A stretch of 32,000 nt of DNA from Oceanibacterium hippocampi (GTDB lineage: Bacteria > Pseudomonadota > Alphaproteobacteria > Sneathiellales > Sneathiellaceae). Of the stretch, positions 1-32,000 are shown in pieces (within the stretch, counting starts at the first letter, position 1; every line of letters starts with the position of its first letter). The notes under the pieces were generated by a model. The model did no database searches. It was not told the DNA's origin and saw only the letters and a list, made by a program, of their open reading frames with translations. The position numbers and the translations under genes were made by a program. The stretch is from positions 1,410,335 to 1,442,334 of the forward strand of contig NZ_FWFR01000001.1 in the NCBI RefSeq assembly GCF_900172325.1, written 5' to 3'.

Positions 1-29
1 ACCGCTATCCAGTCGAATGAAGGCCGGAC

Positions 30-1235
30 TCAAAGGCCCAGTATCAGCTTGGCCATGATGTTGCGTTGTATCTCGTTCGAGCCCGCGTAGATCGAGACCT
101 TGCGGAGATTGAAGAAGGACGGCGCCGCCTTGGCCGCGTAGTCGGGTCCGATCGGCGGTTCGTTGCTGGCCGGATCGCCCGGGTCGAAGGCGTTGGCATG
201 CAGGCCGCTCGCCTCCAGCGCCAGGCTCGAGACATCCTGCTGCAACTCGCTGCCGCGGCATTTCATCAGCGACGATTCCGGTCCCATGCGCTGGCCCGAC
301 GATAGGCGGCTGAGAATCCGGAGCTCGGTCATCTCGAGCGCCTGGACGGCGATCTCGGTTTCCGCGAGCTTCATGCGGAAGCTCATGTCGTCGATCACCC
401 GCCGGCCATCGCCTTCCTCTGCCGCGGCGATCTTGCGGACCGAGTTGAGGGCCCGCTTGAGGCGTCCGGAATAGGCGTTGCCGCGCTCGAACTCGAGCAG
501 GTACTTGGCGTAGGTCCAACCCTTGTTGACCTCGCCGATCAGGTTCTCCTTCGGCACCTTCACGTCGTCGAAGAAGACCTGGTTGACCTCCTGCATGCCG
601 GCGCGCGGCATGTCGATCGTGTAGATCGGGTCGACCTTGATGCCCGGGCTCTTCATGTCGATCAGGATGAAGGAGATGCCTTCCTGCGGCTTCGCGGTCT
701 TCTCGGTCCGCACCAGGCAGAAGATCCAGTCGGCCACCTGGGCGTAGGAGGTCCAGATCTTCGAGCCGTTGCAGAGGTAATGGTCGCCCTTGTCCTCGGC
801 CTTCATCTGCAGCGAGGCGAGGTCGGAGCCCGAGCCCGGCTCGGAATAGCCCTGGCACCACCAGACGTTGGTGGCGAGGATATCGGGGAGGAAGCGCTTC
901 TTCTGCGCCTCGCTGCCGAAGGCCATGATCACCGGCGCGACCATCTTCAGGCCGAACGGGATGACGTTCGGCGTATTGGCCGCGGCCATCTCGGTTTCGA
1001 AGATGTATTTCTGCGACGCGCTCCAGCCGCAGCCGCCGTGCTCGACCGGCCAGTTCGGCGCCGCCCAGCCGCGTTCGTGGAGTTTCTTCTGCCAGCGAAC
1101 GTGGTCGTCCTTGCTCAGATAGCCGTTGCGGCTGGCCGCGACCTTGGCGCGCAGATCGTCGTCGAACGCTTCGTCGATGAAGGCGCGGACTTCGTCCCGG
1201 AAGGCAATGTCCTCTGGCGTGAAACTGAGGTCCAT
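30..1235 (-). CDS. Acyl-CoA dehydrogenase family protein
   Basis: ORF track protein; from internal start MDLSFTPEDIAFRDEVRAF. Motifs WCQGYSEPGSGSDLASLQ, GSKIWTSYAQVADWIFCLVRT and C-terminal YAGSNEIQRNIMAKLILG are typical of ACADs. The ORF extends to 1535, but homology begins at the ATG at 1235. Confidence 0.95.
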   Translation of the reverse strand: MDLSFTPEDIAFRDEVRAFIDEAFDDDLRAKVAASRNGYLSKDDHVRWQKKLHERGWAAPNWPVEHGGCGWSASQKYIFETEMAAANTPNVIPFGLKMVAPVIMAFGSEAQKKRFLPDILATNVWWCQGYSEPGSGSDLASLQMKAEDKGDHYLCNGSKIWTSYAQVADWIFCLVRTEKTAKPQEGISFILIDMKSPGIKVDPIYTIDMPRAGMQEVNQVFFDDVKVPKENLIGEVNKGWTYAKYLLEFERGNAYSGRLKRALNSVRKIAAAEEGDGRRVIDDMSFRMKLAETEIAVQALEMTELRILSRLSSGQRMGPESSLMKCRGSELQQDVSSLALEASGLHANAFDPGDPASNEPPIGPDYAAKAAPSFFNLRKVSIYAGSNEIQRNIMAKLILGL

Positions 1236-1356
1236 CGTAGGTTCGTCTCCAACTCGTCCGGCGCGGGCATGTCGATGCCGCGCCGATAGTATAGCGGTGC
1301 GGTCAGCAATCGGCCAAGCGGTTGCGGACACAGACTGTCGCACAGGGGGGGCGCAG

Positions 1357-1767
1357 GTGGCAAAAGGATACAAGGAACTGGTCGCGGACGCCGAGGCCGT
1401 CATCGAGACCTGGACGGTCGAGCGCGCGCTCGCCGAATACGGCAAGCCGGGCGTGACCTTCGTCGATCTGCGGGATGTCCGGGAGCTGCAGCGCGAGGGG
1501 CGGATCCCCGGCGCCCTGCATGCGCCGCGCGGCATGCTGGAATTCTGGATCGACCGCGACAGTCCCTATCATCGCGAACAGTTCGCCAGCGGCGACCGCT
1601 TCGTGTTCTTCTGCGCCGCCGGATGGCGTTCCGCGCTGGCCACCCGGACCGCCCTGGAAATGGGGCTCGAACCGGTCTGCCACATCGCCGGCGGATTCGG
1701 CGCTTGGCGTGAGGCCGGCGGCGCGGTCGCGCCGCTGCCGGAACGCTCGCCGCCGAAACAGGGGTAG
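1357..1767 (+). CDS. Rhodanese-like domain protein
   Basis: In-frame GTG at 1357; VTFVDLRDVRELQREGRIPGALHAPRGML followed by active-site loop CAAGWRS (CxxxxR) and HIAGGFGAWREAGG. Confidence 0.9.
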   Translation: MAKGYKELVADAEAVIETWTVERALAEYGKPGVTFVDLRDVRELQREGRIPGALHAPRGMLEFWIDRDSPYHREQFASGDRFVFFCAAGWRSALATRTALEMGLEPVCHIAGGFGAWREAGGAVAPLPERSPPKQG

Positions 1768-1942
1768 CGACACGCAATTCGCGGGGGCGGAGAGCCGGCG
1801 AGGCGACGGCTTCGCCCGGGCGCGCCATCCGATTGCAATTCCGTTCCCTGCGGCATCGTTGCACGCTATGATATGCATTAAGTTGTAACTGTGCTGGGGG
1901 CGCATATTCGGGGGTCGTGTCTGCCCTTGAGCGGAGGAAAGG

Positions 1943-3169
1943 GTGAGAGACGTTCGACGGGGAGGCGGCGCGGATCGGAAGATCCGCGTGCTCCATATTC
2001 TCGACAAGCTCGGAGTAGACGGCTCTTCCGTGCATGGCGTGTCGCGGGCGGTCGCATGGTGGATCGGCCGCATGGACGCAGACTTCGAAACCCATGTGGT
2101 GAGCCTGCGGGCGGTCGACGCGGCCGCCAAGTTCTTCGACGCCGAGGGAATCGAGGTCGAGTTCGTTTCCGTCGGCCGCTTCGATCCGCTGACTGTCTTC
2201 GCGCTGCTCAAGTTGATCCGCCGCTGGCGGCCGGACGTTCTGCACCTGCACGGTTACGGCGCGACGACCTTCGGGCGACTGGCCGGCTTCCTCGCCGGGG
2301 TGCCGCGGATCGTGCATGAGCATTTCGCGCCGGACCGGCAGGCATTCTTCATCACCGTCGCCGACTGGCTGCTGGCGCCGCTGACCAGTTATGCCATCGC
2401 GGTCTCGGACAATGTCCGGGACTACATGGTCCGATGCCGGAAGATCCCGCCGTCACGGCTGGAGACATTCTTCGTCGGCTTGCCGCTCGACCGCTTCCGG
2501 GCGCCCGACGCCGAGGCCCTGGACAGGCTTCGGGGCGAACTCGGGCTTGCCCCCGGCGACCGGATCCTGGCCAATATCGGACGGCTGACCGATGCGAAGC
2601 GCCAGCATCTCGTGATCGAGGCGCTGCCGGCGATCCTTGAGGGTCACCCGGACGTCCATCTGCTGATCGTCGGCGACGGGCCGGCGATGCCTGACCTGGC
2701 GGCGCTAGCCGAAAGACTCGGAGTCGCAGGCCATGTTCACCTGCTCGGCTACCGGAGCGACATTCCGGCACTGACCACGCTCGCCGACATCGTCGTCATG
2801 CCGTCCTATTCGGAAGGCAAGTCGATCGCCCTGCTGGAGGCGATGAGTGTCGGCAAACCGATCGTCGGCACGCCGCCGGTGATGAGCGACGATCTTCTCC
2901 AGGCGGGCGATTTCGGCCGGGTGATCCCGATCGACGACGTACCGGCGATCGTTCGCGAGGTTTCGCTGCTGCTCGACGATCCCGAACTTGCCCGCCGTTA
3001 TGGCGAGACCGCCCGCGAGATCGCCGGCGACTACGATCTCGACCGCAGCGTCGCCCGCCTGCAATCGATCTATCGGGCGCTCGTCGCCGGGGAACTGCCG
3101 CGGCCGGCCAGCCGGCCGCAACGGCGCAGAGCCCCCCAGCCTCTGCCGGACAGCAGCCCGGGCGGCTGA
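1943..3169 (+). CDS. Glycosyltransferase, GT4 family
   Basis: RVLHILDKLGVDGSSVHGVSRAVAWW N-terminus; GRLTDAKRQHLVIEALP; MPSYSEGKSIALLEAMSVGKPIVGTP donor-site region typical of GT4. Confidence 0.9.
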   Translation: MRDVRRGGGADRKIRVLHILDKLGVDGSSVHGVSRAVAWWIGRMDADFETHVVSLRAVDAAAKFFDAEGIEVEFVSVGRFDPLTVFALLKLIRRWRPDVLHLHGYGATTFGRLAGFLAGVPRIVHEHFAPDRQAFFITVADWLLAPLTSYAIAVSDNVRDYMVRCRKIPPSRLETFFVGLPLDRFRAPDAEALDRLRGELGLAPGDRILANIGRLTDAKRQHLVIEALPAILEGHPDVHLLIVGDGPAMPDLAALAERLGVAGHVHLLGYRSDIPALTTLADIVVMPSYSEGKSIALLEAMSVGKPIVGTPPVMSDDLLQAGDFGRVIPIDDVPAIVREVSLLLDDPELARRYGETAREIAGDYDLDRSVARLQSIYRALVAGELPRPASRPQRRRAPQPLPDSSPGG

Positions 3170-3182
3170 AGCCGGCGCCGGG

Positions 3183-4622
3183 TCAGGCGATCGACTTCCG
3201 CCGGATCCAGAGCGAGGCGGCGCGCAGTTCGTCGACCCGGACGGCGCCTGTTGCCAGGCAGATCAGCAGGTAGGTGGCGGTGCCGCCGGCGGTCGCCGGA
3301 ATCAGGCCGATTTCCGGTCGCAGCAGGTACCAGACGCCGATCGCGGCGCCGCTGGCGACCAGTACCCGGGCCGCCGAGACGACGATCCCGGACCGGAAGT
3401 CGTCCCTGTGGATGCGCCAGTAGAGCATGAACATCAGCGCGCCCTCGGAAATGAAGGTCGCGATGATGGCGCCGTAATAGCCGTAGCGCGGGATCAGGTT
3501 CAGGTTCAGCGCGATATTCAGCAGGATCGTCCAGAACAGGCCGTAGGTGCGGGTCCGCTGGCGGTTCACGGCGCCCAGGAAATGCTCGGCCATGACATTC
3601 AGGCTGGTGAGCACCAGGTAGATCGCGAACAGCCGCATGACCAGGATGCTGTCGGTGAACTCGCCGCCATAGAGGATCTGGATCACCGGTTTCGCCAGCA
3701 TGATCAGGCCGATCCCGGCGAGCCCGCAGAACACCGAAACGTAATTGACCAGCCGGCTGAAGACGAGGCTCAGGCTCTCCCGCGATTCCACGAAGAGCTG
3801 CGAGAAGACCGGGTAGGCGGCGCTGAACGAAACGGCGATGATCAGGGCGACGCCGTAGATCGGCCGGTAGGCGGCGGCATAGGTGCCGACCTCGGCCTCC
3901 GGTCGGAACAGGCCGAGCATCAGCATGTCGATCTTGACGTAGCCCGCATGCAGGATCATCGCCAGCCCGAAGGGCCAGAGTTCCGGCCAGGTCTTGCGGA
4001 TGAAGGCCGGCTCGAAGCGCCAGGGAATGGGCCCCAGCGCGCGGTCGAGGTAGAGCCAGAGGATGATCAGGTAGATGGCGGTCGCGATCGGGAAGCTGAC
4101 CACCACGACATCGAGCGGCAGGCCGGCGAAGGCGATGACGATGGTGCCGGCCAGGATCGCGAAGCGAAGCCCGACCTCGAGGATGCCGACCTCGCGCATC
4201 ATGTTGCGGGCGCGCAGCCGGCCGACCATGATCAGCGAGAAGAAATAGAGGATCTGGTAGGCACCGATCGACAGGCAGATCCACGCCTGTTCGTCGGAGA
4301 AGTCGAGCGCCCAGATGAGCAGCGCGGTGACTGCGAGAAGGACCGGCGTCAGCGCCAGGCCGGCGATGATGTAAGTCGAGAAAAAGCGTGCCTCAAGCGA
4401 CGGATCGCGCGCCACTTCACGCACCGCCACCGATTCAAGCCCGAAGTTCGCGAACATCGCGACGAAGCTCGTGAAGGCCATCGCGAAGGCGTAATGGCCG
4501 AGCCCCTCCTGACCGAAATGGCGGGCCAGGAAGACGAACATGAGGATGGTCAGGACGTCGGCGACGACCTTAAATGCGCCGAGACTCAGCACATTCCCGA
4601 AGGCGCGCTTGCTCGCGGTCAA
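3183..4622 (-). CDS. Oligosaccharide flippase / polysaccharide biosynthesis membrane protein (Wzx/MATE-like)
   Basis: 479 aa, multiple TM segments, FLARHFGQEGLGHYAFAMAFTSFVAMFANFGLESVAVREVARDP. TTG start with a GGGGAG Shine-Dalgarno upstream. Confidence 0.88.
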   Translation of the reverse strand: MTASKRAFGNVLSLGAFKVVADVLTILMFVFLARHFGQEGLGHYAFAMAFTSFVAMFANFGLESVAVREVARDPSLEARFFSTYIIAGLALTPVLLAVTALLIWALDFSDEQAWICLSIGAYQILYFFSLIMVGRLRARNMMREVGILEVGLRFAILAGTIVIAFAGLPLDVVVVSFPIATAIYLIILWLYLDRALGPIPWRFEPAFIRKTWPELWPFGLAMILHAGYVKIDMLMLGLFRPEAEVGTYAAAYRPIYGVALIIAVSFSAAYPVFSQLFVESRESLSLVFSRLVNYVSVFCGLAGIGLIMLAKPVIQILYGGEFTDSILVMRLFAIYLVLTSLNVMAEHFLGAVNRQRTRTYGLFWTILLNIALNLNLIPRYGYYGAIIATFISEGALMFMLYWRIHRDDFRSGIVVSAARVLVASGAAIGVWYLLRPEIGLIPATAGGTATYLLICLATGAVRVDELRAASLWIRRKSIA

Positions 4623-4785
4623 CCGGCGTCACTCCCCGAATAAATCCAGCCCCTGGGCAGGATGCCAGTCGTACTTAACCCGAAAGTCGAAGGCATGCAA
4701 TGCGGCGAAAGGGCGGCTCCGTGCCGTTGCCGGGAGTATGGCCGCCGGGCCGTTACGGAAATGTTAGTGCGCGGAAGGTGCCGCC

Positions 4786-5787
4786 TCAGCCGGCGCGCCG
4801 GAGGGTTGCCGGGGCGATCCGGTCGCGATCATGCGGGGCGTCGAGATCGAGTTCGGGGCCCTTCGGCACGATCCGGGTCGGGTTGATGCTTTCATGGCTG
4901 CCGTAGTAATGGCGCTTGATCTCGTCGATATGCACGGTCTCGGCGACGCCGGGAACCTGGTAGAGCTCGCGCAGGTAGCCGGACAGATTGGGATAGTCGG
5001 CGATGCGCCGCCGGTTGCACTTGAAATGGCCGAAATAGACCGCGTCGAAGCGGATCAGCGTGGTGAACAGCCGCCAGTCGGCCTCGGTCAGCTGCCCGCC
5101 GACGAGGTAACGGTTGTCGGCCAGCCGCTCGTCCAGCCAGTCGAGGGTGTCGAACAGCCTGTCGAAGGCTTCCTCATAGGCCGCCTGGCTGGTCGCGAAG
5201 CCGGCCTTGTAGACCCCGTTGTTGACGTCGTGATAGACGCGTTCGTTCACCGCGTCGATTTCCGCCCTGAGCGCCGCTGGCCGGTAATCCGTGTCGTTGC
5301 GGGCGAAGCTGCCGAAGCCCGCGTTCAGCATGCGGATGATTTCCGAGGATTCGTTGCTGACGATGGTCTTGCCGACTGTGTCGTAGAGGACCGGCACGGT
5401 GACCTTGCCGCTGTAGCGCGGGTCGGCCTGCAGATAGACCTCGTAGAGATGGCGGAAGCCGTTGATCGGGTCCTTGCGCTCGCCGAATTCCCAGCCGTTC
5501 TCCAGCATCAACGGATCGACGGCCGAGATGCTGATCGTCTGTTCCAGCCCCTTCAGCTTGCGGAAGATCGCCGTCCGGTGCGCCCACGGGCAGGCATGGC
5601 TGATATAGAGGTGATAGCGCGCCGTCGCCGCCTTGAACGAGCGGCCGTCGGGGCTGGCGCTGCCGTCCGGGGTGATCCACGAGCGGAAGCTGGAGTCGGG
5701 GCGCTTGAAGCGTCCGTCCGCGGACGGCTTCGCTACCGGTTCGTTGCTCCAGACGCCGTCGATCAGCCGCCCCATCGTGCGCTCCAT
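4786..5787 (-). CDS. Glutathione S-transferase family protein, glutathionyl-hydroquinone reductase (YqjG/ECM4) type
   Basis: RYHLYISHACPWAHRTAIFRKLKGLEQTISISAVDP, GKVTVPVLYDTVGKTIVSNESSEIIRMLN, LTEADWRLFTTLIRFDAVYFGHFKCN. Start may be 5775 (MGRLIDGVW). Confidence 0.9.
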   Translation of the reverse strand: MERTMGRLIDGVWSNEPVAKPSADGRFKRPDSSFRSWITPDGSASPDGRSFKAATARYHLYISHACPWAHRTAIFRKLKGLEQTISISAVDPLMLENGWEFGERKDPINGFRHLYEVYLQADPRYSGKVTVPVLYDTVGKTIVSNESSEIIRMLNAGFGSFARNDTDYRPAALRAEIDAVNERVYHDVNNGVYKAGFATSQAAYEEAFDRLFDTLDWLDERLADNRYLVGGQLTEADWRLFTTLIRFDAVYFGHFKCNRRRIADYPNLSGYLRELYQVPGVAETVHIDEIKRHYYGSHESINPTRIVPKGPELDLDAPHDRDRIAPATLRRAG

Positions 5788-5943
5788 TCCGTCCGTTGCC
5801 CTCGGCCATGCGCCGCGCGTTATCGTGGCCCTTCCTTTCGAAATGGCGGTAAAGTCCGCGTGATCAAACTATCGATTCGGCACAATACTGTTCGCCGTGT
5901 GTGCACAATCGGACGAAAGACGGGGCGTCAACCGGGGGGCAAG
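5788..5943. promoter_or_regulatory. Divergent intergenic region between the GST and LysR-family regulator genes
   Basis: 156 bp between two divergent starts, AT-richer than the flanks (gatcaaactatcgattcggcacaatactg). LysR regulators commonly bind such regions; the exact site is not resolved. Confidence 0.5.
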
Positions 5944-6861
5944 ATGGATAAACTGGCGAATATGGCGGTATTCGCCGCGGTCGTGGAGGAGAAGGGGTTC
6001 TCGGCCGCGGCGCGCCGGCTCGGCATGTCGAAATCGGCGGTGAGCAAGCAGGTTTCCCGGCTCGAGGATTCGCTCGGCGCGCGGCTGCTCAACCGCACCA
6101 CGCGCTCGCTCTCGCTGACCGAGATCGGCGAGGTGTTCTATGGCCATTGCGCGCGGATGCTGGAAGCGGCATCCGATGCCGAGGCTGCGGTCTCCGCCCT
6201 GCATGGCGAGCCGCGCGGTCATCTGCGGGTCGCCCTTCCGATGACCTTCGGGATCCGCGAGGTAGCCCCGGCGGTCGCGGAATTCCTGAAGCGGCATCCC
6301 GCCGTGACCATCGAGATGGAGCTCAACGACCGCTTCGTCGACGTCGTGGCCGATGGCTTCGATCTCGCGGTCCGGGTCGCCGCCCTGCCGGATTCCAGCC
6401 TGATCGCGCGGCGGCTGGCGCCGATGCGGTCGGTGATCTGCGCCAGTCCCGGCTACCTGGCCGAGCATGGCACGCCGGCCACCATCGACGACCTGGCGGG
6501 CCTCAACTGCCTGCATTACAGCAATGCCCCGGCACGCCAGTGGGCCGTTGTCGAGAACGGCAGGGAACGCAAGGTCGAGATCCGCGGCAACCTGATCGCC
6601 AACAACGGCGAGGCGCTGATGGAGGCGGCGACGGCCGGCCTCGGGATCACCATCGCGCCGACCTTCATCGTCGCCGAGGCGCTCCGGCGCGGCGACCTGG
6701 TCACCATCCTCGACCAGTGTCACCGCAGCGACGAGGCCTCCGTCTTCGCGCTCTATCCCCATCGTCGCCACCTGTCGCCGAAAGTCCGGGCCTTCATCGA
6801 CTTTCTCGCCGACCGTTTCGCGCCCACCCCGCCCTGGGAGGTCGGGCTGACGCTCCCCTGA
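5944..6861 (+). CDS. LysR-family transcriptional regulator
   Basis: In-frame ATG at 5944; MDKLANMAVFAAVVEEKGFSAAARRLGMSKSAVSKQVSRLEDSLGARLLNRTTRSLSLTEIG wHTH followed by a substrate-binding domain. Confidence 0.95.
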   Translation: MDKLANMAVFAAVVEEKGFSAAARRLGMSKSAVSKQVSRLEDSLGARLLNRTTRSLSLTEIGEVFYGHCARMLEAASDAEAAVSALHGEPRGHLRVALPMTFGIREVAPAVAEFLKRHPAVTIEMELNDRFVDVVADGFDLAVRVAALPDSSLIARRLAPMRSVICASPGYLAEHGTPATIDDLAGLNCLHYSNAPARQWAVVENGRERKVEIRGNLIANNGEALMEAATAGLGITIAPTFIVAEALRRGDLVTILDQCHRSDEASVFALYPHRRHLSPKVRAFIDFLADRFAPTPPWEVGLTLP

Positions 6862-6913
6862 GCGGACCGCCGCCGCCATCGCTTCGCCGCAATTTTCCCA
6901 TAACGACAGCGCC

Positions 6914-7675
6914 ATGCGGATTGGGAACAAGGTCTGGCACGTTCTCGCGGCGGCGCTCGGGTTGCTTGGCCCCGCCGTGTCCGGTGCCGCCGCGCGCGCG
7001 GAACCGGTCGACGTGGAACTGGTGCTGGCGGTCGACGTGTCCTCCAGCGTCGACTGGACCGAGTTCGGCCTGCAGATGCGCGGCATCGCCGCCGCCTTCC
7101 GCGAACCCGACCTGCATGCCACCCTGCGCGAGGGCCGCCATGGCGCGATCGCCGTGGTGCTCGTGCAATGGGCCGGGCCGGCGATGCAGCAGGTCGTCGT
7201 CGACTGGCAGCGGATCGGGGACGCCGCCGCCGCCGAACGCTTCGCCAACGCGATCGACGCGACGTCGCGCAGCTTCCCGACCGGCGGCACCGCGATCGCC
7301 GAGGCGCTCGATTTCGTCGCCCCCCTGTTCGACGGCAACGGCTTCGAGGGCGACCGCCGCGTCGTCGATATCTCCGGCGACGGCCGGGCGACCGCCGGGA
7401 CCGCGCCCGGCGCCGCGCGCGACCGGATCGTTGCTCGGGGCGTGACGGTCAACGGGCTGGCGATCCTGAACGACGAGCCCGACCTCGTCGATTACTACGA
7501 AGGCGAACTGATCGGCGGCCAGGCCGCCTTCGTCCAGCCGGCTTCCGACTACGCCGACTTCGCCGATGCATTGCGCGCGAAACTGCTGCGCGAGGTGCGG
7601 GGCGGCTGGTACGGCGCCGGGCGGCTCGACGCCGGCGATATCCACGTCGCCGGCCGCGCGACGGCGGTTCGATGA
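6914..7675 (+). CDS. DUF1194 domain-containing secreted protein (von Willebrand factor A-like)
   Basis: Signal peptide followed by VDVELVLAVDVSSSVDWTEFGLQMRG (MIDAS DxSxS) and RRVVDISGDGRATAG. Confidence 0.9.
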   Translation: MRIGNKVWHVLAAALGLLGPAVSGAAARAEPVDVELVLAVDVSSSVDWTEFGLQMRGIAAAFREPDLHATLREGRHGAIAVVLVQWAGPAMQQVVVDWQRIGDAAAAERFANAIDATSRSFPTGGTAIAEALDFVAPLFDGNGFEGDRRVVDISGDGRATAGTAPGAARDRIVARGVTVNGLAILNDEPDLVDYYEGELIGGQAAFVQPASDYADFADALRAKLLREVRGGWYGAGRLDAGDIHVAGRATAVR

Positions 7676-7690
7676 GCGCCTGAGGCGGCC

Positions 7691-8935
7691 TCAGCCGGTC
7701 CCGTTGCCGCCTGTCATTTCCGTGAGATGGGCAAGCAGGGCCGCCCGGTCCGGCCGGCAATCGTCTTCCAGCCAGAGGCTTTCGAGGCGCGCCAGCACCC
7801 GTCCGACGGCCGGGCCGGGCGACATCCCGGCGGCCAGGAGATCGGCCCCCTGCAGCGGGAAGGCCGGGACCGGCAACGACGCGATCCGTTCCGGCAGCCC
7901 GGCGAAGCCGGCTTCCCGCGGGCTCGCGGCCCAGGCGAGCAGGGCGCGGTCCCGCATCGTCTCCGGGTCGGTCCGATAGAGACCGCGCAGGATCGCGCCG
8001 TCGTCCATATCCGCCGCGAGCCGCGGTTCGCCGGCAAGCAGCCGGCAGAGCCGCGCGGCCCCGGCATTCGACAGCCGAAGCCGTTTCGCCGCGCTCCGCG
8101 CCCGTTCCATGTTGCGTTCGACGTTGTTGTCGGCGAGCAGGGCGGCAAGCCGGACCAGGCTGTCGCTCTCCTCGGGCAGGGCAAGCAGCGCCTCGATCCG
8201 GCCGAGCCCGCCGGCTTCGGGAAGGACCGCGGCGAGCACGCCGCAATCGCGCATCGGGCCGAGCCCGGCCAGCGGATCGGGCAGGGCCAGCAGGCGGAAC
8301 AGTTCGCCCCGCACCCGCTCGGCGGACAGCCGCTCAAGCGCGCCGGCGGCCTCGGCGCAGGCGGCGATCGCCGCCTCGTCGGGCGCCCCCCTGGCGAAGC
8401 GCGCATGGAAACGGAAGAAGCGCAGCACCCGCAGGTAATCCTCGGCGATCCGCGTCGCCGCCTCGCCGATGAAGCGGACCCGGCCGGCCTTCAGGTCGTC
8501 GAGCCCGCCGGTCAGGTCGTGAATCGTTCCGTCCGGCTCGGCGAACAGCGCGTTGATCGTGAAATCGCGGCGTTCCGCGTCCGCCTGCCAGTCGTCGACG
8601 AAGGCGACCCGGGCATGGCGACCGAAATGCTCCACATCGCGCCTGAGGGTGGTGATCTCGAAGCGCCGCTCGCCGATCACCCCGGTGATCGTGCCGTGCT
8701 CGATGCCGATCGGGAGGGCGCGGATGGCGGCCGCGGCAAGCCGCGCCATCACCGTCTCCGGCGGCTCGGGCGTGGCGATGTCGACATCCTCGGGCGTGAC
8801 TCCGATCAGCGCGTCGCGCACGCAGCCGCCGACGAAGCGGACCGGGGCACCGCCGGCGCCGAGCGCCGACAGGACCGCCGCCGTTTCCGGCCAGCCCATC
8901 CAGTCCGGGGGATCGATCCGCGTCGTCGCGGTCAT
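7691..8935 (-). CDS. cca: CCA tRNA nucleotidyltransferase
   Basis: ATG at 8935; APVRFVGGCVRDALIGVTPEDVDIATPEPPETV and RRDFTINALFAEPDGTIHDLTGGLDDLKAGRVRFIG are the classic class II CCA-adding enzyme motifs. Confidence 0.93.
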   Translation of the reverse strand: MTATTRIDPPDWMGWPETAAVLSALGAGGAPVRFVGGCVRDALIGVTPEDVDIATPEPPETVMARLAAAAIRALPIGIEHGTITGVIGERRFEITTLRRDVEHFGRHARVAFVDDWQADAERRDFTINALFAEPDGTIHDLTGGLDDLKAGRVRFIGEAATRIAEDYLRVLRFFRFHARFARGAPDEAAIAACAEAAGALERLSAERVRGELFRLLALPDPLAGLGPMRDCGVLAAVLPEAGGLGRIEALLALPEESDSLVRLAALLADNNVERNMERARSAAKRLRLSNAGAARLCRLLAGEPRLAADMDDGAILRGLYRTDPETMRDRALLAWAASPREAGFAGLPERIASLPVPAFPLQGADLLAAGMSPGPAVGRVLARLESLWLEDDCRPDRAALLAHLTEMTGGNGTG

Positions 8936-9198
8936 TGCGGCTTTGGCGGGATGACATGGCCCGGCACGATACGGCCGTCCTCGACGCGCGGCGGGACATA
9001 CTCGCCCTCGATCGAATCCTCGCCGACGAGTCGCAAGGCGATCAGGCTCAGGATCGACAGGACGAGGCCGATCGCGGTCAGCCAGAACCAGGCCGTTCGC
9101 GTCCATTCGCCGCCCCGGCGCGAGAACTTCAGATAAAGCAGGTACGCCGCGAAGGGCAGCAGGAAAGGCAGACCGTGAATCAGGATTTTCTGAAGCAT
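8932..9198 (-). CDS. DUF6111-like small membrane protein
   Basis: 88 aa, two TM segments (LPFLLPFAAYLLYL; AWFWLTAIGLVLSILSLIAL); overlaps cca start by 4 bp (ATGA-type), implying translational coupling. Confidence 0.8.
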   Translation of the reverse strand: MLQKILIHGLPFLLPFAAYLLYLKFSRRGGEWTRTAWFWLTAIGLVLSILSLIALRLVGEDSIEGEYVPPRVEDGRIVPGHVIPPKPQ

Positions 9199-9818
9199 CA
9201 GTCGTCGAGCCGGCGATAGAGGTCCATCAGCATCCCCGCGGTTGCTCCCCAGATGTAATATTCATTGTACGGCATGGCGTGCCAGTAACGCCGGAGTCCG
9301 TTGTAGAAGCCGCTGTGGCGGCGGTGGTTGGCCGGGTCCATCAGGAAGGCGAGCGGGACCTCGAAGATCTCCGCCACCTCGTTCGGGTCGGCGGTCAGCG
9401 CGAACGGCGGCGTGACCCGGCCGACGACCGGCGTGACCGAGAAGCCGGTCACCGTGAGATAGGTCTGCAGCACACCGATCACGTCGATTCGCCCGCGATC
9501 GAGTCCGACCTCCTCCTCGGTCTCGCGCAGCGCCGTTTCGACCGGGTTGGCGTCGGACGCTTCCATCCGGCCGCCGGGAAAGCTGATCTGGCCGGCATGC
9601 TTGGTGAGATGCGGCGTGCGCCGGGTCAGCAGCACGCTCTGTCCCTCCGGGCGGTCGACGATCGGCACAAGCACCGCCGCCGGGCGCATTTTCTTGCCGC
9701 TCGGCGGCGCGCTCGCCGGGTTGAGTTCGTGGTCGCCGCGAACGCGATCGGCGGCGATCACCTCGTCTAGCGGGTCGCCGGGCAGCGGCGCGAGCCGCAC
9801 TCTCAGGGTTTCGATCAT
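9198..9818 (-). CDS. CoA pyrophosphatase (Nudix hydrolase)
   Basis: ATG at 9818; HLTKHAGQISFPGGRMEASDANPVETALRETEEEVGLD Nudix region in the CoA pyrophosphatase context. Confidence 0.9.
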   Translation of the reverse strand: MIETLRVRLAPLPGDPLDEVIAADRVRGDHELNPASAPPSGKKMRPAAVLVPIVDRPEGQSVLLTRRTPHLTKHAGQISFPGGRMEASDANPVETALRETEEEVGLDRGRIDVIGVLQTYLTVTGFSVTPVVGRVTPPFALTADPNEVAEIFEVPLAFLMDPANHRRHSGFYNGLRRYWHAMPYNEYYIWGATAGMLMDLYRRLDD

Positions 9819-9825
9819 CCTGCTC

Positions 9826-10392
9826 TCAAGCTTCCGCGCGGCCGAGTTCGAAGAAGCGGCCGGCGCTCCAGACGCCAAGGCGGTCGTCATCGCCGTCCGC
9901 CCCGGTGGCCAGGTCGACAAGGTCGTAGAAGACGGCGCGGGCGATCAGTGCCTCGAGACCGTCACGGACCATGATATAGGGTGCCGGCTCGCCGCTGTCC
10001 GGGTCGGTCGCGATACGGATCGGATGATCGGCGTCGGCGACGACGTAATCGTCGACCTGGGTGCGGAAGGCGATCCGCTGTTCCACGCCCTCGCCGTCGA
10101 CGAACATCTCGACCGCGACGAAGGGGGCGTCCTCGACCGTGATCTCGAATCGCTCGACCGGCGTGACCAGGTAATAGCGGCCATCCGCATCGCGCCGCAG
10201 GATCGAAGCGAACAGCTTCACCATCCGCCTGCGCGCGATGGGCGAGCCCATGTAGTGCCAGCTGCCGTCGCGCGCGATGGTCATGTCGAGCTTGCCGAGG
10301 CAGTCCGGATTCCACTTGTGAACCGGCGGCTTGCGGTCGTCGCGGACGGCCTTCGCGATGTGATCGAGCATATCGGGGCTGGTCATCACCAT
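9826..10392 (-). CDS. DUF1285 domain-containing protein
   Basis: ATG at 10392; WNPDCLGKLDMTIARDGSWHYMGSPIARRRMVKLFASILRRDADGRYYLVTPVERFEITVEDAPFVAVEM. Confidence 0.9.
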   Translation of the reverse strand: MVMTSPDMLDHIAKAVRDDRKPPVHKWNPDCLGKLDMTIARDGSWHYMGSPIARRRMVKLFASILRRDADGRYYLVTPVERFEITVEDAPFVAVEMFVDGEGVEQRIAFRTQVDDYVVADADHPIRIATDPDSGEPAPYIMVRDGLEALIARAVFYDLVDLATGADGDDDRLGVWSAGRFFELGRAEA

Positions 10393-10477
10393 CGTTTGGC
10401 CACACCTATCTGAAAAACGATCATCGGCTCTCCTATTCGTTACCCACAAACCGGCCACGGACCATATACTTAGTATC

Positions 10478-11476
10478 ATGCAGCACGCGAGCGACACCGC
10501 CGACACGCTTTTGCAGGAGATCGAAGCGCTCGGCGACAAGATCAGAGATCTCCGGGAAGCGATCGGCGAGGTGATCTTCGGCCAGGACGAGGTCATCACC
10601 GAAGCACTTATTACCCTTCTCGCCGGCGGCCATGCGCTGCTGATCGGGGTGCCGGGACTGGCCAAGACGCGCCTGGTCGAGACGCTGGGCACGGTGCTCG
10701 GCCTCGACGACAAGCGCATCCAGTTCACCCCGGACCTGATGCCGGCCGATATTGTCGGCTCCGAGGTGATGGACGAGGGAGAGGGCGGCCGCCGCGCCTT
10801 CCGCTTCATTCCCGGCCCGGTCTTCTGTCAGGTGCTGATGGCCGACGAGATCAACCGCGCCAGCCCGCGCACGCAATCGGCGCTGCTGCAGGCGATGCAG
10901 GAGAAGCAGGTCTCGATCGCCGGCGTCGCGCATGACCTGCCGCGCCCGTTCCATGTGCTGGCGACGCAGAATCCGCTGGAGCAGGAAGGCACCTACCCGC
11001 TGCCCGAGGCCCAACTCGACCGGTTCCTGATGCAGATCGACGTCGCCTATCCGGATCTCGAGGCCGAGCGCCGGATGCTGATCGCCACGACCGGCACCGA
11101 GGAGGCGCGTCCCCGCCAGGTGATGACCGCCGAGGAACTGCTCGCCGCCCAGCGGCTGGTCCGCCGCGTGCCGGTCGGCGATTCGGTGGTCGACGCGATC
11201 CTCGGCATCGTCCGCCAGGGCCGGCCGTCGGAAACCACCGACGACGACGTGGCCCGCCATGTCGCCTGGGGCCCCGGGCCGCGGGCCAGCCAGTCACTGA
11301 TGCTCGTGGTCACCGCCCGCGCCCTGCTCGATGGCAGGCTGTCGCCGTCGGTCGACGATGTCGTGGCGCTCGCGCCGCCCGTGCTCCGTCACCGGATGGC
11401 ACTCAATTTCGCCGCCCGTGCCGATGGCGTGACGCTGGACGACATGATCGAGAAGCTGATCGCCCCCTATCGCTAG
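10478..11476 (+). CDS. MoxR-family AAA+ ATPase
   Basis: GHALLIGVPGLAKTRLVETLG Walker A, VLMADEINRASPRTQSALLQAMQE Walker B region, ATQNPLEQEGTYPLPEAQLDRFL sensor region. Confidence 0.95.
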   Translation: MQHASDTADTLLQEIEALGDKIRDLREAIGEVIFGQDEVITEALITLLAGGHALLIGVPGLAKTRLVETLGTVLGLDDKRIQFTPDLMPADIVGSEVMDEGEGGRRAFRFIPGPVFCQVLMADEINRASPRTQSALLQAMQEKQVSIAGVAHDLPRPFHVLATQNPLEQEGTYPLPEAQLDRFLMQIDVAYPDLEAERRMLIATTGTEEARPRQVMTAEELLAAQRLVRRVPVGDSVVDAILGIVRQGRPSETTDDDVARHVAWGPGPRASQSLMLVVTARALLDGRLSPSVDDVVALAPPVLRHRMALNFAARADGVTLDDMIEKLIAPYR

Positions 11477-11487
11477 GCCGGCCGCCG

Positions 11488-12393
11488 ATGTCCCCGCCCC
11501 GTTCGCCAGCCACAACCGGGAAGACGCTGCAGCACCGGGCCGATCAGGTCGCCGCGGCCTTTCCGCCGCTGCTGATCGCCGCCGAGCGGGTCGCGGCGAC
11601 GGTCGCCCAGGGCGTCCATGGCCGCCGTCGCGTCGGCCCGGGCGAAACCTTCTGGCAGTTCCGGCGCTTCCAGAGCGGCGACCAGATCCGCGCCATCGAC
11701 TGGCGCCGCTCGGCGCGCAGCACGCACTATTTCATCCGCGATACCGAGTGGGAGGCGGCCGAAAGCGTCTGGCTCTGGCGCGACGGGTCGCCGTCCATGG
11801 ACTATCGCTCCGACGGCGCCGAGCAGACCAAGGGCGAACGCGCGACGCTGATCCTGCTCGCGGTCGCGGCGCTGCTGGTGCGGGCTTCCGAGCAGTTCGC
11901 CATGCTCGGCGACGACAGTCGGCCGCGGACCGGGCCGGCGGCGCTCAGCCGCCTCGCGGTGCAGCTGCTGCGCCCGCAGGCGGGGTCGCCCGCGGCGCTC
12001 GGCCTGCCCCGGGTCGAACCGCTGCCGCGATTCTCGCAGGCACTGCTGGTCGGCGACTTCCTCTCGCCGCTCGCCGAACTCGACGCGATCGTGCGCGGCT
12101 ATTCGGCACGCGCCGTCAAGGGCCATATCGTGCAGATTCTCGACCCCGCCGAGGCGGCGATGCCGTTTCTCGGACGCACCCGGTTCGAGGGGATGGAAGG
12201 GGAGGGCGATTTCCTGACCGGCCGGGCCGAGGCGCTGGCCGGCGACTATCGCGATCGCCTGGCCCGCCACGAGGAGGGCCTGCGGACTATCGCCCGGAAC
12301 TACGGCTGGTCCTATGTCCGCCATGTCACCGACCGGCCGCCGGAGTCGCTTCTCCTCGCGCTTTACTGCGCAATGGCCGAGCAATGGGATTGA
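11488..12393 (+). CDS. DUF58 domain-containing protein
   Basis: GRRRVGPGETFWQFRRFQSGDQIRAIDWRRSARSTHYFIRDTEWE...WLWRDGSPSMDY. Confidence 0.92.
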   Translation: MSPPRSPATTGKTLQHRADQVAAAFPPLLIAAERVAATVAQGVHGRRRVGPGETFWQFRRFQSGDQIRAIDWRRSARSTHYFIRDTEWEAAESVWLWRDGSPSMDYRSDGAEQTKGERATLILLAVAALLVRASEQFAMLGDDSRPRTGPAALSRLAVQLLRPQAGSPAALGLPRVEPLPRFSQALLVGDFLSPLAELDAIVRGYSARAVKGHIVQILDPAEAAMPFLGRTRFEGMEGEGDFLTGRAEALAGDYRDRLARHEEGLRTIARNYGWSYVRHVTDRPPESLLLALYCAMAEQWD

Positions 12394-12439
12394 ACCCGGC
12401 GCCCGTGCCTGATCCGCGCCGCCCGGCCGGCGCCGCCCC

Positions 12440-15160
12440 ATGCTGACGCTCGGACCCGTCGCCTTTGCCGCTCCCTGGCTGCTGATCGCGCTGGCGGCGC
12501 TGCCGCTGCTCTGGTGGCTGCTGCGGGTCACCCCGCCCGCGCCGCGGGTCGTCGCCTTTCCGCCGATCCGCTTTCTCTTCGATCTCCGGAACCGGGAGGA
12601 AACCCCGGTTCACACGCCCTGGTGGCTGCTGCTGCTCAGGCTGCTGATCGCGGCCTTCGTGATCCTCGCGGTCGCCCGGCCGCTGCTCAATCCCGGCGCG
12701 GTCACCGACGGTTCGGGACCGCTGCTGATCGTCCTCGACGACGGCTGGGCGGGCGCCGGCAACTGGCAGTCGCGGCGCGAGGTGATGGCCGATCTGCTGA
12801 CCGCCGCCGAACGTGGCCGCCGCCCGGTCGCGATCCTGAAGACCGCGCCGACCGCCCCTGACGGCGAGATCGCGGAGGTCCGGCTGATGTCGGCCGGCGA
12901 GGCGCGCGCCGTGGCCGGCGCCGCGGAACCGCGTCCCTGGCCGGTCGACCGGGGCCGCGCGATCGAGGCGCTGGATGCCTTCGAGGCCGGCGGCGGGGCG
13001 GAGGTGGTCTGGCTGGCCGACGGGGTCGCCGGCGATGCAGCCGGAGACGTCGCCTTTGCCCGGGCGCTGGCCGATCGCGGCCGTCTGACCGTCTATGGCG
13101 ACCCGGATCATCCGGTGATGATGCTCGACCGCCCGGAAATCGTCGGCACCGAGTTGCGCATCGAGGCGCAGCGGAGCGAAGGCGCGGCGCCGGCCGCCGA
13201 CTGGCTGAAGGCGAGCGCCGAAGGCGGTCTGGTACTGGCCCGGGTGCCGCTTTCCTTCGCCGCCGGGGAGCGCACGGCGGGCGCTGTCGTGGCGCTGCCG
13301 ACCGAACTTCGCAATCGCCTGCTCCGGCTCGAGATCGAGGGCGCCGGCAATGCCGCTGCGGTCATGCTGTTCGACGAACGCTGGCGCCGCCGGCCGGTCG
13401 GGCTGGTCTCCGGCGGCGGGCTCGAGACCGCGCAGCCGCTGCTTTCCGACATCTATTACCTGGAGCGCGCGCTGGAACCGTTCGCCGAGGTGCGCAAGGG
13501 CAGCATCGCCGAACTGATCGACCAGGGCATCGCCGTGCTGGTGCTCGCCGATGTCGGCAATGTCGTGGGCAGCGAGCGCGAGGCGCTTGACGGCTGGCTT
13601 AACGCGGGCGGCGTGCTGATCCGCTTCGCCGGCGACAAGATGGCGGCACAATCCGACGACCTGGTGCCGGTTCGCCTGCGCGTCGGCGGCCGCGACCTGG
13701 GCGGCGCGATGTCCTGGTCGGAGCCCGCCAGGCTGGCCCCGTTCGCCGACGAGAGCCCGTTCTTCGGCCTCGAGATGGCGCCCGACGTCCGGGTTCGCCG
13801 CCAGGTGCTGGCCGAGCCCGAGATCGAGCTCAAGCGCAAGACCTGGGCGGCGCTGCTCGACGGCACGCCGCTGGTCACCGCCGACCGCCACGGCGACGGA
13901 CGGATCGTGCTGTTCCACACCACCGCCAATACCGACTGGTCGAACCTGCCGCTGTCCGGGCTCTTCGTGACCATGCTGCAACGTCTCGTGGCGCTGAGCC
14001 GCGGCGTCGCGGCGGACGAGGGGCGCGAGCCGCTGCCGCCCTTCGCGATGCTGGACGGTTATGGCCGGCTGGTGCCGCCACAGAGCAACGTGGCGCGCGC
14101 GGCACCGGCCGGTTTCGACGAGATCGTGCCCGGCCCGACCCACCCGCCGGGCTTCTACGGCACCGCCGAAAGCAAGCGCGCGCTCAACCTGAGCGGCAAG
14201 CTCGGCACGCTAGAGCCGCTCGGTCCGCCGCCGGCAGGCACGGCCGAGCGGGTTTACGCGGCCGAGCAGGAGCGCGACCTGATGCCCTGGCTGCTGACCC
14301 TGGCGGTGCTGCTGCTGTTCGTCGACTTCCTGGTCTCGATGCAGCTTCGCGGCCTGTTGCGCCTGGCGGGCAGGGGCGCGGCGCCGCTCGCGCTGGCGTT
14401 CGCCCTGGCCGCAGGGCTTTCGGCCGACCCGGCACGGGCGCAGACGACCAATGACGCGGACGCGCTCGCCGCGACGCTCGAGACCCGGCTCGCCTATGTC
14501 TTGAGCGGCGAACGGGCGGTCGACGAGATGAGCCATGCCGGCCTCTACGGTCTCGGCCGGGTGCTCTCGGAGCGGACCTCGGTCGAGCCGGCGGCGCCGG
14601 CCGGGATCGATATCGAACGCGACGAGATCGTCTTCTATCCCTTGCTCTACTGGCCCGTGGTGCAGGACCAGCCGCTGCTCTCGGCGGCGGCGCTCGCCCG
14701 CGTCGATGCCTACATGAAGCACGGCGGGACGATCCTCTTCGATACCCGCGAGGGCGGCGGCTTCGAAACCGGGGCGAACGGCGCGCGGCTGCGCCAGCTG
14801 CTCCGTCTGCTCGACATTCCGCCGCTGGCACCGGTGCCCGAGAACCATGTGCTCACCAAGGCCTTCTACCTGATGCACGAGTTTCCCGGCCGCTTCCCCG
14901 GCGGCACGCTGTGGGTCGAGGCGGACGCCAGCGGCACCCATGACGGCGTCTCGGCGATCGTCATCGGCGCCAACGACTGGGCCGCGGCCTGGGCGACCGA
15001 CGAGGACGGGCGGCCGCTCGCGGCGCTCGTGCCGAACAATCCGCGCCAGCGCGAGATGGCCTATCGCTTCGGCGTCAATCTCGTGATGTACACCCTGACC
15101 GGCAACTACAAGGCCGACCAGGTGCATGTCCCGGCAATCCTCGAACGCCTGGGCCAGTGA
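12440..15160 (+). CDS. BatA N-terminal domain / DUF4159 domain membrane protein
   Basis: N-terminal AAPWLLIALAALPLLWWLLRVTPPAPRVVAFPPIRFL; C-terminal DEIVFYPLLYWPVVQDQPLLSAAALARVDAYMKHGGTILFDTRE...LTKAFYLMHEFPGRFPGG (DUF4159-like). Confidence 0.92.
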   Translation: MLTLGPVAFAAPWLLIALAALPLLWWLLRVTPPAPRVVAFPPIRFLFDLRNREETPVHTPWWLLLLRLLIAAFVILAVARPLLNPGAVTDGSGPLLIVLDDGWAGAGNWQSRREVMADLLTAAERGRRPVAILKTAPTAPDGEIAEVRLMSAGEARAVAGAAEPRPWPVDRGRAIEALDAFEAGGGAEVVWLADGVAGDAAGDVAFARALADRGRLTVYGDPDHPVMMLDRPEIVGTELRIEAQRSEGAAPAADWLKASAEGGLVLARVPLSFAAGERTAGAVVALPTELRNRLLRLEIEGAGNAAAVMLFDERWRRRPVGLVSGGGLETAQPLLSDIYYLERALEPFAEVRKGSIAELIDQGIAVLVLADVGNVVGSEREALDGWLNAGGVLIRFAGDKMAAQSDDLVPVRLRVGGRDLGGAMSWSEPARLAPFADESPFFGLEMAPDVRVRRQVLAEPEIELKRKTWAALLDGTPLVTADRHGDGRIVLFHTTANTDWSNLPLSGLFVTMLQRLVALSRGVAADEGREPLPPFAMLDGYGRLVPPQSNVARAAPAGFDEIVPGPTHPPGFYGTAESKRALNLSGKLGTLEPLGPPPAGTAERVYAAEQERDLMPWLLTLAVLLLFVDFLVSMQLRGLLRLAGRGAAPLALAFALAAGLSADPARAQTTNDADALAATLETRLAYVLSGERAVDEMSHAGLYGLGRVLSERTSVEPAAPAGIDIERDEIVFYPLLYWPVVQDQPLLSAAALARVDAYMKHGGTILFDTREGGGFETGANGARLRQLLRLLDIPPLAPVPENHVLTKAFYLMHEFPGRFPGGTLWVEADASGTHDGVSAIVIGANDWAAAWATDEDGRPLAALVPNNPRQREMAYRFGVNLVMYTLTGNYKADQVHVPAILERLGQ

Positions 15161-17232
15161 ACGCGATGGAATTCGCCGACATCCGCTTCGCCCCCCTGAT
15201 CCCGCTCTGGGCCGTGCTCGCGATGGCCGGCGTGGCCTTTCTCCTCACCCTGCTCGGGCTCTGGCGCCGCGCCGCCGGAACGCTGATCCGGGCCGGCGCG
15301 CTTGCCGTCGCCATCCTGGCGCTCGCCAATCCATCCTGGGTGCTGGAGGAACGCGAACCGCTGCCCGACGTCGCGGTGGTCGCGATCGACGAAAGCGCCA
15401 GCCAGAAGATCGGCGTCCGCGAGAACCGCGCCGAGGCCGCCGCCGCCGAGCTCGAGCGCGAACTTGCCCGCTTCCGCGACCTGGAGGTCCGCACGATCCG
15501 CGTGCCCGACGATGGCGGCGAAGCCGGCACGCTGCTCTTCGAGGCGATCCAGAAGGCGCTTTCCGATGTCCCGGCGCGCCGCCACGCCGGGGCGATCCTG
15601 GTCACCGACGGCCAGGTCCACGATGCCCCGGACGGGCTGGCCGGCTCGCCGACCGAGGCGCCCGTCCATGTCCTGCTGACCGGCGAGCGGGGCGAGGGCG
15701 ATCGTCGCCTCACGGTGACCTCGGCGCCGAGTTACGGCATCGTCGGGCGCCAGCTCTCGCTGGAACTGAAGGTCGAGGACCTCGGCCGCGAGGGCTCGGT
15801 GCCGGTCACCGTCTCGATCCGCAAGGACGACAATCCCGATCCGCTGCTCGTCCGCCTGCCGACCGGCGGCGATCACACGGTGCCCTTCACGCTCGACCAT
15901 GGCGGGCCGACCGTGCTGGAAATCGCCGTCGAGGCCGGCCCGGCCGAGCTCACGCTGAAAAACAACCGGGCCGTCGTCGTCGTCAACGGCGTGCGCGACC
16001 GGCTCCGCGTGCTGCTGGTCTCGGGCGAGCCGCATATCGGCGAACGCAGCTGGCGCAACCTGCTGAAGGCCGACCCCTCGGTCGACCTGGTGCATTTCAC
16101 CATCCTGCGTCCGCCGGAGAAGCAGGACGGCACGCCGATCCGCGAGCTGTCGCTGATCGCCTTCCCGATCCGCGAGCTGTTCGAGCTCAAGCTCGACGAG
16201 TTCGACCTGATCATCTTCGACCGCTACCGCCGGCGGGGCGTGCTGCCGCGTGCCTATCTGTCCAACATCGTCGACTACGTGACCTCGGGCGGGGCGATCC
16301 TCGAGGCCGCCGGGCCGGCCTTCGCGACGCAGCTCTCGCTCTACCGGACGCCGCTCGCCGAGGTCCTGCCGGGGCGTCCGACCGGACGCGTCCTCGAACA
16401 GCCGTTCCGCCCGGAACTGACGGCGCTCGGCCATCGCCACCCGGTGACCGGAGACCTGCCCGGCGCGGGGGTCGAGGGCGAGCCGAGCTGGGGCCGCTGG
16501 TTCCGCCAGATCGATGCCGAGGCGACCAGCGGCCGGACCCTGATGTCCGGGCCGGACGGGCGGCCGCTGCTGATCGTCGACCGGGTCGGCGAGGGACGGG
16601 TCGCCCAGCTCCTGTCGGACCATGCCTGGCTCTGGTCGCGCGGCTACGAGGGCGGCGGCCCGCAGGCGGAGATCCTGCGCCGGGTCTCGCACTGGCTGAT
16701 GAAGGAGCCGGACCTGGAGGAGGAAGTGCTGCGCGCCACCGTCGAGGGCCGCCGGCTGACCGTGCAGCGCCGCTCGCTGGAACCCGACCCGAGCCCGGTG
16801 ACGGTAACCGGGCCGTCCGGCGCGGTGAGCACGTTGACGCTCGAGGAGACCGGCGGCGGCCGCGCCGAGGGCGTGATCACCGTCGACGAGCCCGGCCTCT
16901 ACCGCCTCGACGACGGGACCCGGCGGGCGATCGCCGCCGTGGGCTCGGTCAACCCGAAGGAATATGGCGATCTCCGCACCAGCGCCGCGCCGCTCGACCC
17001 GATCCGCGAGGCGACCGGCGGCGGCAGCTACTGGCTCGGCGAGGAGGGGGTGCCAAGCGTGCGGCGGATCTCGGCCGGGCGCTCCAGCGCCGGCGGCAGC
17101 TGGATGGGACTGCGCGCCAACGGCGACTACATCGTCACCGGCCTCAGCCAGTATCCGCTCCTGCCGCCGCTGGCCCTGCTGCTGCTCGTCCTCTGCACCC
17201 AGTTCCTCGCCTGGCGGCGGGAAGGGAAGTAG
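15157..17232 (+). CDS. Large membrane protein with VWA-like N-terminal region and glutamine-amidotransferase-like domain
   Basis: GTG start overlaps the upstream TGA by 4 bp (GTGA). N-terminal TM region, VVAIDESASQKIG, RVLLVSGEPHIGERSWRNLLKADPSVDLVHFTIL, C-terminal TM LLPPLALLLLVLCTQFLAWRR. Confidence 0.88.
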   Translation: MNAMEFADIRFAPLIPLWAVLAMAGVAFLLTLLGLWRRAAGTLIRAGALAVAILALANPSWVLEEREPLPDVAVVAIDESASQKIGVRENRAEAAAAELERELARFRDLEVRTIRVPDDGGEAGTLLFEAIQKALSDVPARRHAGAILVTDGQVHDAPDGLAGSPTEAPVHVLLTGERGEGDRRLTVTSAPSYGIVGRQLSLELKVEDLGREGSVPVTVSIRKDDNPDPLLVRLPTGGDHTVPFTLDHGGPTVLEIAVEAGPAELTLKNNRAVVVVNGVRDRLRVLLVSGEPHIGERSWRNLLKADPSVDLVHFTILRPPEKQDGTPIRELSLIAFPIRELFELKLDEFDLIIFDRYRRRGVLPRAYLSNIVDYVTSGGAILEAAGPAFATQLSLYRTPLAEVLPGRPTGRVLEQPFRPELTALGHRHPVTGDLPGAGVEGEPSWGRWFRQIDAEATSGRTLMSGPDGRPLLIVDRVGEGRVAQLLSDHAWLWSRGYEGGGPQAEILRRVSHWLMKEPDLEEEVLRATVEGRRLTVQRRSLEPDPSPVTVTGPSGAVSTLTLEETGGGRAEGVITVDEPGLYRLDDGTRRAIAAVGSVNPKEYGDLRTSAAPLDPIREATGGGSYWLGEEGVPSVRRISAGRSSAGGSWMGLRANGDYIVTGLSQYPLLPPLALLLLVLCTQFLAWRREGK

Positions 17233-17238
17233 CGCCGC

Positions 17239-17859
17239 TCAGTTCACCGGCCGGCGCGCCTTGCGGGCCTTGCGGGCGGTGGTCAGGCTCTCGACCGCCT
17301 CGGCGGCGATCGGGGCCGGGATCGCCGGTGCGTCGGCATCGTCGAACGGTCGGCCGATCATCCCCGTCACCCCTTCCATGGCGCCGGCGAACAGCGGCTG
17401 CACGAGGAAGCGCCGGTCCTCGACCGGGCCGGGCAGTTCCAGGCCGTAGGGCCGGGCCGGGACGAAGCCGAAGCGGTTGTAATATTCCGGGTCGCCGACC
17501 AGCATGACGATGCGGTGGCCGAACCAGCGGGCGAGCGTCAGCGAACGCTGGATCAGGGCGACGCCGATCCCCTCGCCGCGCCGTTCCGGCTCGATCGCGA
17601 TGGGACCAAGCATCGCCGCCGCGACCGGGGCCGGGCCGTCGACGCCGATCCGGATCGGCCAGTAGCGGATGGTACCGAGCAACGGCCCCAGTTCGGGCGC
17701 CATGCCGGACCTCGCGACGAGGCTGAGGCCGCCCAGCGGCGCGACGCCCTCGCGCAGGCGATAGACCGTCTTGCTGTACCGGTTGGGCCCGAAGGCCCGG
17801 TCGAGAAGCGTTTCGATCTGCGCGGAATCGTCCGGCCGTTCGTGGAGAAGGGTGTACAT
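17239..17859 (-). CDS. GNAT-family N-acetyltransferase (YhbS-like)
   Basis: LGPIAIEPERRGEGIGVALIQRSLTLARWFGHRIVMLVGDPEYYNRFGFVPA. Confidence 0.9.
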   Translation of the reverse strand: MYTLLHERPDDSAQIETLLDRAFGPNRYSKTVYRLREGVAPLGGLSLVARSGMAPELGPLLGTIRYWPIRIGVDGPAPVAAAMLGPIAIEPERRGEGIGVALIQRSLTLARWFGHRIVMLVGDPEYYNRFGFVPARPYGLELPGPVEDRRFLVQPLFAGAMEGVTGMIGRPFDDADAPAIPAPIAAEAVESLTTARKARKARRPVN

Positions 17860-18101
17860 GTCTCTGCCTCGGGCGCTGGCCTGGCCGTCGCGATCCCTGA
17901 AGGATCTCCGGACGGCCGCTCGGGGGAATTGCAGGTGGAGGACACGGCGGGCGCGAGCCGCCGCGCAGTGCGCAGGCGCCTTATCGTCGTCGAGAGATGT
18001 GACGCGGAAGTCGAGACATGAAAACCGTCTAACACACGTCGTGGGCGAAATAAAGCGCCGCTTTCACGGTTCGCCCCGCGTACGCCGGCCGGGCCGGCGG
18101 T

Positions 18102-18950
18102 TCAGAGCGTCGGCTTCTTCTTCTTTCCCGCCCCGGCGGCGACCGCCGCCTTGAGGTCGGCGTCGAACTGCCTGAGGGCGACCAGCAGCGCTTGCTGGTC
18201 GAGCACGGTGACATTCAGTTCCTGGGCGAGCAGGTTGTTGCCCTTGACGGGCAGGATTTCCGCCCGGATCGTCAGGCCGCACCCGCCGTTCCACGAATGC
18301 CCGCCGGTAAACCACGGCTGCGGGCCGTTGACGCAGGTCGCTTTGAGGCGGTCGGGCTCGGTGATGCGGTTGCCGTCGGGGCCGTAGATCCAGCTCAGGA
18401 GTGTCGCGCCGAAGCGATGCTTGGTGCTGTAATAGCCGGATTCGGTCTGGCGGACATGCGGCGCGCCGTATTTCTCGACCAGCGCCTCCTCGAGACCCGA
18501 GATGGACGGATTCTCACCCTCGGCGAAGACGACGCGGCGCCAGATCTGCCCGGCGACCTCCTTCCCGGGCATGCCGAGGAAGGCGACGACAATCTCCTGG
18601 CCGATCGCCTTGCGCGGCGTCAAGCGGCCCTTGAGGGTTTCGCATTCGCTGCCCCAGCCGACCTTGCGGAATTTCTCGCCCGTGTCGCAATCGACCCCGT
18701 CCACGGCGCGGACCAGCTGTCGCGTCGGCACGCCGTTCGACTGGCGAACCCATTGTTCGGCGGTTTCCACGAGCCCGAGATCCTCGCGCGCCTCGAGCGC
18801 GGCGACGATCTCCGCATAGGTCATGCCGGGCGTCAGCCCGGTGATGTCGCCGGCCGGCGCGCTCTGGGCATCCGCCCCCGGCGCGGCCGCGACAACGGCG
18901 AACGCGACCAGAATGCCGCGGGCGATCCGTGAAAAGCCGATCGAATGCAT
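18102..18950 (-). CDS. Secreted hypothetical protein
   Basis: ATG at 18950 preceded by an AAGGGGGG Shine-Dalgarno; signal peptide ARGILVAFAVVAAAPGADAQ; lysine-rich C-terminus GKKKKPTL. Confidence 0.85.
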   Translation of the reverse strand: MHSIGFSRIARGILVAFAVVAAAPGADAQSAPAGDITGLTPGMTYAEIVAALEAREDLGLVETAEQWVRQSNGVPTRQLVRAVDGVDCDTGEKFRKVGWGSECETLKGRLTPRKAIGQEIVVAFLGMPGKEVAGQIWRRVVFAEGENPSISGLEEALVEKYGAPHVRQTESGYYSTKHRFGATLLSWIYGPDGNRITEPDRLKATCVNGPQPWFTGGHSWNGGCGLTIRAEILPVKGNNLLAQELNVTVLDQQALLVALRQFDADLKAAVAAGAGKKKKPTL

Positions 18951-19112
18951 GTTTCCCCCCTTGGATTTCACCTGTCCCGTTCGTTTCGCGATGCCCCCAA
19001 TGGTGTAGTTTAGGAAAATTGCAAGTTCTATCCAGTCAATTTTGCAACCATGTCGTGTTAAATAGGCGGGGCCGCGGCTTGTCCCGGGTCGTCATCCCCC
19101 TGATCCGCATAC

Positions 19113-19144
19113 CACTTTACCTTGTGTGATATCAGGTTAAAGTG
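19113..19144. promoter_or_regulatory. Inverted repeat upstream of flavin reductase gene (candidate operator)
   Basis: CACTTTACC-N13-GGTTAAAGTG (complementary apart from one extra T), about 55 bp upstream of the ATG at 19199. Confidence 0.35.
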
Positions 19145-19198
19145 ATGCGCCGCGGCGCACTGCGCCCGTTCAGGTCATTCCTTCCGGGGCCGAGATCC

Positions 19199-19807
19199 AT
19201 GTTCTACACGACCGACGGCCCGCACGGCCTGCCGCACAACCCGTTCATGGCGGTCATGGTACCGCGCCCGATCGGCTGGATTTCCTCGGTGGACGCCGCC
19301 GGCAACCGCAACCTGGCGCCGTTCTCGGTGTTCAACGGCATGCCCTGCGATCCGCCGGTCGTCTTCTTCGGTCCGTCCGGACAGCACAAGGAAGGCGGCC
19401 CGAAGGACAGCCTCCGGAATATCGAGGAAACCGGGGAGTTCGTCTGCAACATCGCCACCTGGGAGACCCGCGAGGCGATGAACGCAAGCTCGGCGCTGGT
19501 GGCCCGCGATGTCGACGAGTTCGAGCTGTCCGGCCTGACGCCGCTGCCGTCGACGCTGGTGAAGCCGGCCCGGGTCGCGGAAAGCCCGGTGCATTTCGAA
19601 TGCGTCCACCTGCAGACGGTTCACCTGCCATCGAAACTGGCAGGCGTCAGCGCCCTCGTCATCGGCCAGGTCGTCGGCATCCATATCGACGAGGGCATCC
19701 TGACCGACGGCATCGTCGACATGAAGAAGTTCCGCCCGATCGCCCGGCTCGGCTCGAGCGACTATACCGTCGTCGACACTATCTTCTCGATGATCCGGCC
19801 GGGCTGA
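19199..19807 (+). CDS. Flavin reductase family protein (copy 1)
   Basis: In-frame ATG at 19199; AVMVPRPIGWISSVDAAGNRNLAPFSVFNGMPCDPPVVFFG is a characteristic FMN-binding flavin reductase-like motif. Confidence 0.92.
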   Translation: MFYTTDGPHGLPHNPFMAVMVPRPIGWISSVDAAGNRNLAPFSVFNGMPCDPPVVFFGPSGQHKEGGPKDSLRNIEETGEFVCNIATWETREAMNASSALVARDVDEFELSGLTPLPSTLVKPARVAESPVHFECVHLQTVHLPSKLAGVSALVIGQVVGIHIDEGILTDGIVDMKKFRPIARLGSSDYTVVDTIFSMIRPG

Positions 19808-19952
19808 ACGCCGGCCCCGCATCTGACCGGCCGGCGGGCGCGGGTCGTCAAGGCTGTGTTTCCGGAACGGCGTCTTTACCCGCGGCCCGCCGCGTTCACA
19901 GTATGCGGGCGCCGCCGGGCGCCGTTCGCGATCCTTCATCCGGGGCAGAGAC

Positions 19953-20564
19953 ATGTTCTACAAGACCGACGGCCCGCACGGCCTGCCGCACAATCCCTTC
20001 AAGGCCGTCATGGTGCCGCGTCCGATCGGCTGGTTCTCGTCGCTCGACGCCGAGGGGAACTGCAACCTGGCGCCCTATTCCTTCTTCAACGCGATGGCTT
20101 CCGACCCGCCTGTCGTCGTTTTCGGCCACAGCGGCCGGAGCCGGCACGGCACGCCCAAGGACAGCATGCGCAATATCGAGGAGACGAAGGAATTCGTCTG
20201 CAACATCGCCACCTGGGAGACCCGCGAGGCGATGAACGCGAGCGCGGCGATGGTCGAGCGCGACGTCGACGAGTTCGCGCTCGCCGGCCTGACGCCGGTC
20301 CCCTCGACCCTGGTCCGGCCGCCGCGCGTCGCCGAGAGCCCGGTGCATTTCGAATGCGTCTACCTGCAGACCGTGCATCTGCCCTCCGACGATCCGGCGA
20401 ATTTCAACGCCGCCGTGTTCGGCCAGGTCGTCGGCGTGCATATCGACGAGAGCATCCTGACCGACGGCGTTGTCGACATGAAGAAGTTCCGCCCGATCGC
20501 CCGCCTCGGCGCGAGCGACTACGCGGTCGTCGATCATGTCTTCGCGATGCGCCGCCCGGCCTGA
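19953..20564 (+). CDS. Flavin reductase family protein (copy 2, tandem paralogue)
   Basis: AVMVPRPIGWFSSLDAEGNCNLAPYSFFNAMASDPPVVVFG; near full-length similarity to the 19199-19807 product. Confidence 0.92.
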   Translation: MFYKTDGPHGLPHNPFKAVMVPRPIGWFSSLDAEGNCNLAPYSFFNAMASDPPVVVFGHSGRSRHGTPKDSMRNIEETKEFVCNIATWETREAMNASAAMVERDVDEFALAGLTPVPSTLVRPPRVAESPVHFECVYLQTVHLPSDDPANFNAAVFGQVVGVHIDESILTDGVVDMKKFRPIARLGASDYAVVDHVFAMRRPA

Positions 20565-20578
20565 TCGCGCGGACCCGG

Positions 20579-21475
20579 TCAGCCGGGCCGGGCGACCTCC
20601 GTGATCCCGAAGATCCAGCCTTCGCCGGCCATGACGCGCGCCGTATCACGCGCGTCGAGCCAATCCGGGCGGGCGAGGGCGGCGACGAGTTCCGCGGCCG
20701 TCATGCCAAGGATCGCATCGCGCTGGGCGGTCACCTGGGCGGCATCGCGGATCTGCAGGTCGAGCGCCCGCCAGGACGAGAGACTCGGCCATATCTCGGT
20801 CAGCACCACGCCGTCGAGGCGCGCCGCCCAATCGGTCTCGAACGGCCAGTAGCGGACGCGCGGGCCGAAATCCGGGTGGCGGGCGAGGCGGTCGAGCGCC
20901 GGCAGGCCCATCAGCACCTGGCCGCCGACCGAGCCGCGGCCGAGCAGCTGCCATGTCGTCATGACGGGGTGGCCGCGGTCGCGCAGCCGGGCCTCGGCGA
21001 TCCGCTTCTCGGCGAAGGGGGAGGCGGCGAAGTCGGGTCGTGTCGGCGCCAGCGCATCCTCGGCGCGGGCCGGCGGCACGCCCCAGAAGGGGCCGGGCGC
21101 CGGCGAAGGACCGATCTCGCGGTTCAGGCGGGCGGCGACGGCGAAGCGGTTGTTGGCGCCTGATCCCGGATCGTCCGCGATGAGTGCGGCGAGCCGCGCG
21201 GCGGCCGCCCGTCCGCCGCCGAGGCCGGAGCCGTCCGGGTAACCGAAGGGAAAATCGAAGCCGGCCAGCACCGGCCCGTCGCAGCCGGCGATCAGTTCCG
21301 CGATGCGCGCCTCACACGCCGCGCGGGTACGGAAATACTCGGCCGCCGGCCGGGCGCCCGCACCCGCTCCCGCGTCGGCCCAGGCGAGCCAGCAGCGGTC
21401 GGGCGACGGCCGGGGCGGGCCGGGGCTCGCCGCCGCCGACCAGTCGACGACGATCACCCGGGCGAAAAGGGTCAC
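20579..21475 (-). CDS. DUF429-like / RNase H-fold-like hypothetical protein
   Basis: VIVVDWSAAASPG N-terminus, PVLAGFDFPFGYPDG, VYWPFETDW-type context (RVRYWPFETDW), VVLTEIWPSLSSW. GTG at 21475 preferred over the track start 21511, which would overlap the upstream SDR stop. Confidence 0.75.
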   Translation of the reverse strand: MTLFARVIVVDWSAAASPGPPRPSPDRCWLAWADAGAGAGARPAAEYFRTRAACEARIAELIAGCDGPVLAGFDFPFGYPDGSGLGGGRAAAARLAALIADDPGSGANNRFAVAARLNREIGPSPAPGPFWGVPPARAEDALAPTRPDFAASPFAEKRIAEARLRDRGHPVMTTWQLLGRGSVGGQVLMGLPALDRLARHPDFGPRVRYWPFETDWAARLDGVVLTEIWPSLSSWRALDLQIRDAAQVTAQRDAILGMTAAELVAALARPDWLDARDTARVMAGEGWIFGITEVARPG

Positions 21476-21479
21476 CGTC

Positions 21480-22376
21480 TCAGCCGGCAAAAAGTTTCTG
21501 CAGGGCGTCATGGGCGGTGGCGAAGGGGCGCGCGCCGGTCATGTCGCTGATGGCGGCATAATGCTCGGCGATCGCCTCCGGGCTCGCCGAGGCGACGTCG
21601 GGAAAGCGGTGCCCGGTCGCCTCGATCACCTGAACCTTCGCGTAGAAGCCGGCGCCGCATTCGACGATATCGCCGCTCGCCTCGCAGGCCTCCGAGGCGA
21701 AATAGGAAACCAGAGCCGCCACGTAGGCCGGATCAAGACGCTTCAGGATCGCCTCGGGGAAGATCGTCTCGCCCATCCGGGTCGCCGCGACCGGGGCGAT
21801 CGTGTTGACCTTGATGCCGTATTTCGCGCCCTCGATCTTCAGCGCGTTCATCAGGCCGATCAGGCCCATCTTGGCGGCGGCGTAATTCGCCTGGCCGAAA
21901 TTGCCGTAGAGCCCGGCCGCCGACGTGGTCATGACGATGCGGCCGTATCCCTGTTCCCTCATCAGCGGGAAGGCGGCATGGCTCACGAAGGCCGAGCCGA
22001 GCAGGTGGACACGCAGCACCGCCTCGAAATCGGCCGGGTCCATCTTCTGGAAGCTCTTGTCACGCAGGATGCCGGCATTGTTGACGAGGATGTCGAGCCG
22101 GCCGAAGGTCTCGACCGCTTTCGCCACGATGGCCGCCGCCTCGGTCGCCTCGGCGACGCTTTCGTAGGCCGCGACCGCCTCGCCGCCGGCCGCCCTGATC
22201 TCTTCCACCACGCTGTCGGCGGCCCGGTGGGTCGCGCCGGAACCGTCCAGAGCGCCGCCCGGATCGTTGACGACGACACGGGCGCCGCGTTCGGCCAGCG
22301 CCAGTGCATGGGCCCGGCCGAGGCCCTGGCCGGACCCGGTGACGATGGCGACGCGGCCGTCGAGGCGGATGGTCAT
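21480..22376 (-). CDS. SDR-family oxidoreductase (3-hydroxyacyl-CoA dehydrogenase / MFE-2-like)
   Basis: ATG at 22376; MTIRLDGRVAIVTGSGQGLGRAHALALAERGARVVVNDPGG, NNAGILRDKSFQKM, YAAAK catalytic YxxxK. Confidence 0.93.
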   Translation of the reverse strand: MTIRLDGRVAIVTGSGQGLGRAHALALAERGARVVVNDPGGALDGSGATHRAADSVVEEIRAAGGEAVAAYESVAEATEAAAIVAKAVETFGRLDILVNNAGILRDKSFQKMDPADFEAVLRVHLLGSAFVSHAAFPLMREQGYGRIVMTTSAAGLYGNFGQANYAAAKMGLIGLMNALKIEGAKYGIKVNTIAPVAATRMGETIFPEAILKRLDPAYVAALVSYFASEACEASGDIVECGAGFYAKVQVIEATGHRFPDVASASPEAIAEHYAAISDMTGARPFATAHDALQKLFAG

Positions 22377-22508
22377 ATGCGCGGCTCCCCTGCTGTCGAA
22401 CGCTTTCCAACCGTTATGCCCGAGCCCCGGCCCGGGGCCAAGAGGGGCGCTTGACCGCAAGGTGGGCGCGGGCGGAAGATCCGACCGGGGCAAGTAGGCG
22501 AGGGAGCC

Positions 22509-23336
22509 GTGGCGGAAGGAGCGCCGGCAGGGCGGTTCAGCGATCCGGGCCGGCACGCGGCGGCGCTTTGCCGGATCGTTCAGGGTCTCGTCCTTCACGA
22601 GCAGCTCGGGCCTCTCCACGGTGTCGCGATCCCGGCGGAGCGCCGGGCCGAGGTCCATATCCGGGCGCTCGACGAGATGCTCGACCGGATGCTGGAACTC
22701 GATCCCGCTTCTCTGGACGTCGCCCGCCCGCCGCTGCGGCGACTGGTCGGCAGTTGCCGAGATTACGCGCTCCTGCTGATCGCGATGCTGCGGGCGCAAG
22801 GCTGCGAGGCCCGCGCACGTTGCGGCTTCGCGGGCTACTTCGAACCCGGGCGCCATGTCGATCACTGGGTGGCCGAATGGCGGCGGCCCGGCGGGCATCG
22901 CTGGACCCGACTCGATGCGGAACTGGACCCGGGCGCGATCGCCGCCTTCGCGATCGATCTCGATCCGCTGGACGTGCCCGTCGACCGTTTCCTCGACGCC
23001 GGTACCGCCTGGACGCTGGCGCGCGCCGGGGCCCTCGATCCGGACGGCTTCGGGATTGCCGGGATGTCCGGATACTGGTTCATGACCGGCAATCTGCTTC
23101 GCGATCTCGCGGCCCTGAACGGGGTCGAGACGCTGCCCTGGGACTGCTGGGGCGCGATGGCGGCCGATTTCGAGACCCTGGACGCCGCACGGTTGGCCCG
23201 GTTCGACCGCCTCGCCGCAATCGTCAGGGGCACGGCGCCGGACCTCGCGGCCTGCCGGGCGGCCTATGCCGAACCGGGGATGCTGGTGCCGGCGACGGTG
23301 CGGAACGCCGTGCGTGGCCGGGACGAGGCGATCTAG
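22509..23336 (+). CDS. Transglutaminase-like domain protein
   Basis: GSCRDYALLLIAMLRAQGCEARARCGFAGYFEPGRHVDHWVAEW: Cys-His-Asp arrangement of the transglutaminase-like fold. Confidence 0.85.
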   Translation: MAEGAPAGRFSDPGRHAAALCRIVQGLVLHEQLGPLHGVAIPAERRAEVHIRALDEMLDRMLELDPASLDVARPPLRRLVGSCRDYALLLIAMLRAQGCEARARCGFAGYFEPGRHVDHWVAEWRRPGGHRWTRLDAELDPGAIAAFAIDLDPLDVPVDRFLDAGTAWTLARAGALDPDGFGIAGMSGYWFMTGNLLRDLAALNGVETLPWDCWGAMAADFETLDAARLARFDRLAAIVRGTAPDLAACRAAYAEPGMLVPATVRNAVRGRDEAI

Positions 23337-23830
23337 CCGATCAGCGCCTCGGCGGCGGCGATATTGTTGACATGGCGGTCGCGCATCTCGCGAAGGCCGG
23401 CATGGATCGCGTCGTCGGCGATCCGGGGCAGCAGTTCGCCGAGCCGCTTCGCGACCCAGTCCTGGCCGCGGTTGAGGAAGGCGAGGCGTTCGTCCGGGGT
23501 CTCGCGGCGGAGCGCCTTCTCGAGGAAACTGCCGGTCGCCTTGCTGGGCTCCGCGCCGAGGCGGCCGACGAAGTCGGTGAGCAGGGCGCAATAGCGCGCC
23601 TCGTCGTCGCGCGCCGCCTCGAGCGTCGCCCGCGCCGTCGCCGGCCAGGTGTCGTCCCTGAGCCAGGCGGCGAGCGTGCGTGCCCCGGCGCGCTCGGCCT
23701 CCAGCAACTCGTTGAGGGCCACGGCCAGCTCGGCCGGCGGCAGATAGCCCATATAGTCGGGCGGAGCCTCGGCCATCGCGCAGGGCGGCGAGGCGCCCTC
23801 GTTCCTGTTGCCGGCTTCCTCGTTGGCCAT
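23333..23830 (-). CDS. Ferritin-like / DUF6306-type protein
   Basis: ATG at 23830; LNELLEAERAGARTLAAWL, EARYCALLTDFV, MRDRHVNNIAAAEAL; helical with Glu residues. Confidence 0.7.
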   Translation of the reverse strand: MANEEAGNRNEGASPPCAMAEAPPDYMGYLPPAELAVALNELLEAERAGARTLAAWLRDDTWPATARATLEAARDDEARYCALLTDFVGRLGAEPSKATGSFLEKALRRETPDERLAFLNRGQDWVAKRLGELLPRIADDAIHAGLREMRDRHVNNIAAAEALIG

Positions 23831-23846
23831 CGTGTCCTCTCCCGCC

Positions 23847-25124
23847 TCAGTGCGTCCGTTCGAGGATGACGACCGAGCAGGCCGCTTCCTCGACACCCAT
23901 GACCCCGCCGCCGTTCTCCTGGATCGCGAAGGTCGGGTCCTTCACCTGGCGGTCGCCGGCCTCGCCGCGAAGCTGGCGAACCATCTCCTCGATCATCGAG
24001 AGCCCGGTGGCGCCGACCGGGTGGCCCTTCGAGACCAGCCCGCCCGAGGTGTTGATCGGGATCCGCCCGTCGAGCGCCGTCTCGCCGTCCGCGGCCAGCT
24101 TGCCGCCGTCGCCAAAGTCGCAGAAGCCGAGCATCTCCGACTGGTAGACCTCGCAGAACGAGGTCGCGTCATGTACCTCGGCGAGCGACATGTCGGCCGG
24201 GGAGAGCCCGGCGAAGTCGTAAGCCTTCCGGGCCGCGACATGGCTGAGCGAGGGCTCGTCAAGGGCCCGGTACTTGCCGCCGGTGAGCACGCTCGCCCGT
24301 ACCTTCACCGCGCGCGCCTGCGCCTCCTTCGGCAGGTTGGCCAGGAAATCGCCGGAGCAGAGGATGGCGGCGGCCGCCCCGTCGCCGATCGGCGCGCACA
24401 TCGAGCGCGTCAGCGGCGGGCTGACCGGGCGGTCGCCCAGGACCTGCTCGGCGGTCATCTCGAAGCGGTATTGCGCCTTCGGGTTATTCGCGCCGTTGTT
24501 ATGGCTCTTGGCCGCGGCGGCGGCGATCTGCGCCTGGGTCGTGCCGTAGGTCTGCATGTGCCAGGCGGCCTGCATGGCGTAGGTGTCCATGAAGATCGTG
24601 CGGTCGCCGCCGGGCGCGAAGGGGCGACCGATGGCCTCGCCGACCTCGCGGTAATGGTCCTGCCATTCCTCCGGGTCGAGATTGTCGATGCCGGCCTGGA
24701 AACCGGCCTGGATCCTCTCCCAGTCGCCGGCGAAGAAGGTCTTCTCGACGCCGATGGCGAGCGAGCACTGGACCATCCCGGACATGATATCCTTGACCGC
24801 GCCGTGGAAGGCCATGGAGGCGGTGGCGCAGGCGCCCTCGACATTGACGATCGGCACGCGCTCGGGGAACAGGCCCTCGCGGACCAGCGGCGTGAAGCAG
24901 ACCTGGCCGCGGATGCAGGCCTGGTCGGCATTCCACATGCCGCAATTGCCGAACCAGCCGAACTCGATGGCGCTGCCGTCCTCGAGCCCGGAATCCTCGA
25001 GCACGCCCAGGTAGGCCTCCCGCGTCAGGTCCTTGAAGCTGCGGCCCGGGTACTTGCCGAACGCGCTGGTGTAGGCGCCGATGACATAGACATCTCGCAG
25101 CGTGGCATCGGGCATCGGGGGCAT
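23847..25124 (-). CDS. Thiolase family protein, SCP2/lipid-transfer type
   Basis: VNVEGACATASMAFHGAV catalytic Cys region, HDATSFCEV, GGLVSKGHPVGATG, ENGGGVMG. The second ATG (25115) is better spaced from the GAGGAG Shine-Dalgarno and may be the true start. Confidence 0.9.
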   Translation of the reverse strand: MPPMPDATLRDVYVIGAYTSAFGKYPGRSFKDLTREAYLGVLEDSGLEDGSAIEFGWFGNCGMWNADQACIRGQVCFTPLVREGLFPERVPIVNVEGACATASMAFHGAVKDIMSGMVQCSLAIGVEKTFFAGDWERIQAGFQAGIDNLDPEEWQDHYREVGEAIGRPFAPGGDRTIFMDTYAMQAAWHMQTYGTTQAQIAAAAAKSHNNGANNPKAQYRFEMTAEQVLGDRPVSPPLTRSMCAPIGDGAAAAILCSGDFLANLPKEAQARAVKVRASVLTGGKYRALDEPSLSHVAARKAYDFAGLSPADMSLAEVHDATSFCEVYQSEMLGFCDFGDGGKLAADGETALDGRIPINTSGGLVSKGHPVGATGLSMIEEMVRQLRGEAGDRQVKDPTFAIQENGGGVMGVEEAACSVVILERTH

Positions 25125-25198
25125 CTCCTCAATCAGTCGGTCGTTTGTTCATTTGCGCCCGAGTCTCGACCTCCGGCGCGCCGAGATCAAGAGGCGGA

Positions 25199-26647
25199 TC
25201 AGGGATAAATCGCGGCCCGGAAATCGGCGGCGATCTGCGCCGCCGCCGGCCCCGGCGCGGTTGGCCCTTCGAGCGGCGGTACCGCCGCGCGGATTTGCCC
25301 GAGCCTTGCGGCGAGCGCCGGCGGCACCGCCCGTCCGGTCGCGTGGAAGGCCTGGCTGGCGACCAGCGCCAGGGTGGCCAGCGCCGATTCCAGCATCCGC
25401 CCGGCCTCGGCCTGGCCGATCCAGGCGAAGCTCGAATTGGTGGCGACGTCGTTCTGGCCGAAGCCGCCGCTTTCCGCGCCCGGCAGGAAGGTCCGCGCCG
25501 CCGCCCGCCGGGCCTGCTCGCCATAGCCGACCAGCGCCATCGGCGTGCAGCCGAGATAGGGCAGCGCGCCGTCCCCGGTGCCGAGCTGGTCGGGCAGCAG
25601 CGAGATCGCGCCGTCGAGCGTCTTGGCGGCGATCCGGTCGGCCAGCGTGCAGAGATCGGCGTAGGCGGCGGCCAGTTCGTCCATCGCCGGCGCCGCCATC
25701 GCGTTGTGATAGCCGCCAGTCGAGGCGATCCGGCCGTTCGGATGCGCCGGATCGGCCTCGTCGCCGGGCGGCAGGTAGACCGGGTTGTCGGTAACGGCCG
25801 CAAGCGAGACCCCGGCCGCGCGCCGCGCCTCGGCCTCCGCCCGCCGGGCGCGCGCCAGCAGGCGCGGCAGGATGCGGAACGAGACCGGTGCCTGGTAGGG
25901 CCGCCGCCTGTCGGTGCCGCCGGCGATGAGCGCGCGCATCCGGGCGAGCGTCGCCGTCTCGTGCGGATCGCCCCAGAGCGTCCCGAGGGCCTCGTCGAGA
26001 TGCTCCCGCGGCGCCTGGAAGGCCTCGTAGGCGAGCGCGAAGATTTCCTCGGCGACGGCGAGGCGGCGTTCGGCCAGAAGCACGGAATCGGCGATCAGCG
26101 CGCTTGCCATCGGACTGCCGTTGATCAGCGCCAGCGCCTCCTTCTCGGCCAGCGTCACGCGTTCGGCGAGCGGCACGAACAGGTGCGAAAGCGCGAGGAT
26201 CTCGCCGGCCCCGCCCAGGCCGTCCATGGGCACGAGCGGCAGCGACGGGTCGTCGAGCAGGGCCGCCACGGCCTCGGCGAGCGGCAGGCTGACCGCGGCA
26301 TGGCCGCCCAGGAAATTGGCGAGCCGGGCGAAGACGATGCCCCGGGTCACCCGCTCCGGCATCGGCGGGCCGAAACTCGCCATGTCCGGATAGGGCGGGC
26401 GCTTCGCCTGGGCCTTCCGGCCGGCCTCGTCGAGCCGTATCTTCGCCTGCTGGCCATAGCCCGAGGTGACGCCGTAGACGGTGATGCCGGGCTGCTCGAT
26501 CAGGCGCAGGAAGGCGGCCCGGGCGGCCGCGATGCGCGCCCCGGCCTCGGCCCCGATCCGCACCGTCGCGCCCTCCCAGGCGACCCGGCGGTAGCGGTCG
26601 AGCGTCAGGTCGGCACGGCTTTCGAGCGTGATCACGCGGTCGGTCAT
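25199..26647 (-). CDS. Aromatic amino acid ammonia-lyase (HAL/PAL) family homologue lacking the canonical MIO triad
   Basis: YGVTSGYG, VPMDGLGGAGEILALSHLF, LALINGSPMASALI, VSFRILPRLLA, VTDNPVYLPPG, GGFGQNDVATNSSF: the ordered motif set of the family, but no Ala-Ser-Gly. Confidence 0.85.
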   Translation of the reverse strand: MTDRVITLESRADLTLDRYRRVAWEGATVRIGAEAGARIAAARAAFLRLIEQPGITVYGVTSGYGQQAKIRLDEAGRKAQAKRPPYPDMASFGPPMPERVTRGIVFARLANFLGGHAAVSLPLAEAVAALLDDPSLPLVPMDGLGGAGEILALSHLFVPLAERVTLAEKEALALINGSPMASALIADSVLLAERRLAVAEEIFALAYEAFQAPREHLDEALGTLWGDPHETATLARMRALIAGGTDRRRPYQAPVSFRILPRLLARARRAEAEARRAAGVSLAAVTDNPVYLPPGDEADPAHPNGRIASTGGYHNAMAAPAMDELAAAYADLCTLADRIAAKTLDGAISLLPDQLGTGDGALPYLGCTPMALVGYGEQARRAAARTFLPGAESGGFGQNDVATNSSFAWIGQAEAGRMLESALATLALVASQAFHATGRAVPPALAARLGQIRAAVPPLEGPTAPGPAAAQIAADFRAAIYP

Positions 26648-26783
26648 CGGGTTCCCCTTTCGGCGCGGTCTTGATACAGCCGCATTTCGACGCGATGTTA
26701 GGCGCTCCGGCCCATGACGTCAGCCTCGCGTCAGGCAGCGGTCGGGGACCGAGCGAATATCCGCGCGAAACGGGAGACGATCC

Positions 26784-27080
26784 ATGGCCAGGCTGCTCAT
26801 TCCGACGCTGCTGACGGCGTCCCTGCTGTGCGGCGGCGCGCTGGCCCAGGAGCCGAACAAGGAGGATCCTTCCGAGCTTGCGCGCGAGGGCATCGAGCGC
26901 TTCATGCGTGCGCTCGAGCTGTTCGTCGACCAGATCCCGCTTTACGGCGTACCCTACGTGGACGGCGACGGCAATGTCGTCATCCCGCGCATCGATCGCG
27001 ACAAGGCCGACGAGGGCGATGACAGGCCGATGCCGGAAGAGAAGAAGAACGAGGGCAAGGTCGAGGAAACCCGTCTCTGA
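26784..27080 (+). CDS. Small secreted hypothetical protein with charged C-terminus
   Basis: ATG at 26784 with GGGAG upstream; signal peptide LLIPTLLTASLLCGGALAQ; IPLYGVPYVDGDGNVVIPRIDR. Confidence 0.7.
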   Translation: MARLLIPTLLTASLLCGGALAQEPNKEDPSELAREGIERFMRALELFVDQIPLYGVPYVDGDGNVVIPRIDRDKADEGDDRPMPEEKKNEGKVEETRL

Positions 27081-27104
27081 CCGGCCGCCTGCCGATCCCG
27101 TTCC

Positions 27105-27542
27105 ATGACTGATTTCGGCGTCTATGCCGGCCTGTTCGCGATCGCCTTCCTGGCCGCCACGATCCTTCCGGCGCAGTCGGAGGCCGGCCTCTCGGCGCTG
27201 CTGCTCGCGGGCGACCGGCCGGTGCTGCTGCTCGTCGCCGTGGCGAGCGCCGGCAACACGCTGGGCGCCGTGGTCAACTGGCTGCTCGGCCGCTTCATCG
27301 AACGCTTTCGTGGCCGTCGCTGGTTCCCGGCCAGTCCCGCGCAGGTCGAGCGCGCGTCCGGCTGGTACCGCCGCTACGGCTACTGGAGCCTGCTGCTGAG
27401 CTGGGTGCCGTTCATCGGCGATCCGCTGACCCTGGTCGCCGGCCTGTTGCGGGAGCCGCTCTGGCGCTTCTTGGCACTCGTCACGCTGGCCAAGACCGGC
27501 CGCTATGTCGTCGTCGCGATGATCGTCCTGCAGTGGGTCTGA
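27105..27542 (+). CDS. YqaA-family inner membrane protein (SNARE-associated/DedA-like)
   Basis: FLAATILPAQSEAGLSALLL, NTLGAVVNWLLGRF, YGYWSLLLSWVPFIGDPLTLVAGLLR. Confidence 0.88.
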   Translation: MTDFGVYAGLFAIAFLAATILPAQSEAGLSALLLAGDRPVLLLVAVASAGNTLGAVVNWLLGRFIERFRGRRWFPASPAQVERASGWYRRYGYWSLLLSWVPFIGDPLTLVAGLLREPLWRFLALVTLAKTGRYVVVAMIVLQWV

Positions 27543-27560
27543 GCCGGCAATTGCATCCGG

Positions 27561-27588
27561 CCGACATTGCCGTCAACATCCGGAAAAA
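27561..27588 (+). repeat. Intergenic 28-nt repeat, copy A
   Basis: CCGACATTGCCGTCAACATCCGGAAAAA; 24/28 identical to copy B at 28589-28616. Confidence 0.6.
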
Positions 27589-27607
27589 ACACGGCAACGG
27601 ACCTGAC

Positions 27608-28567
27608 ATGACCAAGCGTACCCGCGTTCTTCTCTGGACCGACACGCCCGCCCCCTACCTCGACGCCATCAGCGCGGCCGGGCTGGCGGAGCGGGTAACG
27701 GTCGACACCCTTCCCCGAAACGAGACGCCCTCGGCCCAGCGGCACGCGGGCACCGAGGTGCTGGTCGCCTGGCGCTCGCCGCCCGGAATCCTGGCGGAAC
27801 TGGCCGGGCTGCGATGGGTGCAGGCGATGACCGCCGGGGTCGACAGCTGGCTGCGGCTGCCGGACCTGCGGCCGGGCGTGACGCTGACCTGCGCCCGCGG
27901 CACGCATCGCGAATCGATGCCCGAGAACATCCTGGGCGCGCTGTTTCACCTGACCAAGCCCTTCGCCGCGATCGTCGAGGACCAGAAGACCCGCACCTGG
28001 ACCTCCCGTATCGCGGAATCGCTGAACGGCAGGACCCTCGGTATTCTCGGTCTCGGCGCGATCGGGCAGGACCTCGCCCGGCTCGCGGCCATGCTCGGGA
28101 TGCGGGTGATCGGCACGAAGCGGGTGCCGGCCGATCTGCCGGGCGTTGCCGAGGTCTATCCGCCGGAGCGAACGGACGCAGTGCTCGCGGACTCGGATTT
28201 CGTCCTGCTGCTGCTGCCGGCCACGCCGGCGACCGAGAATTTCATCGACGCCGGCCGGCTCGCGCTGATGAAGCCGACCGCCTGGCTGCTCAATTTCGGG
28301 CGCGGCCATCTCGTCGTCGATGACGACCTGATCGCGGCGGTCGAGGGCAGGCGGATCGCCGGGGCGATGCTCGATGTCTTCCGCCAGGAGCCGCTGCCCC
28401 GCGAGCATCCGTTCTGGGGCACGCCGGGGATCATCGTGCTGCCCCATGTCGGCGGCATGCATCCGGAGCGGGACAGGACCGTGGCGCGGCTGTTCGTCGA
28501 CAACCTGCGGCGTTTCCTCGACGGCGAACCGTTGACCGAGATCGTCGATCGCGCGGTCGGCTACTGA
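27608..28567 (+). CDS. D-2-hydroxyacid dehydrogenase family protein
   Basis: ATG at 27608; LNGRTLGILGLGAIGQDLARLAAMLGMRVIGTKR Rossmann motif; NFGRGHLVVDDDLIAAVEGRRIAGAMLDVFRQEPLPREHPFWGTPGIIVLPHVGG. Confidence 0.92.
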   Translation: MTKRTRVLLWTDTPAPYLDAISAAGLAERVTVDTLPRNETPSAQRHAGTEVLVAWRSPPGILAELAGLRWVQAMTAGVDSWLRLPDLRPGVTLTCARGTHRESMPENILGALFHLTKPFAAIVEDQKTRTWTSRIAESLNGRTLGILGLGAIGQDLARLAAMLGMRVIGTKRVPADLPGVAEVYPPERTDAVLADSDFVLLLLPATPATENFIDAGRLALMKPTAWLLNFGRGHLVVDDDLIAAVEGRRIAGAMLDVFRQEPLPREHPFWGTPGIIVLPHVGGMHPERDRTVARLFVDNLRRFLDGEPLTEIVDRAVGY

Positions 28568-28588
28568 GCGTTCCGCCGTTGCCTCGGC

Positions 28589-28616
28589 CCGACATTGCCG
28601 CCAACATTCGGATAGA
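28589..28616 (+). repeat. Intergenic 28-nt repeat, copy B
   Basis: CCGACATTGCCGCCAACATTCGGATAGA; same orientation as copy A. Confidence 0.6.
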
Positions 28617-28669
28617 GCGATCCGTCCCGTCCGGTCATGCTTCGGCCCAGACATCGCGGGAGATGACAG

Positions 28670-29752
28670 ATGGACCAGACAGACAAGCGTTTCGACGCCT
28701 TCATGAACCGGGACAAGTCCGCCGACGGCAGTTTCGTCGTGGCGGTCACCTCGACGCATATCTATTGCCGGCCGTCCTGCCCGGCCCGGCGGCCGAAGCC
28801 CGAGAATATCCGCTTCTACGATTTGCCCGAGGCGGCCGAGCAGGCCGGCTTCCGGGCCTGCAAGCGCTGTCACCCGCGGGATGCCGCGGCCCAGGATCCG
28901 GATGTTCGCCGGGTCCGCCGGGCCTGCGAGGTGATCGCCGCCCGGCTGGCCGGGGGCGAGGGCGGTCCGCCGACGCTCGACGAACTGGCCGAGGCGGTCG
29001 GCACCAGTGCCTCGCACCTGCAGCGCCGCTTCCGGAAACTCGTGGGCGTGAGCCCGCGCGACTATGCCGACCAGCTTCGCCTCACGGGCTTCAAGGGCCG
29101 GCTGCGCGACGGCGACGATATCGCGGGCGCGCTGTACGAATCCGGCTACGGCTCGCCGAGCCGGGTCTATGAACGGGCCGGCGCGACCATGGGGATGACC
29201 CCGGCGACCTATGCCAAGGGCGGCAAGGGCGCCCGCATGGGCTACGCGATCGCCGCCTCGCCGCTCGGCCGAGTGCTGGTCGCCGGCACCGTGACCGGCG
29301 TCTCGGCGATCTACCTGGGCGACGACGAGGCCTTCCTGGCGGCCGAACTCAGGGCCGAGTATCCGCTCGCCGAGATCGTCCGGGACGAGGCCGCGCTGGG
29401 GCCGCTGGTCGCCGTCGTATTGCGCTACCTGGAGGGCGATCTGCCCCACCCCGAGTTGCCGCTCGACGTCCAGGGCACCGCCTTCCAGCGCCGGGTCTGG
29501 CAGGAGCTGATGGCGATTCCGGCCGGCGAGACGGCGACCTACAAGGATCTCGCCGTCCGCATGGGCCAGCCGAAGGCGGCGCGCGCCGTCGGCCGGGCCT
29601 GCGCCACCAACCCGGTGTCGCTTGCCATTCCCTGTCACCGGGCGATCGGCACCGACGGCGCCCTGCACGGCTATCGCTGGGGTCTCGACCGCAAGCAGGC
29701 GATCCTCGCCCGCGAGCGCGCCCGTCGCGGCAAGGCGGTGGCGGCGGCCTAA
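28670..29752 (+). CDS. ada: Bifunctional transcriptional activator / O6-methylguanine-DNA methyltransferase Ada
   Basis: N-terminal YCRPSCPARRPKPENIRFY...ACKRCHP zinc/methyl-acceptor region, AraC-type HTH, and IPCHRAIGTDGALHGYRWGLDRKQAIL methyltransferase active site. Confidence 0.95.
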   Translation: MDQTDKRFDAFMNRDKSADGSFVVAVTSTHIYCRPSCPARRPKPENIRFYDLPEAAEQAGFRACKRCHPRDAAAQDPDVRRVRRACEVIAARLAGGEGGPPTLDELAEAVGTSASHLQRRFRKLVGVSPRDYADQLRLTGFKGRLRDGDDIAGALYESGYGSPSRVYERAGATMGMTPATYAKGGKGARMGYAIAASPLGRVLVAGTVTGVSAIYLGDDEAFLAAELRAEYPLAEIVRDEAALGPLVAVVLRYLEGDLPHPELPLDVQGTAFQRRVWQELMAIPAGETATYKDLAVRMGQPKAARAVGRACATNPVSLAIPCHRAIGTDGALHGYRWGLDRKQAILARERARRGKAVAAA

Positions 29753-30447
29753 CTCGCGTCGGCGAGCGCGGCCCGGCGCTCTTCCATCCGGGCCGCCCGC
29801 TCGGCCTGCCGCGCCAGGTATTGGGCGCGGCGTTCGGCCATCCGCGCGAGATTGGCCTGGCGCCGTTCCTCGGCCGCCCGGCGGCGTTCGTCCTGCCACA
29901 GCGCGAAGACCCGCTTGCGATAGGGTACCGCATGTTCGCGGGTCGTCGAATGGTAATGCGCGACCGCCATCCCCCAGGACCGCCGGCTCTTGTAGAGCTC
30001 GTGCAGGAAGCGGGCGGCATAGTCGGCGTTGGCCGACGGATCGAAGGCGGTTTCGAGGTCGTCGAACGCGTCCGGGTGATATTTCAGGTTCACCTGCATG
30101 CAGCCGACGTCGATATTCCGGACCCCCTTGGCGGCGAGTGCCTCGACCTCGGCGATCGCCTCCGCCTTGCTATCGTAGTAACGGCCTCGGCCCTCGGCAT
30201 AGACGGTCCAGGGCCAGGCAATTCTTGCCTGCCGGTCGGCATCCCAGCGTCCCGATTCGGCGAGCGCGACGGCGGCCAGGAGCTGTGGCGGCAGGCGATG
30301 GGTCTTCTCGGCGTTTTCCGCCATCGCGGCGCAGACTCCGGGGGCTGGCGGCGCTTCTGCGGGCAGGCCGGACGCCGCCGCGGCGGCCCCCGACAGGGCA
30401 AGCGGGAGGACGAAAAGGCGAATCAGGCGGGCGATGCGTACAATCAT
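29749..30447 (-). CDS. Lytic transglycosylase (SLT-like) domain protein
   Basis: ATG at 30447; LLAAVALAESGRWD catalytic Glu region, NIDVGCMQVNLKYHPDAF, SWGMAVAHYHS; long Arg/Glu/Ala-rich C-terminal tail. Confidence 0.87.
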   Translation of the reverse strand: MIVRIARLIRLFVLPLALSGAAAAASGLPAEAPPAPGVCAAMAENAEKTHRLPPQLLAAVALAESGRWDADRQARIAWPWTVYAEGRGRYYDSKAEAIAEVEALAAKGVRNIDVGCMQVNLKYHPDAFDDLETAFDPSANADYAARFLHELYKSRRSWGMAVAHYHSTTREHAVPYRKRVFALWQDERRRAAEERRQANLARMAERRAQYLARQAERAARMEERRAALADAS

Positions 30448-30542
30448 GCGAATATTGAAAGCAAGCGGCGTGCCATTCGCGGGCGGCCCGATTGCCGCCA
30501 TAAGAGGCAGAGTGATTGCCTATTGTGCAATGCAACAGAAAT

Positions 30543-30660
30543 CGATTGCCAAAAACTTTCAGAGACGGGGGCCAATGCATCTATCGGCTGTCCCGTGCGG
30601 CGAAAAAACGTCTGAATCCAACGTTCTCTCAAAAAAATTCCGATTTGGTATTGGCAATCG
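30543..30660 (+). ncRNA. Candidate structured element (possible sRNA core or long-spaced operator)
   Basis: Perfect 10-nt inverted repeat CGATTGCCAA (30543-30552) / TTGGCAATCG (30651-30660) enclosing TTTCAGAGA (30557-30565) / TCTCTCAAA (30625-30633, one mismatch) and ACGGG/CCCGT; strand inferred only from the downstream terminator. Confidence 0.35.
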
Positions 30661-30748
30661 GTGGCGTGGATGTCAGATTGTGCATCGCGGCATTGGCGCG
30701 CCCGCGTTGGTGCCGCAGCCCTTAATCGGGCGTTTCCTCCCTTGACTT

Positions 30749-30785
30749 GGGCTGCTTCCCGAAACGGAAGCAGCCCCTTTTTTTT
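30749..30785 (+). terminator. Rho-independent terminator, plus strand
   Basis: GGGCTGCTTCC-CGAAAC-GGAAGCAGCCC followed by C and T8; 11-bp perfect stem. The reverse strand has no U tract after the stem. Confidence 0.9.
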
Positions 30786-30809
30786 GCCTGCCCGGAAGGG
30801 TGTGCCGGG

Positions 30810-31364
30810 TCACACGGGGTCGGGCGGCCGGTCGGCGCCGGCGCCGAGGGCGCGCTGCATCAGCACCACGTCCAGCCAGCGGCCGAACTTGAAGCCGACG
30901 GACTCGAGGGTGCCCAGGTGGCGGAACCCGGCGCGACGGTGCAATTCGATCGAGCCGGTGTTGCCGGCATCGCCGATCACCGCGATCATCTGCCGGCGGC
31001 CGCCCGCCGTCGCCTCGGCGATCAGGCGGTCAAGCAGCAGCCGGCCGACACCCCGGCCGCGATGGCCGGCCTCGATATAGATGCTGTCCTCGACCGTGTG
31101 GCGATAGGCCGGGCGCGGACGGTAGAGCCCGGCATAGGCATAGCCGGCGATCGCCCCGCCGGAACGGGCTTCGGCGACGATCCAGGGCAGGCCCTCGGCC
31201 TGCACCGTCCGGAGGCGCCTTTCCATCTCCGCCGCGTCGGGCGGGACGAGCTCGAAGGAGGACGATCCGTGGAGCACCGCGTCGGCATAGATCCGGGTGA
31301 TCGCCGGGAGGTCGGCGACGGTCGCGGCGCGCAGTCCGTACGCGGTCGGGTTTGCGGCGGTCAT
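30810..31364 (-). CDS. GNAT-family N-acetyltransferase (phosphinothricin/methionine sulfoximine acetyltransferase-like)
   Basis: LRAATVADLPAITRIYADAVLHGSSSFELVPPDAAEMERR, YIEAGHRGRGVGRLLLDRLIAEA, GFRHLGTLESVGFKFGRWLDVVLMQ. Confidence 0.92.
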   Translation of the reverse strand: MTAANPTAYGLRAATVADLPAITRIYADAVLHGSSSFELVPPDAAEMERRLRTVQAEGLPWIVAEARSGGAIAGYAYAGLYRPRPAYRHTVEDSIYIEAGHRGRGVGRLLLDRLIAEATAGGRRQMIAVIGDAGNTGSIELHRRAGFRHLGTLESVGFKFGRWLDVVLMQRALGAGADRPPDPV

Positions 31365-31378
31365 CGTGGGCGCAGGGC

Positions 31379-32000
31379 TCAGGGCAGCAGCAGGGAATGG
31401 GACATGGCGCCCAGCCGCTCGATCAGCCGGGTCATGTCGGCGGCCAGGCGCCCGAGCGCCGGGAGCCGCTCGATCCGCTCCTCATCCATGTAGAGGGCGC
31501 GGTTGATCTCGATCTGCAGCGCGTGATAGCCGCGCTCCGGCTGGCCGTAGCGAACCGTCGTATGGCCGCCGGCATAGGGCGCGTTGCGGGCGACCCGGTA
31601 GCCGAGATCGGTGAGCGCACGCGCCGCGTGGTCGGTCAGCGCCGGCGCGCAGGCGGTGCCGTATCGGTCGCCGAGCACGATGTCGGCGCGGCGGTCGCCG
31701 TCGTCCTGGTCCATCGGCCCGCCGATCGACGGCATCGAATGGCAATCGACCACGACGGCGAAACCGAAGCGGGCGCGGGTATCGGAAAGCAGACGGGCCA
31801 GCGCCCGGTGATAGGGGTTGTAGCAGTCGCGGACCCGTCGCTCGGCCTCGGCGAAAGACAGCTTACGGGCATAGATCTCGCAACCGTTGGCGACGACCCG
31901 GGCAAGCGTGCCGAGGCCGCCGGCGACGCGCACGCTGGTCGTGTTGACGAAATCCGGCAGGGGCTCGGCGAACATCGCCGGGTCGAGCTCGTAGGGTTCC
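31379..32000 (-). CDS. N-formylglutamate amidohydrolase family protein (partial, runs off window end)
   Basis: VVDCHSMPSIG, YAGGHTTVRYGQPERGYHALQIEINRALYMDE; frame stays open to 32000 (upstream residues EPYELDPAMFAEPLPDF), so the track start at 31975 is internal. Confidence 0.9.
   Translation of the reverse strand, partial: EPYELDPAMFAEPLPDFVNTTSVRVAGGLGTLARVVANGCEIYARKLSFAEAERRVRDCYNPYHRALARLLSDTRARFGFAVVVDCHSMPSIGGPMDQDDGDRRADIVLGDRYGTACAPALTDHAARALTDLGYRVARNAPYAGGHTTVRYGQPERGYHALQIEINRALYMDEERIERLPALGRLAADMTRLIERLGAMSHSLLLP

What the first reader, a model, noticed from the sequence alone, without database searches (positions are those of the whole stretch)
25199..26647. HAL/PAL-family protein without the MIO-forming Ala-Ser-Gly triad
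The protein carries the ordered signature segments of aromatic amino acid ammonia-lyases and aminomutases. Where canonical enzymes read VP..GSVGASGDLAPLAH, this one reads VPMDGLGGA-GEILALSH. I reverse-complemented the DNA by hand (ATG GAC GGC CTG GGC GGG GCC GGC GAG ATC CTC) to confirm this. The serine whose backbone cyclises into 4-methylideneimidazol-5-one is either deleted (best alignment) or replaced by Ala (ungapped alternative). Other catalytic positions also look changed by motif alignment: the SHAAG His region is replaced by PDMASFG; QDxYSxR is QAPVSFR (Tyr to Val, Arg kept); NFH is GYH; QEDHVS is QNDVAT (Glu to Asn). The first Tyr (YGVTSGYG) and the NG motif Asn (LINGSP) are retained. 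This pattern suggests a MIO-independent chemistry or non-enzymatic function on a lyase scaffold rather than a decaying gene, because the ORF is intact at full length. I cannot say from sequence alone whether the subfamily is already described.
Basis: partly seen in the sequence, partly recalled or inferred. Interest (0 to 1): 0.75.

Follow-up and report, generated by a model that had tools for sequence, protein, structure and literature searches.

The report
MIO-less histidase relative, probable betaine lyase
This intact gene encodes a relative of histidine ammonia-lyase that cannot make the family's usual built-in cofactor. It belongs to a large uncharacterised bacterial clade whose members sit beside betaine importers and histidine-breakdown genes, so it most likely splits trimethylamine off histidine betaine rather than ammonia off histidine.

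Summary
ORF 25199-26647 (-) encodes a 482-aa PF00221 protein (E=6.7e-55) that reads Gly146-Ala147-Gly148 where MIO enzymes read Ala-Ser-Gly. It is not decay or a sequencing error. More than 1500 homologues share the feature, and across 80 diverse cluster representatives the 'Ser' position is A39/P22/S11. In the same set the catalytic Tyr58 and the carboxylate clamp (Asn176, Gln252, Arg258, Asn288) are kept in 72-75 of 80. Family members that read GASGE show the Ser is substituted, not deleted; the one-residue gap lies upstream of the triad. The AlphaFold model (pLDDT 93) matches HAL, TAM and the MIO-less ergothionase (TM 0.82-0.88). The window's own neighbours (thiolase-like, DUF6306) are not conserved. 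Relatives are informative. The closest ones (62-63% identity) lie inside a ProU/OpuAC betaine-type ABC importer operon flanked by HutF and HutI. A subgroup whose members are 80-90% identical to one another is found as hutC-hutU-X, as hutI-hutU-X, and as OpuAC-X next to a trimethylamine monooxygenase. A Rhizobium copy sits beside ergothioneine-utilisation genes ErtD and ErtE. Best reading: a cytoplasmic, MIO-independent histidine-betaine-type trimethylammonia-lyase that feeds urocanate to the Hut pathway. This is a new variant of a recently recognised kind and has no biochemical test. The public name 'MIO-dependent tyrosine 2,3-aminomutase' is wrong.

The parts
25199..26647 (-). Complete gene for the 482-aa MIO-less PF00221 protein (WP_085882591.1, Oceanibacterium hippocampi)
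   Evidence: AlphaFold pLDDT 93.3; Foldseek matches to HAL, TAM and ergothionase
26204..26212 (-). Codons ggg gcc ggc = Gly146-Ala147-Gly148, the position of the Ala-Ser-Gly triad that forms MIO in canonical enzymes
   Evidence: aligns with ASG of 7tqr and SgTAM. The middle residue is A39/P22/S11/other in 80 diverse family representatives.
26474..26476 (-). Tyr58 (YGVTSGYG), equivalent to the beta-proton-abstracting Tyr53 of P. putida HAL
   Evidence: invariant in 80 close homologues and present in 72 of 80 distant representatives
26120..26122 (-). Asn176 (INGSP), equivalent to HAL Asn195
   Evidence: present in 72 of 80 representatives
25874..25894 (-). Gln252-Ala-Pro-Val255-Ser-Phe-Arg258. 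The carboxylate clamp (Gln, Arg) is kept. Val replaces HAL Tyr280 and is a signature of the clade.
   Evidence: Q 74/80, V 69/80, R 75/80
25784..25786 (-). Asn288 (TDNPV), equivalent to HAL Asn313
   Evidence: present in 73 of 80 representatives
25445..25480 (-). Conserved Gly-rich loop G390-AESGGFGQNDV-401. It is the lowest-confidence stretch of the model and replaces the HAL SANQEDHVS segment (Asn399 for Glu414).
   Evidence: G394, G395, G397, Q398, N399, D400 invariant; block pLDDT 57
23847..25124 (-). Downstream thiolase-like gene, 74 nt after the lyase gene. It is adjacent here only and is not part of the conserved system.
   Evidence: not found next to any other family member
23333..23896 (-). 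DUF6306 gene following the thiolase-like gene. It is not conserved with the family.

Best explanation
The gene encodes a cytoplasmic enzyme on the histidine ammonia-lyase scaffold that does not form MIO. It most likely catalyses alpha,beta-elimination of trimethylamine from a histidine-derived betaine, hercynine (N-alpha-trimethylhistidine) or a close analogue, giving urocanate for the Hut pathway. In the proposed mechanism, Arg258, Gln252, Asn176 and Asn288 hold the substrate carboxylate. Tyr58 on the mobile inner loop removes the beta-proton. The quaternary ammonium leaves without covalent activation, so neither the MIO electrophile (Ser to Ala/Pro) nor the Tyr280 partner (to Val) is needed. 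Shown here: the fold, the absence of a MIO-competent triad across the clade, retention of the base and the carboxylate clamp, and the association of orthologues with betaine importers, hut genes, Tmm and ErtD/ErtE. Inferred: the reaction, the substrate, and transfer of the function to the window protein, which is 50-63% identical to the context-bearing members.
For: (1) The fold and family are established: PF00221 E=6.7e-55; the model has pLDDT 93 and TM 0.82-0.88 to HAL, TAM, TAL and the MIO-less ergothionase 6s7j. (2) MIO is dispensable across the clade: the middle residue is A39/P22/S11 of 80 and Tyr280 becomes Val in 69/80, while Tyr58, Asn176, Gln252, Arg258 and Asn288 are kept in 72-75/80. 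(3) There is precedent: the only natural MIO-less PF00221 enzymes reported in the literature I could search are trimethylammonia-lyases, namely ergothionase, Swoo_3913 histidine betaine lyase, SO_3057 and SO_3299 (bioRxiv 10.1101/2025.08.13.670108 and 10.64898/2026.04.22.720169). (4) The closest homologues, P0002 and P0004 (62-63% identity), are encoded as ProV-ProW-X-ProW-OpuAC on one strand with a 4-nt overlap, flanked by HutF (654 bits, cut-off 637) and HutI (468 and 483 bits, cut-off 298). (5) Subgroup B members are 80-90% identical to one another, so their contexts can be pooled. L039 reads hutF | hutI-hutU-X. L046 reads hutC-hutU-X with overlapping junctions; HutC matches 2pkh at E=1.7e-29 and the urocanase matches 1uwl at E=2e-291. 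L054 has ProW and ProV divergent from OpuAC-X, with a trimethylamine monooxygenase equivalog two genes away (829 bits, cut-off 675). (6) In Rhizobium jaguaris, X is followed by ProV, two ProW genes and OpuAC, and is divergent from ErtD (760 bits, cut-off 600) and ErtE (575 bits, cut-off 520) of ergothioneine utilisation. (7) All of these members carry the same GGAGE, QAPVSxR and GGYHN motifs as the window protein; the GGFGQNDV loop motif is also shared, except that the R. jaguaris copy reads AGAGQDDV.
Against: The residues that bind the imidazole ring in HAL, ergothionase and Swoo_3913 (His83 and Glu414 equivalents) are not kept: position 88 is variable and small, and position 399 is Asn. A histidine-type ring would therefore have to be bound differently. 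Most loci, roughly 60 of about 90 including the window itself, show no hut or betaine context. OpuAC-family ABC transporters in hut loci can import histidine itself (S. meliloti HutXWV; from memory). The window protein is only 50-63% identical to the context-bearing members. No enzyme of this clade has been assayed.
Confidence: 0.55

Rival explanations
1. It is a MIO-independent lyase, or a related isomerase or hydratase, acting on a carboxylate substrate that is not derived from histidine. Examples would be another amino-acid betaine, such as a tyrosine, tryptophan or aliphatic betaine, or another compound with a good leaving group. Under this reading the window's subgroup differs in substrate from the hut-linked members.
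For: The His83 and Glu414 equivalents are lost. Contexts are varied: Rieske/VanA_C oxygenase clusters, UbiD/UbiX decarboxylase in Rhizobium, DMGDH-like genes in 5 loci and Gfa in 3 loci. The window locus has no hut genes apart from an isolated FGase 4.7 kb away.
Against: The product-consuming neighbours that can be identified are urocanase, HutI and HutF. The active-site motifs are the same in the hut-linked members and the window protein.
Confidence: 0.22
2. It is a true histidine ammonia-lyase that works without MIO and replaces HutH in hut operons.
For: In L039 and L046 it occupies the hutH position directly after hutU, and no canonical hutH is visible in the held DNA. OpuAC-type HutXWV transporters import histidine in some bacteria (from memory).
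Against: In P. putida HAL, replacing the MIO Ser with Ala abolishes activity (established knowledge). Pro at the Ser position in 22 of 80 representatives excludes any MIO-like ring. The histidine-binding His83 and Glu414 are both lost. The Tmm and ErtD/ErtE neighbours point to a betaine. Only 12-21 kb of each genome could be inspected, so a canonical hutH elsewhere is not excluded.
Confidence: 0.08
3. It is a catalytically inactive scaffold protein, either a pseudoenzyme or a binding or regulatory subunit.
Against: The catalytic base Tyr58 and the carboxylate-binding Arg, Gln and two Asn residues are conserved across phyla. The gene is embedded in catabolic and transport operons with translational coupling.
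Confidence: 0.07
4. It is an ergothionase proper (ergothioneine to thiourocanate plus trimethylamine) of a second, unrecognised type.
For: ErtD and ErtE equivalogs lie next to the R. jaguaris copy, together with an OpuAC-type importer. Ergothionase 6s7j is a top structural match (TM 0.86-0.88).
Against: No urocanase-family (ErtB-type) gene is present in that cluster, and none of the ORFs scanned there matched an Ert model other than ErtD and ErtE. Other members sit with HutU, HutI and HutF, which are not needed for thiourocanate. By sequence the family is closer to HAL and TAM (profile E=1e-40 and 4e-37) than to 6s7j (1.7e-20, N-terminal part only).
Confidence: 0.08

Closest known systems
Histidine betaine trimethylammonia-lyase Swoo_3913 (Shewanella woodyi) and SO_3299 (S. 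oneidensis)
   Same: A PF00221 scaffold without Ala-Ser-Gly that keeps the catalytic Tyr and the carboxylate-binding Gln, Arg and Asn. The proposed reaction is the same: betaine to 2-enoate plus trimethylamine, with the product handed to a urocanate-consuming enzyme encoded nearby.
   Different: Those enzymes are periplasmic, are coupled to flavocytochrome urocanate reductases for anaerobic respiration, and keep the His and Glu imidazole binders. This clade is cytoplasmic (no signal peptide seen by eye in the N-terminal sequence; not tested with a prediction tool), has lost both residues, carries Val for Tyr280, and is linked to Hut catabolism and ABC import.
Ergothionase (Treponema denticola Td_ETL, PDB 6s7j; Burkholderia ErtA; SO_3057)
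   Same: A MIO-less member of the same fold; TM 0.86-0.88 to the model; eliminates trimethylamine.
   Different: Only 19% identity. A sequence match is found only to the N-terminal third. Ergothionase keeps His and Glu and needs Lys384 for the thiolate. No NCBIfam Ert lyase model matched the window protein.
Histidine ammonia-lyase HutH (P. putida 1b8f; T. acidophilum 7tqr)
   Same: Best profile match in the PDB (7tqr, E=1e-40), TM 0.87, the same Tyr, Asn, Gln, Arg and Asn constellation, and the same position after hutU in two loci.
   Different: No Ala-Ser-Gly; Tyr280 becomes Val; His83 and Glu414 are lost; about 29 residues are deleted after the MIO site; the score is 146 bits against the HutH equivalog cut-off of 539.
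Tyrosine 2,3-aminomutase SgTAM/CmdF (the name UniProt gives this protein)
   Same: Highest pairwise identity to a solved structure (25-26%); reads NQD where this protein reads QND.
   Different: SgTAM is MIO-dependent and has His93 for the phenol. This protein scores 84 bits against the cut-off of 501. The UniProt name is an automatic mis-transfer.
Second HutH-like paralogue of Pseudomonas hut loci (hutH1 of P. fluorescens SBW25; PA5093 next to hutXWV)
   Same: A HAL homologue inside a hut locus beside an OpuAC-type ABC transporter and not required for growth on histidine (gene order from memory).

Membership tests
PF00221 aromatic amino acid lyase superfamily (fold) | Significant match to the Pfam model and the HAL/PAL all-helical fold | tested here: met
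   E=6.7e-55, 187 bits against a cut-off of 27.3; model TM 0.82-0.88 to HAL, TAM, TAL and ergothionase
MIO-dependent ammonia-lyases and aminomutases (HAL, PAL, TAL, PAM, TAM) | (Ala/Thr/Ser/Cys)-Ser-Gly triad that cyclises to MIO | tested here: not met
   Gly146-Ala147-Gly148 aligns with ASG. No ASG, TSG, SSG or CSG followed by Asp occurs anywhere in the protein. The clade has A, P or S at the Ser column.
MIO-dependent ammonia-lyases and aminomutases (HAL, PAL, TAL, PAM, TAM) | Second active-site Tyr (HAL Tyr280 / PAL Tyr351) next to MIO | tested here: not met
   Val255; Val in 69 of 80 representatives
MIO-dependent ammonia-lyases and aminomutases (HAL, PAL, TAL, PAM, TAM) | MIO chromophore (about 308-315 nm) and sensitivity to NaBH4 or nucleophiles | not testable with these tools
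   Requires purified protein
Histidine ammonia-lyase HutH (NCBIfam TIGR01225 / NF006871) | Score above the curated equivalog cut-off | tested here: not met
   145.6 bits against 539.15 and 147.2 against 524
Histidine ammonia-lyase HutH (NCBIfam TIGR01225 / NF006871) | Imidazole-binding His83 and Glu414 | tested here: not met
   Asp88 at a variable column, and Asn399
MIO-independent trimethylammonia-lyases (ergothionase, histidine betaine lyase) | PF00221 scaffold lacking Ala-Ser-Gly but keeping the beta-proton-abstracting Tyr | tested here: met
   Tyr58 is invariant in close homologues, and GAG replaces ASG
MIO-independent trimethylammonia-lyases (ergothionase, histidine betaine lyase) | Carboxylate-binding Gln, Arg and Asn (Swoo_3913 Gln308, Arg314, Asn339) | tested here: met
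   Gln252, Arg258 and Asn288 are conserved; the residue list comes
MIO-independent trimethylammonia-lyases (ergothionase, histidine betaine lyase) | His and Glu ligands of the imidazole nitrogens (Swoo_3913 His117, Glu467) | tested here: not met
   The equivalent columns are variable (position 88) or Asn (position 399). They were mapped through HAL and TAM, not through a direct alignment to the lyases.
MIO-independent trimethylammonia-lyases (ergothionase, histidine betaine lyase) | Genes for uptake of the betaine, for use of the 2-enoate product, or for oxidation of trimethylamine encoded alongside | tested here: inconclusive
   Met in relatives: OpuAC operons, hutU/hutI/hutF, Tmm, ErtD/ErtE. 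Not met at the window locus.
MIO-independent trimethylammonia-lyases (ergothionase, histidine betaine lyase) | Release of trimethylamine from an N-alpha-trimethyl amino acid | not testable with these tools
   Enzyme assay needed
Ergothionase specifically | Lys384 (Td_ETL) binding the thiolate | not tested
   The 6s7j sequence could not be retrieved for alignment, and the HMMER match covers only residues 9-153 of the chain

The most novel reading that the evidence does not exclude
The clade is a genuine HutH replacement: a histidine ammonia-lyase that eliminates ammonia from L-histidine with no MIO cofactor. This would explain why it occupies the hutH slot after hutU in operons where no canonical hutH is visible, and it would overturn the view that MIO is indispensable for this reaction.
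Probability: 0.08. Interest if true: 0.9.

Novelty: new variant of a known kind. Interest (0 to 1): 0.58.

Why it matters
If the prediction holds, a clade of at least several thousand proteins now annotated 'histidine ammonia-lyase', 'aromatic amino acid lyase' or even 'MIO-dependent tyrosine 2,3-aminomutase' would be cytoplasmic betaine lyases. They would connect hercynine, the abundant precursor and oxidation product of ergothioneine, to the ordinary histidine-utilisation pathway in soil and marine bacteria. That would add a route of trimethylamine production and a missing step in the environmental turnover of ergothioneine-type compounds. It would also represent a second, apparently independent loss of MIO, with a differently built substrate pocket. 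The hypothesis can be tested directly with one recombinant protein and commercially available hercynine and ergothioneine.

Tried and rejected
(1) An operon with the downstream thiolase-like and DUF6306 genes as a functional clue: rejected, because neither is next to any other family member.

(2) A pseudogene or sequencing error: rejected on family-wide conservation.

(3) An upstream riboswitch or RNA element: Rfam finds only mmgR at 30711-30791.

(4) Informative domain fusions: none; the long or odd hits are N-terminal extensions, fragments or one chimeric assembly.

(5) A single universally conserved neighbour: none. Clustering 1221 neighbour proteins from 77 loci gave no family present in more than 16 loci. 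The hut and betaine signal emerged only after equivalog-level annotation of individual loci.

(6) My own interim conclusion that the substrate cannot be an imidazole compound, based on loss of His83 and Glu414: downgraded after the hutU, hutI and hutF contexts were found. 

(7) Placement of the one-residue gap at the Ser: rejected in favour of Ser to Ala.

(9) Zhang and Rainey 2007, on hutH1, is not held in the library.

(10) The sequences of Td_ETL, Swoo_3913 and Pseudomonas HutH1/PA5093 could not be obtained, so no direct alignment with the known MIO-less lyases was made. 

(11) Model coordinates are not exposed, so no pocket analysis was possible.
Full report
**The observation.**

The window is 65-72% GC, and third-position GC singles out real genes. 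ORF 25199-26647 on the minus strand (482 aa, ATG start, GC3 0.91) is one of them. It matches Pfam PF00221 (Lyase_aromatic) at E=6.7e-55. It reaches only 146 bits on the NCBIfam HutH equivalog, whose cut-off is 539, and it fails every other lyase and mutase model. The protein is identical to WP_085882591.1 of Oceanibacterium hippocampi. NCBI calls it 'aromatic amino acid lyase' and UniRef calls it 'MIO-dependent tyrosine 2,3-aminomutase'.

**Site-by-site check.**

- Tyr58 (YGVTSGYG) is kept.
- Asn176 (NGS) is kept.
- Gln252 and Arg258 are kept, but Val255 replaces HAL Tyr280.
- Asn288 (DNP) is kept.
- GYH replaces NFH.
- QND replaces QED.
- The His83 equivalent is Asp88, in a variable column.

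Two refinements follow. First, the triad is substituted, not shortened. G146-A147-G148-E149 aligns with A-S-G-D, and the one-residue gap lies just upstream. Family members that read GASGE or GGSGE settle the register. Second, the family lacks about 29 residues between the MIO site and the NGS motif, and it has a short insertion before GGYHN.

**A conserved clade, not a decaying gene.**

The word-indexed search finds 1564 homologues at E<=1e-5. The best 120 are all about 480 aa long and 56-63% identical, from Rhodospirillales, Kiloniellales, Dongiaceae, Hyphomicrobiales, Halofilum, Methylomirabilota and others. The exhaustive search of 50%-identity representatives finds 183 clusters at E<1e-30. 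Eighty close homologues share invariant Y58, N176, S256, R258, D287-N288-P289, G311-G312, and G394, G395, G397-Q398-N399-D400.

Across 80 full-length diverse representatives, rooted with HAL and TAM, the column of the MIO serine reads A 39, P 22, S 11, G 2, T 2, C 1 and D 1. In the same set Tyr58 is present in 72, Asn176 in 72, Gln252 in 74, Arg258 in 75 and Asn288 in 73, and Val replaces Tyr280 in 69. A proline cannot take part in the MIO ring. Serine-bearing members are scattered through the tree rather than basal. The clade therefore keeps the base and the carboxylate clamp but is indifferent to the MIO serine.

The AlphaFold model built on 80 sequences is confident (pLDDT 93.3, pTM 0.93). 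Its only weak stretch is the conserved Gly-rich loop at 390-400. Foldseek against the PDB returns SgTAM, P. putida HAL (TM 0.87), R. sphaeroides TAL and the MIO-less ergothionase 6s7j (TM 0.86-0.88). By sequence profile the family is nearer to HAL and TAM (E=1e-40 and 4e-37, full length) than to ergothionase (E=1.7e-20, N-terminal third only). This suggests that MIO was lost independently here.

**What is known.**

Full-text searches found only one kind of natural MIO-less PF00221 enzyme, the trimethylammonia-lyases. These are ergothionase (Td_ETL, SO_3057), histidine betaine lyase (Swoo_3913, described as a novel enzyme in 2025) and the N-pi-methyl histidine betaine lyase SO_3299 (read). They need no MIO because trimethylamine is a good leaving group. 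They keep the His and Glu that bind the imidazole ring. No paper in the library describes the present clade.

**Genomic context.**

At the window locus the gene is followed by a thiolase-like gene and a DUF6306 gene, and it is preceded divergently by a small ORF and a DedA-type gene. None of these recurs elsewhere. I clustered 1221 neighbour proteins from 77 species-representative loci, and no family was present in more than 16 loci. Many copies stand alone.

Equivalog-level annotation of individual loci changed the picture.

(i) The closest relatives of the window protein (P0002 and P0004, 62-63% identity; P0002 is seen on 16 contigs) are encoded inside a quaternary-amine-type ABC importer operon: ProV, ProW, X, ProW, OpuAC. 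The X/ProW junction overlaps by 4 nt. The operon is flanked by formimidoylglutamate deiminase HutF (654 bits, cut-off 637) and imidazolonepropionase HutI (468 and 483 bits, cut-off 298).

(ii) A second subgroup has members 80-90% identical to one another and 50-53% identical to the window protein. It is found in three arrangements:
- hutF | hutI-hutU-X in an Ectothiorhodospiraceae MAG.
- hutC-hutU-X with overlapping junctions in an alphaproteobacterial MAG. The regulator's best PDB match is the histidine utilisation repressor 2pkh (E=1.7e-29). The urocanase matches P. putida urocanase at E=2e-291.
- ProW and ProV divergent from OpuAC-X, with a trimethylamine monooxygenase equivalog two genes away (829 bits, cut-off 675).

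(iii) On the Rhizobium jaguaris chromid, X is followed by ProV, two ProW genes and OpuAC. It is divergent from ErtD hydantoin-5-propionate amidohydrolase (760 bits, cut-off 600) and ErtE N-carbamyl-L-glutamate amidohydrolase (575 bits, cut-off 520), both from the ergothioneine-utilisation pathway, and from UbiD and UbiX. R. tropici CIAT 899 keeps X and UbiD with only a remnant of ErtE.

(iv) Weaker signals of methylated-amine metabolism also occur: DMGDH-like genes in 5 loci, Gfa in 3, Rieske/VanA_C oxygenases, FolD and an MttB-family gene.

All context-bearing members carry the same GGAGE, QAPVSxR and GGYHN motifs as the window protein. The GGFGQNDV loop motif is also shared, except in the R. 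jaguaris copy, which reads AGAGQDDV.

**Interpretation.**

Within one near-identical subgroup the neighbours supply an importer of the betaine class, the enzyme that consumes urocanate, and the enzyme that oxidises trimethylamine. The reaction that joins all three is histidine betaine to urocanate plus trimethylamine. This is the reaction of the only precedent for MIO-less members of the fold. It also explains the paired loss of the MIO serine and Tyr280. I therefore take the family to be cytoplasmic histidine-betaine-type trimethylammonia-lyases that feed the Hut pathway, and the window protein to be a member (confidence 0.55).

The main objections are these:
- The His83 and Glu414 equivalents are missing, so the imidazole ring must be held differently.
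- The window locus and most other loci give no contextual support.
- OpuAC-type transporters in hut loci can carry histidine (from memory).
- Nothing has been assayed.

The rivals are a different betaine or other activated substrate (0.22), ergothionase proper (0.08), a MIO-independent histidase (0.08) and a pseudoenzyme (0.07).

**Novelty and score.**

Absence of MIO in this fold is no longer new. What is new is this clade: it is large, apparently independent of the known lyases, has a differently built pocket, is undescribed in the searchable literature, is systematically misannotated, and suggests an unreported hercynine-to-Hut route. I rate it a new variant of a known kind, with interest 0.58. 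The residual chance that it is a cofactor-less histidase is small but would be of high interest.

Noticed in passing
L004, L005, L009, L012, L015, L019, L020, L026, L030, L031, L049, L051-53, L056, L061, L075, L084, L088, L089, L092, L094 (e.g. L088 10240-11199 -): A fatty-acid-desaturase-family membrane protein (PF00487, about 300-340 aa, three His boxes) lies next to the lyase gene in 22 of 97 loci. It is always on the opposite strand, usually convergent within 0-1200 nt. It is the commonest neighbour overall. It is absent from the window and its role is unknown.
   Followed up: partly
L031 8263-10001, L084, L094 6287-8004, L088 11322-12991: An XRE-type HTH_3 regulator (about 290 aa) and a PhnD-like PF12974 binding protein form an operon with the lyase gene, overlapping it by 4 nt, in Defluviicoccus-type loci. 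The operon is surrounded by a Rieske oxygenase, ferredoxin, reductase and DUF3500. The same HTH_3 and PhnD-like pair sits between the lyase operon and hutI in L088.
   Followed up: partly
window 30711-30791 (+): Rfam match to the alphaproteobacterial sRNA mmgR (RF00519, 61 bits against a gathering score of 41).
   Followed up: no
window 10478-17232 (+): A MoxR AAA ATPase, DUF58, a BatA/DUF4159 protein (906 aa) and a 691-aa protein with no Pfam hit form a Bat-like 'aerotolerance' operon.
   Followed up: no
window 21480-23591 (-): The 703-aa ORF is an artefact of high GC. Only its C-terminal third (about 21480-22400) is a short-chain dehydrogenase. The rest overlaps a transglutaminase-like gene on the + strand (22509-23336) and the DUF6306 gene.
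   Followed up: yes
window 31379-32000 (-), continuing beyond the window (L093 4346-5269): An N-formylglutamate amidohydrolase (FGase/HutG-like, 307 aa) lies 4.7 kb from the lyase gene. No other hut gene is within 10 kb, so the link is weak.
   Followed up: partly
window 25199-26647 (-), public annotation: UniRef names this protein 'MIO-dependent tyrosine 2,3-aminomutase' and JGI names its relatives 'histidine ammonia-lyase'. Both names are contradicted by the missing MIO triad and the sub-threshold model scores.
   Followed up: yes
L087 (Rhizobium tropici CIAT 899 pRtrCIAT899c 1805800-1825170) and L086: The model symbiont R. tropici CIAT 899 carries a family member (52% identity) next to a UbiD-family decarboxylase, with only a 77-aa remnant of ErtE. 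R. jaguaris has the full ErtD, ErtE, UbiD, UbiX and ProU-type set. The pair looks like a natural before-and-after of cluster decay and offers a tractable genetic system.
   Followed up: partly
L018, L026, L047, L059 (e.g. L026 9423-10001): A carboxymuconolactone-decarboxylase/AhpD-like 'peroxidase-related' gene (about 190 aa) lies directly upstream on the same strand, overlapping the lyase gene by 4 nt in L026. It occurs in four Hyphomicrobiales-type loci.
   Followed up: no
window 19142-19807 (+) and 19953-20564 (+): Two tandem flavin-reductase-like genes (PF01613).
   Followed up: no
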